Assembly: GCA_003151625.1 (NCBI GenBank) | Contig: PLYC01000021.1 | Location: 182,930-245,662 of the forward strand | DNA: 62,733 nt | Direction: 5' to 3' | Origin: Candidatus Doudnabacteria bacterium | GTDB lineage: Bacteria; Patescibacteriota; Doudnabacteria; UBA920 | Part shown: one piece after another, positions 1 to 62,733 of the stretch | Layout of the letters: the number at the start of each line of letters is the position of its first letter | Numbering within the stretch: the first letter of the stretch is position 1 | Position numbers and translations under genes: made by a program | Notes under the pieces: generated by a model | Seen by the model: only the letters and a program-made list of their open reading frames with translations | Told to the model about the DNA's origin: nothing | Databases searched by the model: none

Positions 1-23
1 CTAACCAACTGAGCTAACCGCCC
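1..23 (-). tRNA. 5' fragment of a tRNA, truncated by the window edge (isotype not determinable)
   Basis: Reverse complement reads GGGCGGTTAGCTCAGTTGGTTAG, an acceptor stem plus D-arm start; the anticodon lies outside the window. Confidence 0.6.
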
Positions 24-72
24 TAAATTTTTAGTCTGACTTTAGATACTATACCAAAATCTGGGAATTTTT

Positions 73-369
73 TCAAGGGGCGTTGGCTAAAGAGATTATG
101 GCGTCAAAATTATCTGGTTTTACGGTCTTATTGCGTTTGGTTGCCCCGCAAATTTCGCAACGGTGAGTTAAGATATATTCTCCGTGGTCTAATTTCACGG
201 CCACTGGCTTCATCATGCCGCCGCAGGTTTCCGCGCGGTCCCCGGGGTTAATGTCCACGTGTTTGCTCCAAAGGCAAATCGGGCAATGGTTGGTGTAGCC
301 GTTGCCTTCCACCTTGGCGCCGCAGTGGCCGCAAACAAAGTCTTCAATTGTCCTGGTAAAGTTGCCCAT
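73..369 (-). CDS. RNHCP-domain zinc-binding protein
   Basis: F.C.HCG...YTNHCPICLWSKHVD..PGDRA..CGG.M.P and HRCEICG motifs typical of the RNHCP family. Confidence 0.8.
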   Translation of the reverse strand: MGNFTRTIEDFVCGHCGAKVEGNGYTNHCPICLWSKHVDINPGDRAETCGGMMKPVAVKLDHGEYILTHRCEICGATKRNKTVKPDNFDAIISLANAP

Positions 370-469
370 AGGAGTTTACGAAGTACCTGCCCGCCAAAGT
401 TAATTTTAAAAATTGAACTGACTGCAATTATCCACTATCTGTAATATGGGACTTGCTTTGGCAGGCGGG

Positions 470-541
470 CGAACAATTACGAACTTACGAAGAAGTCCGT
501 TGGTTATGTTTCGTACATTCGTATGGCTTCGTACTTCGTAA
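470..541. repeat. Imperfect hairpin built of short TACGAA/TTCGTA tandem units
   Basis: CGAACAATTACGAACTTACGAA...TTCGTACATTCGTATGGCTTCGTACTTCGTA; sister copy at 31227-31309. Confidence 0.6.
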
Positions 542-704
542 AATTATATATTAGCACAAACAGGCGTTTTTTGTTATTATGAAAATATAAAAGAAATCTT
601 CACCCACCAAAACTTTGCCCTTTTAATTGAAATGGGTGGATTGCCAAATAAAATTAATTAATCGAGTTTTTAAAACTCTACCGCAAAGTTTAGGCGGATA
701 AAAT

Positions 705-1589
705 ATGCCAAAGGCCATACATCTTATTTCTCCCAATTTTTCCGATATCTTTAGTCCTAATATTGAAATTGGCCAGTTCCCGGACGGTGATATTCATGTT
801 AGGGTTCCGCCAATTTTGGAATGCAGGGGGCAGGATGTGGTAATTTTTCACAGGCTTTATCCAAGACAAAATACTTCTTTGATGGGCCTGTTTTTAATTC
901 TGGATTCTTTAAAGGAGATTGGCGCAAAGCATGTTACCGTGGTAGCGCCGTATTTGCCGTACTCCCGCCAGGATAAAAAAAAGCTCAACGGCGAAGTGGC
1001 CAGCGCTTTTGTGGTTTGCAACATGCTGGCTCGTGCCGGGTGTGATAAGTTGATAACTTTTGACTGCCATTTTTTAAACAAGGAAGGTCCGGCGGAATTT
1101 GGCGAATTAAAAATAGAAAATATCTCTATGGGTAAAGCTTTGGTTGAATACGCCAAGGCCACGGCTTTTTTGGGAGAGCCTTGCGAGGTTATTACGCCGG
1201 ATATGGGTGCGAATTATTTAGTTAAGGAACACGGCGGTAAATCTTACAGTAAAGTCCGCAAAGAATACGAGGGCGATAAAATCGCTTACCGCGACGTAGG
1301 ACAAATGGACGGCGACTTTGATGTTAAAGATAAAAATGTTTTGCTTTTGGACGATATGATAAGTACAGGTGCTACAATGATTTGTGCTTTGGAAAAATTG
1401 ACCGAAGGCAGGGCAAAAAAAATTTGTTGCGCGGCCACTCACGGTTTGTTTTTGTATAATTGCGTGGACAAAATAAAAAAATTTACGCCTTACGTTTTTT
1501 CTTCCGATTCAATTATTAACGACAACGCCAAAGTTTCCATAAAAGAAAAGCTAGCGGATTTTGGCGTTAGTCAACCGACGTTATTTTAA
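705..1589 (+). CDS. prs: Ribose-phosphate pyrophosphokinase
   Basis: F.DG...VR, YLPYSRQDKK, ITPDMGA and PRPP-binding LLDDMISTGATM motifs. Confidence 0.9.
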   Translation: MPKAIHLISPNFSDIFSPNIEIGQFPDGDIHVRVPPILECRGQDVVIFHRLYPRQNTSLMGLFLILDSLKEIGAKHVTVVAPYLPYSRQDKKKLNGEVASAFVVCNMLARAGCDKLITFDCHFLNKEGPAEFGELKIENISMGKALVEYAKATAFLGEPCEVITPDMGANYLVKEHGGKSYSKVRKEYEGDKIAYRDVGQMDGDFDVKDKNVLLLDDMISTGATMICALEKLTEGRAKKICCAATHGLFLYNCVDKIKKFTPYVFSSDSIINDNAKVSIKEKLADFGVSQPTLF

Positions 1590-1594
1590 ATTTT

Positions 1595-2263
1595 ATGACC
1601 CAGGAAGAATCTATAGCAAAAATATTACTTGATGCCAAGGCGGTAAAGGTAAGCGTTAACCCGCCTTTTACTTGGAATACGGGTTTTTTGGCTCCCATTT
1701 ATTGTGATAACCGTTTATTGATTTCTTATCCAGAAGAACGCGGTTTGGTTATAAAAGGATTTAAAGATTTAATAGAGCAAAATAATTTGGAATTTGATGT
1801 GTTGGCCGGAACGGCAACTGCCGGAATTCCTTGGGCTTCTTTTTTAGCTCAAGAGTTAAATAAAGCCATGGTTTATGTTAGGGCGCAGCCTAAAGATTAT
1901 GGTAAAGCAAAGCAAGTAGAAGGTTTTATGCCTAATGGCGCGCGAGTATTAATAGTGGAAGACTTAATTTCTACCGGCAGGAGCTCTTTAACATCGGCCA
2001 AAGCTTGTCAGCGGGAATACGAGGCACAGATTGTGGCGGTGATAGCGATTTTTGATTATCAAATGGAATTAGCTAAGACGTCTTTTGCTGATGCCAATAT
2101 TAATTTATTGGCTTTGAGTAATTTTTCCTCGTTGGTCAAGGTTGCGGCAGAGCAGAGTTATTTGACCAAGGAAGAAAAGGATAATGCTTTATCCTGGGGT
2201 GCTAATCCGGAAGCTTGGCATAAAGCTCACGGAGGTAAAGAAATTTTGAAAGTTGTAAAATAA
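1595..2263 (+). CDS. pyrE: Orotate phosphoribosyltransferase
   Basis: PFTW.TG..APIYCDNR, AGTATAGIP, VEDLISTG; sits in a pyr operon. Confidence 0.92.
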   Translation: MTQEESIAKILLDAKAVKVSVNPPFTWNTGFLAPIYCDNRLLISYPEERGLVIKGFKDLIEQNNLEFDVLAGTATAGIPWASFLAQELNKAMVYVRAQPKDYGKAKQVEGFMPNGARVLIVEDLISTGRSSLTSAKACQREYEAQIVAVIAIFDYQMELAKTSFADANINLLALSNFSSLVKVAAEQSYLTKEEKDNALSWGANPEAWHKAHGGKEILKVVK

Positions 2264-2265
2264 TT

Positions 2266-3063
2266 ATGATAATAGACAAATACAATCAGCGGGTGGAAAA
2301 GGTGAATTCTCTGGTTTGCGTGGGGCTGGATTCGGACTTTGAAAAAATTCCGGAACGTTTTAAAAAATTGGAAAATCCGCAGTTTGAGTTTAATAAATGG
2401 ATTATAGACCAGACCGCGGAGTTTGCGGCGTGCTACAAACCAAACATCGCGTTTTACGAAGTCCGCGGCGATCAGGGAATAAAAGAACTTAAAATGACCA
2501 CGGAATATCTGGGCGAAAATCATCCGGATATTTTTACTATTTGCGATGCTAAGCGCGCGGATATTGGCAATACCAATAACGGCTATGTGGAAGAATTTTT
2601 TGATTGGTTCGGTTTTGACGCCATAACCCTGCATCCCTATTTGGGGAAAGAAGCCTTAAAGCCATTTTTGGATCGGGCTGACAAGGGTTCGGTTATCCTT
2701 TGTCGAACTTCCAATGCCGGCGCTGGAGAATTGCAGGACTTATTAGTGGATGGTAAGCCCGTGTGGCAGATTGTTGCCGAAAAAGTCCGCGATGAATGGA
2801 ATTACAACCATAATTGTATGCTGGTGGTTGGTGCAACATATCCTGAAGAAATGAAAAAGCTGCGTAATATTATGGGCAAGACAGCATTTTTGGTGCCGGG
2901 TATCGGCGCGCAGGGCGGCGATGTAAAAGCAACGGTGGAAGCGGGTATGAGCGAGGACAAACGTGGGATGATTATAAATTCCTCCCGCGGCATAATATTT
3001 TCGGAAGACCCGTCGGCAGAGGTAAGAAAGCTGAGGGATGAAATAAATAAATATCGAAGTTAA
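2266..3063 (+). CDS. pyrF: Orotidine-5'-phosphate decarboxylase (type 2 subfamily)
   Basis: VCVGLD, KPNIAFYE, DAKRADIGNT, LVPGIGAQGGD, INSSRGII. Confidence 0.92.
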   Translation: MIIDKYNQRVEKVNSLVCVGLDSDFEKIPERFKKLENPQFEFNKWIIDQTAEFAACYKPNIAFYEVRGDQGIKELKMTTEYLGENHPDIFTICDAKRADIGNTNNGYVEEFFDWFGFDAITLHPYLGKEALKPFLDRADKGSVILCRTSNAGAGELQDLLVDGKPVWQIVAEKVRDEWNYNHNCMLVVGATYPEEMKKLRNIMGKTAFLVPGIGAQGGDVKATVEAGMSEDKRGMIINSSRGIIFSEDPSAEVRKLRDEINKYRS

Positions 3064-3195
3064 ATCCGAAGCACGAAATCCGAAACAAATTCAAATATAT
3101 AAATTTTAAATTTAAAACTTTGTATATCCGTTTAGATATTAGATTTTTGGATTTAGATATTGTTTTGAATTTCGATATCCGAATTTCGAATTTAC
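3062..3195. repeat. Short-period (about 7 nt) imperfect inverted repeat
   Basis: AAATCCGAAGCACGAAATCCGAAACAAATTC...GAATTTCGATATCCGAATTTCGAATTT; related copy at 15508-15632. Confidence 0.6.
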
Positions 3196-3201
3196 TTTTT
3201 T

Positions 3202-4269
3202 ATGTATAAACTTATCCGTCCATTAATTTTTAAGGCTTCATCGGATCCCGAAACAACGCACAGGGCAATCATGAAGCTTTTACATATGGTTGGTAGTGTC
3301 CCTCCCCTTTCCTGGACAGAGCGGATGATTTTTAATTTTGCTGACGAACGGCTTGGTCAAAAAGTTTTTGGTTTGGATTTTAAAAATCCGGTTGGTTTGG
3401 CCGGAGGGTTCGACAAGCAAGCCGAAGCTGGTCCTGCTTTTGCCAATTTGGGTTTTGGATTTTTGGAAGTCGGGACAATTACCCGGCATGCCCAGCTGGG
3501 CAATCCTCGCCCGCGAATTTTTCGTTTGGAACAGGACGAAGCATTAATAAACAGAATGGGATTTAATAATGAAGGCGCGGATTTTATGGTCGGCAGCTTA
3601 TCTGTGGCACAAAAATTAAATATTCCTTTGGGCATTAATTTGGGTAAATCTAAAATAACAGAGCTGGCAAAAGCTCAAGAAGATTATTTATATTCTTTTT
3701 CTAAGCTGTATGAATACGGCGATTATTTTGTCGTAAACGTCAGTTCCCCTAACACACCTGGATTACGTCAATTACACAATAAAAGTTTTTTGGTGGATAT
3801 TTTGTCGGGTTTAAATAACCACAAATCAAAACAACAAATAAAAAAACCGATTTTGGTTAAAACAGTTGTTGACCTTTCTTTGGAAGAGATTGATGAAGTT
3901 TTGGAAGTTTGTAAAAACCAAAACGTTGACGGTTTAATTATCAGCAATACTCTATTGAGCCGCGACGGGTTAAAAATAAAAACAGTTGAGGCCGGTGGTA
4001 TGAGCGGCAAGCCCATTAGGCAAAAATCTACCGATTACATAAGGCATATCCATCACCGGCTCCCAACCTTGCCCATTGTCGGCGTAGGTGGAATTTTTAG
4101 TGCCGAGGATGCTTATGAAAAAATTAAAGCCGGCGCTAGCCTGGTTCAGGTTTACACGGGCTTGATTTATGAAGGCCCCGGCATAGTAAAAAATATTAAT
4201 CGTGGTTTGGTTAAACTTTTGCAGCAAGACGGATTTAAAAATATAAGTGAGGCTGTGGGTAAGCAATAA
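3202..4269 (+). CDS. pyrD: Dihydroorotate dehydrogenase (quinone), class 2
   Basis: NPVGLAGGFDK, EVGTIT...Q.GNPRPRIFRL, INRMGFNNEG, NVSSPNTPGLR, GGMSG, SLVQVYTGLIYEGP. Confidence 0.93.
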   Translation: MYKLIRPLIFKASSDPETTHRAIMKLLHMVGSVPPLSWTERMIFNFADERLGQKVFGLDFKNPVGLAGGFDKQAEAGPAFANLGFGFLEVGTITRHAQLGNPRPRIFRLEQDEALINRMGFNNEGADFMVGSLSVAQKLNIPLGINLGKSKITELAKAQEDYLYSFSKLYEYGDYFVVNVSSPNTPGLRQLHNKSFLVDILSGLNNHKSKQQIKKPILVKTVVDLSLEEIDEVLEVCKNQNVDGLIISNTLLSRDGLKIKTVEAGGMSGKPIRQKSTDYIRHIHHRLPTLPIVGVGGIFSAEDAYEKIKAGASLVQVYTGLIYEGPGIVKNINRGLVKLLQQDGFKNISEAVGKQ

Positions 4270-4311
4270 AACAATGGGCACCGTTGTGCTGCACAACGGT
4301 GCCCATTGTTT
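4269..4311. repeat. Palindromic element family A (CAATGGGCACC...GGTGCCCATTG)
   Basis: Perfect 21-bp arms AAACAATGGGCACCGTTGTGC-T-GCACAACGGTGCCCATTGTTT directly after the pyrD stop. Confidence 0.85.
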
Positions 4312-4319
4312 AGTAACAC

Positions 4320-4348
4320 TTGAAAATAAAGGCGGTTTTAGCTATAAT
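4320..4348 (+). promoter_or_regulatory. Sigma70-type promoter of tRNA-Leu
   Basis: TTGAAA-17 nt-TATAAT. Confidence 0.65.
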
Positions 4349-4371
4349 TGATAAGTTAATTTAGTTTTTAA

Positions 4372-4458
4372 GCCCAGGTGGCGGAATTGGTATACGCACT
4401 ACCTTGAGGTGGTAGCGGGAGCAATCCCGTGCAGGTTCGAGTCCTGTCCTGGGCACCA
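4372..4458 (+). tRNA. tRNA-Leu(GAG)
   Basis: GCCCAGG acceptor, anticodon arm CTACC-TTGAGGT-GGTAG, long variable arm, TTCGAGT loop, encoded CCA. Confidence 0.95.
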
Positions 4459-4566
4459 CGAACCACTCCCCCGCGGAGCGGGGTCGGGTACGTGGCGCAG
4501 CCACTAGCGCGACAGAGCGGTGAGTGCCCTGTACCGGAGCCAGGCGACTGGTATAGGGCAGTAAAA
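4459..4566 (+). repeat. Post-tRNA element, copy without nuclease
   Basis: CGAACCACT...TGAGTGCCCTGTACCGGAGCCAGGCGACTGGTATAGGGCAGTAAAA, near-identical to the sequence after tRNA-Ala(CGC). Confidence 0.75.
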
Positions 4567-4622
4567 AGACCCAAGAGGTCTTTTTTGTTATACTTTAACC
4601 AGAGTAATTAAACTATTATTTT

Positions 4623-5198
4623 ATGACATTAAACATCCCCATAATTTTAGGCTCCGTCCGTGAAGGCCGGAAGAGCGAGGCGCCGGCGAAATATATTTTG
4701 GAAAAGGTTAAATCCGCGGGGCATACAACACAGCTGGTTGATTTTAAGGAAATGCCTTTGCCGTTTTATAACGGATCAACCGTACCTGTTGTTTACTTTA
4801 AAACTAAGTATCCAAACGAAAATGCGGAGAGGTGGAGCCAAATTGCGCGCGCTGCGGACGCGTTTATTATAGTGAGTCCGGAGTACAATCATGGCTATCC
4901 CGCGGTCTTAAAAAACGCCCTTGATTGGGGTTATTTGGAATTTGAAAAAAAGCCGTTTGGACTGATTGGGGTTTCCAATGGTTCTACCGCCGGAGCAAGA
5001 ATGATTGAACACATAAGGCCAATTATTCAAAACTTTAACGCTATGTCCATCCGTGAGACTGTAATGATAGGTCCAATAGCAAAATATTTTGATGACAGCG
5101 GAAAGCTGCTTGATGACAGTTTAAATAAGAAGATAGATGGTTTATTAGCCAGCCTAACTTGGTGGGCAGAGGCATTAAAGAGAGCAAGGGTCAATTGA
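4623..5198 (+). CDS. NADPH-dependent FMN reductase (flavodoxin-like)
   Basis: ILGSVREGRKS, SPEYNHGYPAVLKNALDW, KPFGLIGVS.G..AGAR. Confidence 0.9.
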   Translation: MTLNIPIILGSVREGRKSEAPAKYILEKVKSAGHTTQLVDFKEMPLPFYNGSTVPVVYFKTKYPNENAERWSQIARAADAFIIVSPEYNHGYPAVLKNALDWGYLEFEKKPFGLIGVSNGSTAGARMIEHIRPIIQNFNAMSIRETVMIGPIAKYFDDSGKLLDDSLNKKIDGLLASLTWWAEALKRARVN

Positions 5199-5288
5199 CA
5201 AAATTGAGCATAGTTAAACAAAATTGACATAATTACCAGTTGGCAATTATGTCAATTTTTTTAAATTTTATTTAATTTTGCTCAATAC

Positions 5289-6275
5289 CTATACCACTTT
5301 CCACTTCCCAAGTTCGTCTTTCATAAGTTTTCCGGATACGGAAAACCCTGAAGCCAGTTTATGTCCGCCCCCGCCAAATATGTGGGCGATTTTAGATACG
5401 TCAATATTTTTAAATGTGTCACTGCGCAGGCTTCCCTTTATAATCCCGCCGTCCTGGCGCAGGAACATGGCAAATTTAGCCTCGGGCATTGTATTTAGTG
5501 TCTCTACAAACCCTTCAAATGCGGCTTGGGGCAAACTTGTAAACTCCGCCAAATCTTTGTCCGTCATTACGGAATAAATAATTTTATTTTTTTCATCGTA
5601 ATAGGAGTTTTCCATGGCCTTGCCCCAGGCCTTTAGGGTGAGTGGCGATTTATTTTTATAAGTTTGCTTTATAATTTTGTGGGTTTGTGCGCCTTTGCGC
5701 GTTAGTTCGGCCGCGGCTTTGAGCGTGGAGCTTTGGGTGTTACTGTGCATAAACCCCCCAGTGTCGGTAATAATTCCCGTTAAAAGGCAGGTAGCAATGT
5801 CTTTGGTAATAGGCCAGTGGTTAAATAAAAAAAAGTCATAAACCAGTTCGGCTACCGAAGATTTTTTTGGATCAACAACATTCACATGGCCGAAACCGGT
5901 GTTATCTGGATGATGGTCAATATTGATAATTTTCAATTTTAAATTTTCAATTTTCAATGAGCCGGTACGCTCGATTTCTGAACAGCCAAAGATTATCAGC
6001 AGGTCGAAATCTCCGCCAGAGGCGGATCCGCCTTTGGCGGAAAAATTTTGATAGTCAATATCATCAACTATTTTGTTTGCTCCAGGCAAGAAGCTTAAGT
6101 TTGGTGGTACGCCTTTTTTTATTGAGTAAGTAACCGATTTACCCATTTGTTCCAGCTGCTGACCCATTGCCAAAAGCGCGCCGCCATCATCGCCATCCAT
6201 GCGTTCGTGCATTGTCAGTAAGATATTGGCAGACCGGTCAATTAAATTTTTTGCTTGTTCAAAAGCTTGTTTCAT
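5289..6275 (-). CDS. nrnA: DHH/DHHA1 phosphoesterase (NrnA-like oligoribonuclease/pAp phosphatase) with a 10-aa in-frame insertion
   Basis: HERMDGD, IDHHPDN, GIITDTGGF, GSLRS, GGGGHKLASG; conserved infB-rbfA-DHH context. Confidence 0.85.
   Translation of the reverse strand: MKQAFEQAKNLIDRSANILLTMHERMDGDDGGALLAMGQQLEQMGKSVTYSIKKGVPPNLSFLPGANKIVDDIDYQNFSAKGGSASGGDFDLLIIFGCSEIERTGSLKIENLKLKIINIDHHPDNTGFGHVNVVDPKKSSVAELVYDFFLFNHWPITKDIATCLLTGIITDTGGFMHSNTQSSTLKAAAELTRKGAQTHKIIKQTYKNKSPLTLKAWGKAMENSYYDEKNKIIYSVMTDKDLAEFTSLPQAAFEGFVETLNTMPEAKFAMFLRQDGGIIKGSLRSDTFKNIDVSKIAHIFGGGGHKLASGFSVSGKLMKDELGKWKVV
6012..6041. repeat. 30-nt CCGCC-NNN-GGCGG double palindrome inserted in frame (SAKGGSASGG)
   Basis: TCCGCCAGAGGCGGATCCGCCTTTGGCGGA; on the coding strand 29/30 identical to 31920-31949 in ddl. 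Confidence 0.85.
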
Positions 6276-6358
6276 TTTTTTAAAAGATATTAAAGGTATT
6301 GGTTGATATTGGGATATTGCTCTGCGGAGCCAATATCTAATAATATCTCAATATCTAT

Positions 6359-6823
6359 TTAAGGTTTTTCCTCTGAATGTATTTTCCTCAGCACCTCGTC
6401 TATATGTTGTGCATACCGAGGGCTCGTGTCTAGGTGGAAACTAATGCGGGGAATAATTTTAGTGTGGAAGTGTTTGTTGACTTCGCCCTGGATGTCATAA
6501 ATATTGTCAGTCAGGAATTTTAAAATTTTATCGTCCAAAGTAGGGGCGGGATGGGTTTTTTTATAGGCCTTAATTAAACTTTTACCGTCTTTTCTTATGG
6601 GTAAGGGGCTGCTCGGTTCGTCTTCCGGTCGCTTAGCGTTTGGGTTAAATATGGAAATCCAAACTTTTGCCCATTTCATATCTTTACTCGTTTCCACTTT
6701 AGTAATGGTGACCAGTCCGTTTTGCCAATCCAAAAACTCATGCAAAATAGGCCCCAGCTCGTGCTGGATAAGCGAGTTAACTTTGGCTATTCGGTTGGTG
6801 TCTTTTTTAACCTCTGGTCTCAT
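6359..6823 (-). CDS. rbfA: Ribosome-binding factor A with an internal insertion
   Basis: RIAKVNSLIQHEL, VTITKVETSKD...AKVWIS, IPRISFHLD; downstream of infB. Confidence 0.85.
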   Translation of the reverse strand: MRPEVKKDTNRIAKVNSLIQHELGPILHEFLDWQNGLVTITKVETSKDMKWAKVWISIFNPNAKRPEDEPSSPLPIRKDGKSLIKAYKKTHPAPTLDDKILKFLTDNIYDIQGEVNKHFHTKIIPRISFHLDTSPRYAQHIDEVLRKIHSEEKP

Positions 6824-6942
6824 ATTTGTAGAGCTTGGTGGAAATTTTCTTGTCCTTTGAAGATTCCCGTAAAGGTTTGTCCAATTTAAAGTTAGCTTGT
6901 TATTCTAACCAAAAAACGCTCTCTTGGCAAGAGCGCTAAGAT

Positions 6943-7581
6943 TTAAATATCAAACGGCTTTAAAAGTTCGGGAGTGATAAAGTTTATTTTGTTTTCTTCG
7001 AGGATTTTTTTGGGCATGGCGTGGAACGGGCCGGGAAATTTTAACATTCCGTCGTGGACGGGAAATGCATAAGTCGGTTTTACTGCCAAAGCGTAATTAA
7101 TAGACTCTTTTATATGTAGCCATGGGCCGCAAACCGGCAATGCCAGGGTTGGGACGGTTCTCTCAATGGGGGTAAAAGCATCGCCGGCGTAAAAGAGTTT
7201 GTCGGCCAGCATAAAACCGGTATTTTGTACCTGGCCTAAGTCTTTATAAATTTCCGCGTGCTTGCTGCCAAAGGCTTCAATTTTTATTTCACCTAGTTTG
7301 GTGCTCTGGCCGTGCTCCACGACTTCGCAGTCAATGCCAAGTTCTTTTAATAGTTTGCTTACAGAGGTGTTGGAAATAAATTTAACCCGCGGATTTTTAT
7401 CAAGAATGTTTTTTATTGCCTTTGGGTCGTAATGGTCGGAGTGCTCATGGGTAATTAGCACGGCATCAATATTATTTAAATCAGCCAAAGACAAGTTGCT
7501 CCAAATACCCGGGTCGGTTAGTATTTTTGACCCGGCTTCTTCTATTATCATGCAACAATGTCCGATTTTGGTAATTTTCAT
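6943..7581 (-). CDS. Metallo-beta-lactamase-fold hydrolase (UlaG-like)
   Basis: KIGHCC, LTDPG, LITHEHSDH, FYAGD, AFPVHDG. Confidence 0.85.
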   Translation of the reverse strand: MKITKIGHCCMIIEEAGSKILTDPGIWSNLSLADLNNIDAVLITHEHSDHYDPKAIKNILDKNPRVKFISNTSVSKLLKELGIDCEVVEHGQSTKLGEIKIEAFGSKHAEIYKDLGQVQNTGFMLADKLFYAGDAFTPIERTVPTLALPVCGPWLHIKESINYALAVKPTYAFPVHDGMLKFPGPFHAMPKKILEENKINFITPELLKPFDI

Positions 7582-7673
7582 ATAATATTTCTACTAAACA
7601 CTAAAGAATCTAAAAGTACTAAAGAGGAAATTTTTAGTTTAGTATTTTTAGCAAATTTAGTATTTAGTAGAGA

Positions 7674-9599
7674 TTAAAGAGTTTTTTGTTTTATTTTTTC
7701 GTCAAAGCTTTCCAAGACGTCGCCGACTAAAATTTTAACCGGGGTTTTGATTTTCATTCCGAACTCCTCGCCCGCGTTTATGGATTTGGCCATAACTTTG
7801 CTTTGCTGGAGCTCGGCTATTTCCGCGCGGCCAAGATCTACCGCTTCCCGCCAAACGGTAATATGACTGTTTTTTTTAACTTCGCCTTCCTCAACCCGGC
7901 CGCCAATAATCATCTGCCCTTTTTCCGTCATAAAAATTGCCAGCACTTTGGCTTTGCCCAAAATAAACTTTTCCAGTTCAGGCGTAAACATTTTTATGAC
8001 CGCCGAGGTAATATCTTCCAAAAGTTCGTAAATTACATCGTAGCTGTCCACAATAACTTTTTTTTGTTTGGCTAAATTTATGGCTTTGGAATTTACTTTA
8101 GTTCGGAAACCAATAATAACCGCTTTGGAGCTTCCGGCCAGCAAGACATCGCTTTCATTGATTTCACCAACACCTTCGTGGAGTATGCTAATTTTAACTT
8201 CGTCGTTCTTAAGTTTGGCAATGGATTGCTTAATGGCTTCCAATGAGCCCGCGACATCGGTTTTTAAAATTAAGTTTAAAGTCTTATTTTCCAAGTCTCC
8301 TACTATGGCCTGTTTGCCGGAAAGTTTATGGCTATGGTTTTTGCGCTGGACTAAAACGGCAATGGTTTTTGCCTGGTCCAATGTTTCGGTGGTCTGTAAA
8401 ATATCCCCGGCTTGGGGAACTTCGCTAAGCCCCGATATTTGGGCGGCGGTGGAAGGAGTGGCTTCTTTAAGCTTTCGTCCGGTTTCATCTTCCAAACTGC
8501 GGATGCGCCCAAAAGCCGCACCCGCGGCAATAATATCGCCGACTTTAAGCGTGCCGTTTTGGACAATAACCGTGGCCGTGGCGCCTTTTCCTTGGCTCAC
8601 GCGGCTTTCTATAATAGTTCCGATGGTTTTGCCGTGAGGGTTGGCGCGCAGGTTCTCCACTTCCGCGGTCAATAAAATCATTTCCAGTAAGTTATCGATT
8701 CCAATGTTTTGTTTGGCGGAAATTTCGCAGGCAATAACTTTTCCTCCCCACTCTTCGGTTAAAACTCCCTGACCGGCTAATTCTTGTTTAACTTTTATAA
8801 TATTGGCCTCGGGTTTGTCCACTTTGTTTATAGCCACAATCATCGGAGTGTTGGTAAATTTGGCGCGGTTGATGACTTCCAAAGTCTGGGGCCTTACTCC
8901 ATCGTCCGCGGCAACTACAAGTACGATGATATCGGTAACATTGGCCCCGCGGGAACGCATTTCCGAAAAAGCTTCATGGCCAGGAGTGTCCAGAAAAGTT
9001 ATCCATTTGTCATTTTTCTTTACCTTATAAGCCCCAATATGCTGGGTAATGCCGCCGCTTTCGCCTTCGGCGACTTTGGTCTTCCGAATAGTATCCAAAA
9101 GGGTGGTTTTACCATGGTCTACGTGACCCATAATGGCAACAATGGGCGGACGGGATTTTAAGTTTTCTTCCTTTTCCGCTTTTAAAACTTCATGCAAAAA
9201 ACCCAGGCCGTATTCAGCTACGGTTTGGTCGGCTTCTGTTTCCACTTCGAATCCTAGTTCCTGCGCCACAATGCTGGCGGTGTCAAAATCCACTTCTTCG
9301 TTAATGGAAGCCATAACGCCGTTGTTTATTAAAACGGTAATAACTTTAGTCACAGGAAGTTTTAGTAAAAGGGCGAAATCGCGGACTTTGATAAACGAAG
9401 GCAACTTAACTTTTTTAACTTCCTGGGTTCCGGCCGCAACGGTTTTTACCGGAGTGCCAAAAGCTTCCAGCAATTTTCTGGCCACGTAATTGTCTACCTT
9501 GTTGGCTTTGGGCGAAATAAAATACCCTTTCTCCTTGGCTTTGAGACGGACGTCCTGGATTGACATATTCAGTTGGGAGGACAGGCTGGATAGATTCAT
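7674..9599 (-). CDS. infB: Translation initiation factor IF-2
   Basis: [47 protein letters not shown]. Confidence 0.97.
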
Positions 9600-9744
9600 A
9601 TTCCGCTGAGTGGTCGTTGATGAGTACGCTGATTGGTCGCTGAGCTGACAATGACATCTTAGCGTCTTATCAGCGTTGGTGTTTAGTTCAGCGTCTCTTC
9701 AGCGGTTAATAACTTATTGATTATACTCGTAAATCTTAATAAAA

Positions 9745-10497
9745 TCAAGGACTTTGTATGGGATCCGAGCTCCAAATAATATCAAAGTTTTTGCGTTCGC
9801 TTTCGGAGATATCGGGACTTTCTACAATAACTGTGATTAATTCTTTTTTTGAGCTGTAATATACAACCTTATTGGCAAAAATCAGTTTGGATGTGTTGTA
9901 TAAAAAATCTTCCGGCAAATATTTTACTTCGCGCAGAAGTTCAGCGTGGTTGGCTTTTAAAAAAGATTCGGGCATTTGAGACTTGAAGTATAAAGCTTTA
10001 AAGTTTATATGCCTTTTTAAGCGCGTGGGAATGTAATAATTTAAATCCCATTCTTCGCTTATAACATTGTGGATTTCACTTATGGAACCGATGTGCCTAA
10101 TTGTGGTATTGGATTGCTGTAATGATCCCTCCGAGGCAATAAAGTAACCTTCCTTGCCTTCGTAATAAGTAATTTTGGGTTTTTGATCCGGTTTTTGCGC
10201 CAAGCTGTTTAATTGAGGCAAAATATTTTTTAAATCCACAAGTTCTTTTTCTGTTTTTGAAACTAAAATATGCGGCGGCGTGGCCACAAATTTAAGCCCG
10301 CTTTTCATTTTAAAACTGCCCATCAGCCCTTTTCTCTCCAAAGCCTGAAAAATAACATAAGCCGAAGTCCTTTTTATTTGTGCTTCTCTTGCTAACTCCG
10401 ACATCCCCGCTTCTCCTAACTTTAAACTCGCTAAATACAAAGCTATCTCGCCATCGTCCAATCCGTTCTCTTTTAGTATTTGCTTGATGTTATCCAT
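9745..10497 (-). CDS. TrmB-family HTH transcriptional regulator
   Basis: GL...E..LYLA.LKLG...ELA...IKRTSAY N-terminal wHTH; PKITYYEGKEG effector-domain start. Confidence 0.8.
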   Translation of the reverse strand: MDNIKQILKENGLDDGEIALYLASLKLGEAGMSELAREAQIKRTSAYVIFQALERKGLMGSFKMKSGLKFVATPPHILVSKTEKELVDLKNILPQLNSLAQKPDQKPKITYYEGKEGYFIASEGSLQQSNTTIRHIGSISEIHNVISEEWDLNYYIPTRLKRHINFKALYFKSQMPESFLKANHAELLREVKYLPEDFLYNTSKLIFANKVVYYSSKKELITVIVESPDISESERKNFDIIWSSDPIQSP

Positions 10498-10509
10498 AAT
10501 TGCATATGT

Positions 10510-10562
10510 CCAATGGTGCCCATTGGTGTGAGAATATTCTTCTGACCAATGGGCACCATTGG
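10510..10562. repeat. Palindromic element family A, inverted-arm variant
   Basis: CCAATGGTGCCCATTGG-19 nt-CCAATGGGCACCATTGG. Confidence 0.7.
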
Positions 10563-10854
10563 CTCTAAATCTATAATTGACGCTTTTTACGTCAACAGTA
10601 TATCAAACCCAATAAAAATAAGCAAATAAAGGTAAAATTCACTATAAATTATGCCATAATTATTGACAGCATGTCAATTTTAATTTATAGTTGCTAGTTA
10701 CAAGCTATGTAACATGTTTTTATGAAAGAGGTGCTTTTTGCAGCGAAGGTTACAGCTCAAGGCCTTAAGTTTGAGTGATGCCGGATCGACCGGCTGGAGT
10801 TATCCGCAAAAAGAATTCCTTATTAGGAATAACCGTTTTAAGGGGGACGCATAT

Positions 10855-11223
10855 ATGCGGACGAGAATGTTAGCAGTTTTGCTGCCGCTGTTTTTACTAG
10901 GATGCGCCAAACAGCCGCTGGCTGAGCAACCGGCTGTGAGCCAAGAAACTGGAAAAGGCGATCAGTTTGTGGTTCAGCACTGGGCTTGGGTCGACATCAA
11001 GAACGATGCAATCAAGAACGGATCTTATGGCTGGGGTGAGTCATGCGTCATACAGACCGGCGGAACAATCACTGTGGTGAGCGTCGAGCATGGCCAACTT
11101 CACTTACAGTACTCCACAGTTGGGACCCACGCTGACAATAGCGTCGCTTGCCCCGACGGTGTAGTTTTCATCGTTCAGAAGGGAAAACTTAAAAGCGAGG
11201 CACTCAAGCGCAAGTCAAGGTAA
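10855..11223 (+). CDS. Hypothetical lipoprotein
   Basis: Start moved to the ATG after AAGGGGG; MRTRMLAVLLPLFLLG-C lipobox. Confidence 0.65.
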   Translation: MRTRMLAVLLPLFLLGCAKQPLAEQPAVSQETGKGDQFVVQHWAWVDIKNDAIKNGSYGWGESCVIQTGGTITVVSVEHGQLHLQYSTVGTHADNSVACPDGVVFIVQKGKLKSEALKRKSR

Positions 11224-11280
11224 AGTCATATGCGCCCGAGATGGCTGGACATCCCGGGCGCATAAATTAAATTATTTTTT

Positions 11281-13287
11281 ATGAACAAACGTTACAAATT
11301 ATATTTAGCTTCCGGCATCCGGCTTTGGAATTTATATTTTAAAGACCAATATTCGGCCAGCTTTAATAAAAAGCTGGATTTGTTCCAGCCTGCTTTAATA
11401 GATAACCAATACGCGCGCGAGCATAGGTTAATTCCCATTAAGATTGCCACTAAAGATTTAGGGGAAATTAATACATGCGACGCGGTTTTGGCTTACATGA
11501 AAAATTATGATACCCAGAATAACGGTCCGGCCGGCACGGACAGCTCTTGGGAATGCGGCTACGCCATTGGCCTCGAAAAGCCGACCATAATGTTGGTGGA
11601 AGACTTGGCGCATTTGGATTATTACACATCCCAATGGATGATTACTTTTAGCATTGGCGCCATACTAACCACGAGCAAAGAGGTGGCGGAAAAGGCAAAA
11701 AATAGCGACAAGTTTACCCATACACGGATTTTGTATTGTGAAAACAAAGACCAATTTGAAAATAAAATTATTGAATATTTGGATAGTTATTATAAGTCCA
11801 TATATGCCAGAGAAGGAATTGTAAATTTTTTTGTTGACAGTGAAATGAGAGCCTACGTGGATAGAAAAAAATTATTGAAGAGTTTAGGAACAGACGAGCC
11901 TGAATTTGGCATTTATGGAAGTTTTACAAAAAATTACGGCCGGTATTTTGATCAAGCTTTTCAAAAATCGAGAAAATTTTTGAACCGGAAAGATTATAGA
12001 ATCATTTGTCGTATGGAAACAGAAAGAGCGACAGCGGTGGCAAATATTATTTCCAATAATTACGATTTATTGCCGGGGTTCTTAGATTATTGCATTCGTC
12101 AAGCTGTTAGCAATTTTGAAGGCGGGGTTAAATTAGTTGATATTGCGGAGATGATTGAATATTGGCTGAGTATCCCGGCCAAAAAAATTAAGGGTCGCAA
12201 GCAAGGCAATAAAAAAACCCGACCAACCATATTTTATGAACTTTATGATTTAGTTAGTCACCACCTTGTGCAATCGCAAAAGTACTTTCCGGAAGATTTT
12301 GTTTATAAAATCGGGGGCATTATTGAAATTTATAACTGGTTAAATACTTACGCGATTGATGACGTTTTTGACAACTCCCAAACGCGCCAAGGCAATAAAA
12401 CTTTACATGCTCAATATAACAGCAGGAAAAACGCTTTATTATTAGGCTCCATTGGCCATTGTCTGGCTTTAAAGTTATTGTATTTAGAAACAAAACAAAA
12501 TATGGATATTGGCAAAGAGCTTGTTAAATCGTTAAACCAAGTCCAACGGCAAATGTACCAGGGACAGCTGGTAGATTTGGCTTTGACTATGGAGAACAAG
12601 GCTCAATTGAAAAGTTTTATCAAACAAAATAGTTTTATTTCCGCTTTGGGTTTATATTTTAAAAGGATTAATGGGATTTGCGGGGCGTTTTATGAAGGAA
12701 TTGGAAAAATGGCCATGCAGTCCACAAATGTCGGCACCCAATTTTACCATAAGGATGAGGTTGAAAGCTCTTGCGTTTACATTGCTAAGCTGTTTGGCTT
12801 AGTGCAAATGATTCGCAATGATTTAGGGGATTATATTTTTCCAGACATGCATTCAAAAATGAGCAAAGGGATGAAGCTGAGTTCGCATAACGATATTATG
12901 GAAGGTAAGCTGACTTTGCCGTTAATTTATATTTTATTTAATCCAAAAGTCTCTAAGTTAGATAAAAGACGACTTTCGTTTTTTATTGGAAGAAAAAATT
13001 TGTCCAAAATCGAAAAAATGGAAATTAGCAGAATCATTTGGGAAAACGGTGCCATTGAATTTTGCATGCAGTTTGTGGAAAATTTTTCCAAGCAGGTAAC
13101 CGAGCAGTATGTAAAATATATCCATGAAACTCCGACCAGGCTGAAATGGATAATTCGGCTTATGGATATTACTCCGTTAATAAATAAAACTTTTCGGCAG
13201 TTAGCGGAAGAAAAAAAATGGAAAAAATTAGAGCCAATGTCTTTGGAGGCCATAAACGCGGCAAAGCTTGCCGATTTTCAATTATAA
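11281..13287 (+). CDS. Fusion of a nucleoside 2-deoxyribosyltransferase/N-glycosidase-like domain and a trans-isoprenyl diphosphate synthase-fold domain
   Basis: N-terminal KLYLAS...DLGEINTCDAVLA...GTDSSWECGYAIGLEKP; C-terminal KKTRP, IDDVFDNSQTRQG, YQGQLVDL, QMIRNDLGDY, DIMEGKLTLPLI. Confidence 0.7.
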   Translation: MNKRYKLYLASGIRLWNLYFKDQYSASFNKKLDLFQPALIDNQYAREHRLIPIKIATKDLGEINTCDAVLAYMKNYDTQNNGPAGTDSSWECGYAIGLEKPTIMLVEDLAHLDYYTSQWMITFSIGAILTTSKEVAEKAKNSDKFTHTRILYCENKDQFENKIIEYLDSYYKSIYAREGIVNFFVDSEMRAYVDRKKLLKSLGTDEPEFGIYGSFTKNYGRYFDQAFQKSRKFLNRKDYRIICRMETERATAVANIISNNYDLLPGFLDYCIRQAVSNFEGGVKLVDIAEMIEYWLSIPAKKIKGRKQGNKKTRPTIFYELYDLVSHHLVQSQKYFPEDFVYKIGGIIEIYNWLNTYAIDDVFDNSQTRQGNKTLHAQYNSRKNALLLGSIGHCLALKLLYLETKQNMDIGKELVKSLNQVQRQMYQGQLVDLALTMENKAQLKSFIKQNSFISALGLYFKRINGICGAFYEGIGKMAMQSTNVGTQFYHKDEVESSCVYIAKLFGLVQMIRNDLGDYIFPDMHSKMSKGMKLSSHNDIMEGKLTLPLIYILFNPKVSKLDKRRLSFFIGRKNLSKIEKMEISRIIWENGAIEFCMQFVENFSKQVTEQYVKYIHETPTRLKWIIRLMDITPLINKTFRQLAEEKKWKKLEPMSLEAINAAKLADFQL

Positions 13288-13331
13288 AACCGACAACTTT
13301 TTACGATTGCCGGTTTTGTTTTGGGATAAAA

Positions 13332-13655
13332 TTATTTATTGCGGGCTAAGGTGGCAAATTGTAGAAAATATTTATTTAAACCTTCCGGGTTTTGGGGTTC
13401 ATTGGACAACTCCAAACAGGCGTTTTCCCGCAGACGGCAAAGTTCTTTTAAGCGGTGATTCTGCCAGCGCGGATCGGCGATGGTAGAATCCAAAAGTTCC
13501 AGCATGCGGTCATAGGCTTTTTGGAAATAGACAGGTTGGGCTTTTTGTTTCCAGTTTAAAGCCCGTCCGTATTCACTGCCCACATTTCCGAGCTGCTCGG
13601 CAAGGGAAAGTTTTTGCCACGAGCCATTATTCAGATTTTGATGCAAAGAGGTCAT
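13332..13655 (-). CDS. Hypothetical helical protein coupled to DUF5674
   Basis: Long ORF with a 4-nt overlap to the upstream gene; W..LSL.EQLGNVGSE..RA pattern. Confidence 0.65.
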   Translation of the reverse strand: MTSLHQNLNNGSWQKLSLAEQLGNVGSEYGRALNWKQKAQPVYFQKAYDRMLELLDSTIADPRWQNHRLKELCRLRENACLELSNEPQNPEGLNKYFLQFATLARNK

Positions 13656-13999
13656 AAAATAAGTTTGGAGACAATTTCTAAAATTTGTTTTTGAATTTCC
13701 GCGCTCTCCACCGAACGGGAGCGGTTATTTTGTCTTGGCCGGATGTTTATCATGGAATCAAATTCCAGCATGTCCGGCAGTTGCATATCGGGATAGAGGT
13801 TAATGCCCCAAAGATTTTCCTGTTTTGAGTCTTGTGCGAGCAAAAAAGCTTCTTCATCTGCATGTAAATCCCCGCCAGCAGCCAATATCTGTTTTTCCAA
13901 GTCCACAACAGCCTTAACCATATCGCCAAAGCGTTTTGAGGCAATATCTTTTAACTCTTTTTTGCTGATTGGTTTTGCTATTAAAATAATTTCTTCCAT
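13652..13999 (-). CDS. DUF5674-like protein
   Basis: MVKAVVD....AAGGDLHAD.E..LL...LWGINLYP...EFDSMINIRP.QNNRSR. Confidence 0.7.
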   Translation of the reverse strand: MEEIILIAKPISKKELKDIASKRFGDMVKAVVDLEKQILAAGGDLHADEEAFLLAQDSKQENLWGINLYPDMQLPDMLEFDSMINIRPRQNNRSRSVESAEIQKQILEIVSKLIL

Positions 14000-14014
14000 A
14001 CAGGTATTATACCA

Positions 14015-14857
14015 TTAAAATGTCCTGTTTTTGCCCACAATCATTCTTAATCTTTTTGGAATTATTTCTACGGTGCTGGGAAATTTTGCTACCACGCGGC
14101 CGAGCATGGTGAGGTTGGTACCGCGGGGCTCCAGGAATTCGATTTTTTTGCATTTTATAACTGTAGTATTGGGAACTTTTTCCAGCGTGCCTTCGGAAAT
14201 GGCATCGCGATATTTTAAAATTTGCAGTTTGCTTAGGCGTTCTAAAATAAGCAAATCCAGGTTGCCGTCCGTGGGGTCGGCGATTTTCTCGCCTTGGCCG
14301 GAAGTGGAACGAATGTTGGCCACCAGGCCGCCCAGGCCGTTAATGGTCACGTTGTAAGAATCGTCTACTCGAATAGTAAAACTTTTTGCTTCGGAAGACA
14401 GCAGTTTTAAGTTTTGCCAGAGTGAGGCGTTTTTAATGTTGTGGGACATAACGCCAAATTCCAAAAAGCTGATAAAATAATTGCCGGAAATTTTGGCAAG
14501 ATCAATTTTTTCTATTCTCCTGGCGGCTATGGTTTTTACCCCCAGGAAAATATTTTCAATACCCAAAATTTTTGCTAAGTTGGAATTTTCGTTAAAAGGG
14601 ATGAAGCCCAAAGTGAAATCCCTTCCTTTAAGCGCCGCCAGCATTAAGTTAAAGGTGTCGTCCGTACCGCAGGCGACCAAAGTTTTGGCGCCGCGCTGGC
14701 TGGCTGTGTCCACCAAATCTTGGATACTGCGCAAAGGCGTGACGCGTGCGGTTTCCCCGGAAATTTTAAACTCTGCCAAAAGCCCCTGCAGTTCTGTCTG
14801 CAGTTTTTCGAATTTTTCCATTGGCAAATTATGCTGGTCTACAATGTAGTAATACAA
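14015..14857 (-). CDS. Diacylglycerol-kinase-like protein (degenerate GGDG motif)
   Basis: LVACGTDDT in place of GGDGT, LGFIP...NLAKILGI, IDLAKI, DG.LDL. Confidence 0.65.
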   Translation of the reverse strand: MYYYIVDQHNLPMEKFEKLQTELQGLLAEFKISGETARVTPLRSIQDLVDTASQRGAKTLVACGTDDTFNLMLAALKGRDFTLGFIPFNENSNLAKILGIENIFLGVKTIAARRIEKIDLAKISGNYFISFLEFGVMSHNIKNASLWQNLKLLSSEAKSFTIRVDDSYNVTINGLGGLVANIRSTSGQGEKIADPTDGNLDLLILERLSKLQILKYRDAISEGTLEKVPNTTVIKCKKIEFLEPRGTNLTMLGRVVAKFPSTVEIIPKRLRMIVGKNRTF

Positions 14858-14954
14858 GGCGGTGTAATTAATAATTTATAATTAATAACCCATAACTGTA
14901 ACAGACAACTGAGTAGTTATCAGTTATCAATTATCAATTATGAGTTAGTTCAAG

Positions 14955-15368
14955 CTACTCTTCCGGTTCCAGTTCCGAACCACTTTTTTCCGATGCGATT
15001 TTTTTGCCGTTGCCAATCACGTTCCCGCCCATAGCGCATTTGCCGGAAAATTGCGCGCCGTCTTCCACCCTAAGAACAGTGCAGGCAATATCGCCTAAAA
15101 TTTTAGCCGTGCTTTGTAAAATTAAGTGTCCGGAAATTTTCAGGTTGCCGGAAATTTCCCCGCCAATAACGGCATTTCCCGCTAAAATATCGGCAGTTAT
15201 TTTTGCGCCGGGAATTACAAATACGCTTTGGCTGGTTTTAACTTTTCCGCTGACCTGGCCTTCTATTTTTATGTTGCCCTCACTGTTTAAATCGCCCTGA
15301 ATTTTAACGCTGGGGCCGACTACTGTTTCCGCCGGGCCATTAAGATTCTCATCTAATATTTTGTCCAT
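14955..15368 (-). CDS. Bactofilin (polymer-forming cytoskeletal protein)
   Basis: TVVGPSVKIQGDL.SEG.IKIEG.V.G...A.I.G.I.GNL...L...A...GDI...L.VEDGA.F.G.C.M. Confidence 0.9.
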   Translation of the reverse strand: MDKILDENLNGPAETVVGPSVKIQGDLNSEGNIKIEGQVSGKVKTSQSVFVIPGAKITADILAGNAVIGGEISGNLKISGHLILQSTAKILGDIACTVLRVEDGAQFSGKCAMGGNVIGNGKKIASEKSGSELEPEE

Positions 15369-15599
15369 AAATACTGCCTTTCTGATGGTTTCTCACCATG
15401 GTTAATTGATGACTTCTCGTACTTTTGTATGTATTTTTATTGAGCTGTGTAGAGCGAGTGAAAGTTATCCGCCTAAGGCGGATAACTTTCCGAGCCGAGG
15501 AGCTAATAAATTCGAAGCACGAAATACGAAATTCGAAACAAATTCTAATATCTAAATTTTAATTTATAACACCAAAAGCCCTGATTTATAATTTTTAAT

Positions 15600-16088
15600 T
15601 TAAAGTTTGGGTATTGTTTCGTATTTCGAATTTGCTTTGGCAACCGCCTGCTGTTCTTCCTCCGTGAGCTTGATTTCGCATTTTCCATTTTTAATTTTTT
15701 TGGTGTATATCCGGTTCTGTTCCCGACCGTACATTGAAGTAATTAGTACGCCTGTATTATGCTCGTCCAGTAAAGCTATGGAAAAACTAAAATTGCCGCC
15801 GCCGTCGTTAAACGGATTAAAACGCACCAGCCCCACCTTTTGTATGGCAAACGCCACTTGAGTTTTTAATTCGGTTAAGGATTGTCCCAAAATTGCTTCC
15901 TGTTCGCGGCTGTCCCGCAGTTCTTGTTTAAGGGAGTATATGACGCTTTCTAAACTTAAGGCTTTTTCGCCGGCAAAAAAAGTTTTTTTGAGTTTATTCA
16001 TGGCAGCAATTTGCCACAGGCAATATAGTCCCAATATAAAAGCCAGACCGGCTAAAATTAAAGTGATTGTTGATAATTGAAAGTTCAT
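15600..16088 (-). CDS. DUF4446-like membrane-anchored protein
   Basis: N-terminal TM, coiled coil, QKVGLVRFNPFNDGGGNFSFSIALLD...G...TS.YGR....Y.K.I..G. Confidence 0.8.
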   Translation of the reverse strand: MNFQLSTITLILAGLAFILGLYCLWQIAAMNKLKKTFFAGEKALSLESVIYSLKQELRDSREQEAILGQSLTELKTQVAFAIQKVGLVRFNPFNDGGGNFSFSIALLDEHNTGVLITSMYGREQNRIYTKKIKNGKCEIKLTEEEQQAVAKANSKYETIPKL

Positions 16089-16368
16089 AATTTGTGCACC
16101 TTAATTTATCTTGTGACCCTAAAGAATTCTGGCTTAATCCAAAGGCTTCTGCGATTAACGGTTTGCAAATAGTTTGGTTAAAATAATGTCACCCGAAACC
16201 ATTGTAGCATTAGTTACCGCTTGCATTCAAATGGGGCTAACTGGTATAATTTGGTAGATGTATTGATATTTCTCAATTTCAATCTATTTCCTAATTTCCT
16301 GATGAAAGTATAGAAATAGGAAAATTAAGAAATTGATGATAACTATAACAAATTTTAAACAATCAATT

Positions 16369-16578
16369 ATGTCCAAGAAGCACAAAAGAAGCGATTATCA
16401 ATTACAGCAGCAGCCAGGCAGTATGTCTCATGCGGCCGAATACCATATTATTAAATATGATTTAATAAAGGTTGTAGTTTTGAACCTAGTCTATTTAGCC
16501 GTTATTTTGTCTTTGTATTACGGCAACCAGCAATCGCATTTTTTGGATAATTGGTTTGCAAGACTGTTACATTTCTAA
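16369..16578 (+). CDS. Small hypothetical membrane protein
   Basis: ATG at 16369, one hydrophobic helix (IKVVVLNLVYLAVILSLYY). Confidence 0.55.
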   Translation: MSKKHKRSDYQLQQQPGSMSHAAEYHIIKYDLIKVVVLNLVYLAVILSLYYGNQQSHFLDNWFARLLHF

Positions 16579-16757
16579 CTCAGTAAAAAGTTATAGTTTG
16601 TTGAAATAGGTAGGGGGTATTAGATAAGGACATAGGGCTACTTAAAACCTAATACTTTTTTACCACACTACTCTCTATAACCTATAACTAAAAACCTTAA
16701 CCCCGCCTCTCGTGAGAGGCGGGGTTGTCATATGTGATATAAAGTGGATAATTTAGG

Positions 16758-16786
16758 TTGACTATTGCCTTAATTTATGATAAAAT
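16758..16786 (+). promoter_or_regulatory. Sigma70-type promoter of murA-mgtA
   Basis: TTGACT-17 nt-TAAAAT with an extended TG. Confidence 0.6.
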
Positions 16787-16816
16787 AGGAATACTTATAT
16801 CATATACGACAATATT

Positions 16817-18331
16817 ATGACAAAAGATCAACAACGTATAGGCCAGTTTATTGCGGAAGTCAGGCAACTAAAGGGTTTTAACCAGAGCGACTTTGCTAAG
16901 GCTTTAAAAACCAGTCAGTCGGCTGTGGCTAGAATGGAAAGTGGTCAGCAAAACCTGACTACGGAAATGCTGGCTAAAATTAGCGGAGTGCTAAACCATG
17001 AAATTATTACTTTGGCTGACAAGTCGGTAAATTTTAAAATTGAAGGCGGCAGAAAGTTATCCGGAAAAGTAGCGGTAAACACTTCCAAGAACGCGGCGGT
17101 TAGCCTTTTGTGCGCTTCTCTGCTTAACCAGGGTAAGACGGTTTTAAAAAATGTTCCTAAAATAGAGGAAGTCTACCGGGTAATAGAAGTTTTGGTGAGT
17201 ATTGGCATTTCGGTAAAGTGGCAGGGTACGGACGTGGAAATTCAGCCCGGGAAAAAGATAATTATAAGCAATATAGACAAAGAAGCCGCGGTGAAAACCC
17301 GAAGCGTGCTGATGCTTTTAGGGCCTTTGGCGCATCTCTTGCCCGCTTTTAGTCTGCCTTTGGCCGGAGGTTGCAAACTTGGCGAACGTACAGTAAGGCC
17401 TCATTTGTTTGCTTTGGAAAAATTGGGGGTAAACATAAAAACCCATCACGACCATTACGCGGTTTCCTCACACAAGCTTGCGCCGGCGGAGGTTGTGCTT
17501 TATGAAATGGGCGACACGGTTACGGAAAATGCGCTTATGGCCGCAGCCAAAATTAACGGGGTTACAACCATCAAGCTGGCCTCGTCCAATTATATGGTTC
17601 AGGATTTGTGCCATTTTTTACAGGGGTTGGGGGTAAAAATTGAAGGCATCGGCACTTCCACTTTAACTGTGCATGGAAAGACGCACATAAACCAAAAAAT
17701 CGTTTTTTTTCTGAGCGAGGATCCCATAGAAGCGATGCTGTTTTTGTCTTTGGCGGCAACCACTAATTCGTCTATAACCATTGAGCGCTGTCCCATAGAT
17801 TTTTTACTGCTTGAACTTTTAAAATTGGAGAAGATGGGTTTTAAATATAAAATTATTAGCCAATATCAAAGTCGCAACGGCGCTACCAGTTTGGTTGATA
17901 TAAAAACTTTTCCCTCCACGCTGGTTGCGCTGGAGGAGCAGATTCACCCTTTGCCTGGCGGTCCGGGGATAAATATAGATAACTTGCCCTTTTTTGTCCC
18001 CATTGCCACCCAGGCCAAAGGTATAACGTTGATTCATGACTGGGTTTATGAACATCGCGCGATTTACTATGTGGAATTGGAAAAACTCCGCGCCAATATT
18101 ATTATGGCCGATCCCCATCGGGTATACGTGGAAGGTCCAACCCAGCTTAAAGCCGGGGAAGTTATTTGCCCTCCTGCCCTGCGCCCCGCCGCAATAATCT
18201 TAATTGCCATGTTAGCCGCCAAAGGCACCTCCATTCTCCGAAACGTCTATTCCATAAACCGCGGCTACGAAAATCTCGTCCAGCGTCTCCAAAAATTAGG
18301 CGCGAAGATTGAGATGATACATAGTATGTAA
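16817..18331 (+). CDS. murA: UDP-N-acetylglucosamine 1-carboxyvinyltransferase with N-terminal XRE HTH
   Basis: HTH (NQSDFAKALKTSQSAVARMESG), then SKNAAV.LL, GGCKLG.R...PH catalytic Cys loop, DLRA-equivalent ALRPA. Confidence 0.9.
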   Translation: MTKDQQRIGQFIAEVRQLKGFNQSDFAKALKTSQSAVARMESGQQNLTTEMLAKISGVLNHEIITLADKSVNFKIEGGRKLSGKVAVNTSKNAAVSLLCASLLNQGKTVLKNVPKIEEVYRVIEVLVSIGISVKWQGTDVEIQPGKKIIISNIDKEAAVKTRSVLMLLGPLAHLLPAFSLPLAGGCKLGERTVRPHLFALEKLGVNIKTHHDHYAVSSHKLAPAEVVLYEMGDTVTENALMAAAKINGVTTIKLASSNYMVQDLCHFLQGLGVKIEGIGTSTLTVHGKTHINQKIVFFLSEDPIEAMLFLSLAATTNSSITIERCPIDFLLLELLKLEKMGFKYKIISQYQSRNGATSLVDIKTFPSTLVALEEQIHPLPGGPGINIDNLPFFVPIATQAKGITLIHDWVYEHRAIYYVELEKLRANIIMADPHRVYVEGPTQLKAGEVICPPALRPAAIILIAMLAAKGTSILRNVYSINRGYENLVQRLQKLGAKIEMIHSM

Positions 18332-18337
18332 TAAATT

Positions 18338-18366
18338 AGGCCTCGCTGACTGGCGAGGCTTTTTTC
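18338..18366 (+). terminator. Intrinsic terminator-like hairpin after murA
   Basis: AGGCCTCGC-TGACTG-GCGAGGCT followed by a T run. Confidence 0.55.
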
Positions 18367-18397
18367 TTTTTATGCTAAAATAAAGAAAAGTAAAACT

Positions 18398-20833
18398 ATG
18401 GCGGAAACAAATCAACAATTAGGGTTAAGTTCGGTGGAAGCTGCGAGGAGGATTAAACAGTACGGGCCGAATGCCATTGCGGAAAGCAGGCAGGTTTCGG
18501 GGCTTGTGGAGTTTTTGGTGCGGTTTAAAAACCCGCTGGTTTTAATATTGATTTTTGCGGCCGGGATTTCGGCTTTAACGGGCGACCCTGTTAGCGCGAC
18601 AATCATTATTTTAATAGTACTAATTAGCGTTTTGTTGGATTTTTTTAATACTTATAAGTCTCAGCGTGCGGCCGAAGAATTAAAGGAAAAAGTGCAGATT
18701 TTAGCCAGAGTTACCAGGGACGGTAAAATTCAGGAAATCCCCCTTTGGCAAATAGTGCCGGGCGATGTGGTGCATATGGAGGCTGGCGACCTGGTGCCGG
18801 CCGACGGCAAGGTTTTGGAAGGCAAAGATTTTTTTATAAACGAATCTTCCCTAACCGGTGAATCTTTTCCCGTGGAAAAAGAACCGGGCGCTCCCCTATT
18901 TTTGGGTACCAGCGGCGTGAGCGGAACGGCAGTAATGGAAGTGGAAATTACCGGACACAAAACCAAATATAGCCATATTGCGGAATCCATTGGCGGCGGA
19001 GAGCAACCTACGGAATTTGACCGCAATATTACAGATTTCAGTTATTTAATTATGAAGATTACTTTTGTTTTGGTAATCTTTATCTTTTTAATCAACGCTT
19101 TATTTAAAGCCGCCATACTGGAATCATTTTTATTCTCTGCGGCATTGGCTGTGGGGCTAACACCGGAACTTTTGCCCATGATAATTGCTCTTAATTTGTC
19201 CAAGGGCAGTTTAAATATGTCTAAGCACGGGGTAATAGTAAAAAAACTTTCCGCTATCCAAAATTTCGGTAGTATGGATGTCCTGTGTACGGATAAAACC
19301 GGCACGCTTACCGAAGACAGGATTGTGCTAATGAAGTATGTGGACGCCAAAGGCGAGACTGACGAGAAAATTTTCGACTACGCCTACATTTCCAGCACGT
19401 TCCGTAGCGGCTTCAACAATCCCCTCGATGCCGCCGTAAAAAATTATAAAAAAATTTCTACTTCTCATTTTTCCAAAATAGATGAAGTCCCGTTTGATTT
19501 TGAGCGCAGGCGTGACAGCGTGGTGGTTGAGTCATCGGCCGGGAAAGAAATAGTTTCCAAAGGCGCTCCGGAAGGGCTTTGGGAAATTTGCGACCATTAT
19601 AAAAGCACAAAGACCAAAATTACCCCGCATTTGTTAAAGGAGCTCGAAGAGGAATATAAATCCTTGAGCCAGGACGGGTTTAGGGTTTTGGGAGTGGCAA
19701 GTAAATCCATCGCGGAAAGCAAAAAAACTTATACCAAAGCTGATGAAAGCGGAATGATATTCCTGGGTTTTATAGCTTTTTTGGATCCACCCAAAAAAAC
19801 CGTGTCCGAAACATTAAAACTCCTTGAGAGTTACGGTATTACCATTAAAATTATTACCGGGGACAATGATTTAGTTACCAAAAAAATTGCCGATGAAATT
19901 CAGTTGCCCGTGGCAGGTATATTGCTGGGATCGGAAATTGAAAAAATGCACGACCATGAGTTGGCTTTAAAAGTGGAAAAGACCACAATTTTTTCCAGGG
20001 TAAATCCGGAGCAAAAAAAGCGTATTATTATTGCTCTGCAAAAAAATGGGCACACTGTTGGCTATATGGGCGACGGCATAAACGATGCGCCGAGCCTTAA
20101 AGCCGCGGACGTGGGCATTTCCGTGAACAACGCGGTCAACGTGGCTAAGGACTCCGCCGATCTTATTTTGATGCACAAAAGCCTGCACGATTTGGCCAAC
20201 GGAGTAATTCAGGGGCGCAGTACGTTTTCCAACACCATGAAGTATTTAATGATGGCTCTGTCCAGCAACTTCGGCAATATGTTTTCTATGGCCGGCGCTT
20301 CCCTGTTCTTTAATTTTTTACCCATGCTTCCCACACAAATTTTGCTGAACAATTTGTTGTATGATTCTTCGCAGTTTACCATTCCGTTGGACCAGGTTGA
20401 CATTGAAGACATTAAAAAACCGCGCAAAATGAATTTAAAATTCATTAAAGAATTTATGCTGGTCTTTGGTCCTTTGAGCAGCATATTTGATTTTGCCACT
20501 TTTTATTTGCTGTATTCGGTGTTCAAGTTTTCCGGCAGTCATTTTCAAACCGGATGGTTTATGGAAAGCCTGGCCACGCAGGCGCTGGTAATATTTATTA
20601 TTCGCACCAAAAAAATTCCATTTTTGCAAAGCAACCCCTCCAAGTATTTGGCGTTGTCGGTAGTTCTGGCCGTAGTACTTGGCTGGGTGGTAGCGCTTAG
20701 CGGCTTTGGCGCGGTGTTTAAGTTCACTTCCCTGCCGGTCTTGGCCTGTTTGGGAATAGTGCTGATTACTGCGGTGTACTTGGTGTTAGTCGAGTTTATC
20801 AAGCGGCGGTTTTACAGACGCTTCGCGGATTAA
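18398..20833 (+). CDS. mgtA: Mg2+-transporting P-type ATPase (P3B)
   Basis: TGES, PELLP, DKTGTLT, KGAPE, TGDN, MGDGINDAP, SSNFGNMFS. Confidence 0.9.
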   Translation: MAETNQQLGLSSVEAARRIKQYGPNAIAESRQVSGLVEFLVRFKNPLVLILIFAAGISALTGDPVSATIIILIVLISVLLDFFNTYKSQRAAEELKEKVQILARVTRDGKIQEIPLWQIVPGDVVHMEAGDLVPADGKVLEGKDFFINESSLTGESFPVEKEPGAPLFLGTSGVSGTAVMEVEITGHKTKYSHIAESIGGGEQPTEFDRNITDFSYLIMKITFVLVIFIFLINALFKAAILESFLFSAALAVGLTPELLPMIIALNLSKGSLNMSKHGVIVKKLSAIQNFGSMDVLCTDKTGTLTEDRIVLMKYVDAKGETDEKIFDYAYISSTFRSGFNNPLDAAVKNYKKISTSHFSKIDEVPFDFERRRDSVVVESSAGKEIVSKGAPEGLWEICDHYKSTKTKITPHLLKELEEEYKSLSQDGFRVLGVASKSIAESKKTYTKADESGMIFLGFIAFLDPPKKTVSETLKLLESYGITIKIITGDNDLVTKKIADEIQLPVAGILLGSEIEKMHDHELALKVEKTTIFSRVNPEQKKRIIIALQKNGHTVGYMGDGINDAPSLKAADVGISVNNAVNVAKDSADLILMHKSLHDLANGVIQGRSTFSNTMKYLMMALSSNFGNMFSMAGASLFFNFLPMLPTQILLNNLLYDSSQFTIPLDQVDIEDIKKPRKMNLKFIKEFMLVFGPLSSIFDFATFYLLYSVFKFSGSHFQTGWFMESLATQALVIFIIRTKKIPFLQSNPSKYLALSVVLAVVLGWVVALSGFGAVFKFTSLPVLACLGIVLITAVYLVLVEFIKRRFYRRFAD

Positions 20834-20874
20834 AACAATGGGCACCGTTGTGCAGCACAACGGTGCCCATTGTT
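20834..20874. repeat. Palindromic element family A
   Basis: AACAATGGGCACCGTTGTGC-A-GCACAACGGTGCCCATTGTT immediately after the mgtA stop. Confidence 0.85.
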
Positions 20875-20917
20875 GGCTATGTTATAAATAAAGCCGCCAT
20901 GCTCTAGCATAGCGGTT

Positions 20918-21169
20918 TTATTTTAGTTTCGATTTTTTTATAAGCTCCAGTTTTTTTATCCGGGGTAATTTTTTTACCGCCGCTTCCCTGCTCAGCGCCT
21001 TCCCCCATTTGCGGAACTTTTCACTGTAAACAATTCTCCCGCCGCCGTGGGCAATTACATATTTTGATCCCCTGCCTGAATTATGTTTTGCTTCCCTCTC
21101 CTTTAACTCCTTCGTACTTCCCGAATACAGCGTTCCGTCTTTGCATTTTAGAATGTAGAAATAAGCCAT
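20918..21169 (-). CDS. Stand-alone GIY-YIG nuclease
   Basis: MAYFYILKCKDGTLYSGST....R...HN.G.GSKY...Y.E......A..RE..VKK. Confidence 0.85.
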   Translation of the reverse strand: MAYFYILKCKDGTLYSGSTKELKEREAKHNSGRGSKYVIAHGGGRIVYSEKFRKWGKALSREAAVKKLPRIKKLELIKKSKLK

Positions 21170-21276
21170 ATTTTTACAGCCCTGTACCAGTCGTCTGACT
21201 CCGGTACAGGGCACTCACCACTCACTTCGACCGACAACATGGCTGTGCCATGAACCCGAACGAAGTGAGTGGTTCG
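21170..21276 (-). repeat. Post-tRNA element leading into the GIY-YIG gene
   Basis: CGAACCACT...TGAGTGCCCTGTACCGGAGTCAGACGACTGGTACAGGGCTGTAAAA; matches 4459-4566. Confidence 0.75.
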
Positions 21277-21350
21277 TGGTGGACCTGGGGGGAATCGAAC
21301 CCCCGCCTCGGCAATGCGAATGCCGCGTAATACCACTTTACTACAGGCCC
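21277..21350 (-). tRNA. tRNA-Ala(CGC)
   Basis: G3:U70 identity pair, anticodon arm CGGCA-TTCGCAT-TGCCG, encoded CCA. Confidence 0.93.
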
Positions 21351-21456
21351 TTATTAGATTTAAGATTGAAATCACTGCATAATTTTAGCTGATTATGCTA
21401 TAGTAGTAAAGCGTCGGGTAATCAGCAGGCGCATATACAATAATGACTCATTATAT

Positions 21457-21927
21457 ATGTTCAAGATAAAAATAATCGCGCTTGGAAAGTTCAAAGAAAA
21501 AGCTTACAGGGAACTGGAAGCCGAATTTTTGAAGCGCCTGTCCCCTTTCGCCAAGGTTAAGCTTGTGGAGCTGCCGGAAGTTGGTTATGGAAAAAATCAG
21601 GACGTGGAAAAAATTAAAGAGCAGGAAGCGAAAAAAGTAATAAAACAATTGCCGGAAAACGCGGTAATAATTTTGCTGGAAGAAAAAGGAACCCTAAGGA
21701 ACTCTAAGGATTTGGCGGTTTTTTTGGAAAGAGTTGGTGGGCTTGGAAAAGAGCTGGTGTTTGTAATTGGCAGCGGTATTGGACTACATCAATCGCTTCA
21801 TCAATACAGTAATTATTCTATTTCCCTATCCCCTCTTACATTTCCTCACAATATGGCAAGGGTTTTATTAGAGGAACAGATTTACCGGGCTTGTACGATT
21901 TTGGCAGGGAAAGAGTACCATAAGTAG
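21457..21927 (+). CDS. rlmH: 23S rRNA (pseudouridine-1915-N3)-methyltransferase
   Basis: IKIIALGK.KE, FVIGSG.GL, SLS.LTFPH.MARVLL.EQIYRA.TI..G..YHK. Confidence 0.92.
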   Translation: MFKIKIIALGKFKEKAYRELEAEFLKRLSPFAKVKLVELPEVGYGKNQDVEKIKEQEAKKVIKQLPENAVIILLEEKGTLRNSKDLAVFLERVGGLGKELVFVIGSGIGLHQSLHQYSNYSISLSPLTFPHNMARVLLEEQIYRACTILAGKEYHK

Positions 21928-21937
21928 AGTTTAAAAT

Positions 21938-22360
21938 TTAAAACCAAGTGGATTTTTTGTAAGAAATATATTCCTGCCCAAATTTATTGGTCAGGATTTT
22001 TTCTTCGGCCTTAGCTCTTATTACCTGCATAATAATCAACGCAAGCAAGACAAGATTTATCCAAAGTTTTTGATAAACCAAACACAATCCAAAAATTGTA
22101 ATAATGTCTGAAGTGTATATAGGGTGACGGATTTTTTTATATATTCCTGTTTGTACAATTTTTTTAGCTTTGGGAAATACTGAAAAAGCCTCCCCTAACT
22201 GATATCGAGCGGTAGTCCATAATATTGCCCCTGCCAAAGTAATTATATAGCCTAGCAGAGTTAATTGATTAAATCCAAATAGTTTAAAAGAGTATACAAA
22301 AAGAGCAAAAAATAAAAATATGTCAAAGTAGGTTCCTTTAAATTTTTGTAGCAGGTTCAT
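21938..22360 (-). CDS. Isoprenylcysteine carboxyl methyltransferase/PEMT-family membrane protein
   Basis: IVQTGIYKKIRHPIY, R...EE..L...FG.EY..YKK. Confidence 0.8.
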   Translation of the reverse strand: MNLLQKFKGTYFDIFLFFALFVYSFKLFGFNQLTLLGYIITLAGAILWTTARYQLGEAFSVFPKAKKIVQTGIYKKIRHPIYTSDIITIFGLCLVYQKLWINLVLLALIIMQVIRAKAEEKILTNKFGQEYISYKKSTWF

Positions 22361-23735
22361 TTTTTGTTTTTATTTCCGTTCCGATTAATGCTAATAAAAT
22401 CCAAAGAAGAAGTTGGGTTTGCTGGAGGGTGTAAAAGTAGTGGTCAAATTGCATTAGGAGCAAAAAAGACAGGAAAATAGAGAATAGAGACAAGAGATAA
22501 GGAGAGAAATTAGTCCGCAATTTTTTTGTTAGTCCCCAAAGATGGGATAAAAATATCCAGATTAAAACCAGCATTGCCGGGATGCCAAGTTCAGCGGCGG
22601 CGATAATAAAGTAGTTGTGCGGGGGTTGTTTGTCCCAGGGTGCTAATGATTTTCCACTGTACTGTTCCATGTGGAGCAACCCCTCCCCTAGCCCGACGCC
22701 AAATATAGGGTTTTTTTCTGCCATTTTGATTCCAGTTACATCATAAAATTTCCTGGCAATGGTTGATTGGTCGGAAAAGGTTGCGCGGGTGAGAAGGAAG
22801 GGTTTGAAGATGAAAAAAGATATGGCTATTGAAACAACTATTACCACTATTGGCGTCATTCTAAACCCGAATGCATTTGAGGGTAAAGAATCTTTGGTAT
22901 GAGATCCTTCACTCGGCTGCCCTCGTTCAGGATGACGCCGAATAAATAAACCTCCGAAGTAAATAATAAGCCCTGTGGCTAACGCAAGATATGCCTCACG
23001 TGAAAAGGTAACAGTAAGACCAAGAATGTTAATAAATAGCAGGGTTGAGTATAAAATGCGTGATTTATTGGTTATGGCATTCGTTAACAGGTAAATGGTA
23101 ATTGTAATTCCAGCTGCCAAGAAGGCTGAAAATGGATTTGGGTGTGGAAATAAGCCGTAACCGCGTATAAAAGTTGTTCCACCTGAAACAATTTTAGCTA
23201 CGCCCAGGATGCTTGGACTAAGATGTGACTCCCCTAACTTGAACAAACCGATTGACGATTGCCTGGCAAATTGGATTAGCGCAAGTATGGACTCAAGGCT
23301 GCATAACCAGACAAAAAGCTTCAAAAACAGCTTTTTTATGAGGTTTTGCTCAAAAAGAAGGCTAAATGTTCCATATGCAACAATTAGTTCGAGCCATTTT
23401 ATGAGCAAATAGCCATTAAGCCTTATATTTAAGCCAAAATGTGCAAGAAAAGCACAAAAAACCAATAGAATAAGCCATTTTAGGGGTTTTACCACGTGGC
23501 AGAAGTCTCTACCACGTGGTAAAATGACCAAAAACCACATAGTGAGAAGTAATATGTCGCTTAAATATAAGGAAAAAGAAGTAAAATCAGAATAATCTCC
23601 TGTTAAATAAGCTTCTTTTGAGAAAAAAGTGTGGTGAATAGGGCAAAATAGGGATAAGAGAAACAAAAAGGCAAAGATTCTCAGTCTTTTGTTATAAGTT
23701 TGACTATTTTTAAGATTTGTGATGTAATTAATCAT
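22338..23735 (-). CDS. O-antigen ligase-like (Wzy_C) membrane protein with a 28-aa palindrome-derived insertion
   Basis: Many TM helices, R..G.F.HPN, LTVTFSR, P.FGVG.G, PPHN...ELG; start reassigned to the ATG at 23735. Confidence 0.8.
   Translation of the reverse strand: MINYITNLKNSQTYNKRLRIFAFLFLLSLFCPIHHTFFSKEAYLTGDYSDFTSFSLYLSDILLLTMWFLVILPRGRDFCHVVKPLKWLILLVFCAFLAHFGLNIRLNGYLLIKWLELIVAYGTFSLLFEQNLIKKLFLKLFVWLCSLESILALIQFARQSSIGLFKLGESHLSPSILGVAKIVSGGTTFIRGYGLFPHPNPFSAFLAAGITITIYLLTNAITNKSRILYSTLLFINILGLTVTFSREAYLALATGLIIYFGGLFIRRHPERGQPSEGSHTKDSLPSNAFGFRMTPIVVIVVSIAISFFIFKPFLLTRATFSDQSTIARKFYDVTGIKMAEKNPIFGVGLGEGLLHMEQYSGKSLAPWDKQPPHNYFIIAAAELGIPAMLVLIWIFLSHLWGLTKKLRTNFSPYLLSLFSIFLSFLLLMQFDHYFYTLQQTQLLLWILLALIGTEIKTKNEPATKI
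22854..22937. repeat. 84-nt GTCAT...ATGAC composite palindrome (family B), in frame in the O-antigen ligase
   Basis: Coding strand CGTCATCCTGAACGAGGGCAGCCGAGTGAAGGATCT...AGATTCTT...GCATTCGGGTTTAGAATGACG; homologous to 29820-29913. Confidence 0.8.
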
Positions 23736-23753
23736 ATATAAATCTGTGGTAAA

Positions 23754-23792
23754 ACAATGGGCACCATTGTGCAGCACAATGGTGCCCATTGT
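23754..23792. repeat. Palindromic element family A
   Basis: ACAATGGGCACCATTGTGC-A-GCACAATGGTGCCCATTGT with compensatory changes relative to 4269. Confidence 0.85.
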
Positions 23793-23870
23793 AGAATGCA
23801 CTAATCTCTTTAACCATTCTATCATAGCTGGTTTTTGTGTTATACTTTTTGGAGCTGACAATGAATATTT

Positions 23871-23945
23871 GCCTTCGTAGCTCAATGGATAGAGCAAATC
23901 CGTCCTAAGGATGAGATGGGGGTTCGATTCCCTCCGAGGGCACCA
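23871..23945 (+). tRNA. tRNA-Arg(CCT)
   Basis: GCCTTCG/CGAGGGC acceptor, loop GT-CCT-AA (unusual G32), TTCGATT loop, CCA. Confidence 0.88.
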
Positions 23946-24017
23946 TTCGACTCGTCCCGCCCAGGCGGGATTTAATCATGGCCTCCGGCCAAGACAAAAA
24001 TTTGGTATAATAAAATC

Positions 24018-24425
24018 ATGATAGACCCGGATTTAAAAACGGAGTTAGACCAGTTAAATAAAAATCTAACCGAAATAAATAAAAAGACCGGCAAGACCGG
24101 GATTTGGCGTTCTTTTTTTAACGGCATGTTTGGCGCTTTGGGTTATATAGCTGGAGTTGCATTGGTAGTTGTTATTTTAGGGTGGTTTTTGCAGAAAACA
24201 GGGCTACTCAAGTCTTTTCAGGATCAAGTGAGTAACTTTACCGACTTGGTTGATTCAGCCAAAAAATTAATTACAACCGATTCAAGCTCTTCCAACAATA
24301 ATCTTAATAATTCCACAAATAATAGTGCTGCCAATCCGGCAAAAGTTAATCAATCAGCAACCGGAACCCCGACAATAGTAACTTTGCCCAATGGCCAACA
24401 GATTAAACTACTAATTCCGCAGTAG
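24018..24425 (+). CDS. Hypothetical membrane protein
   Basis: One TM segment (FFNGMFGALGYIAGVALVVVILGWFL) and a low-complexity N/S-rich tail. Confidence 0.7.
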   Translation: MIDPDLKTELDQLNKNLTEINKKTGKTGIWRSFFNGMFGALGYIAGVALVVVILGWFLQKTGLLKSFQDQVSNFTDLVDSAKKLITTDSSSSNNNLNNSTNNSAANPAKVNQSATGTPTIVTLPNGQQIKLLIPQ

Positions 24426-24541
24426 GGGACTCTTGCTAAAATAAGAAAAAACGAGTAGAATATCGGAGTTGCCATCCTTGATCCTTTCTCTTTTACCATC
24501 GATGGTAAAGGATAATGGATTAAGGATAACGGATAAAATAA

Positions 24542-24615
24542 GGGCCTGTAGTATAATGGTAATACGGATCCATGGCATGGATTAGTCGAGGGTTCGATTC
24601 CCTCCAGGTCCACCA
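24542..24615 (+). tRNA. tRNA-Ala(GGC)
   Basis: G3:U70, anticodon loop A-T-GGC-A-T with the A32-U38 pair typical of this isoacceptor, CCA. Confidence 0.93.
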
Positions 24616-24789
24616 AATAAAAAATATCCCAATGTGTGGGATATTTTTTATTTGTCCCGAGCGAATCTCGCGTAGCGGGACGAGTCGAGGGGCAATATTA
24701 AATGAGTCATTTATAAAAAGAAAAAACCCGGAACTCACATTCCGGGCGCCCATAGAAAAAGGGGCAATTTTGAATCACAGGTTTTGTGG

Positions 24790-26505
24790 TTAGCGGTCGA
24801 AAGGCATAAAGCGGTTAGTCAGTTTCGCCAACAGGCCTACCGGACCATTTGAGCCTTGGGGCAAGAGTGGGGAGGTAGCACACCGACCGAACGGAGCCAG
24901 ACCAACAATGACGGACAAATAGCTAAGGTTGGCCAGCCAGCGTTGCAGGCGGCGAGGATGGGTAAGCGGACTGCCGAGCGCGCAAATGTCGAGGTTATAA
25001 AACTGCTGCGGGTTAGCAGTCAGCTTTTCAGTATTTGCGGGCTGGATGTCCCAGCCGAGGTTGCCCGGAACAGCGGTCTTGGCCAGATAGGGTCTAAGCA
25101 CAGTATTGGGCCAGCGTTTGGTATAGCGATAACAATCACGCACTGTGGCCCAAAGTTGATGTGGTGTGTTGTTGGGGTAGCCCATAATCATCAATACTTC
25201 CGCACGGAGTCCCATTGTTTCCGACAGATCCAAACAGTCAACAATGTCTTTGGCATTGTTCTGCAGTTTGTTCTGTTGTTTCCATACTTCTTTGTTCGGT
25301 CCGTCTATCCCAAAACCAACACACCACAATCCTGACCTGTTGACCAGTTCAGAAAAATTTGGAATGGTTCGGGAGGCTTTTAGGAAAGTGCTCATGCAGG
25401 ACAGCGCGCGTATTTGAAGTTTGACACCGGTTGTATCAGCCGCATCCGCCGCCGCCTGCATATATTTGACTACGGTCTGAGGGTTTTGAAAGAAGTCCAG
25501 CGCGCTGGCGTAGCATTCAAGCCTGGGTATTCCAAACTGTTTGGCTTTCCCCATCAGGAACTGCAAATCCTGGGTAAACAGATCCAGGCGCTTGTGTTCT
25601 TCGTGCCGGTTTTTGTCCGCGAAGCAAAAGTGACAATTGTAAATGCAACCTTGGGAAAGAACCAGGGCAAACTCATGTTCAAGATATTGCCGCAAGCGAG
25701 TATCTCCCATCTGTTCCCAAACAGGGAAAAACGAAACTTCAAATACAGAGGGGAGTTTGCTCAACACGGGCTCTACGGTGCCTGGACTTGTGCCCTGAAC
25801 TGCGCGTTTCCCGAAAATTCTCCGAAACTCGCCATTGTCCAAGCCTCTAAGGACTTGTCCACCCAAGATAACTGTGGCATTCGGGTAGTTTTCGGCCGAG
25901 TATTGGCAAAAGGCGATAGTTGATGGGAAGTATGGACTGCCGACTACCGAAACGCCAATAACATCGGCGCGCGACAGCAGGTTTTTGACGCGTTCGTCGT
26001 GCCGATCGTCAATATTGAAATCTATGACGTCAACCTGATGGCCAGCGGCATGGCACTGCGCGGCAACGGACATTAGCGAACCGCTCATATAGATTTTCTT
26101 TTTCCCGTAGGGGTATTCAAGATCCACCAGAACAACCCGCTTGCGTTTTGTCAGGGAAAGCGTTGGCAGTATAGCCACCTCTTTAATAACTGGGATTTTG
26201 CGGAACACAAACGTGATTTGCGGTTTGGGCGCCAATGGAATGTGTTCATTTACCGTGTCCATAATCTGCTTAAAAACCGTAACAGGTTCGTAGAAAGTTC
26301 GACTTTCTCCGACAGGGACTTCTTCATTCTTGTGGCAAATACCGTCTTTGTCGGGTGAGAGGCATACCCAGGCTGCAACGTCGTTTCCGCTCGAATCCCA
26401 TCGGGAGAAATTCTTCCAGTTGACCGTCACCGCGCTTTTGACCTCGACGTTAAAAAGGCTTAGAGCGCAGAAAATCGCTAAAATACTTACTGTCCTGTGA
26501 TTCAT
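24790..26505 (-). CDS. Cobalamin-binding radical-SAM protein with an N-terminal signal-like extension
   Basis: B12-binding region (VDVIDFN...VIGVS...VILGG), SQGCIYNCHFC CxxxCxxC, VGFGID; AGGAGG Shine-Dalgarno 10 nt upstream. Confidence 0.8.
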   Translation of the reverse strand: MNHRTVSILAIFCALSLFNVEVKSAVTVNWKNFSRWDSSGNDVAAWVCLSPDKDGICHKNEEVPVGESRTFYEPVTVFKQIMDTVNEHIPLAPKPQITFVFRKIPVIKEVAILPTLSLTKRKRVVLVDLEYPYGKKKIYMSGSLMSVAAQCHAAGHQVDVIDFNIDDRHDERVKNLLSRADVIGVSVVGSPYFPSTIAFCQYSAENYPNATVILGGQVLRGLDNGEFRRIFGKRAVQGTSPGTVEPVLSKLPSVFEVSFFPVWEQMGDTRLRQYLEHEFALVLSQGCIYNCHFCFADKNRHEEHKRLDLFTQDLQFLMGKAKQFGIPRLECYASALDFFQNPQTVVKYMQAAADAADTTGVKLQIRALSCMSTFLKASRTIPNFSELVNRSGLWCVGFGIDGPNKEVWKQQNKLQNNAKDIVDCLDLSETMGLRAEVLMIMGYPNNTPHQLWATVRDCYRYTKRWPNTVLRPYLAKTAVPGNLGWDIQPANTEKLTANPQQFYNLDICALGSPLTHPRRLQRWLANLSYLSVIVGLAPFGRCATSPLLPQGSNGPVGLLAKLTNRFMPFDR

Positions 26506-26651
26506 CTTTATCAGCCCTCCTTTGAACTGTTAAAGAACTTACTATTGTATAGTAATAATATTAATTTGTCAATAGTTATTTACTTTAATTTATCTAAATA
26601 CTCTTATATATAAAAGTAAAATTGACAATAAAATAATTTTGTGAATAAAAA

Positions 26652-26680
26652 TTGACACAAATTTAAATATAAGTTATACT
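26652..26680 (+). promoter_or_regulatory. Sigma70-type promoter of the TrmB regulator
   Basis: TTGACA-17 nt-TATACT. Confidence 0.65.
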
Positions 26681-26706
26681 GAATTTAGCACAATTAACTT
26701 GACTTT

Positions 26707-27483
26707 ATGGTCCAACAAAATTTTGAATTTCAAAAGGCGCTCTTATCGTTAAATTTTACGGAAAAGGAAGCCAATGTATATTTGGCATTGCTGGAGCTAG
26801 GCCAGGGAACAGTATCCAAAATTGCCCTAAAGGCCGGAATTAATAGGACATATGGCTACAATATTTTATCGATATTGGCCAACAAAGGTTTGGTTAATGT
26901 CTCTGGCAAGGAGCCAAAACAGGAATATGCAGCGGAATCCCCGGACAAAATTCGGGATTTATTAAAAGCGGAGATTGCCAGGAATGAGGGATTTTTAAAA
27001 CAGGCCAATGGGGTAATTCCACTGTTAAAATCCATCCACAGCATTCGCGGCCGGCCGCAGGTACGTTTTTATGAAGGCAAAGAAGGCATCCAGCAGGTTT
27101 ATGAAGAAACTTTGACTTCTCACGAAACCATTTTGGCTTTTGCCAGCGTGGAAGACGTGCACCAAACCTTGCCTGATTATTTTCCGGATTATTATTTTCG
27201 CAGAGCCGGCAAAGGCATACCTATTAAGGCGATTTTTCCCGATTCTCCCGAGGCTGAAGATTTAGTAAAATTCAATAATATCCAAAAGAGAGAGACGGCA
27301 TTGGTTCCTCCGGGAGAATATTCATTCTCACCGGAGATTAATATTTACGACAACAAAGTTATGATTGCCTCCTGGAGGGAAAAGCTGGGCATAGTTATAG
27401 AAAGTGGGGAGATTGCGGATGCCATGAAGAAAATTTTTAAGTTGGCTTGGGCTGAGGCAAAGCGTTTGGAAAAACAAAGTTAG
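26707..27483 (+). CDS. TrmB-family HTH transcriptional regulator
   Basis: FTEKEANVYLALLELG.GTVS.IA..AGINRT..Y; PQVRFYEGKEG; PEINIYDNKVMI. Confidence 0.82.
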   Translation: MVQQNFEFQKALLSLNFTEKEANVYLALLELGQGTVSKIALKAGINRTYGYNILSILANKGLVNVSGKEPKQEYAAESPDKIRDLLKAEIARNEGFLKQANGVIPLLKSIHSIRGRPQVRFYEGKEGIQQVYEETLTSHETILAFASVEDVHQTLPDYFPDYYFRRAGKGIPIKAIFPDSPEAEDLVKFNNIQKRETALVPPGEYSFSPEINIYDNKVMIASWREKLGIVIESGEIADAMKKIFKLAWAEAKRLEKQS

Positions 27484-27521
27484 GCAATAAAAAAAGCCTT
27501 CGATAAATCGAAAGCTTTTTT

Positions 27522-27595
27522 TGGTCGGGATGCTGGGAATCGAACCCAGTCTCCACGCACCCGAAGCGTGTGTACTACCGGTATACTACATCCCG
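27522..27595 (-). tRNA. tRNA-Pro(CGG)
   Basis: CGGGATG acceptor, anticodon arm CACGC-TTCGGGT-GCGTG, CCA. Confidence 0.93.
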
Positions 27596-27683
27596 ATAAA
27601 AACCGATTTTAAAAAGATTGGCGCGGGTAAATCCCATATATTATATACTGTTAAATTGGTTTGAGCAATGCTATTATATACTT

Positions 27684-28442
27684 ATGGTTAAGCAGGTTGT
27701 GGTAAATAATTTATTAGTATCATATAGCGAACAAACAGGGGGCGGCGAACAGTCCCTGTTGTTTTTGCATGGGTGGAGGAGTAATAAGGAGGTGTGGGCC
27801 AATATCATTCAGAAATTAGGAAATTTGGAAATTGGGAAATTGGCTATTGATTTGCCGGGGTTTGGGCAATCGCAAATTCCGCCTGAACCGATGACAGTGG
27901 GGGATTATGCAAATATTGTGGCGGAGTTTATTAAAAAATTGGAATTAAAGAATGTTATTATAGTGGGGCATTCGTTTGGCGGCAGGGTGGGGATTAAATT
28001 GTCATCGGTACATCCGGAATTAATCAGCAAACTAGTTTTAGTGGATAGCGCCGGGTTCCCGATGCCGGCCGGTAAAAAGAGTTTAATGAAAGCTGGAGCT
28101 AAAATAGCCAAGCCATTTTTTAAACCGCAATTTATGCGCGGCCTGCGGAAAAAAATTTACAAACAAATTGGCGCGGAAGACTACTTGGCCACGCCAGAAT
28201 TACAAAAGACATTTGTTAACGTTACCAGCGAAGATTTGTCGGAAGATATGAAAAAAATCCAGGCGCCGACCCTCATCGTAAACGGCGAAAATGATAAAGT
28301 TACGCCTGTGGAATACGGCGAGCTGATGAAATTCCTGATCCCAAACTCTCAGTACAAAACCATAACCGGCGCCGGTCATTTTAGTTTTTTGGATAAACCG
28401 GAGGAGTTTGCGGAAGCGTTAAAAAAATTTATTGAAGTGTAG
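27684..28442 (+). CDS. Alpha/beta-fold hydrolase
   Basis: FLHGW, DLPGFGQS, GHSFGG nucleophile elbow, GEND, GAGHF. Confidence 0.9.
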   Translation: MVKQVVVNNLLVSYSEQTGGGEQSLLFLHGWRSNKEVWANIIQKLGNLEIGKLAIDLPGFGQSQIPPEPMTVGDYANIVAEFIKKLELKNVIIVGHSFGGRVGIKLSSVHPELISKLVLVDSAGFPMPAGKKSLMKAGAKIAKPFFKPQFMRGLRKKIYKQIGAEDYLATPELQKTFVNVTSEDLSEDMKKIQAPTLIVNGENDKVTPVEYGELMKFLIPNSQYKTITGAGHFSFLDKPEEFAEALKKFIEV

Positions 28443-28490
28443 TTGCCCAATTCATTGGGCTTGAAGAGCCTGATAAATCAGGCAACTACA
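28438..28490. repeat. GTAG-type REP-like doublet (family C) supplying the TAG stop
   Basis: TGTAGTTGCCCAATTCATTGGGC...CCTGATAAATCAGGCAACTACA; sister at 32515-32568. Confidence 0.8.
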
Positions 28491-28505
28491 GAGCGGGTAA
28501 TATCT

Positions 28506-30038
28506 ATGGACATATTTGTTCCAAAATTTATTCAATATCAATTATATCTTCTCCAGCTGGAAAACTATGAGCTGCGGAGATATTGGAAACTTTTGTTTAA
28601 AAAAGGTTTTTGGCCAAAGAAAAAACAGCCTCAAAGGAAAGAGCTGGTTTGGACCGCAAAAGCCAAGGCAATTATGTTAATGGCTTGGGCTTTGCACGGT
28701 CTTGTTATTGTCTTGGCCGGATTAATAACACTTACCGTAATGCCCGGAATAGACAATTTTTTTACCACTGTAATTTTTGCTGTATTAATTTTGTTGCCGT
28801 TTTATTTTATTCTGTTCAGTTTGGTATTAATTGTCTTAAAACCCCTCGATGCCTTGGCAAAAAAGAACCTCGTTTCCCGGGCAAAATTTAAAATCTTAAA
28901 TCTTCAATCTGAAATCACAATTATTGGAGTGGCTGGCAGTTACGGGAAGACGACAATGAAGGAAGTGCTGTCAGAGGTGCTAGGTTCAAGGTTTAAGGTT
29001 CAAGCAACTCCGGAGAGCGTAAATACGCCGGTGGGGATTGCCAGGTGGGTGTTAAATAAAGTGACTGATGACACCCGGATTATCATCGTGGAAATGGGGG
29101 AGCATTACCAAAATGATATTAAGGATATTTGTGATATTGCTTCGCCAGATATTGCCGTAGTCACCGGTATTAACGAATCCCATTTGGAGCGGATGAAAAA
29201 TATGGAAACTGTGGTCGCTACGGTTTTTGAAATTGTGGGCGGTTCCAAACAAGGCGCGACTGTGGTACTTAACTCTGAAGACCGAAATGTTATGCAAAAT
29301 TATCAAAAGTTTGTTTGGCCGGACCATAAAATAGAAAGATATGAGATTTCAGATTTAAGATTAAGGAATTTTAATTCTGAAAAATTATGCTGGGATGCGG
29401 AGATTGACGGCATTGGAAAAATTGAAATTAATTTGTTGGGCGAATATGCGCTGGCGGACGTATCGGCCACGGTAAAAATCGCAAAAAGTTTGGGGATGAG
29501 CTACGGGGAAATTAAGAATGGGATTGCAAATATTAAGCCGGTGGAGCACCGCTTACAGCCTATGCCGTCGCCTGGGAATGTCTTGGTAATAGACGACAGT
29601 TACAATGGCAATCCTGACGGCGTTAGGGAAGCCATAAAAGTTTTATCCCGATTCACTAATCGCCGAAAATTGGTAATTACGCCGGGCTTGGTGGAAATGG
29701 GAAAATCGTCCCAGGAAGTCCATCGTGAAATTGGACGGGAGCTGGCAAGCACGGTAGACGTTGTAATTTTGGTTAAGAATAGTGTAACGGGGTTTATAGA
29801 AGAAGGCCTTCTTTCTCGGCGTCATTCTGAGGGAGTGCAGCCGACCGAAGAATCTCAAACAAAGGTTAAAGAGATCCTTCACCCCTCAGAGGCATTCGGG
29901 GTTCAGGATGACGCCGCTAAAAAACCCCAAATTATTTGGTTTGATTCCGCTTTGGAGGCTCACGCGGCGTTGAAAAATATTTTAAAACCAGGGGACGTCA
30001 TTTTATTCCAGAATGATTGGGGAGACCAGTATATTTAG
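28506..30038 (+). CDS. murF: UDP-N-acetylmuramoyl-tripeptide--D-alanyl-D-alanine ligase with an in-frame insertion
   Basis: GVAGSYGKTTMKE, SVNTPVG, VEMG, IDDSYNGNP; lies next to alr and ddl. Confidence 0.85.
   Translation: MDIFVPKFIQYQLYLLQLENYELRRYWKLLFKKGFWPKKKQPQRKELVWTAKAKAIMLMAWALHGLVIVLAGLITLTVMPGIDNFFTTVIFAVLILLPFYFILFSLVLIVLKPLDALAKKNLVSRAKFKILNLQSEITIIGVAGSYGKTTMKEVLSEVLGSRFKVQATPESVNTPVGIARWVLNKVTDDTRIIIVEMGEHYQNDIKDICDIASPDIAVVTGINESHLERMKNMETVVATVFEIVGGSKQGATVVLNSEDRNVMQNYQKFVWPDHKIERYEISDLRLRNFNSEKLCWDAEIDGIGKIEINLLGEYALADVSATVKIAKSLGMSYGEIKNGIANIKPVEHRLQPMPSPGNVLVIDDSYNGNPDGVREAIKVLSRFTNRRKLVITPGLVEMGKSSQEVHREIGRELASTVDVVILVKNSVTGFIEEGLLSRRHSEGVQPTEESQTKVKEILHPSEAFGVQDDAAKKPQIIWFDSALEAHAALKNILKPGDVILFQNDWGDQYI
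29820..29913. repeat. Family B composite palindrome, in frame in murF
   Basis: CGTCATTCTGAGGGAGTGCAGCCGACCGAAGAATCT...GAGATCCTTC...GCATTCGGGGTTCAGGATGACG. Confidence 0.8.
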
Positions 30039-30070
30039 AATTGACCAAAATTAAATAAAATTAAGTAAAA

Positions 30071-31225
30071 TTGACAAAATTGGGGAACATCAGAAAAGTT
30101 TTAAATAAGGTATTAAGACCTAATGTAGATTACCAGCCGCTGATTGAGGTTAGGGTTTTTAAGGACGCACTGCTGCATAACTTAAACGAGTATCGGGATA
30201 AGTATCCAAAGTTACAATTCGCGCCGGTGGTAAAGAGCAATGCTTACGGACACGGCATGGTGGAGGTGGCGAAGCTTTTGGACGGACAGCAGGTACCGTT
30301 TTTTATGGTGGACTCATTTTATGAAGCGCTGGTCTTGCGCAGGGCGGCTATTAAGACCAAAATTTTGGTTTTGGGGTATTGCAGGCAGGAACAATTATTA
30401 TCAGCCAAACTTAAAGATGTTAGTTTTGGCATTATAGATTTGCAGATATTAAAAAATTTATCAGCTAAGCTTAACAGGCCGCTAAATATTCATTTAAAAA
30501 TCGATACCGGAATGCACAGGCAGGGGATTATGATATCGGAAATTCCCGATGCCATTGCCGCGATTAAAAGCAATAAGAATATTATTATAGAGGGAGTATG
30601 CAGTCATTTTGCCGATGCCGACAGCAGCCAAAAAGATTTTACCAATAAGCAAATTGAGGCCTGGAATAATGTTGCCAAAACTTTTCGCGCCGCCTTTCCG
30701 GAAATTAAATATTTTCACACGTCCGCCACTGCCGGAATGTATTTTGCGGGCGAGATTGATGTTAATGTCGGCAGACTGGGCATTGGGCTTTATGGAATTA
30801 ACCAATCCCCCCACAAGCCTTTAAATTTAAAACCCGCGATGGAAATGGTTTCTTTGGTAAGTTCTATTCGCAATATTTCTGCCGGGGAGAAGGTTGGATA
30901 TGGTATTAGCTTTGAATCGCCACAGCCGATGAAAATTGCAACGGTGCCCGTGGGCTACAACGAAGGCGTGGACCGGCGGCTTTCCAATAAAGGCTCCTAC
31001 AAAATTGGCAACACATTCTGCCCGCTTGTTGGCCGGGTGAGTATGAATATTAGTAGTGTCGATGTTAGTGCCATAAAAGATGTAAACTTAGAACAGGAAG
31101 TAATTGTCATCAGCACAAACAAAACTGATAAAAATTCCGTGGAAAATATGGCAAAGATTTGCGAGTGCATACCATATGAAATTTTAGTGCATATACCGCA
31201 ACATTTAAGAAGAATATTAATCTGA
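30071..31225 (+). CDS. alr: Alanine racemase
   Basis: VVKSNAYGHG PLP-lysine motif, HLKIDTGMHRQG, SHFADAD, VGYG, VGRVSMN, YE.L. Confidence 0.95.
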   Translation: MTKLGNIRKVLNKVLRPNVDYQPLIEVRVFKDALLHNLNEYRDKYPKLQFAPVVKSNAYGHGMVEVAKLLDGQQVPFFMVDSFYEALVLRRAAIKTKILVLGYCRQEQLLSAKLKDVSFGIIDLQILKNLSAKLNRPLNIHLKIDTGMHRQGIMISEIPDAIAAIKSNKNIIIEGVCSHFADADSSQKDFTNKQIEAWNNVAKTFRAAFPEIKYFHTSATAGMYFAGEIDVNVGRLGIGLYGINQSPHKPLNLKPAMEMVSLVSSIRNISAGEKVGYGISFESPQPMKIATVPVGYNEGVDRRLSNKGSYKIGNTFCPLVGRVSMNISSVDVSAIKDVNLEQEVIVISTNKTDKNSVENMAKICECIPYEILVHIPQHLRRILI

Positions 31226-31313
31226 TTTTACGAAGTACGAACAAGCACGAACTTACGAAAGAAAGTTTGTGCAAGATTCGTAAGTTCGTAAAGTTTCGTA
31301 CTTCGTAAACTAT

Positions 31314-32519
31314 ATGAAAAACATCGGCGTATTTTTTGGCAGCGGGTCAACAGAGCATGACATTTCCATAATTACCGCCCAACTTATCATCGCGGGGTTA
31401 AAAGGCTTGGACTACCAAGTCACACCGGTTTATATTACCAAGGCGGGGAAGTGGATGCCGGGGGAGGAGTTGGGGAATTTAAAAATGTTTACCGATGAAA
31501 CCCTCACCCCGTCCCTCTCCCAGAGGGAGAGGGGGCGCTGGTATTTGGATATGGAAGAATCGGACGGTAAAATGGTCTTTAAGAAAAAGGGTTTTAGGGG
31601 TGAAGTTGTTACAATCGACTTGGCTTTCCCGGCTCTTCACGGAACCTTTGGGGAAGACGGAACCATTCAGGGGATGTTTGAGATGCTCGGCGTGCCTTAT
31701 ATAGGCTGCGATGTGCCGGCTTCGGCAGTGGCGATGGACAAAGCGCTGACTAAGATTGTGATGAAAGACGCGGAAATTCCAACTACCAAATTTATTTATT
31801 TTTATAAAACTGATTGGCAGAGTGGCAAATCGGGAATAATCGAAAAAGTTAAAGGAATGAGCTGGCCGGTGTTTGTGAAGCCGGTTCATTTGGGATCTTC
31901 CATTGGAATTGGAAAGGTTTCCGCCGAAGGCGGATCCGCCTCTGGCGGAAAAGACTTAAAGGATTTGGAAAATAAGATAGAGGTAGCCCTGCATTATGAC
32001 GACAAAGTTTTGGTGGAAGAGGGCGTGGAAAATTTAATGGATGTGACTTGCTGTATAATCGGCAACAACGAGCTTCGGGCTTCGTTGCTCCAGGAGTCCG
32101 TGTTCAGCAGCGACCTGTTTAATTTTGAAGAGAAATACATTAGCGAGGGAGGAGCACAGACCGGCAAAGCGGCTAATAAACTGATTATTCCCGCGAGGCT
32201 GGACGAAGCCACAACATTGGCAATTCAAAATACAGCCAAACAAGTTTATCGATCGTTGGGCTGTAGCGGCATTGCGCGCGTGGATTTTTTGTACAACAAA
32301 CAAACAAAGGAATTTTTTGCCAACGAAGTTAACCCTCTTCCCGGTACTTTGTATCACCATTTATGGAAAGCTTCGGGTTTGGAACTGGATGAGTTGTTAA
32401 AAGAGTTGATAAGGTTAGCCGAAGATAAGTTTGAGCAAAAACAACAAATTAATTTTACTTTTGAAAGCAGTGTGTTAACCAACTTGGGTAAGGGGAAATT
32501 GGCGGGTAATAAGTTGTAG
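31314..32519 (+). CDS. ddl: D-alanine--D-alanine ligase with two repeat-derived insertions
   Basis: S.EHDIS, LHGTFGEDGTIQG, MDK..TK, VKP..LGSSIGI, KY omega loop, ARVDF, NEVNPLPG. Confidence 0.93.
   Translation: MKNIGVFFGSGSTEHDISIITAQLIIAGLKGLDYQVTPVYITKAGKWMPGEELGNLKMFTDETLTPSLSQRERGRWYLDMEESDGKMVFKKKGFRGEVVTIDLAFPALHGTFGEDGTIQGMFEMLGVPYIGCDVPASAVAMDKALTKIVMKDAEIPTTKFIYFYKTDWQSGKSGIIEKVKGMSWPVFVKPVHLGSSIGIGKVSAEGGSASGGKDLKDLENKIEVALHYDDKVLVEEGVENLMDVTCCIIGNNELRASLLQESVFSSDLFNFEEKYISEGGAQTGKAANKLIIPARLDEATTLAIQNTAKQVYRSLGCSGIARVDFLYNKQTKEFFANEVNPLPGTLYHHLWKASGLELDELLKELIRLAEDKFEQKQQINFTFESSVLTNLGKGKLAGNKL
31501..31533. repeat. CCCTCACCCC...GGGAGAGGG palindromic element in frame in ddl (TLTPSLSQRERG)
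   Basis: CCCTCACCCCGTCCCTCTCCCAGAGGGAGAGGG. Confidence 0.7.
31920..31949. repeat. 30-nt double palindrome in frame in ddl (SAEGGSASGG)
   Basis: TCCGCCGAAGGCGGATCCGCCTCTGGCGGA. Confidence 0.85.
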
Positions 32520-32568
32520 TTGCTCGATTTATCGAGCTCGTTGAGGCCTGATAAATCAGGCAACTACA
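32515..32568. repeat. GTAG-type REP-like doublet (family C) supplying the ddl TAG stop
   Basis: TGTAGTTGCTCGATTTATCGAGC...CCTGATAAATCAGGCAACTACA. Confidence 0.8.
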
Positions 32569-32674
32569 AACTAAAAAATTGTGTTTCATTAACAGCTCTC
32601 ACATAGTTAAGCCACAAGGTGGTGGAACTACTTTTGCCAGAAGTGTGTTTGATGTAGAACTTATTTTGAACCAT

Positions 32675-32768
32675 TGTCATTGCGAGGGAGTGCATCCGAC
32701 CGAAGCAATCTTTTTTCATGAAAAGATTGCTTCGTCGTCCCACCTAGGCGGGACTCCTCGCAATGACA
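32675..32768. repeat. Family B composite palindrome, intergenic copy
   Basis: TGTCATTGCGAGGGAGTGCATCCGACCGAAGCAATCT...AGATTGCTTCG...CTCGCAATGACA. Confidence 0.8.
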
Positions 32769-32775
32769 TGCAATT

Positions 32776-33426
32776 ATGAATCTAAAATACGAAAACCAAA
32801 AACGCAAACAAGGCTACACTCATGTCATTGGCTGTGATGAAGTCGGTCGCGGATGTCTAGCCGGTCCGGTTGTTGCCGGAGCGGTTATGTTCCCCGTGCA
32901 ATTTCTAAATCGTAAATCTTTAATCTCTAATCTTAAATCCGTAAAGGACAGTAAACTCCTAACTGCCGACAAGCGCGAAAAATTATCAAAAGTAATTAAA
33001 CAAAACGCCCTATGGAGCATTGGAGTTGTTTCGCAAGAGGTTATTGATGAAATAAATATCCATAATGCCACATTGCTGGCAATGAAAAAAGCCGTGGAAA
33101 AGATGTGTAGTGCTAATTCGCACGAATTAGCCCATGATGGGAATTTTTTTGTAACGGTAGACGGCAAGTTCGTTATTCCGGGCTTGAAGATGGAACAGGA
33201 GGCCGTGGTAGGAGGTGACAATAAAATCCTTTCCATAGCCGCGGCATCCATAATCGCCAAAGTTTACCGAGACGAACTTATGATAAAACTACACAAGCAA
33301 TACCCAATCTACAACTTTGCCCAGCATAAAGGCTATGGCACGCTGCTTCATCGAACAATGATCCTGCAAAATGGTCTATCGCCAATACACCGGAAAAGTT
33401 TTTGCAAAAATTTAACCTCAATTTAA
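32776..33426 (+). CDS. rnhB: Ribonuclease HII
   Basis: GCDEVGRGCLAGPVVA, DSKLL, VDG, GD....SIAAASIIAKV.RD, HKGYGT..H. Confidence 0.95.
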   Translation: MNLKYENQKRKQGYTHVIGCDEVGRGCLAGPVVAGAVMFPVQFLNRKSLISNLKSVKDSKLLTADKREKLSKVIKQNALWSIGVVSQEVIDEINIHNATLLAMKKAVEKMCSANSHELAHDGNFFVTVDGKFVIPGLKMEQEAVVGGDNKILSIAAASIIAKVYRDELMIKLHKQYPIYNFAQHKGYGTLLHRTMILQNGLSPIHRKSFCKNLTSI

Positions 33427-33458
33427 CAATGGGCACCATTGTCAACGGTGCCCATTGT
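33426..33458. repeat. Palindromic element family A, short-loop copy
   Basis: ACAATGGGCACCATTG-T-CAACGGTGCCCATTGT at the rnhB stop. Confidence 0.8.
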
Positions 33459-33558
33459 AGAAGTCCAGGCCGCTAACAAACAGCGGTTTTTGTTTAACCC
33501 AGAAGGGAAGTCTTGCAGAGCCGTTGATGTATTACTTATCGTGTGGTAGAATTTAATC

Positions 33559-34563
33559 ATGAGGGTTAAACTAAAAAAGAATGAATTAGACGAATTATTT
33601 GAAGCGGTAGCCAAACAAAAAATAAGGTGGCCGGATTTAGCGTTGGCATTAAAAATTTCAGAAAGAAATTTAAGAGACTGGCGGCGAGGAAAAGTTTCTA
33701 TGCCTCAAACGGCCTATTTAAAGTGTCTAACAATTGCAAAATTTAAAACAAACAATTTTAAACCGGTAGTATTAAAAGAGTATTGGCACATTAAAGAAGC
33801 TGCTAAAAAAGGCGGTCTTGCGCGTTTAAAATTATATGGGAATTTGGGAACTGCGGAAGGACGAAGGAGAGGGGGTTTAGCCTCGGTTAAAAGTAACTTT
33901 TTAAGAGGTACAAATTTTAAAAAGTTGCGGCCAATTGTTGAGCCGGCCATTTCTGAAGACCTGACGGAATTATTGGGGATTTTAATGGGTGATGGGCACT
34001 TATCCGATTATCAAATTAAGGTTACGACTAATTCCATAACCGACCGCCAGCATGCGCAGTTTGTTAAACAATTGTTTGTTAAACAATTTAATTTGCCAGT
34101 GGCTTTAAGTTTTAGAAAATATGAAAATGCCGTAAATGTGGTTGTGTCATCAAAAAATACGGTTAAATTTTTTTCTCGCGTTGGCATGCCCATCGGCCAT
34201 AAAATAAATAATAATATTTCCGTTCCTGCTTGGGTAATGACTAAGCCAGAGTACCAAAAAGCTTTTTTACGTGGCTTGTTCGACACTGACGGCTGTATTT
34301 ATTTGGACAAACACTTAATAAAAGGCAAATTATATAAACATATGGGTTGGACAATTACTAGTTATGCTGGTAAATTAATAGAAGGAATCATTAAAATTTT
34401 GCGGGATTTAGGCTTTAATCCAACCTATCGCGTGTCCCAGAGGTCTATTTATTTAAGAAGACAAAGTGAAATAAAGAAATATTTTACCGAAATCGGGACG
34501 CATAACAATAAACACCAAGAAAGATACAATAAATTTTGTGGAGAGGTACCGAAGTGGTCATAA
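33559..34563 (+). CDS. HTH plus double-motif LAGLIDADG endonuclease-like protein overlapping tRNA-Ser
   Basis: N-terminal HTH (LALALKISERNLRDWRRG), LTELLGILMGDGHL and FLRGLFDTDGCIY motifs. Confidence 0.8.
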   Translation: MRVKLKKNELDELFEAVAKQKIRWPDLALALKISERNLRDWRRGKVSMPQTAYLKCLTIAKFKTNNFKPVVLKEYWHIKEAAKKGGLARLKLYGNLGTAEGRRRGGLASVKSNFLRGTNFKKLRPIVEPAISEDLTELLGILMGDGHLSDYQIKVTTNSITDRQHAQFVKQLFVKQFNLPVALSFRKYENAVNVVVSSKNTVKFFSRVGMPIGHKINNNISVPAWVMTKPEYQKAFLRGLFDTDGCIYLDKHLIKGKLYKHMGWTITSYAGKLIEGIIKILRDLGFNPTYRVSQRSIYLRRQSEIKKYFTEIGTHNNKHQERYNKFCGEVPKWS

Positions 34564-34631
34564 CGGGACGGTCTCGAAAACCGTTAGCCCCTTACCGGGG
34601 CCCGAGGGTTCGAATCCCTCCCTCTCCGCCA
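34540..34631 (+). tRNA. tRNA-Ser(CGA)
   Basis: GGAGAGG acceptor, anticodon arm ACGGT-CTCGAAA-ACCGT, long variable arm, GCCA end. Confidence 0.93.
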
Positions 34632-34638
34632 AAAAAAT

Positions 34639-35256
34639 ATGTCAGAACGAATAATTCATCCACAGCCAGAAAAAGGGACAAAAGCAGAAGACTTTTTTGC
34701 TAATAGTATTGAAGTGGTGCTGGTATCTAAGGACGAGTTTTTGGAACGGGTTAAATTAAAATTTCTAAAACAAGACGACGCAGACATTCTACAAACTAAG
34801 GGTATTAATTTTGATCAGGACGGAAAGACTATTATTTTGTTGCGTACTGATATTTTTCCTGAACAGTATATGCCTTATTTAGAAACCCATGAAAAATGGG
34901 AGGCATATGTTGCTAGAAAGCCAGGATATAATTTGTTTAAAAAGTCTGCTGGTGATTATAAAAAGGACAAAAAAGCCGACTTTACAAAGGATGAAGATTT
35001 ACAAGATTTTTATCGGGATATCGGAATTTATAATTATGACTTTAGACACGAGTACGCTATTTATAAAGAATACCAGCAGGCTATGGTAGACGGAAAATTA
35101 GATGAATATCACGCTTGGATGATGAATTTGCGCACACAAGAAAAACTCGGAGCTAATAATGCAAATTTAGAACTTATAGAGAATGACACAAAAATCAGAG
35201 AATCCATTTATGGGAAGCTAAAACAAAACACTAAACACTCTTTTTTAAAAAAATAG
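34639..35256 (+). CDS. Hypothetical protein
   Basis: 205-aa ORF with host-like composition; no recognised motif. Confidence 0.65.
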   Translation: MSERIIHPQPEKGTKAEDFFANSIEVVLVSKDEFLERVKLKFLKQDDADILQTKGINFDQDGKTIILLRTDIFPEQYMPYLETHEKWEAYVARKPGYNLFKKSAGDYKKDKKADFTKDEDLQDFYRDIGIYNYDFRHEYAIYKEYQQAMVDGKLDEYHAWMMNLRTQEKLGANNANLELIENDTKIRESIYGKLKQNTKHSFLKK

Positions 35257-35283
35257 TTTGGGATTTATTTTTTAAAAATAACT

Positions 35284-35763
35284 ATGTATCCAACCTCCAG
35301 TGAAGGCCTAAATAAGGAAACGAGTGATGCGGTGTATTTTTTTACTCCGGCGTTTCATCCGTTTGACAGTTTCTCGGCTCATAGGGTAAAAATTTGGGAG
35401 TTAGAGTTCCCGACAGCAGAGCACGCGTTCCAGTGGAAAAAGTTTTCGGTAGTAAGACCGGACATTAGCGCTTTAATTTTAGAAGCGTCGAACCCGGAAG
35501 CGGCAAAGCAAATTTCTATCGATTACAAACAGGACATGCCCGAAGGCTGGCATAAGGAAAAAGTTGCGGTTATGGAAGAAATATTTACAGCTAAAGCCGA
35601 GCAGAATCTTGACGTACAGGAAGCGTTAAAAAGATCCGGCAACAGGCAAATTATAGAGAACTCCCCGGTAGACAGTTTCTGGGGAATTGGCCCAAACGGC
35701 GACGGGCAGAATATGGTGGGAAAACTTTGGATGAAAATCCGCGACAAATTATTCAACAATTAA
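35284..35763 (+). CDS. NADAR (YbiA-like) N-glycosidase
   Basis: FPTAEHAFQ..KF, W...KV.VM......K..Q...L..SG.R.IIENSP.D.FWG.G..G.GQN..GK..MKIR. Confidence 0.88.
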   Translation: MYPTSSEGLNKETSDAVYFFTPAFHPFDSFSAHRVKIWELEFPTAEHAFQWKKFSVVRPDISALILEASNPEAAKQISIDYKQDMPEGWHKEKVAVMEEIFTAKAEQNLDVQEALKRSGNRQIIENSPVDSFWGIGPNGDGQNMVGKLWMKIRDKLFNN

Positions 35764-35779
35764 AAATTATTAATTTTAT

Positions 35780-37105
35780 ATGCCAAAAAAATATTATGGT
35801 GTCCAGACAGAAAAGGCAATTAAGAACTTTCCGTTTAGTTTCAGGAAAACCCCAATGGAGTTTATGCTGGCCATTGTTGAAACCAAGAAGGCCGCGGCTA
35901 CAGCTCATTTTAAAGTGGGCGAATTGGATCGCAAAAGAAAAGAAGCAATTATTCGAGCCTGCGATGAAATTTTAGCTGGTAAGCTATGGGAGCAGTTTGT
36001 TTTGCCTGCTTTTCAGGGCGGGGCAGGGACGTCTAATCATATGAATGTCAACGAGGTAATAGCGGGGAGAGCTACGGAGATTTTAGCCGCAGCGGGAAAA
36101 AAAATTACGGTTCATCCCAATGACCATGTAAATATGTCGCATTCTACAAACGATGTTATGCCCTCGGCGTTTAAAATTACCGTTTATAGATTATCAGCGG
36201 AATTGTTAAAGACCATGGACGTTTTGGCGGAAAGTTTGGAAAAGAAATCGCGCGAATTTAAAACGATAGTCAAACTTGGCCGCACGCATTTGCAGGACGC
36301 CGTGCCAATAACGTTGGGCAGTGAATTCACGGCTTACGCGGAATATGTTAAGCGCGGGCAACAGAGAATTCAAATGGCCATGGTAAATCTTTTGGAATTA
36401 AATTTGGGCGGCACCGCGGTTGGTAATTCCATTAACGCCAGTCCGAAATATATTAAACAATTGTATCTTGAATTGCCAAAAATTTTAAAGTTAAAAGTCA
36501 AACCTGCCGGCAATTTTATGCCGCAAACCAGCAGTGACACCGATTTTGTCTGGCTGTCGCAAAGCCTGGTGGCATTTTGCGTGGATCTTTCCAAAATTTC
36601 CAATGATTTGCGCTGGCTGTCCGCCGGGCCAAAAGGCGGACTTGGAGAAATTAGTATCCCGGAACTTCAAGCCGGTTCTTCCATAATGCCAGGCAAGGTG
36701 AATCCGGTATTAATGGAAGCAGTAAGCCAATTATATTTTTTGGTTTCCGGAAATAATTTAACCATACAGCACGGTGCCGAAGGAGCGCAGCTGGAATTAG
36801 GAGTGATGCTTCCGGTAATGATAGACCGTTTGATGGAATCGTTAAAATTAATGGATGAAGTTTTGTTGCAGTTTTCCCAAAAGTGCATAGACGGCATAAA
36901 AGTTAACCGCGCCCGCTGTAAAGAACTCCTGGAAAAGTCCGCGGCGTACGCCACATTGCTTAGCCCAAAATTTGGTTACGATGCCACCAGCGAACTGGTG
37001 AAAGAATCCGTCAAAGGGGGAAAAACCATCCGCGAACTTGTGCTGGAAAAAAAGTTGATGACCAATAAAGAATTTGACGCGATAGTAAATTCATTTAAGC
37101 CTTAA
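35780..37105 (+). CDS. Class II fumarase / aspartate ammonia-lyase family lyase
   Basis: YYGVQT.KA..NF, QGGAGTS..MNVNEV, HPNDHVN, GRTHLQDAVP, GSSIMPGKVNP. Confidence 0.88.
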   Translation: MPKKYYGVQTEKAIKNFPFSFRKTPMEFMLAIVETKKAAATAHFKVGELDRKRKEAIIRACDEILAGKLWEQFVLPAFQGGAGTSNHMNVNEVIAGRATEILAAAGKKITVHPNDHVNMSHSTNDVMPSAFKITVYRLSAELLKTMDVLAESLEKKSREFKTIVKLGRTHLQDAVPITLGSEFTAYAEYVKRGQQRIQMAMVNLLELNLGGTAVGNSINASPKYIKQLYLELPKILKLKVKPAGNFMPQTSSDTDFVWLSQSLVAFCVDLSKISNDLRWLSAGPKGGLGEISIPELQAGSSIMPGKVNPVLMEAVSQLYFLVSGNNLTIQHGAEGAQLELGVMLPVMIDRLMESLKLMDEVLLQFSQKCIDGIKVNRARCKELLEKSAAYATLLSPKFGYDATSELVKESVKGGKTIRELVLEKKLMTNKEFDAIVNSFKP

Positions 37106-37698
37106 TGCACATTCTTCAAAATTTGGTTTTTGTTGGTGCCGCCGCTCAAGTCTTTGGGATATATCTGTACATAAAAGATATTTTTTATGGGCAAACAAAA
37201 CCTAATTTAGCTACTTGGACATTGTGGTTTGTAGCTCCAATGGTAGCTACCGCCGCCGCGCTATCCAAAGGAGTAAGGTGGTCGGTTTTGCCGCTATTTT
37301 TAGCCGGCCTTGGACCCTTTGTGGTCATTGTTGCCTCAATTTTCAATAAAAAATCTTATTGGCGCTTAAGAAAGGTTGACTACATTTGCGCGGCACTTTC
37401 TGTCGCGGCTTTGCTGCTTTGGGTGGCGACTAAAGACGCGAATTTAGCCATTATTTTTGCGCTTTTAAGCGATGGTCTGGCCGGTCTGCCGACAGTAATA
37501 AAATCGTATCATTACCCGGAGACGGAGACGACCTTAACTTATCAATTAGGAATTTTTAGCGCCGTTTTAAGTTTTTTTGCCATAAAACAATGGGTGTTTG
37601 CCGCGTATTCGCTTCCAATCTATTTAATTTTAATGAACGGGTCGCTAACCGCCTCGGCTTTTTTTGGAAAAAGAAAAATAACTAAACATATTATCTGA
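37105..37698 (+). CDS. Hypothetical multi-pass membrane protein
   Basis: About six hydrophobic helices; TKPN..TW..W and PT..K.Y..P..E repeats. Confidence 0.7.
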   Translation: MHILQNLVFVGAAAQVFGIYLYIKDIFYGQTKPNLATWTLWFVAPMVATAAALSKGVRWSVLPLFLAGLGPFVVIVASIFNKKSYWRLRKVDYICAALSVAALLLWVATKDANLAIIFALLSDGLAGLPTVIKSYHYPETETTLTYQLGIFSAVLSFFAIKQWVFAAYSLPIYLILMNGSLTASAFFGKRKITKHII

Positions 37699-38786
37699 TG
37701 CAAAAAATTTTAATCCTTCACACCTCCGTTGGCCTTGGGCACAAGAGTATTGCCGAGAATATTGGCTTTTATTTGGAGCTGGCGGGCTACACTGTGAGGC
37801 TGGCGGATATCGGAAGTGTGCAAAAGGGCAGGTTTGAAAAAGTTGTTGTAGAAGTTCATCGATTTATTAACAAAAACCTGCCGTTTGTCTGGGGCTGGCT
37901 TTATCGGTGGGGGCATTATGCTGTTTTGCCGTTTAGGGTTTTTATTGCCGGGTTTAATTATAAGTTCGCTAAAAGTTATATTGACGACTTCCGGCCCGAT
38001 GTCATTATTACCACCCAGACCACGGCCTCGGCTGTCGTGGCCTATTTAAAAAAACAAAAATTATATAAGGGCTTATTCGGCATCGCGTTTTCCGATTTCC
38101 ACTTGCACAAGTATTGGTTATACGGTGAAGCCGATTTTTATTTGGCCAATACCGAGGAGCAAAAACAGGAGATGGCGGCTCAAAAAATATCAGCTGACAA
38201 AATTTTTGTTTGCGGGATAACTTTAAAGCCGCAGGCAAAAGTTGATACGGCATCAGTAAAACAAAAACTAGGCATCCGGTTTGAAGAAAAGGTGGTGTTG
38301 GTTGGTACTGGTTCACTGGGTGTGGGCTTTAGGGAAGGGGGTTTGGAGGAACTGACAAAATTGGAGAATACAAAAATAATATTTGTTTGCGGAAAAAATG
38401 AAGAGCTGTACAAAAAAATTAAAGGTTTAAATTATAGGAATGTCATCCTGCTTGGTTTTTATCAGCCAATGGATGAACTTTATTCCATTGCAAATATTTT
38501 TGTGGGCAAGCCCGGAGGATTAAGCACCGCGGAATCGTTTAGATTGAATTTGCCGTTGATTGTAAGTTTTACACTGCCAGGGCAGGAAGAAAAAAATCTT
38601 AAATTTTTGTATGACAAAAACTTGGTTTTAACCCGAACAAAAAATTTAGTCTTGGCGGTAAAACAAGAACTTAAAACAGGCTCATTTAGGGAATCATTAA
38701 AAAATAATCCGGAAAAAGTTAAGCTTTTGGGCAACGGCGCTGAACTTATTTTGGCTGTAAACCGGGCGCTAACCAGGCCTGTTTAA
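37698..38786 (+). CDS. GT28 / MGDG-synthase-like glycosyltransferase (UgtP-like)
   Basis: SVGLGHKSIA, D...H..W, VCGKNEEL, GF...M.EL, GKPGGLS..E, PGQEE.N. Confidence 0.82.
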   Translation: MQKILILHTSVGLGHKSIAENIGFYLELAGYTVRLADIGSVQKGRFEKVVVEVHRFINKNLPFVWGWLYRWGHYAVLPFRVFIAGFNYKFAKSYIDDFRPDVIITTQTTASAVVAYLKKQKLYKGLFGIAFSDFHLHKYWLYGEADFYLANTEEQKQEMAAQKISADKIFVCGITLKPQAKVDTASVKQKLGIRFEEKVVLVGTGSLGVGFREGGLEELTKLENTKIIFVCGKNEELYKKIKGLNYRNVILLGFYQPMDELYSIANIFVGKPGGLSTAESFRLNLPLIVSFTLPGQEEKNLKFLYDKNLVLTRTKNLVLAVKQELKTGSFRESLKNNPEKVKLLGNGAELILAVNRALTRPV

Positions 38787-38902
38787 TAGCTATTGACTTG
38801 TTGCACAGGGGGGTTTGACGTAATTTTACCAATGGTTTATTATTAAGATAACTTAGAGAGAATAGTTACAAAGTTTTTCAAGAATTCATTAACTTCAAAT
38901 TT

Positions 38903-39487
38903 ATGGCGAAGAGAGAAAAAACATCGTTTTTTGGGAAGATAATGGGGGGCAGTGTTACAGACGACACAGTTATAACGCAGCCTGTTTCACAAATGCAGGA
39001 AGAAAGCTTAGCCGAAGAATTGGCTTCGGATGACGAAGAAGTCGTGGATCAGGAAATGGTCATAGAGGAAGACGTTGTTCAACCCGTGGCGGCGGCTCCC
39101 AGGCAGGCGCAAAACAGCGAAGCAAAGGAAGGCAACGAAGAGTGGCTTAATGACTTTGAAGGCCAACTGAACATAGATATGTATCAGACCAAGGACAATG
39201 TTATTATCAAATCCACTATTGCCGGAGTCCGCCCGGAAGACATAGACATTACCGTGGCCAACGACATGGTCACCATAAAAGGCGCCCGCCGCAAAGACGA
39301 AAGCGTGCCGCAGGACGACTACTTCTACCAGGAATGCTACTGGGGAAATTTCTCTCGCTCGGTAATTATTCCCGTAGACATTGAAAGCGAAGAAATCGAA
39401 GCCGACTTAAAAGATGGAATTCTTACCGTAATAATTCCGAAGGCCGCTAAGGCAAAGACTAAGAAGGTAAAAGTAAAAGGCTTGTAG
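38903..39487 (+). CDS. Small heat-shock protein (Hsp20) with an acidic N-terminus
   Basis: IDMYQT, AGV.PEDIDI, YWGNFSRS...P, A.LKDG.L...IPK. Confidence 0.9.
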   Translation: MAKREKTSFFGKIMGGSVTDDTVITQPVSQMQEESLAEELASDDEEVVDQEMVIEEDVVQPVAAAPRQAQNSEAKEGNEEWLNDFEGQLNIDMYQTKDNVIIKSTIAGVRPEDIDITVANDMVTIKGARRKDESVPQDDYFYQECYWGNFSRSVIIPVDIESEEIEADLKDGILTVIIPKAAKAKTKKVKVKGL

Positions 39488-39531
39488 ACAAACAGATAGG
39501 TACGGATATTGCAAATGGATTAACACGCATA

Positions 39532-39564
39532 TAAAATCCCTCCCGATTTTCGGGAGGGATTTTA
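39532..39564. terminator. Bidirectional terminator between hsp20 and the PIN gene
   Basis: TAAAATCCCTCCCG-ATTTT-CGGGAGGGATTTTA. Confidence 0.75.
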
Positions 39565-39572
39565 TATAGTAT

Positions 39573-39938
39573 TTAAATTTCAATGACCGTTATTTCCCTT
39601 ATCTTCTTAAATTGTTGATCTTGAGTAACAAGAGGCAATCTCCTCAAGATTGCTGTAGCCGCGATGCCCGCATCGGGAAGTTCTAAACCATACAACCTGC
39701 GGCAGTAGGCGGCCATATCGGCAATACTTTCGTCAAACGGCACAGAGACAAATGTTTCTAAAAAGTTTTTAATATCCTGGATATCTTTCTCGTTTAGCCT
39801 CTTTAGCGACAATATTTCAGCTGTGGTAATGGATGAAATAACAAAAACCCGGCCTTCCCAACGCCAGGTTTTAAGCTGTTCTACAATTTTTGCTTCGCCA
39901 TTAAGGTAGCGAATTAAGATGTTGGTATCAAAAAGCAT
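39573..39938 (-). CDS. vapC: PIN-domain (VapC-like) toxin
   Basis: LFDTNILI, IS.IT.AE, L.LPDA.IAATA, LVTQD..F. Confidence 0.88.
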   Translation of the reverse strand: MLFDTNILIRYLNGEAKIVEQLKTWRWEGRVFVISSITTAEILSLKRLNEKDIQDIKNFLETFVSVPFDESIADMAAYCRRLYGLELPDAGIAATAILRRLPLVTQDQQFKKIREITVIEI

Positions 39939-40139
39939 TTATTTGGATATTTTCTCCAATTTAGCCATCCTGGCCGCCCAGCCTTTACGGATTTGTTTCT
40001 GGTAGCTTAAGGCGTTAACTTTCTTTTTACCTTTTAGAATTCCGGCAACTCTAATCCAGCTTTGCGGCAAAGGATAGCGCAAAGTTTTTAGTTCCAGAGG
40101 AGTAATAATTTTTGCTTGTACTAAAGCTTTAATAGGCAT
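39939..40139 (-). CDS. Putative antitoxin
   Basis: 66-aa gene abutting and upstream of the PIN gene; W...AGIL.G...AL.YQK.IR..W tail. Confidence 0.65.
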   Translation of the reverse strand: MPIKALVQAKIITPLELKTLRYPLPQSWIRVAGILKGKKKVNALSYQKQIRKGWAARMAKLEKISK

Positions 40140-40617
40140 ATATTTTTTTATATGCTTGTCTTCGGCTTATATCTAGCCGAATAGGGCTGACGCCCCGCAA
40201 GCACACTTTAATATTATGGAATTGCTAATATAATGTCAAGGATTTGCCAGCTATTAGTAATTGTTTTCTGTCCCGATGTCTTATGCGCTGTTTGCTATTG
40301 CCCATCCTTCGCAATGGGTTGCATAAGGAACAGTAGGCTTTTCGGCGTGTATATTTTCTTTTGTAATGCATAATATTAAAGACGATATAGATTCTTTATT
40401 TGTTACACTTTTAAATAAAATAAAAAACACCCTGGAACCATTCGCGCGAATGATCCCAGGTCAGAATAAAAGAAACTGCCGGAGCGTTTAGCCACGTCGT
40501 TCGCGAACGACGTGGTGTGATGCGCTCCGGCAGTTTTGATTTGGCTGGCCATCGTATTTTGATGCGGATGCCGGCAGTTAGTCCTCCTTTGCCTTGAACG
40601 ATTAGATAAATCCCGCA

Positions 40618-40911
40618 CTATCTCGACATTCTAGCGAGAAATTTTTCGTGGCAATCATCCGCACATCTTCGGCTACAATACGGGTAGTAATAGTCGCGGG
40701 GTTTCACTTGATTTGGGATCCTGTCGCAACCTTCATTTTTACATCTACTTCCTTCATCAGCATCCAATAAACCATCTCCACATTGAGGACAGTGCTTAGG
40801 ATCTTTGCCTAGAGGTTGTTTTGAAGCGGATGCATTGTAATCGTAGGTAAACTTGCAACGAAGGCAAACTAGGTGCTTGATTTTGTGTGCTTTTTTTAGT
40901 TCCTTTTCCAT
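40618..40911 (-). CDS. Cys-rich putative zinc-binding orphan
   Basis: CLRC, CPQC, C..EGC, CSRRC; AGGAGG Shine-Dalgarno at 40918-40923. Confidence 0.65.
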   Translation of the reverse strand: MEKELKKAHKIKHLVCLRCKFTYDYNASASKQPLGKDPKHCPQCGDGLLDADEGSRCKNEGCDRIPNQVKPRDYYYPYCSRRCADDCHEKFLARMSR

Positions 40912-41033
40912 GAAAATCCTCCTTCAACAGATTATACTGTCAGAAATAAAAATATAAGTCAAAATAAATTGACTGAATTTTAAATACTTGACAATTATCA
41001 CTGTAATTGTTATAGTTTATTGTTATAATATGG

Positions 41034-41053
41034 TTGTCAAATTTTATTGACAA
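41034..41053. promoter_or_regulatory. Candidate operator TTGTCAA-N6-TTGACAA
   Basis: Perfect arms upstream of TrmB 41096; weaker copies at 40957-40974 and 48467-48486. Confidence 0.4.
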
Positions 41054-41095
41054 AGTTAAGAATATTTTCGATAAAGTCAGTAATGGGATGCTAAT

Positions 41096-41854
41096 ATGGA
41101 AGAAGAGCTGCTAAAATTAGGCTTAAATAAAAATGAGGCCAAAATTTATTTGGCCGGTTTGAGTATAGGGCCGGCTACGGCGCATAATTTAGCAGAATAT
41201 ACTAAAATCAAGCGCCCCACGGTGTATTTTGCCTTAAGTCGTTTGGAGGAATTTGGACTGGTGTCGGAAACTCGCGCAAACAAAAAAACGCTTTTTCAAA
41301 CAGAACCTCCGGAAAAGTTGGAAAGGCTGACTAAAAGAATGCGCCGCAAAGTTATTGACGCGGAGCTGATGTTGGAGATTTTAATTCCGAATATGAAAAA
41401 ATTACCACAAGTTTCGACAGAGGAATCTAATGTGTTCGTTTTTCATGGCAATAACGGCGTAAAAAATATATTGCTTGATGTTTCGGCTTCTACTTCTTCC
41501 TGGTACGTTTTTGGCTCAGCAACGAAAATCTTAACACAGATAGCGCATTTGGATTTAAGGGAAATTCTGGAAGAAGGTGAAAAACTGCGGCAAAAGTCGG
41601 GCCGGCCAAAAATTTATTTTATCACCGACTCCGGGATACTTGCTTTAAAAGAATTTCAGGAATATAAGCCGGAACGCAGGGAAATTAAAATTTTACCTTT
41701 AACAATAAAAAATAGTTCAATTTTTATTATTTATCAGGATAAGTTGGCAATCATCAATTTAGGAACTCAAGCAATGGCTACGGTTATCCAAAACAGAGAA
41801 GCTGTGGAAGTGGTTAAGGTGATGTATCAGTTGATCTGGAAAAGTTTGCCGTAG
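41096..41854 (+). CDS. TrmB-family HTH transcriptional regulator (paralog of 48490)
   Basis: LGLNKNEAKIYLAGL..GP.T...LA..TKIKRPTVY; long identical blocks shared with 48490-49254. Confidence 0.82.
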   Translation: MEEELLKLGLNKNEAKIYLAGLSIGPATAHNLAEYTKIKRPTVYFALSRLEEFGLVSETRANKKTLFQTEPPEKLERLTKRMRRKVIDAELMLEILIPNMKKLPQVSTEESNVFVFHGNNGVKNILLDVSASTSSWYVFGSATKILTQIAHLDLREILEEGEKLRQKSGRPKIYFITDSGILALKEFQEYKPERREIKILPLTIKNSSIFIIYQDKLAIINLGTQAMATVIQNREAVEVVKVMYQLIWKSLP

Positions 41855-42104
41855 GAAGAATGTTGGATTTTCAACCTCTCTGTCGTTCGGGTGCACTCAC
41901 GCCATCTCTCCTCGCCAGGGGAGAAGGGGAACACGGGAAGGGGAGTTTTAAGTTCGGCGAAAAAATGGTAGAATAAGGTGGCGAAATCAAATTAACTTAT
42001 TTAACACACCCTCTCTGCCCCTCGGAAGCACTCGGGGCATCTCCCCCATCCGCCTTCGCTAAAGCTATGGCGGACAAGAAGGGGAAGAAGGGGGACACGA
42101 AATT

Positions 42105-44390
42105 ATGGCTAAAAGAAAAAAAGACAAAATAGAGAAGGAAGAAAGAAAATTTCCCAAACCTAAATTAAATTTGGCGCCGGAGACCAAGCGCGGCATTGTG
42201 GTGGTTGTTTTTGTGGCTGTGGCTTTGCTCGTGGTTTTAAGTTTGGCCGGTTTGGCCGGCTCTTTGGGCCAGCAATTATTCAGATTTTTAACTTTGGCTT
42301 TTGGCGTTTTAAGCTACGCGGTACCGGTAATTTTATTGGCCGTAACCGTATCCCTTTATAATCAGGATTTGGAAAAGCAGGGACGCGGCAGCAGTTTTTA
42401 TTGGCGGACTTATTTGGGCGCCATGCTGTTGACCGGAAGCATTGGCGGGCTTATACATATGTTTTTTATTACTCCCCAGCAAACCGCTTTTGCCTTGGCC
42501 GACCAGGGCAGCGGCGGCGGGTATTTTGGCGCGCTGTTTGCCCAGCCAAGCTTTAACTATTTGGGTTTTTGGGCCGGCAGTCTGGTCTTATTTGCTTTGG
42601 CGATAATTAGCATTTTAATTACTTTTGATATTTCCATAAAAGCCTTGTGGCCAAAATCGGAAGAGGAAGATAACAAATCGGAAGACAAAGAACAAACCAT
42701 AAAGCCAGTCCAGCTTAAAATAAACTCCATGGGTAAAGAAGGTTTTATTAAAGAACCGGTCATGGATAAAAACCCCAGAGTTAACGATAACCCTTCGACA
42801 AACTCAGGGCCTAACGGCGATAGCATCAAAGTAAAACCGCAAACTATCCAGCCGACTAAAGTTGTAAACGCCGGCAAGAATGACGGGCTGAAACTCGAAG
42901 CCATAACCTTGGAAGACCGCAAAGACTGGAAACTGCCGAATTTTGATTTGTTGGACGACAGCCACGCGACCGTGGACAGCGGTAATATTGAAATTAACGT
43001 TTCCATTATAAAAAAGACTTTAATGGATTTTGGCATAGACGTGGAAATGGGCGAGGTTAATGTTGGACCTACCGTAACACAATATACTTTAAGGCCGGCT
43101 GTGGGGGTGAAGCTTTCGCAAATTGCGGCGCTGCAGAACGATTTAGCCCTGGCATTGTCCGCGCATAGTATCCGTATGGAACTGCCGATTCCGGGCAAAG
43201 CGCTGGTTGGAATTGAAGTCCCCAATAAGTCCACGGCCATTGTCCGTTTGCGCGAGGTTATGCAAACCAATGAATTTGTTAATTATAAAAGCAAACTGGC
43301 CATTGCTTTGGGTCGCGACGTTGCCGGGCATCCCGTGGTGGCGGATTTGGCCAAAATGCCGCACATGTTAATTGCCGGCGCCACGGGTACGGGCAAGAGC
43401 GTGGCAATAAACAGTTTGTTTATTTCACTTCTTTATCGTAATACTCCGCAGGACGTAAAGTTTATTGTGATAGATCCAAAAAGAGTGGAGCTGAATTTAT
43501 ATAACGGCATCCCGCATTTGCTGACGCCGGTTATTATAGAAAATGAAAAAGCCGTGAACGCGTTAAAGTGGGCGGTCGCGGAAATGGATCGCCGCTACAA
43601 ATTGCTTTCTGAAGCCGGGAAAAGAAATATTTTGGAATACAATGAAGCTTCCGCCTCGGATCGACCGAGTCGAGACGGGTCAGGCTTGCCGCTGCCCTAC
43701 ATTGTAATTTTGGTGGATGAGTTGGCAGACTTGATGGCTGTGGCGCAGGCCGACGTGGAATCGGCCATTGTTCGTTTGGCGCAAATGGCGCGCGCTGTGG
43801 GGATTCACTTGGTGCTTGCCACCCAGCGTCCGTCCGTCGATATTATTACCGGATTAATTAAGGCCAACATTACTTCCAGAATCGCGTTTGCCGTGGCCAG
43901 CCAAATAGACAGCCGCACAATTTTGGACAGCGGCGGGGCGGAAAAACTTTTGGGCAACGGGGACATGCTTTATGTTTCGGCGGAGTTCAACAAACCAAAA
44001 AGAATCCAAGGAGCGTTCATTGGCGAGAAAGAAGTCAGAAAAGTTGTGGATTTCTTTAAAGTTCAAACCGGTGCGGTAATTTATAACGAGGAGATTTTGG
44101 AAAAGCCAAAAAGACCCCTGGGAATTCCTGGCATGGAAGAGGGCGGCGGCGATGACGATGATCCTCTTTTGCAGGAAGCCACCGATGAAGTTAAACGGGC
44201 CGGTAAAGCTTCGGCCAGTTTGCTTCAGCGCCGTCTGCGGGTTGGTTACGCGCGCGCGGCCAGGCTCTTGGATATTTTAGAGAGCCGGGGGATTATTGGT
44301 CCGGGCGAAGGCGCAAAACCGCGCGAAGTCTATGGAGTAATTCCGCCGGATGAGAAGGCGGAGTATGGAATAGAAGATATACAGGAATAA
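42105..44390 (+). CDS. ftsK: DNA translocase FtsK/SpoIIIE
   Basis: 4TM N-terminus, GP.VT.Y, PIPGK..VGIEVPN, AGATGTGKS, IDPKRVEL, DELADLM, LATQRP, gamma domain LQRRLRVGYARAA. Confidence 0.97.
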   Translation: MAKRKKDKIEKEERKFPKPKLNLAPETKRGIVVVVFVAVALLVVLSLAGLAGSLGQQLFRFLTLAFGVLSYAVPVILLAVTVSLYNQDLEKQGRGSSFYWRTYLGAMLLTGSIGGLIHMFFITPQQTAFALADQGSGGGYFGALFAQPSFNYLGFWAGSLVLFALAIISILITFDISIKALWPKSEEEDNKSEDKEQTIKPVQLKINSMGKEGFIKEPVMDKNPRVNDNPSTNSGPNGDSIKVKPQTIQPTKVVNAGKNDGLKLEAITLEDRKDWKLPNFDLLDDSHATVDSGNIEINVSIIKKTLMDFGIDVEMGEVNVGPTVTQYTLRPAVGVKLSQIAALQNDLALALSAHSIRMELPIPGKALVGIEVPNKSTAIVRLREVMQTNEFVNYKSKLAIALGRDVAGHPVVADLAKMPHMLIAGATGTGKSVAINSLFISLLYRNTPQDVKFIVIDPKRVELNLYNGIPHLLTPVIIENEKAVNALKWAVAEMDRRYKLLSEAGKRNILEYNEASASDRPSRDGSGLPLPYIVILVDELADLMAVAQADVESAIVRLAQMARAVGIHLVLATQRPSVDIITGLIKANITSRIAFAVASQIDSRTILDSGGAEKLLGNGDMLYVSAEFNKPKRIQGAFIGEKEVRKVVDFFKVQTGAVIYNEEILEKPKRPLGIPGMEEGGGDDDDPLLQEATDEVKRAGKASASLLQRRLRVGYARAARLLDILESRGIIGPGEGAKPREVYGVIPPDEKAEYGIEDIQE

Positions 44391-44454
44391 TTCTTGAGAT
44401 ATTGACAAAAATAAAAAAATTGACAAAACGGTAAACACTATTTTTTATAAATAG

Positions 44455-44512
44455 TTGCCGTCCCGAGCCGCTTTTAGCGGAGAGGGATCCCTCACTTCGT
44501 TCGGGACGGCAG
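44455..44512. repeat. Palindromic element related to family B
   Basis: TTGCCGTCCCGAGC...GAGGGATCCCTC...TCGGGACGGCAG. Confidence 0.55.
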
Positions 44513-44553
44513 TAAAACTGCCGTTTTGTTAATTTTTTAAATTTTGATCAATT

Positions 44554-45525
44554 TTGTCATTACTAATTATGATTTTTGAACAGAAAAAAATCCATATAGA
44601 GACTTTGAGCGAATACCTGGCTTCGGTCAGGAATAATTTAAATTTATCCCTGGAAGAAGTCAGTAAAAAAACCGGGATTATTGTAAAATTTTTGCAGAGC
44701 CTGGAAAATGGAGATTTCAGACCTTTGCCCGCCGACGTTTATGTAATAGGATTTTTGCGGCAGTTGGCTGAACTTTATTCGGTAGATGCCGGTGAGTTGA
44801 TTCTACAGTATAAAAAAGAAAAAAACATTCAAAAGCAGGTTTCAAAACAGGGTCAAGTTTTTGCCTCGGGCTGGCACAAAAAATATTTAGGTAAACTGGT
44901 TATTACCCCGAAAGTCCTTAGCGTAATTTTGGGATTGTTGTTTGTCTCCCTGACTTTGGGATACATAATTTGGCAATTGTGGTCCATAAACAGAATGCCG
45001 TTTTTGTCCGTGGCCGAGCCACAAAATAATTCTGTCATTTCCGGAAGCGTGGTTAGTGTGTCGGGTGTTACCGATCCGGGCGCTGACGTAAGCGTAAATG
45101 GCCAGGATATTTTTGTGGACAGCAAAGGGGGTTTCCAAACCCAGGTGGCTTTAAGCCCGGGACCGGAAGAAATAACTATTACATCGGCCAACCGCTTTGG
45201 GAAATCCGCCAGCCGAGTTATAAATATAACCGGCGCCGGCAGTGCGGCTTCTGTCGCAAGCCCTTTGCAGTTAACGTTAAGTTTTACCGGAGCAGTTATT
45301 ATTACCTTTAATATAGACGACCAGTCTCCTCAAACCGTGAATTTTAGCGCGGGTGATAATAAAACTTTTTCTGCTAATCAGAAAATTTTAATTTCCACCT
45401 CCGATGCCGGAGCCACCAAAGTTAGCTTAAACGGGCAGAACCTGGGCGCAATGGGTCGGCCAAAAGAACAGTTAAGCAATGTGCCGTTTTTTGCCCAGGC
45501 AACTAGTACCCCTGTAGGTAAATAA
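44554..45525 (+). CDS. RodZ-like protein (HTH, TM, Ig-like, DUF4115-like)
   Basis: L.E.L...R....LSLEEVS..T.I....L..LE.G.F..LPA.VY..GFLR; TM; DAGA.KV.LNG..LG.MG C-terminus; ftsK-rodZ-recA synteny. Confidence 0.8.
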   Translation: MSLLIMIFEQKKIHIETLSEYLASVRNNLNLSLEEVSKKTGIIVKFLQSLENGDFRPLPADVYVIGFLRQLAELYSVDAGELILQYKKEKNIQKQVSKQGQVFASGWHKKYLGKLVITPKVLSVILGLLFVSLTLGYIIWQLWSINRMPFLSVAEPQNNSVISGSVVSVSGVTDPGADVSVNGQDIFVDSKGGFQTQVALSPGPEEITITSANRFGKSASRVINITGAGSAASVASPLQLTLSFTGAVIITFNIDDQSPQTVNFSAGDNKTFSANQKILISTSDAGATKVSLNGQNLGAMGRPKEQLSNVPFFAQATSTPVGK

Positions 45526-45629
45526 TTAAAAGTTATCCACAATTTATATTGGGTTCAATTGGAAAATGTTGTGCATATCTGTAAGTAGTATGCCGCATTT
45601 CGTCAGTGTTTATTGGCATTTTAACAGAA

Positions 45630-45658
45630 TTGACAATAGGTGAACGTTCGTATATTAT
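45630..45658 (+). promoter_or_regulatory. Sigma70-type promoter upstream of recA
   Basis: TTGACA-17 nt-TATTAT. Confidence 0.55.
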
Positions 45659-45846
45659 TAGATTACAGATTCAAGATTTTAGATTAAAGTCAGATGAAAG
45701 TAGAAGATCTAAACGTATATAATAAAATTATTAATTTTTATTAACCAATATGAAGAATGTCCAAAAATGCTTTATGGTTTAGAAAAATCTTTACACAGTA
45801 AAAAGAAATCTTAAATCTTTCAACTTAATTTTTTAATCTAACATCT

Positions 45847-46926
45847 ATGACAAAACAAACAGCAAAAACCACAACCGCGGATTCCGGTAAATGGAAAGCG
45901 GTAATCAGCGCAATGGATCAAATCCAGGAGAAATTCGGCGCCGGGAGCATTATGAAACTATCTGATTCCAAAACTATGGACGTAGAATCCATTCCCACTG
46001 GAAGCATTAGTTTGGATTTGGCTTTAGGCGTGGGCGGAATACCCAAGGGGCGCGTTATTGAAATTTACGGCCCGGAGAGTTCGGGTAAAACAACTTTAAC
46101 TTTGCATATGATTGCCGAAGTACAAAAACGCGGCGGTCTGGCGGCGTTTATAGACGCCGAGCACGCGCTGGATCCGGAGTATGCCAAACGCATTGGCGTC
46201 AAACTGGAAGATTTGTTAATTAGCCAGCCGGACAATGGCGAGCAGGCTTTGGATATTTGCGAAACTTTGGTTCGTTCAAACGGTCTTGATTTAATTGTTA
46301 TAGATTCCGTGGCCGCTTTAACACCGCGCAACGAGATAGAAGGCGAAATGGGCGACAGTCATATGGGGCTTCATGCGCGGCTTATGAGTCAGGCTTTAAG
46401 GAAACTTACGGCAATTATTTCTAAGACCCAGACCACGGTAATTTTTATAAACCAAATCAGAATGAAAATCGGGGTAATGTTCGGCAACCCCGAAACCACC
46501 ACCGGCGGCAACGCGTTAAAATTTTACGCTTCCATCCGTATTGAAGTTCGCCGCAACGCCCAAATAAAAAACGGCGACAAAATTATTGGTAACCGCGTTA
46601 AGGCAAAAATTGTAAAAAATAAAGTCGCGGCGCCGTTTAAAATTGCCGAGTTCGACATTATGTATAACGAGGGAATATCAGCCTCGGGTGATTTGCTGGA
46701 CACAGGAGTATTAATGGGAGTAATTGAAAAAAGCGGCAACACCTACAGCTTTGGCGACGTAAAATTCGGCGTGGGCAAAGAAACCGCCAAGAACTTCCTA
46801 AAGGAAAATGTTAAAGTCTTTAAAGACGTAGACAAAGCCGTCCGCGAAAAAGTAAAAGCCGGCGACCTGCCCGTGGCTCAAAAGCCGGCGGAAGAGGAAA
46901 GGGAAGAAGGAGAGAGCGAGAAATAA
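45847..46926 (+). CDS. recA: Recombinase A
   Basis: [50 protein letters not shown]. Confidence 0.98.
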
Positions 46927-46930
46927 AATT

Positions 46931-47296
46931 TGATATTGCAAATTGCAATATCAAGCCTAAGGTCACAATTTGTAACCTTAGAGAACCAGTCACAGTTTGT
47001 GACCGGTTTGATGGACGGCAATATGAAAAATGAAAAACAAAATTTACTTATAAATCTACCTGTCCCTTCAAAAATGATTGAACGACGAATTTATTTTATC
47101 CGTGAACAAAAAGTTATGCTGGATGCAGATTTGGCAGAGTTGTACGAAGTATTAACAAAAAATTTAAATCTTGCTGTGCGTCGGAATAAGGATCGCTTTC
47201 CGCAAGATTTTATGTTTCAGCTGAATGAAGATGAATTTGAAAACTTGAGGTTGCAAATTGCAACCTCAAGTTTAAGGTTCCAATTTGGAACCTTAA
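46931..47296. repeat. Five CAA(A/T)TTG-centred palindromes upstream of and inside the ORF6N gene
   Basis: 46931-46953, 46959-46979, 46984-47008, 47241-47273, 47272-47296. Confidence 0.75.
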
Positions 47297-47595
47297 AGCA
47301 TGGTGGACGCCGTTATTTTCCATATGCATTTACCGAACAAGGTGTAGCAATGTTGTCCTCAGTCTTAAACAGCAAGCGCGCTATTGCCGTAAATATTGCA
47401 ATTATGAGGGCGTTTGTAAAGTTAAGACAGCTTTTGCCTAAACACAAGAGCTTAGAAAAAGAGATGGAAAAACTCAAAACCGGCCAAAAGCGCTTGCAAT
47501 TGGACGTCGCGGTAATTTTCCACGTAATAAAAAAGCTAATACAAGACCAACCCCAACCGCAAAAATTGCGTGATAAAATTGGGTTTAGAACCTAA
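47023..47595 (+). CDS. ORF6N-domain DNA-binding protein (phage antirepressor-like)
   Basis: IY.IR.QKVMLD.DLA.LY.V.TK.LN.AV.RN..RFP.DFMFQL, PYAFTEQGVAMLSSVL.S. Confidence 0.88.
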   Translation: MKNEKQNLLINLPVPSKMIERRIYFIREQKVMLDADLAELYEVLTKNLNLAVRRNKDRFPQDFMFQLNEDEFENLRLQIATSSLRFQFGTLKHGGRRYFPYAFTEQGVAMLSSVLNSKRAIAVNIAIMRAFVKLRQLLPKHKSLEKEMEKLKTGQKRLQLDVAVIFHVIKKLIQDQPQPQKLRDKIGFRT

Positions 47596-47779
47596 AATAA
47601 AAAAATCAACCGCCCTTCGCATTCTTCCTCCATATAAAGCTTCGGAGGACAGGTTGCTTTGGGCGGTTTTAAAATGATAAAGGCAGGTTTGCGAAAGTCT
47701 GACTTTATGTGGAAAGATGTCGCTCTTCGTTGGCGCCACGGTTGCCCACAAGGGCAAACCAAGTGCCTAGTATCCTGGG

Positions 47780-48346
47780 CTACTTTGAGACGGCGGCAGC
47801 ACGAGAGCATGCAGGCCACCCGATGTCGTCTGGCGAGTGATTGCGGTGGACAGACATATCACAGTCGTTGAGGACGAGATTCCAAAGCTGGTCGGTGCGG
47901 GGTGATTTCCAAATCGTAAAGATCAGACCCTCTCGCAGTTCGGCCTTGGTATTTTTATCGTAGCCGATGGCCAGCACCTTTAATGGGTGTGCGAACTTAG
48001 CTTTGCTGTTGTCTAGAATCTCCAGCCACGCCTGCGTTGTCGTATACTCAGCCTGCTGGCGAAGATTAATTTCAGGACTTCGTTTGTCATTGCGGAGGAA
48101 CCACGGCAGGTCTTCGGCGGTAAATTCGGGGCTGATGCGTTTATTGACATGACCCGTCTCTTTCAACGCATCCGTCCATCCGAAAATATTAGACTTCATT
48201 TGTACCAGCAAGTTGCCGAGCAATCTATTGTGGAGGCGAAACACTCTTTCCTCCGACAGGCTCCCTTCGCGAACCCGCTGAAAAACCTCGTTCTGTAGCT
48301 GAGCCAATTTGCCCAGCACGTCGTCCGGCATCGGGACTCTCTTCAT
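47780..48346 (-). CDS. Hypothetical orphan divergent from TrmB 48490
   Basis: AGGAGG at 48352-48357 before the ATG at 48346; no recognised domain. Confidence 0.65.
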   Translation of the reverse strand: MKRVPMPDDVLGKLAQLQNEVFQRVREGSLSEERVFRLHNRLLGNLLVQMKSNIFGWTDALKETGHVNKRISPEFTAEDLPWFLRNDKRSPEINLRQQAEYTTTQAWLEILDNSKAKFAHPLKVLAIGYDKNTKAELREGLIFTIWKSPRTDQLWNLVLNDCDMSVHRNHSPDDIGWPACSRAAAVSK

Positions 48347-48489
48347 AACAACCTCCTTAGCTAGCAATTATTTCATAGCCCTTTGTATTTGTCCATTTAT
48401 TATGGATTATTTAGTATAAATTTGACATTAGCCTTTTATTTAAGTAATCTTTTGATAGATTAAATGTTGTCAAAAAATAATGGCAAAAT

Positions 48490-49254
48490 ATGGAAGAATA
48501 TCTTAAACAATTGGGATTGAATGAGAACGAGGCTAAAATCTATTTGGCTGGTTTGGCTTTGGGTCCGACGACGGTGCAGTTTTTGGCCGTAGAGAGCAAA
48601 ATCAAGCGATCCACGGCTTACGTGGCGATAAATTATTTGATAGAGGTTGGGTTGTTTTTAGAAACTTATTCCAACAAGAAAAAACTTTTTCAGGCTGAAC
48701 GGCCTGAAAAGCTGGAAAAACTGACTAAGCGGATGCGCCGCAAGGCCATGGACGCGGAATTGATGCTGCAAAGTTTGATCCCGACCCTAAAACAGATTCC
48801 GCGCAGCGGCGGAGTTGAGCCAAAAATCTTTTTTTACCAGGGTATCAACGGTCTGAAAAACGTGTTGCTCGACGTGTCGGGCAGCCGAACTTCGTGGTAT
48901 GTGTTCGGGTCCACCACAGAAATCTTGAAACGGCTGGCTAATTTTGACCTGCGTGAAATTCTGGAAGAGGGGGAGAAGCTGCGGCAGCAATCCGACCGGC
49001 CCAAAATTTTTTTCATTACCGACTCCGGCATTTTGGCCCTGAAGGAATTTCAGGAATATCAGCCGGAGCGACGCGAAATAAAAATTCTGCCGCACACCAT
49101 AAAAAGCGGCACGGCATTCATAGTTTATCAGGACAAGGTAGTGATTTTGGATTTAGTTTCTCAACCTACCGCGACTGTTATCCAAAGCGCCGGTTTTGTG
49201 GAAATTATGAAAACCGTCTACAAATTAATTTGGAACAGTTTGCCGGAGAAATAA
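48490..49254 (+). CDS. TrmB-family HTH transcriptional regulator (paralog of 41096)
   Basis: Same N-terminal wHTH pattern; shared DLREILEEGEKLRQ and FITDSGILALKEFQEY blocks. Confidence 0.82.
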   Translation: MEEYLKQLGLNENEAKIYLAGLALGPTTVQFLAVESKIKRSTAYVAINYLIEVGLFLETYSNKKKLFQAERPEKLEKLTKRMRRKAMDAELMLQSLIPTLKQIPRSGGVEPKIFFYQGINGLKNVLLDVSGSRTSWYVFGSTTEILKRLANFDLREILEEGEKLRQQSDRPKIFFITDSGILALKEFQEYQPERREIKILPHTIKSGTAFIVYQDKVVILDLVSQPTATVIQSAGFVEIMKTVYKLIWNSLPEK

Positions 49255-49295
49255 AAATCGCAAAGTCTTGTGGCTTATGTTAAACTGAAAAAGTT

Positions 49296-51638
49296 ATGAA
49301 AAAACAGGAAAAATTATATTGCAGTTTGGATATTGAGACCAGCGGATTTGATCCGTTAAAGAACGAAGTCCTGGAAATAGGGTTTCTGTTTTTTGAGGCG
49401 GTTAAGAGCGGCTTTAAAATTACGGAAGAATATACCAGGGTGTTCAAGCCGAATGGGAAAGTTGAGGCTAATATTTTAGGTTTGACCGGCATTAGCCAAG
49501 AGGAATTGGATTGCGCCGATCCTTTTTCCGAGCATAAAGCTGGTCTCCAGAAAAAACTTGAGACGGCGGTTATTGTGGGGCATAATATTGCTTTTGATAT
49601 AAAATTTTTGGAAAGCACCGGTTTAAAATTTTCCGGCGACGTAATTGATACTTTGGATTTAGTGCAATGGATTTTACCGACGCATCACAGTTACAACCTG
49701 GAAAATTTAATGCATACTTTTGGCATTAGCCATAAGGCGGCCCATCGAGCCCTGGCGGACAGCAAGGCAACTTTAAAATTATTGGAAAAGTTGTTGCAGG
49801 TTTATTGCGGTTTTCCGGAAAAATTGCGGCTTGATATTCAAAAGCTCATAAAGCCGTATGATTTTCTATGGCAGAATTTTTTGCAATTAGGTTTGCCGCC
49901 ATTAGTGTTTTCTGAAGTCACCGGGAAAAACTCGAAGAGTAAACAAAAAAAGGACACTCCACTGTTAAAAGTAGAACAGAACAAATTGTATAATTTTTCT
50001 TTGGGCGAAAATTACCTTCCGGTTTTGGCTCGGGCGGAGCATGAAGGAAAAAATTTGCTGGTGGTTTCAAAAACCCAAACCGTATTGGATTTATATAAAC
50101 AAAAAGTGGTCGGCGCGGCGGTATTTTTACCCCAACAGCAATTTGATAAAAAAAAGTTTGCCAAACTCTTAAAGAAACCAGACCTGTCTTTGGACGAGTT
50201 GAAGTTTATTTTAAAAATACTCGTTTGGAGCCAAACCAACTGGCAAACGGAAACTTATTTGGATTTAAACCTGTCGTTTTTTGGCGGCCAGTTTAGAAAT
50301 CTTATTAGTGGCGGAGAGGTCGCAAAAAATCAGTCAGCCAAGGATGCGATTTGCGACTTAGAAACATTTTTTTATTTGTCGGACAACAACTTGTACAAAA
50401 CCAGCCGGGCGGTTGTATGTGGTCTGCCGGAATTTGAATCTGGGGTGACTGCCAACATTGGAAGCAAAACAAGCTGGGGATACATTAGCTATTTACTGAA
50501 ATCATTTTATAATCCGGAGCTTGGCAGCGGTAATCTAAAATTCAAGGAGGCAGTAACTCAAAGTTTGCTGGCCGGTGATTTATTTTTTGGTCTTTCTAAC
50601 GCCCTGCTTCAAACCGACCCGCCGGGTTTTGTTTATTTTAAAATTGATTCCCAAACTGAATTTGATGAAAAATATCAAAAAATAAAAACGGCGGCCGAAA
50701 GTTATGTCTATAAGCTGTTGGAATTAAACAAAGTTTTAAAGTCCGGGGAAGTGGAAAAATTCGCAAGCAGTCTGGAAGATTTTTTTCAAGCGCAAGAAAA
50801 CCGGGTTAAGTGGATAGAACTTTCGGAGAGCCGTTGCGCCTTTTTAAGCATGCCGCTAAATATAACTTCCTTAGTACAAAATATTTTTGGGAATTTTACA
50901 GCAATTGCCTTAGCAGATACTTTAGGTTCCCCGACTTTGCCAAGTTTTTTTCTTAAACGATTAGGTCTGGATGGTTTTGAAATTAAAAATGTTGTTTTGC
51001 AAAGGGACGGCAAATCAAAACAGGGGGATTTATTTTCCAGACTAAAGACATTGGGGAGCAAAGCAAGCAAAATAAATTATCATTGTCTGCCGCAGACTTA
51101 CGATCCCGCGGAGCTTTTACATATTGTTAAAGAGAGCCCATCTTTGCCAGCTGCGGTACTATTAGCCAGCAGCCTTCAGGTAAGACAGTTTTATGAACAA
51201 AATTATCAAGAATTAAAACAGCGCGCGGCTGTGCTGGCTCAAAATAACTCCGGTGGTAGTAATAAAATTTTCCGGAATTTTGGTATTAACCCAAAAAGTC
51301 TGCTTTTGGTAACGGACAAGTTTATCTTAAAGCATTTAAACGGAAAATCAGCCGTGGAACCTGTGAATCAACTGCCTGTGAAGACTTTGATTGTTTGCCG
51401 TCTGCCTTTTGAGCAGTTTACGCACCCATACCAAGAGGCGGTTTCCGCGGCACTGCCAAATGCTTTTGAGGATTATGCCCTGCCCAGGGCGCTTTATAAT
51501 TTTCACAGTCTAATAAAGTTTTTTTACACTCCGGAATTAAAAGACATTTATATAATAGATTCCAAATTGGCCAAAGGATACGCTAAGGTATTTAAGGATT
51601 ATTATAAATTTATTCCGGGAGCGGAAATGAAGGACTAA
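49296..51638 (+). CDS. DEDDh 3'-5' exonuclease fused to a degenerate DinG-like helicase scaffold
   Basis: LDIETSG, VGHNIAFD, HRALADS; C-terminal RLPF...P..Q and IID.K; no recognisable Walker A or DEAH. Confidence 0.75.
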   Translation: MKKQEKLYCSLDIETSGFDPLKNEVLEIGFLFFEAVKSGFKITEEYTRVFKPNGKVEANILGLTGISQEELDCADPFSEHKAGLQKKLETAVIVGHNIAFDIKFLESTGLKFSGDVIDTLDLVQWILPTHHSYNLENLMHTFGISHKAAHRALADSKATLKLLEKLLQVYCGFPEKLRLDIQKLIKPYDFLWQNFLQLGLPPLVFSEVTGKNSKSKQKKDTPLLKVEQNKLYNFSLGENYLPVLARAEHEGKNLLVVSKTQTVLDLYKQKVVGAAVFLPQQQFDKKKFAKLLKKPDLSLDELKFILKILVWSQTNWQTETYLDLNLSFFGGQFRNLISGGEVAKNQSAKDAICDLETFFYLSDNNLYKTSRAVVCGLPEFESGVTANIGSKTSWGYISYLLKSFYNPELGSGNLKFKEAVTQSLLAGDLFFGLSNALLQTDPPGFVYFKIDSQTEFDEKYQKIKTAAESYVYKLLELNKVLKSGEVEKFASSLEDFFQAQENRVKWIELSESRCAFLSMPLNITSLVQNIFGNFTAIALADTLGSPTLPSFFLKRLGLDGFEIKNVVLQRDGKSKQGDLFSRLKTLGSKASKINYHCLPQTYDPAELLHIVKESPSLPAAVLLASSLQVRQFYEQNYQELKQRAAVLAQNNSGGSNKIFRNFGINPKSLLLVTDKFILKHLNGKSAVEPVNQLPVKTLIVCRLPFEQFTHPYQEAVSAALPNAFEDYALPRALYNFHSLIKFFYTPELKDIYIIDSKLAKGYAKVFKDYYKFIPGAEMKD

Positions 51639-52151
51639 TTTTGTATTTGAGATAAACCTGAAGGCACCGTTGATGGTTCGCATCAAGGGAATCCATTGAA
51701 GCGAGTTTTAATTATTATTTCACCACTTATCCACATATTATCCATAGGTTAAAAAATGACTTTTTTAGTAATTTTTCACAAAAAAAATCAAAACTCTTTT
51801 TAAATAAGAGATAAAACTTCAAAAAATTACCCGACAGTTGACAAAGCCATATAAGCTTGTTATGATGAATATACATTAAGAGTGTGGACAACCCAAAGAA
51901 ATAAAAGCACCTTAAAAATTCATCCGACTTCGTCCGCCTGAGGCGGACTTCGTCGGACAACGAACTCACTGAAGGAAATCTGCTTTTAAAAGGTTAAAAT
52001 CAGTTTTCCTTTAAACTTCTCGTCATAGCCTGTCCAATCCAGGCTGTTTGCAAAACAAAAATAAAAATGAAGGTTAGTTGTTCTCCCCGAGCAACTGGCA
52101 GATTATATTCAAAATAAATATAGTCAATTGTTAGGTGTTAAATCACCATAA

Positions 52152-52374
52152 GAGAAGTTTGAAGTGTAGTTTGACATTAGATTGGAATTCAGACGCTTCT
52201 CCGGGCTGTTAAGCCTGGAAGACTCGTCTTCGACAGAGTAGCAACCTTTGTACTAGGTTTAGGGCTTAAACATTTAAGCCCTGCAACTAGTACGAAGCTT
52301 GTTCGATCGAAGGAGAGTATAAGCGCCCACACGGCCCTTTAATTTAATTTATCGGCCCAGTATGGGCGCTTTTT
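52152..52374. ncRNA. Candidate structured RNA of unknown class
   Basis: Consecutive helices GAGAAG/CTTCTC, CCGGGCT/AGCCTGG, GAAGAC/GTCTTC, GTACTAG/CTAGTAC enclosing GGGCTTAAA/TTTAAGCCC, then GCGCCCA/TGGGCGC plus a T run. Confidence 0.4.
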
Positions 52375-52497
52375 CAATTGTTAAACACGGATCCAAACGC
52401 TGATTACTACGCGGATAGCACGCGGAGCGCGAACAATTGACTTGCGTTGCTAAATTAGGTTAACTGGTTTATAATTTAGTTAATTAAATATTTTTTT

Positions 52498-52803
52498 ATG
52501 TTACCACAATCATTTATAGAAGAAATGAAGCAGAGACTTGTAGAGGCAAAACAAAAGCTTGAGGCCGATTTGGCAGGACTGACTCCCCATGAAGAACTGG
52601 GCGGTGATATAGACTCCAATGTCCAGGAAGTGGAAGACGATGAGGTTAGTCAGGATATGATAGCGAGGATAAACGCCGACCTGGAAAAAATCAACAATGC
52701 ATTGCAAAAAATAGATAAGGGAACTTACGGTACCGATAATGAAGGCAAAGAAATCCCCCAGGAACGTTTAAGCGTTTTGCCCTGGGCAGACAAAGCCCTT
52801 TAA
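52498..52803 (+). CDS. TraR/DksA-like protein lacking zinc-finger cysteines
   Basis: Coiled coil, L.KI..AL.KI.KGTYG......I..ERL..LP.A; adjacent to lspA. Confidence 0.75.
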   Translation: MLPQSFIEEMKQRLVEAKQKLEADLAGLTPHEELGGDIDSNVQEVEDDEVSQDMIARINADLEKINNALQKIDKGTYGTDNEGKEIPQERLSVLPWADKAL

Positions 52804-52975
52804 GATTTATTCGCGACGTAGAGCGAGATGCCGCCCTGGCGGGACGAGCCCAAGGAGTCTTAATACGGGTTCAAGACCTCGGAGCCTGCCTGCCGGTAGG
52901 CAGGCTCTGCTCCGAAATGATAGTTGTTCCCTTGCAGTAATACCTCGTCAGCTCTGCTGCGAGGAACCTTTATTC

Positions 52976-53440
52976 ATGGATGACGTAGCTAACAATATAG
53001 AAGCCAAATCACCAAAACCAAAAGAGAGTGATCATTATTGGTCATTCTTTTTTTTGTGCGTGGCTTTTTTGGTTTTGTTGCTGCTCGACCAATTGGTTAA
53101 ACATTTTGTTGCCAGCCCATTTTTAAGTTATAATTTTGCCTTTAGTTTGCCGGTTCCGGTTTTGCTAATGTATATAATTTATTTTGTGGTCATCGCGGCA
53201 ATCGTTTACTACGTTAGTAAAAACCACAAAGTTTTTTCTTTTTTTTCCAAATTCGCTTGGACGCTAATTTTTGCCGGAGCCGCTTCCAACATTGGCGAAA
53301 GAATAATTTTGAGTCACGTCCGGGACTTTATCTACATTAGTTTTTACAAATGGACGGGAGTGTATAATTTGGCGGACGGATACATTATTTTAGGCATTTT
53401 GATTTTATTATTATCCTCAAGAAAAAATTATTCTAATTAA
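52976..53440 (+). CDS. lspA: Lipoprotein signal peptidase (signal peptidase II)
   Basis: LDQLVK, N..FAFS, GA.SN..ER, VRDFI, YNLAD. Confidence 0.8.
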   Translation: MDDVANNIEAKSPKPKESDHYWSFFFLCVAFLVLLLLDQLVKHFVASPFLSYNFAFSLPVPVLLMYIIYFVVIAAIVYYVSKNHKVFSFFSKFAWTLIFAGAASNIGERIILSHVRDFIYISFYKWTGVYNLADGYIILGILILLLSSRKNYSN

Positions 53441-53677
53441 CCTAATTGTTCTAATTATTCCCCGCCTGCCAACGGTAGTGTTTATAGAACAGATAGCAAT
53501 TATTTATCATCAGCGGCGACTACAAGTATTGTCTTTGGCGGGCAGGTAAACAAGCACCAAAATCCAATGTCTAATGAGCGATAGTTGGCGTTGGTGCAGT
53601 AATCGAAAATTAGACATTAATCATTCTTTAGAATAATTAGGCAAATTAGAACAATTAGAATAATTTACCAAATTCGT

Positions 53678-54367
53678 ATGATTTCCAAAGTTTTTTCTGC
53701 AGCGGTAATCGGCCTTGATGCTGAACTTATAGAAGTAGAAGCGGATGTCACCAATGGCCTTCCCGCGACAATTGTTGTGGGCTTGCCCGACACCGCTGTT
53801 CAGGAAAGCCGCGAGCGGGTTAAAACCGCGATAAAAAATTCCGGATGCAGTTATCCGCAAACAAGAGTCAGTGTGAATTTGGCTCCGGCGGACGTGCCTA
53901 AACTGGGCACGCATTTTGATTTGCCTATAGCTTTGGCTATAGTTATGGCTTCCGATCAGGTGGAATTGGATATGGCTGGCAAAATGTTCTTGGGGGAGCT
54001 GTCTTTAGATGGACAGTTGCGGCCGGTGTCGGGTATTTTGGCCGCGGCATTAAAGGCAAAAAATTTGGGCATTAAGGAAATTTTTGTGCCAAAACAAAAT
54101 GCCAAGGAAGCGGCTTTGGTTGACGGAATAAAAGTTTATCCTTTAAATGATTTAAAGCAACTACTAGGGCATTTAATGGGGTTGAGTCCGCTGGTTCGGC
54201 AGAAAACAGTAGTTGCCTCAGAAATTTTAAAAAATTTTCAACCTTCTTTGGACATGAAAGACGTGGCTGGCCAGGAATTGGCCAAGCGCGCTTTGGAAAT
54301 CGCGGCGGCCGGGAGTCACAACATTCTGGCATTGTGGTCCCAATCCAGCACGCCGCATCGGGCCTGA
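53678..54367 (+). pseudogene. comM: 5' part of the ComM/YifB Mg-chelatase-family ATPase, interrupted at ~54328
   Basis: V.VEAD...GLP...VGLPD.AVQESRERV, NLAPADVPK.G..FDLPIA, GELSLDG, D..DV.GQ..AKRALEIAAAGSHNIL, then homology stops before the Walker A. Confidence 0.9.
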
Positions 54368-54394
54368 TCCATTTGCCGACGAGCGTGGCGGGTG

Positions 54395-54569
54395 TATACC
54401 AGCAGAAACAGATCCGGGACCCCTGACTTCACCCCTCCTTTTGGAGCTTAACGGCCGTTTCCCATTGTCGATGACCACCATTGGGAATCGCATGAAGCAA
54501 GCGCAACTGTGGGAATTGAGGCAGCATCAGCGCGGCCCAAGCCACAACGGCCTTTTGTTCCTCGTGTTC
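54395..54569 (-). pseudogene. Phage VRR-NUC nuclease remnant (upstream in-frame stop plus a frameshift)
   Basis: Hand translation: EHEEQKAVVAWAALMLPQFPQLRLLHAIPNGGHRQWETAVKLQKEG, shift, VKSGVPDLFLLV. Confidence 0.7.
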
Positions 54570-54756
54570 TCAGCGAGCCAAGGCTCGCGGTTTTAGGGTC
54601 GGCGCCGCTGAAAAGCGCACGGCAACAGTTTGCTTGAAGAGCAAGAACAAAACTGCGGTAAAATGAACAACTTGGCCGCTATATCGATTCTGCCCAGCTC
54701 CGGCCGGGATCTTTGCTGGGATTGCGTGACGCATGACGATTTTCTCAGACCTTTGA

Positions 54757-55935
54757 ATGACAATGGCAAGCAGCCCAACCTTTCCGACCATTGAGGCGTC
54801 TGCACACCGCCCTGCGCTTCTGACGTGCAACTGGTCTGGAAGCGCGCTGAAGATTGAAACTACGCTCCATCAGCTCTCGCCGTATATTGGCAAACTGAAG
54901 TCGTCTATCGCCGGTTCCCTCATCTCGCAGTTCACGCAGGTAGGCGATGTCGTATACGATCCGTTCTCGGGTTCCGGGACGGTGGCGCTAGAGGCATGGG
55001 CAGCGGGGCGCAATGTTCTCGCCAATGATCTCAGTCCGTATGCGGCATTGCTGACGCGTGCCAAGCTCTTTCCGTACCGATCCCTCGAAGACGCGCTCAA
55101 TGACATCGAACGTCTATCAGGAGAAGCCGACCAAGAACAGGGCGACATTGATCTCAGGAGCGTCCCGGCTTGGGTGCGGCAGTTCTTCCACACAGAAACG
55201 CTAAGGGAAACGCTTGCATGGACGCGCGTTCTCAAACGACGCCGGCGCTGGTTCATGCTAGCTGCCCTCTTGGGAATTCTGCATCACCAGCGCCCTGGAT
55301 TCTTGTCATTTCCAAGCAGCCACACAGTACCATACCTCCGCGTCAAAGCGTTTCCTCGCGCGAAGTTTCCTGATCTCTACGAATACCGCTCCCTACGGGA
55401 TCGCCTGGAAGCCAAAGTCAAACGGGCCTTCCGCCGGGTGCCCGAGCTGGACTTCAATCTCGACCGGCGGTGCTTCTTGAAATCGGCGCATCTACTCACA
55501 CCGGAAGCGACGGTTGACGCCATTGTCACTAGCCCACCCTACATGAGGCAGCTTGACTACGCGCGAGACAATCGCCTCAGACTCTGGTTTCTCGGGATAG
55601 ATGACCACCGTTCGCTCGACAGGAAGATCTCTCCGCGCGAAGACGCCTTTTTAAAGCTGATGCGTCAATGCTTCATCAAATGGAAGACGATTCTTAGACC
55701 GCAAAAGTACTGCGTTCTCGTGATCGGTGATGCCAGCAGGCAGGTTGAAGACGGCAACTTGCCAGAGATAATCTCCCGGATCGCGACTCATGAAGTCGGC
55801 GGCTATTCTCACGTTCACGATTACACCGAAACGATTCCAAACGAACGCCGCGTCCGTCGCGGCCTCACGGGAAGCACTTCGGAAACCATCGTCATACTGC
55901 GCAACAACGCTTCGCGCGCAAAATCGACCGCCTAG
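54757..55935 (+). CDS. Amino-methyltransferase (N4-cytosine/N6-adenine DNA MTase, motif I before motif IV)
   Basis: PYIGK, VYDPFSGSGT SAM motif, NDLSP, IVTSPPY catalytic motif. Confidence 0.85.
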   Translation: MTMASSPTFPTIEASAHRPALLTCNWSGSALKIETTLHQLSPYIGKLKSSIAGSLISQFTQVGDVVYDPFSGSGTVALEAWAAGRNVLANDLSPYAALLTRAKLFPYRSLEDALNDIERLSGEADQEQGDIDLRSVPAWVRQFFHTETLRETLAWTRVLKRRRRWFMLAALLGILHHQRPGFLSFPSSHTVPYLRVKAFPRAKFPDLYEYRSLRDRLEAKVKRAFRRVPELDFNLDRRCFLKSAHLLTPEATVDAIVTSPPYMRQLDYARDNRLRLWFLGIDDHRSLDRKISPREDAFLKLMRQCFIKWKTILRPQKYCVLVIGDASRQVEDGNLPEIISRIATHEVGGYSHVHDYTETIPNERRVRRGLTGSTSETIVILRNNASRAKSTA

Positions 55936-55957
55936 CCAGAGAGAAACGGGAGGGCAT

Positions 55958-57043
55958 ATGCAGCAACTCTTCAACACGAGGAACTACAGCATCCGCGACT
56001 TTGAGGAATGGAACCAGCGAAATGAGCTCGTTCTCCAGCCGAAATTTCAGCGTCGCGACGTTTGGAGCGATAAGGCGCGCTCCTATCTGATGGACACGAT
56101 CATTCGTGGCAAGCCAATCCCCAAAATATACATGCGGCAAGATGTCAACCCCGAGACCCGTCGGACTCGGCGGGAGATTGTTGACGGGCAACAGCGGTTG
56201 CATACAGTCCTCAATTTCATCAAGGACGGCTTCAAAATCAGCAAGGCCCACCACGAGACGCTTGGCGGCAAGTCCTTTAGCGGACTGGACACGGCCACGC
56301 AGCGTGATATTTTGAAATATGAGTTCGTCGTCGATCTCTTGCAGGACATGCCAGACAACGAGGTCTACGATCTCTTTGCCCGGATTAATACCTATTCGGA
56401 GAAGCTCAAGCCCCAAGAGTTGCGCAACGCGAAGTGGTTTGGAGATTTCAAATCCTCCGTTTACCTGCTTTCCAAGGAGTTCTCGACTTTCTTCGTCGAG
56501 AACAAAATCTTCACGCCGAAGCTCATCCTTCGGATGGCAGAAGCCGAGTACATCTCTGAGCTGCTCTTGGCTATGCAAGAGGGAATCCGTCAAGGAGATA
56601 GGCGCACCCTCGATAATTGTTATAAAACATACGACGACGACTTCCCCTCGCGGAAGACTCACGAGAAGAGATTCAGAGAGACAATCGACACGATCAAGGG
56701 AATCTTCGGCGATGATTTGCCTCAATCAGAATTTTCAGCAATCCGTCTTCTCTACCCGCTATTCTGCGCGATTTACCACCTCAAATACGGTCTTCCTAGA
56801 CTGAGGTCCACGAGAAAAGTCTTTCGGGCCACCGACAATCCGAGGCTCAAATCCGCATTGGAAACTCTGGACGATCTGATCACGAGAATCAAGGAAGCCG
56901 AAGCAGATCACGAGGAAATATCGCTCTCCTCCGACGACCGCAAATTCTACGATGCATACAGTGTGCACTGGGTTCACGCTGACAAGCGGACAACATTGAC
57001 CGAGCATATCTGCAAGAAGCTCACCAAGGCCCTGGACGAGTGA
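55958..57043 (+). CDS. DUF262 (GmrS/ParB-Srx-like NTPase) protein
   Basis: LQPKFQRRDVW, G.PIP, EIVDGQQRL, LFARIN...L.PQELRNA; GGAGGG Shine-Dalgarno before the ATG at 55958. Confidence 0.88.
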   Translation: MQQLFNTRNYSIRDFEEWNQRNELVLQPKFQRRDVWSDKARSYLMDTIIRGKPIPKIYMRQDVNPETRRTRREIVDGQQRLHTVLNFIKDGFKISKAHHETLGGKSFSGLDTATQRDILKYEFVVDLLQDMPDNEVYDLFARINTYSEKLKPQELRNAKWFGDFKSSVYLLSKEFSTFFVENKIFTPKLILRMAEAEYISELLLAMQEGIRQGDRRTLDNCYKTYDDDFPSRKTHEKRFRETIDTIKGIFGDDLPQSEFSAIRLLYPLFCAIYHLKYGLPRLRSTRKVFRATDNPRLKSALETLDDLITRIKEAEADHEEISLSSDDRKFYDAYSVHWVHADKRTTLTEHICKKLTKALDE

Positions 57044-57053
57044 TGGGTGAACC

Positions 57054-57689
57054 GTGGCGCGCCGGCTTATAACGGTCATAACGGAGTTTTCGCGATGCGT
57101 GCAGGACGCCAGAACTCTTGCGGCCGATGCATACGATTGGTCCCTAGCGTCGGCGGGTACACGTCCCCGGATTTCCGCGAAGCGATGCGATTCGATTACC
57201 GAATTGGCATTCTTCCGGGTTTTCAGCGGCTGGGAAGCATTCTTGGAAGAAACGTTCATTCTCTATTTGCTTGGCCAGCAGGCGCCACGCGGTCGTAAGA
57301 CCCAAAGATATGGATTCCCGCCCGGCGAAAGGGCCGCGTATGAGTGGGTCGCAGAGGGTCGCGATTATGCCAAGTGGACCGCTACCGAGGTTCGCAAGAG
57401 AGCCGAGCGTTTATTCCGTGACGGAAAGCCATTCAGCCCCGTCATCAGCAGTCACCATAATCTTTTGTTTCAGGTTAAGACAATCAGAAACGCAATCGCA
57501 CATGACTCGCTGGATGCGCGCCAGAAATTCGAGGAGCTGGTACGCAATGAGCTGCAGGCTCTTCCTCCAAATACTACCATCGGCAGCTTTCTCCTCAAGA
57601 TCAAGCCCAGATCCAATCCCCCTGTTTCATTCTTAGAGTTCTATCTCGACAAGATTGAAATCGCCGCCCGAAAGATTGTCCCTATTTGA
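57054..57689 (+). CDS. HEPN-domain putative RNase
   Basis: N-terminal W-E-x-F-L-E helix and the R-N-A-I-A-H (Rx4H) motif. Confidence 0.78.
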   Translation: MARRLITVITEFSRCVQDARTLAADAYDWSLASAGTRPRISAKRCDSITELAFFRVFSGWEAFLEETFILYLLGQQAPRGRKTQRYGFPPGERAAYEWVAEGRDYAKWTATEVRKRAERLFRDGKPFSPVISSHHNLLFQVKTIRNAIAHDSLDARQKFEELVRNELQALPPNTTIGSFLLKIKPRSNPPVSFLEFYLDKIEIAARKIVPI

Positions 57690-57700
57690 AGAGCCTCCAT

Positions 57701-57742
57701 ATGCGCGTCAGCGAGGCCCTGCATCTGCGAGTCTCTTCGTAG
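57701..57742 (+). pseudogene. Possible tyrosine-recombinase box I fragment
   Basis: MRVSEALHLRV resembles the G(L/M)RxSExxxL motif; only 13 codons. Confidence 0.3.
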
Positions 57743-58015
57743 CTGGCCCAGTTCAATATACCCCATGGGAGCGCCCCGGGCAGACGCGGGCGGGGTGTGC
57801 CGCCGCAGCGACCTCGACGAACCGGATGTGGCGCCGATCAGCCCGCAGTAGAGCTTGACCGGCCACTTCTACGAAAGCTTTCACGAGGAGTTGGGGCCGA
57901 CTGGACCGACCGTCTCGGCGGCCTGGAGCGCCCTTCGGTGAAGCCGAGACGTTGAACTTGAGATCTCGGAACGAGGTATGATTGAAAACTGAGAACTTTT
58001 CGCCGGCTTTCTGCC

Positions 58016-58279
58016 ATGCTTGTTGGTCCGATGGCCCGACTCTGTGAAAGAGGCTTGGCCAGGGATGGGCGATGTGTGCTGGTAGTCGGGGAGTCAGTCA
58101 GTCGGAGCCAAACCGTGCATCCAGCGCAACACCCTATCGCGATCTTTGAGGCTCACGCGCCATCTTTGGTCCTTGAGAACATGATTGTTGATTCGGTCCC
58201 CGACGTTCGAAGGGCGCACCGTGACTACCGAGGCGTGAAGACGGAGCAAATAATTGTGTTCCGAAATGCTCAAGATTGA
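58016..58279 (+). pseudogene. C-terminal remnant of a second methyltransferase paralog
   Basis: CVLVVGE...DSVPDVRRAHRDYRGVKTEQIIVFRN aligns with CVLVIGD...ETIPNERRVRRGLTGSTSETIVILRN of 54757; ATGA overlap with the kinase gene. Confidence 0.65.
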
Positions 58280-60978
58280 TGAAACGACGCCGCAATTCCA
58301 CGCAATCCGATTTCACTTGGCTCGCGAGCCTGGAGGGCCAGCAGGTCGGCGACTATGAACTCGACAACTACATCGGCAGCGGAAAGATCGGTTACGTTTA
58401 TCGAGCTCATCGTCGTGACATTCCCGACATCGAACATGCTGTCAAGTTAATACCTAATCTTAAGAAAGGATGGGAAACGGAACTAAAGAAAGTTGCGAAG
58501 TTATCGAAGGTTTCTAACGTTGTTCATTTCCATCATCTCGGCAAAGCCACTGTGTCATTTGGAGAGCACTCTGCCTCTGTTCAATACACTGTTTGGGACT
58601 ATATTCATCCCGGACGCAATCTGAATTCGATCTTGAATAAGCCGACCTTCCTTCCGGTAAGCTTCGTGGTTGCAATTGTGGAAACAGTTCTTCGAGTTCT
58701 ACATGCATGCCAGAGCCAAGGCATCCCCCGCCACGGGGACCTCCACCCAGGTAACATCCTCATAGGTGAGAAAGACGAATCTCAGCTTGATTCAAGTCTT
58801 CGGCCTGTTGAGCCGGTTTACGTATCCGATTTCGGATACGGTGCGACCTGCGGCGGACCGAAACCCAAAGACGACTATCATGGCCTCGCGTCGATCACCG
58901 ATGCGTTGACAAAAAAGATAGACTGGGCGACAGCCAATGGCAGCGACAAGCAGCTTTTGGAAGGGACGGTCTCCGTGCTCCGGAAGGTACTGTCGGAAGA
59001 TACCCAGAGCGAGCGAACGGTTCCCAAGGACATCCTTGAAGCCCTGTTGAGGGTCCGAAGTCAGGCAGGCCGGGTCAGGGAAGGCTCCCAACAGCCGCAG
59101 CCGCCGATCGGGCCGCAGGAACCCCGAAGATTCTCAGTCGGCTCCTATCAAGTCAGCGAGATGTTGGGTGATGACTGGGGGCTCTGGCAGTCGCTATTTG
59201 TCCCAACGGTTCCCGCCAGATCTCGAATTCTTGAACGTGACATTACCTCCGTAGTCACTGGACCACGGGGTTGTGGGAAGACAATGCTCTTCCGGCGGCT
59301 GAGTGAGCGGCTAATTGTCGAGTGCGGGCCAATTGACGACACCCCGACCTCCTTTGTTGGGATCTACGTCAACGCCAATGATATTTCAGATGCCTTTTCG
59401 GTCTTTTCGGACGCGCCGGATGAAAGCGCAATCGCCGATCTCTTTTGCTATACCCACCTCTGCATTTTGTCCGATTTTCTCGCGGTGGAGGCGGCACAGG
59501 CGCGGCTCGGGGGGGTACAGTCCTCGCCGGAGCTCATCCAACTCCTGACGGACTGGTTAGGCAGGCCCATGCATACCGCACCGGTCATTGCTGAGGAGAA
59601 CCAACTGGAACGGCATCGTGCCGTGCTGGAGCAAATCAAGAATTCCTTCATCACTCGGGCTGGAATCGATGGCTTCCCTGGTCGATCAGATTTCGGGCAT
59701 CATGCGTGGCTCAAGCGCTTGGTCCCGTTGATGCGGGGAGCTTGCCCATGGATGGAACAGAGAATAGTCTTCTTTTTCGTTGATGACTATACAACGCCCC
59801 GTCTTTCACTAAGCATGCAACGCGCGCTCAATCGAGTCTTATTCCAGCGTTCCCATGAGTTCGTTTTCAAGATTGCGACAGAAGCGGCCACCACTTTCTT
59901 GTCCGAGGACCTCACAGGCAAGGCGTTGCAGGACGGCGACGACTACAGGCTTGTTGATTTGGGTGAAGAAGCACTGTTCATGACTGACGCCGAGCGCGGC
60001 GCATTTCTCAGGGAGGTATTTGCGAAGCGCCTTGCTTCCGATCAACGAATCGCAATGGAGGGCCGGACCCTGGCCGGACTTCTCGGCTCGTTGGGCAAAT
60101 CGAAAACTGCGTTTGCGCGGCTGTTGCGTTCCGAAGAGCGGGAACCGCCTGAAGCAACCAAGGCCGGATCACTTCGGGGAGCAACGAAAAGAAGGGCACT
60201 CTACCACGGTCAGGATGTCTTTTGCTGTCTATGGTCTGGTGACACCCGAATCATGATTCAGCTGATGCAGGACGTTGTAGATGCCGGCACGAACGCTGAC
60301 AAGGGCGTTCTGACGAAACGGGTCGGCGAAGAAGATCAAGATCGAGCTTTCAGAAATCGAGGTAGCCAATGGCTGGACATGCAGACGCGCAACCAACCAA
60401 GCGACCCAAAGCTCGTGAAATCACTGCTTCAGATCCCCGATGCTTTGAAGGGCGTCCGCCAACTGGCTGGCGGCTCGTACGGAAGCCACCTGAAGGCCGT
60501 TGTGGAGGCTTTTAAGGATGCCGCCCGCCTGGAGCTATTGGGACCAGTCTACATAATGAAGGAAAACGGTCGGGCGCGTGAAGTTCCAAAGATGGCTTTC
60601 AGAATTGAAATAACAGATGAGTTCAGGCTCGACACCCTGGCGACGGAAATCTATCGCGACTTGATTCGATACGGGCTGTTCATGCGCGATGCACGTGGAA
60701 AGAGTGTACGCGGCGCGATGGTCCCCCGCTTATACCTCCGTCGTCTGCTTTTGCCATACTGCGTGCTCGCACTGTCAAAACGAGACAGCGTCGCGATGTC
60801 CTGCGAGTGGTTCCGTAGCCTCTTGTTGCATCCCGACAGATTCATGGAGTCCTGGCAGAAGCACCGGCAGCCCGAGCTCGCCGTCAGCCGCGACCAGACA
60901 CGCTTGGACTTCGATGGCGCTGAGCAACGCGCCCTCGACCTTGATCCGAAGTACGACGACCTGGGAGATGAGGATTGA
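58276..60978 (+). CDS. Ser/Thr-type protein kinase fused to an ORC/CDC6-like P-loop ATPase
   Basis: IGSGKIGYVY, AVK, HGDLHPGNIL, SDFG; GPRGCGKT Walker A, FFFVDDY Walker B; C-terminal helical/wHTH-like region (LIRYGLF...PRLYLRRLLLPY). Confidence 0.8.
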   Translation: MMKRRRNSTQSDFTWLASLEGQQVGDYELDNYIGSGKIGYVYRAHRRDIPDIEHAVKLIPNLKKGWETELKKVAKLSKVSNVVHFHHLGKATVSFGEHSASVQYTVWDYIHPGRNLNSILNKPTFLPVSFVVAIVETVLRVLHACQSQGIPRHGDLHPGNILIGEKDESQLDSSLRPVEPVYVSDFGYGATCGGPKPKDDYHGLASITDALTKKIDWATANGSDKQLLEGTVSVLRKVLSEDTQSERTVPKDILEALLRVRSQAGRVREGSQQPQPPIGPQEPRRFSVGSYQVSEMLGDDWGLWQSLFVPTVPARSRILERDITSVVTGPRGCGKTMLFRRLSERLIVECGPIDDTPTSFVGIYVNANDISDAFSVFSDAPDESAIADLFCYTHLCILSDFLAVEAAQARLGGVQSSPELIQLLTDWLGRPMHTAPVIAEENQLERHRAVLEQIKNSFITRAGIDGFPGRSDFGHHAWLKRLVPLMRGACPWMEQRIVFFFVDDYTTPRLSLSMQRALNRVLFQRSHEFVFKIATEAATTFLSEDLTGKALQDGDDYRLVDLGEEALFMTDAERGAFLREVFAKRLASDQRIAMEGRTLAGLLGSLGKSKTAFARLLRSEEREPPEATKAGSLRGATKRRALYHGQDVFCCLWSGDTRIMIQLMQDVVDAGTNADKGVLTKRVGEEDQDRAFRNRGSQWLDMQTRNQPSDPKLVKSLLQIPDALKGVRQLAGGSYGSHLKAVVEAFKDAARLELLGPVYIMKENGRAREVPKMAFRIEITDEFRLDTLATEIYRDLIRYGLFMRDARGKSVRGAMVPRLYLRRLLLPYCVLALSKRDSVAMSCEWFRSLLLHPDRFMESWQKHRQPELAVSRDQTRLDFDGAEQRALDLDPKYDDLGDED

Positions 60979-62099
60979 CGCTCTTGGACAACATTATGTT
61001 GAACATCCGAACGGAAGACGGAATTGACCTCCCGCGAGTCCTTGCCTGCCCCGAAAGATTGGATGTGGATCACACCGCGATTATCGCGGCCGCGGGGTTC
61101 GAAGACCGAACATTGGCGCTCGCGCCTATGCTTAGTCAGGCAGATTGTGCGCTTGGTCTAGTTGTCTACAAAGATTGGGGGAAGGAAAACCGGGTAGAAG
61201 CCCTACTTAAATCATATGCTACGACGGGCATTGGGCCATTAGCCAGGAAGTCTCTAGACTATGACCGATACGACCCCGACAGTCTCGGAAACGCCCTGAG
61301 AGATTGGTTGAAGGAGGTCGGTCACCCGCGGGTTCTTTTGGATATCTCAACGATGTCGCGGCTTGCCATTATGGTGGTTCTCGACGTCTGCCGTGAGCTG
61401 GAAAAGTGTGTCACCGTCTTCTATGCCGAGGCCGAGGAATACGGCCCTTCGGAAGCGGAGTATGTACGGGCGAAGGCTGGAGTTTACCCCCGGCCGAGTA
61501 TCCAGGTTTATAGCGGCGTCGGCGGCGTTGTCCGCTCGCGGCGTCTGTCCAGCGTTGCGCTTCAGGGAGAGCCGACGGCTTTGATAGCATTTATGTCGAT
61601 GAATGAAGGGTTGACTCAGGCGCTGATCAACTGCATCTCTCCAAGTCGTCTATTTTTGGTCAACGGACAACCTCCTCTCCACTCGTGGCGGGAGCGTGCG
61701 ACGGCTTGGATTCACGAAGAGTTGCGACTTGAATGGCCCGAGCGAGATAATCCTTGCCTAATGACAGAGGACGGAATTGCTTTACCCGAGCGAGCAACGT
61801 CCACGCTTGACTATACGGAGACTGTCAACGTGCTGCTCCATCTCTACTGGAGTAATGCTGCCGAGTACCGGGTCGTTCTGGCTCCGACTGGTAGTAAGAT
61901 GCAGACGGTGGGGTGTTACGTGGCAAAGGGAGTCCACACCGACATTCACGTTGAGTACCCGACTCCGGAGAGCTTCTTGCCCACCTACAGCAAGGGCATT
62001 GGAAAGCGCTGGATGGTTGATTTCGGCTTGCTCGATTCGCTGCTGCGCGGCTTGCGATCTAGGATCATGACGGATCGCTTGATGGTGCTTCGTGCGTGA
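60975..62099 (+). CDS. Conserved hypothetical with two CARF-like Rossmann halves
   Basis: 4-nt overlap with the kinase stop; AGFEDRT, VLLDISTMSR, VFYAEAEEY, VVLAPTGSKMQT, VEYP...YSKGIG. Confidence 0.6.
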   Translation: MTLLDNIMLNIRTEDGIDLPRVLACPERLDVDHTAIIAAAGFEDRTLALAPMLSQADCALGLVVYKDWGKENRVEALLKSYATTGIGPLARKSLDYDRYDPDSLGNALRDWLKEVGHPRVLLDISTMSRLAIMVVLDVCRELEKCVTVFYAEAEEYGPSEAEYVRAKAGVYPRPSIQVYSGVGGVVRSRRLSSVALQGEPTALIAFMSMNEGLTQALINCISPSRLFLVNGQPPLHSWRERATAWIHEELRLEWPERDNPCLMTEDGIALPERATSTLDYTETVNVLLHLYWSNAAEYRVVLAPTGSKMQTVGCYVAKGVHTDIHVEYPTPESFLPTYSKGIGKRWMVDFGLLDSLLRGLRSRIMTDRLMVLRA

Positions 62100-62295
62100 A
62101 GTGTGACAGCCGAGCGACTTGGGCCAGTGGGGTGTGGCGCTATATTGGAGAAGTCGCCCTAAAGGTCGAGGGGCGTTCAGGAACATCAGCCCTCTGAAGT
62201 CGCGGTCACGTTAATTGTGAGTATTTGATGAACACCAGTAATTCGCTCGTCGCTATCCAGGACGCGTAAAAGAAATAAGTCAAGCGATTGGCGAT

Positions 62296-62422
62296 TGCCC
62301 ATCGATGCGGCAGGAGCTCGTCAGGCCTGGCAATTAGTATAGTCGGCGATCCGTCCCAGCGCGGCGCGGAACCAGGCGAAGGGATCGATCTTGACGAGTT
62401 CGCGGGAGGTGACCAAGCTGCG
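62296..62422 (-). mobile_element. IS66-family transposase C-terminal remnant (frameshifted)
   Basis: RSLVTSRELVKIDPFAWFRAALGRIADY, shift, RPDELLPHRWA, matching the IS66 C-terminal DPxxWL.D.L.RI...I.ELLP..W pattern. Confidence 0.7.
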
Positions 62423-62698
62423 GAGCTGTGCGTAGACAGAAGCGCATTACAGCATGAAATCAACGGTTTACCGGAGCCTATAAGAGTTCACCAGCTAAGA
62501 CGGCGATGAGTCGCCCGTGGAGCGAGTCGCAGCGGTCACGATGGAGGAGGCCATTGCCTGCGAAGGCGGTACGCCGATTTTGAAATCGTCCGGGTTGAGT
62601 ATATGGGGGTTGGTCCGTTTGCTTTCTGCATCCTCGGCCGACTGAGCGGCGCCGTTCGGTTGCCCGGCTCGGTAGGCTTTGGATCAGCGCAGGCGGAC

Positions 62699-62733
62699 CT
62701 CTGACATTCCGCCACTGTGGCGGAATGTCAGAG
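62699..62733. repeat. Perfect 17-bp-arm hairpin ending at the last base of the window
   Basis: CTCTGACATTCCGCCAC-T-GTGGCGGAATGTCAGAG. Confidence 0.8.

Follow-up and report, generated by a model that had tools for sequence, protein, structure and literature searches.

A kinase-ATPase and a tandem-CARF protein as the probable output and sensor of a mobile, methylation-linked cassette

Makarova et al. (2014, PMC4012209) catalogued the combination of a kinase, an AAA+ ATPase and a CARF domain on bioinformatic grounds. The family described there is a fused protein comprising a Zn ribbon, a Ser/Thr/Tyr kinase, an AAA+ module with an arginine in its P-loop, a CARF domain and a winged helix-turn-helix (wHTH) (PMC4012209). 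A kinase-mediated signal fed by the CARF domain was already proposed for it, which is also our reading of the genes described below; methylase and ThyX partners are not mentioned in that text (PMC4012209). In PADLOC-DB the fused family is named CARF6--CARF_STK_AAA, and stand-alone CARF6--CARF_CARF_CARF profiles are also present. We found no paper in the literature that tests the kinase-AAA+-CARF combination experimentally. BREX type 2 / Pgl, another described system, is made of the PglX methylase, the PglW kinase, the ORC-like ATPase PglY/BrxC and PglZ. Here we analysed two genes of an uncultured bacterium that probably form the core, sensor plus output, of a nuclease-free mobile cassette linked to methylation, with anti-phage defence as its likeliest function.

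The host genome is small (1.5 Mb, 41% GC), and the whole locus lies on foreign DNA, an island with a GC content of about 55% that has inserted into comM. The gene is interrupted just ahead of its Walker A by this high-GC island, and its 3' half was found on another contig (C18), where high-GC DNA follows once more; of 18 genomes of the same genus, 17 have an intact comM. Within the window (the whole stretch of DNA that was analysed, 62,733 nucleotides), the genes are arranged as follows:

53678..54328, + strand: 5' half of the host comM.
54757..55935, + strand: full-length amino-methyltransferase with DPFSGSG and SPPY motifs (Pfam N6_N4_Mtase; PADLOC MTase_II, E = 3.3e-25).
55958..57043, + strand: DUF262 / GmrSD_N (NsnA-like) protein (Pfam GmrSD_N, E = 1.2e-22; PADLOC NsnA, E = 1.7e-38).
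57054..57689, + strand: HEPN-like protein of 211 aa with an RNAIAH motif, third gene of this cassette (weak PADLOC CARF_HEPN match).
58031..58276, + strand: stump of the pair's own methyltransferase, last 82 codons (homology to the C-terminus of the methylase of locus L031).
58279..60978, + strand: KinATP, the kinase-ATPase gene, 899 aa (ORF; Pfam Pkinase and ORC-CDC6-like; PADLOC).
60975..62099, + strand: CARFp, the tandem-CARF protein, 374 aa (PADLOC, AlphaFold model, Foldseek).

Both ORFs of the pair had been recognised in the original prediction, made from the sequence alone, which started KinATP at TTG 58276. Most likely, the gene starts one codon downstream, at ATG 58279, and a TGATG overlap there couples KinATP to the preceding ORF, the methylase stump, whose TGA stop occupies 58277-58279. 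KinATP is divided as follows:

58321..59073, + strand: Hanks-type protein-kinase domain, aa 15-265 (Pfam, Foldseek, invariant residues).
59074..59208, + strand: linker predicted to be disordered, aa 266-310 (pLDDT below 50).
59209..60048, + strand: ORC/Cdc6-like AAA+ ATPase module, aa 311-590 (PF24389, invariant motifs).
60049..60975, + strand: conserved C-terminal alpha/beta region of the ATPase, aa 591-899 (profile match, conservation).

The first domain scored above the cut-off of Pfam Pkinase (aa 27-196, E = 9.4e-10) and the ATPase above that of Pfam ORC-CDC6-like (PF24389, aa 307-588, E = 3.6e-26), while KinATP matched PADLOC CARF6--CARF_STK_AAA at E = 4.8e-22; matches of this strength, like that of CARFp given below, go well beyond what chance would give. 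The predicted kinase motifs were all recovered: the Gly loop GSGKIGYV (aa 33-40, 58375-58398), the AVKL lysine K56 (58438-58449), HGDLHPGN (aa 152-159, 58732-58755) and DFG (aa 184-186, 58828-58836). So were those of the ATPase, namely the Walker A GPRGCGKT with an arginine within the P-loop (aa 328-335, 59260-59283) and a Walker B of the hhhhDD type, FFFVDD (aa 498-503, 59770-59787). Across 40 homologues (50-86% identity), K56, H152, G153, N159 and D184-F185-G186 are invariant, as are the whole Walker A (T327-T335) and D502-D503; on sequence grounds the catalytic residues of the kinase are intact. The activation segment is very short, with 12 residues between DFG and an invariant Asp199 at the start of the next helix, which we read as the alphaF Asp, and no APE motif was found after DFG. 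The term "minimal kinase" used in the original prediction suits this segment but not the domain as a whole: the kinase model aligned with PknI, PknB, ULK2, GAK and PKR over 255-290 columns (TM-score 0.55-0.70 on the target, Foldseek probability 1.0), so that the C-lobe is complete and the shortening is confined to the activation segment. Without the usual peptide-binding activation segment, the kinase could have a small molecule, or itself alone, as its substrate.

The C-terminal region of the ATPase matched positions 390-569 of the PF24389 profile (E = 4.8e-6). It contains many invariant residues and a basic stretch (RDARGKSVRGAMVPRLYLRRLLLPY), with moderate to low model confidence, and DNA binding by this region is our guess. 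No Cys cluster was found at the N-terminus of KinATP, hence no Zn ribbon. Homologues of about 900 aa number more than 300. KinATP deviates at none of 222 highly conserved columns and CARFp at one of 89, with dN/dS of 0.11 (against the nearest relative) and 0.10, respectively; judged by these values, both genes are under purifying selection and free of decay.

CARFp starts either at TTG 60975, overlapping the KinATP stop, or at ATG 60996, and consists of two lobes, both delimited from the secondary structure of the model and a deep alignment:

61050..61550, + strand: CARF lobe 1, aa 26-192.
61560..62030, + strand: CARF lobe 2, aa 196-352.

A two-lobed CARF partner devoid of effector had been proposed, and the PADLOC profile CARF6--CARF_CARF_CARF (E = 3.9e-12, aa 32-340) and the predicted fold agree with it. 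Foldseek, a check suggested with the original prediction, was run on both proteins; the AlphaFold model of CARFp (pLDDT 88.9, pTM 0.90) gave its best matches with the CARF domains of Csm6, Cam1 and Csa3, and Can2 was also among the closest structures. As modelled, CARFp is a pseudo-dimer of two CARF lobes in one chain, with no effector domain. In lobe 1, the GFEDR loop (61095-61109) follows the first long strand, and VLLDISTMSR (aa 120-129, 61332-61361) includes the loop after strand 4, whose DISTMSR fits [DN]x[ST]xxx[RK], which we take to be the CARF consensus. Lobe 2 comprises the FMSMNEGLTQ loop (61590-61619), the WRERATAWIH helix (61686-61715) and VVLAPTGSK (aa 300-308, 61872-61898) with its APTGSK loop. 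The two CARF-like loops picked out beforehand, DISTMSR and APTGSK, rank among the most conserved features of the family, which has 995 representatives at 50% clustering. In the deep alignment (66 family representatives, 20-48% identity) G41, E43, R45, D123, W238, R239, K308 and Y328 do not vary, with S125, M127, S128, P304, G306 and S307 close to invariant. When the two lobes were aligned with hhalign, the only pairing set LDISTMSR against LAPTGSKM, at a non-significant E of 0.28.

Relatives of the CARFp module are fused to HisKA/HATPase (histidine kinase), TIR, Metallophos (metallophosphoesterase) and AEP-like (primase-like) domains, and the sensor role originally assigned to the partner therefore fits. 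CARFp might instead be an enzyme, ring-nuclease-like and acting on a nucleotide or an RNA end, with the ATPase-kinase as its regulator or partner. Several CARF domains (Crn1, Csm6) cleave their own ligand, and unusually many invariant polar residues line the CARF cleft of CARFp (E43, R45, D123, S125, S128, R239 and K308), of which E43, R45, D123, R239 and K308 would also suit an enzyme. We consider this unlikely, however, as CARFp matched none of the catalytic motifs of known ring nucleases and the fusions to TIR, histidine kinase and other domains follow the pattern of a sensor.

A synteny survey of about 100 KinATP loci from other genomes was carried out. Among informative loci, KinATP adjoins CARFp in 20/20 from genomes and 59/59 from metagenomes; the kinase domain was kept in 38/38. 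The fused PADLOC profile CARF6--CARF_STK_AAA was matched in the expected order, at positions 37-602 by KinATP and 887-1001 by CARFp. The coupling of the partner to the kinase-ATPase is thus upheld by the gene overlap in the window, by this adjacency and by the fusion in the catalogued family. The canonical form is a methylase-led operon, often with ThyX at its end, and the pair is not autonomous. A DNA methyltransferase lies directly upstream of KinATP in 31 of 33 metagenome loci; among the 20 genome loci, 18 have it beside the pair (15 of them directly upstream, the rest with the methylase downstream, divergent or separated from the pair by inserted genes). In the nearest relatives, methylase and KinATP are coupled by a 1-nt TGATG overlap. 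The pair had been presented as a self-contained sub-module, a view that we abandon: the only intact methylase of the window belongs to what was then regarded as a different sub-module. The cassette has no recognisable nuclease. It is widespread, is carried on integrative elements and plasmids, and was found in 1 of 41 relatives and 3 of 401 Acidobacteriota. Its neighbours include type I R-M, McrBC, DISARM, Hma, nSTAND, BrxL/PglZ, SIR2, relaxases and recombinases, an enrichment that is qualitative.

These partners bear on two other explanations. In the manner of classical CARF effectors, the pair could be an accessory effector sensing in trans the cOA or cyclic oligonucleotides that a type III CRISPR or CBASS system produces at another place in the genome; its CARF fold, its two signature loops and the cA4- or cA6-binding CARF domains among its closest structures (Cam1, Csa3, Csm6, Can2) might suggest such a role. 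This appears very improbable: no Cas10 palm or SMODS/CD-NTase domain was detected at family cut-off in nine carrier genomes (this one and eight others), as expected from the predicted lack of a known second-messenger synthase, and the genes conserved alongside the pair encode the methylase and ThyX rather than Cas proteins or a CD-NTase. Alternatively, the cassette would not be immune at all but a module of mobile elements for DNA or nucleotide modification and maintenance (epigenetic control or addiction), its kinase/P-loop and thymidylate-synthase genes serving a pyrimidine modification pathway. The leading methylase, replaced in one locus (L012) by a Mom-family gene, the ThyX (intact RHR-x7-S motif) or ThyA that follows the pair in a third to half of the loci, and the integrative elements and plasmids would all accord with it. 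We nevertheless regard it as quite unlikely, because Foldseek assigns a protein-kinase and not a nucleotide-kinase fold, ThyX was found neither in the window's clade nor in this genome, and the sporadic distribution, the defence-gene neighbours and the DUF262-HEPN pair alongside are typical of immunity. The anti-phage reading that we prefer does not explain the frequent ThyX/ThyA partner, which is left outside our model.

In the window, the cognate methylase is reduced to the stump. The stump shares 76% identity with the C-terminal end of the methylase preceding an 86%-identical KinATP in locus L031, has a dN/dS of 0.17, and is only 31% identical to the full-length methylase at 54757..55935. 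The latter is the first gene of the DUF262-HEPN cassette, and KinATP and CARFp have no other intact methylase left; the full-length enzyme shares 45% identity with the cognate-type methylase, members of its family precede KinATP in most loci, and its closest relatives head MTase-DUF262-HEPN-like cassettes. Homologues of the DUF262 protein (70-79% identity) and of the HEPN-like protein lie beside KinATP-CARFp in loci L044 and L052-L055, and the L034 homologue of the HEPN-like protein matched HEPN_RiboL-PSP at E = 3.6e-4. L044 has the gene order of the window with a different piece of the second methylase retained; in L052-L055 the pair is convergent with MTase-DUF262-HEPN, and no other methylase is present; in L016 a DUF262 remnant lies between methylase and KinATP. 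Since the composite recurs in other lineages, a single methylase probably works for both effector pairs.

The loss of the cognate methylase down to 82 codons, the lack of a convincing promoter upstream of the pair in the window and the foreign origin of the island in a small 41% GC genome raise the question of whether this copy is a dead relic that has ceased to be expressed or to function. It may be silent, given the methylase loss and the promoter search. That it is dead seems doubtful to us: both ORFs are full length with at most one conserved-position deviation each, the stump retains its TGATG coupling to KinATP, and L044 and L052-L055 show the composite order again, or the pair accompanied by no methylase but that of the DUF262 cassette, which argues that the arrangement is selected.

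In the defence mechanism that we propose, the methylase would mark host DNA, and the ATPase, whose C-terminal region is basic and conserved, would bind DNA or oligomerise. CARFp would bind, in a putative cleft formed by the GFEDR, DISTMS(K/R), FMSxN and PTGSK loops, a nucleotide-type ligand not made by any operon-encoded cyclase. Ligand binding would gate the ATPase-kinase, and the kinase would phosphorylate itself, or host or phage proteins, so that infection is arrested. In the window, the pair follows a methylase-DUF262-HEPN cassette whose methylase, a member of the same family, would be shared.

Compared with the fused family of 2014, the window pair has in common the kinase, the AAA+ module with the P-loop arginine (GPRGCGKT) and a CARF6-type sensor, but its sensor is encoded by a gene of its own, coupled in translation, and neither Zn ribbon nor wHTH was identified. 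The cassette resembles BREX type 2 / Pgl in being a nuclease-poor defence locus where a methylase occurs together with a Hanks-type kinase and an AAA+ ATPase of the ORC/Cdc6 clade. Unlike that system, the cassette is without PglZ, BrxA/B, BrxD and helicase, its methylase belongs to a different, small amino-MTase family, and kinase and ATPase form one polypeptide; the tandem-CARF sensor is not found in BREX. The PADLOC BREX core profiles gave no match in the cassette except a weak PglX match of the methylase (E = 4.7e-7). Hanks-type kinases also act in phage defence in the methylation-associated defence system MADS (MAD6), where they are linked to methylation, in PD-T4-6 and in Stk2, the last two being single-gene defences without ATPase, CARF or methylase partner. 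The kinase domain matched PD-T4-6 (E = 3.7e-13), mad6 (E = 1.9e-11) and NCBIfam MAD6 (37.9 bits) weakly; the scores are far below the cut-offs (460 bits for MAD6), and the other MADS genes are absent. With the CARF proteins of type III CRISPR (tandem-CARF Csm6, Can1/Can2, Cam1, Csa3), CARFp shares the Rossmann-like fold and, in each of its lobes, the signature loop after strand 4, and its two lobes in one chain could, as in those sensors, enclose one ligand. It differs from them in having no cas genes and no Cas10 at cut-off in carrier genomes, and in that it has no fused nuclease, HTH or membrane effector, its output being a separate kinase-ATPase.

The kinase-ATPase (KinATP) and the tandem-CARF protein (CARFp) are encoded by two overlapping genes, preceded by a methylase remnant and by a second cassette with a full-length methylase (MTase):

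54757-57689: MTase, DUF262/GmrSD_N and ~212-aa HEPN-like genes, a recurrent three-gene unit also found at 8001-10893 of locus L034
58016-58279: 87-codon ORF just 5' of KinATP, in which the final 82 codons of the pair's cognate methylase survive (the stump)
58279-60978, + strand: KinATP, 899 residues, start best read as the ATG at 58279, coupled through a TGATG overlap with the upstream ORF
60975-62099, + strand: CARFp, 374 aa, a separate gene overlapping the KinATP stop codon

A promoter and terminator scan of the locus returned sites no more numerous than in shuffled sequence. In Pfam searches, residues 27-196 of KinATP matched the Pkinase domain above cut-off (E 9.4e-10) and residues 307-588 matched the ORC-CDC6-like family PF24389 (E 3.6e-26, 92.5 bits against a cut-off of 27), which bears out the fusion of a kinase to an ORC/CDC6-like ATPase put forward in the original prediction. 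The motifs then picked out (Gly loop, VK lysine, HGDLHPGN, DFG, GPRGCGKT and hhhhDD) all lie where they had been placed. The hallmarks of Hanks-type kinases are present, namely the Gly loop, the VAIK Lys, the αC Glu, the catalytic-loop Asp and Asn, and DFG. Among 40 KinATP homologues (50-86% identity), the Gly loop G33-V40, K56, the αC glutamate E68, H152-G-D-L-H-P-G-N159 and D184-F-G are invariant or nearly so, as are the Walker A segment T327-T335, including R330, and D502-D503 in the ATPase. The activation segment was found to comprise 12 residues between DFG and D199, which we take to be the Asp opening αF, and neither an APE motif nor a P+1 substrate loop was seen in the kinase. The AlphaFold model of KinATP (pLDDT 73) was aligned by Foldseek with PknI, PknB, ULK2, GAK and PKR over 255-290 columns. 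The domain is therefore bilobal and only its activation segment is short; the description of a minimal kinase thus stands for the stretch after DFG and the missing APE motif, but not for the fold. Foldseek matches of the whole model were kinases only, swamping the ATPase C-terminal region. The C-terminal third, modelled with moderate to low confidence, matched positions 390-569 of the PF24389 profile (E 4.8e-6), and a PDB sequence search with residues 301-899, covering the ATPase and the C-terminal region, gave nothing useful.

CARFp had no Pfam match above threshold, and neither a PDB sequence search nor searches of PHROGs and a phage collection returned a useful match or a homologue, respectively. 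It was matched by the PADLOC profile 'CARF6--CARF_CARF_CARF' (PDLC01917, E 3.9e-12), with residues 32-340 aligned to profile positions 14-292 of 308 and both lobes spanned, and by four further CARF6 profiles at E <1e-3. The assignment to CARF6, and the meaning of that label, follow the names of the PADLOC profiles, which derive from the CARF classification. The predicted structure (pLDDT 88.9, pTM 0.90) comprises two Rossmann-like lobes and, after them, one C-terminal helix. Foldseek against the PDB aligned it at probability 1.0, over 141-183 columns, with the CARF domains of Cam1, Csa3 and TtCsm6; the top Foldseek match was the Csm6 of A. procaprae (761 aa, 603 aligned columns), and Can2 and Cad1 were also among the best. 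CARF domains share a conserved loop after strand 1 and a loop of consensus [DN]x[ST]xxx[RK] after strand 4. In lobe 1, D123-I-S-T-M-S-R129 follows the strand 119-123 and GFEDR the strand 34-40; in lobe 2, P-T-G-S-K308 follows the strand 299-303 and FMSxN the strand 201-206. Across 66 family representatives (20-48% identity), G41, E43, R45, D123, W238, K308 and Y328 are invariant, and S125, M127, S128, P304, G306 and S307 nearly so. The two loops first noticed in the sequence, VLLDISTMSR and VVLAPTGSK, are thus strongly conserved and each follows strand 4 of its lobe. An hhalign comparison of the two lobes was not significant (E 0.28), its sole alignment being this same pairing, and the putative duplication of the lobes is read from the predicted fold and the loop positions. 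The domain and family assignments of both proteins can be held with high confidence, and the domain-level description in the original prediction proved correct.

CARFp has homologues in 1085 clusters at 90% identity, a profile search found 995 representatives at 50% clustering, and more than 300 KinATP homologues of about 900 aa were found on the same contigs as CARFp homologues. We compared 21 loci from species genomes, mostly of Acidobacteriota, together with Gemmatimonadales, Burkholderiales, Bradyrhizobium, Latescibacterota and Desulfobacterales, and 80 metagenome loci. KinATP lies immediately 5' of CARFp in all 20 informative genome loci; in the metagenomes the ATPase ORF and CARFp adjoin in 59 of 59 cases, and the kinase domain is part of that ORF in 38 of 38. 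Directly upstream of KinATP, 31 of 33 metagenome loci have a gene homologous to the window's methyltransferase, so that the pair, though conserved as a unit, is not the self-contained one it had been thought to be. The nearest relatives, L031 (86%), L043 (84%), L046 (81%) and L028 (76%), are clean MTase-KinATP-CARFp operons, and in L031 and L028 the methylase stop and the KinATP start overlap by one base. The methylase very probably belongs functionally with the pair.

A thymidylate synthase gene, ThyX with an intact RHR-x7-S motif, was found 3' of CARFp in 9 genome loci, convergent in a tenth and 3' in 17 of 47 metagenome loci, with ThyA-family neighbours at two further loci; ThyX is absent from the window's clade and from its genome. 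The ThyX genes form a distinct subfamily (58-73% mutual identity, 307-352 aa), present in about half of the more distant cassettes:

L009, L012, L014, L015, L017, L018, L020, L021 and L023, ~9000-10100, + strand: ThyX right after CARFp
L026, 8699-9625, - strand: ThyX
L042, 10097-11020: ThyX

The composition of the cassette varies at some of these loci. A Mom-family gene at 4032-4937 of L012 (PF25680, E 4.5e-10) replaces the methylase directly 5' of KinATP, the methylase being found downstream after ThyX, which suggests that DNA-modification enzymes other than the methylase can lead the cassette. Positions 1695-8696 of L026 form an overlapping five-gene operon (MTase, ParA-like AAA_31, SIR2_2, KinATP, CARFp), in which the slot between methylase and KinATP, filled by DUF262-HEPN in the window, holds an effector pair of NADase type. 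The annotation of L042 (NZ_CP088025.1 70761-73456), on a Bradyrhizobium quebecense plasmid, gives the kinase-ATPase as two ORFs, the kinase with 246 aa and the ATPase with 652 aa, through either a frameshift or a natural split; the genes of this plasmid cassette are annotated as hypothetical except the methylase and thyX. Tandem-CARF modules were also seen in other fusions: with an AEP-like primase domain at 5911-9633 of L119, followed by radical-SAM and Metallophos genes, and with HisKA/HATPase_c, TIR_2 and Metallophos domains in P0255, P0266 and P0306. These fusions occur in single cluster representatives or ORFs and may have arisen from gene-calling errors.

In the window, the pair's own methylase is reduced to the stump, which shares 76% identity with the C-terminus of the L031 enzyme versus only 31% with the window's full-length methylase (54757-55935); overall, identity between the two types of methylase is 45%. 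The enzymes closest to the full-length one (79-84% identity) head the other cassette, followed by DUF262/GmrSD_N and a ~213-aa protein with a weak HEPN match. The methylase-DUF262-HEPN stretch thus forms a genuine unit that includes a methylase, and the kinase-CARF pair has lost its own. The window's DUF262 protein, best matched in PADLOC by Menshen NsnA (E 1.7e-38), is without the C-terminal nuclease usual for such proteins. In L034 a phage terminase (GpA) gene immediately precedes the three-gene unit.

The same composite arrangement recurs. Locus L044 has the gene order of the window (MTase 74%, DUF262 75%, HEPN-like 57%, KinATP 78%, CARFp 74% identity) and what it retains of the second methylase is another portion, N-terminal and bearing the DPFSGSG motif. 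In L052-L055 the KinATP-CARFp pair (48% identical) is convergent with a cassette of HEPN-like (68%), DUF262 (79%) and MTase genes, and no second methylase was detected on these contigs. A 70-residue DUF262 remnant lies between methylase and KinATP in L016. In every case where the pair adjoins a DUF262-HEPN cassette whose methylase is related, its own methylase is gone, which suggests that several effector modules can rely on a single methyl mark. In our reading of these sequences, one methylase of the family may serve both effector pairs, the redundant second copy being left to decay, and the KinATP-CARFp pair of the window appears to share the methylase of the adjacent cassette. Both window genes look functional from their sequences: KinATP deviates at none of 222 family-conserved columns and CARFp at one of 89, and dN/dS against L031 is 0.11 for KinATP and 0.10 for CARFp. 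A KinATP tree of six sequences was too poorly resolved to separate a single origin of the composite from several. In L044 (7767-13120) the composite is followed by an ArdC-like anti-restriction gene, BrxL and PglZ, and so stands beside a BREX system.

The window is the end of contig C5 in a 1.5-Mb genome of 34 contigs with ~41% GC. The host gene comM breaks off at ~54328, just 5' of its Walker A motif, and GC climbs to ~55% until the contig end. The other half of comM was found on contig C18 (locus L006), followed by DNA of 55-61% GC to the end of that contig. An assembly chimera could have produced such a GC switch; this was ruled out, both comM halves being flanked by high-GC DNA on two contigs and L044, an independent metagenome contig, having the same gene order. 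The island thus split over two contigs measures at least 14.7 kb, and its C18 part encodes a TIR-domain protein, a phosphoglycerate kinase (PGK)-like protein and a HAD hydrolase:

L006 10110-11612, + strand: TIR_2 protein, 500 aa, with a weak squalene-hopene-cyclase-like repeat region
L006 13716-15476, - strand: phosphoglycerate-kinase-family protein, 586 aa, with a long C-terminal extension
L006 13058-13687, + strand: HAD hydrolase

It is unusual to find a PGK paralogue on a defence island. In 17 of 18 genomes of the same genus comM is uninterrupted at the insertion point. Of these genomes, G020 has another insert of 3.1 kb at the same comM codon, with an OLD-family AAA_15/TOPRIM gene, a beta-flower protein gene and similar end sequences. 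The insertion sites lie in these stretches:

window 53678-54367: comM break on C5
L006 8701-9560: comM break on C18
L041 (G020:C1:179700-184000): comM insertion in G020

The junction peptides of the window's genome and G020 are alike (HNIL/ALWSQS and HNILL/RWSQS at one end, CDHDA/LLSGPPG and CDHQM/LLSGPPG at the other, the slash marking the junction), and no intact recombinase was seen in either insert. In this genus comM is a hot spot for integration. None of 40 relatives carries KinATP, only 3 of 401 sampled Acidobacteriota carry CARFp, and the closest relatives of the island genes are in Acidobacteriota. The broken comM, the GC switch and this sporadic carriage indicate that the locus is cargo of a comM-targeting integrative island from a higher-GC donor. 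Elsewhere, the cassette neighbours McrBC, type I R-M, DISARM, Hma, nSTAND, BrxL/PglZ, ArdC, relaxases and recombinases, and one copy lies on a Bradyrhizobium plasmid. The 630 bp 3' of CARFp hold no recognisable gene; an IS66-type transposase remnant proposed at 62206-62732 (- strand) was dropped, as it had no Pfam match. At 62699-62733 the contig stops exactly where a perfect inverted repeat of 17 bp (CTCTGACATTCCGCCAC t GTGGCGGAATGTCAGAG, loop of 1 nt) ends; either a repeated element that finishes here broke the assembly, or the repeat is a fold-back artefact of assembly.

The cassette is probably an immune system, and we can sketch how it might work. The methylase would mark self DNA and the ATPase would bind DNA or oligomerise; the CARF pseudo-dimer would bind a nucleotide-type ligand not made by the operon and thereby gate the ATPase-kinase; phosphorylation of KinATP itself, or of host or phage proteins, would then halt infection. 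This order of steps is tentative, and we would sooner expect it to need revision than to hold as written. A bolder reading, which we consider unlikely, is a new form of epigenetic immunity in which the self mark of a small methylase would be common to interchangeable effector pairs (DUF262-HEPN or kinase-ATPase/tandem-CARF), the CARF protein would read an infection-derived nucleotide and not a host-made cyclic messenger, and the response would be phosphorylation and not nucleic-acid cleavage. On this reading the CARF protein might sense, for example, a shift in pyrimidine deoxynucleotide levels, a dNMP modified by the phage or an RNA end with a cyclic phosphate, which would account for the cassette's own ThyX or ThyA in half of its more distant copies.

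Among receptors for the second messengers of prokaryotic immunity, CARF domains are the best known. The CARF family described here is large (~1000 clusters at 50% identity), has no linked cyclase and is coupled with a kinase-ATPase and a DNA methylase, so that finding the CARFp ligand would tell what CARF sensors read outside CRISPR. If confirmed, the cassette would be a nuclease-free link of methylation to phosphorylation, beside BREX/Pgl and MADS, whose mechanisms are to our knowledge still unclear. The composite loci offer a natural experiment on methylase sharing, and a cultured carrier, Bradyrhizobium quebecense 66S1MB with its plasmid pBq66S1MBc, makes tests practical.

Comparison with known systems sets the pair apart from several of them. 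Domain and profile searches of both proteins found no nuclease domain in KinATP or CARFp, and the only nuclease-like motif nearby lies in the HEPN-like gene of the neighbouring cassette, unlike in classical restriction-modification. The cyclase link that defines classical CARF signalling is absent here: Cas10 and CD-NTase (PF22335, PF18144) had no match at cut-off in the window's genome and 8 other carrier genomes. The idea of a signalling module without a synthase is reasonable but incomplete, as the unit is a methylation-linked cassette whose own methylase is deleted here and the neighbour's apparently shared. With BREX type 2/Pgl the cassette has in common a methylase, a Hanks kinase and, for Pgl, an ORC-like ATPase; however, the pair matches no PADLOC BREX core profile, the methylase matches PglX weakly (E 4.7e-7) and the locus has no PglZ gene. 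A methylase and a Hanks kinase are likewise shared with MADS, but the NCBIfam MAD6 model scored 37.9 bits against a cut-off of 460 and the mad8 match covers the P-loop only (E 0.017). We found no literature naming or testing a methylase-kinase/ATPase-CARF(-ThyX) cassette, and a search on 'CARF6' returned nothing relevant. The kind of system is catalogued, in 2014 and in PADLOC. Makarova et al. (2014) described a small family combining a Zn ribbon, a Ser/Thr/Tyr kinase, an AAA+ ATPase with an arginine in the P-loop, CARF and wHTH (PMC4012209), and these authors already proposed kinase-mediated signalling for this fused family (PMC4012209). KinATP has its order of a kinase followed by an AAA+ ATPase with Arg in the P-loop (Pkinase and GPRGCGKT, R330 invariant; PDLC01925, E 4.8e-22), and on the fused PADLOC profile of 1187 positions KinATP matches 37-602 and CARFp 887-1001. 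In contrast to the fused family, the CARF of the window is on a separate gene and there is no Zn ribbon (no Cys in the 30 N-terminal residues of KinATP). The window thus holds a split version of the fused family without the Zn ribbon, and PADLOC has CARF6 profiles for both the fused and the stand-alone forms.
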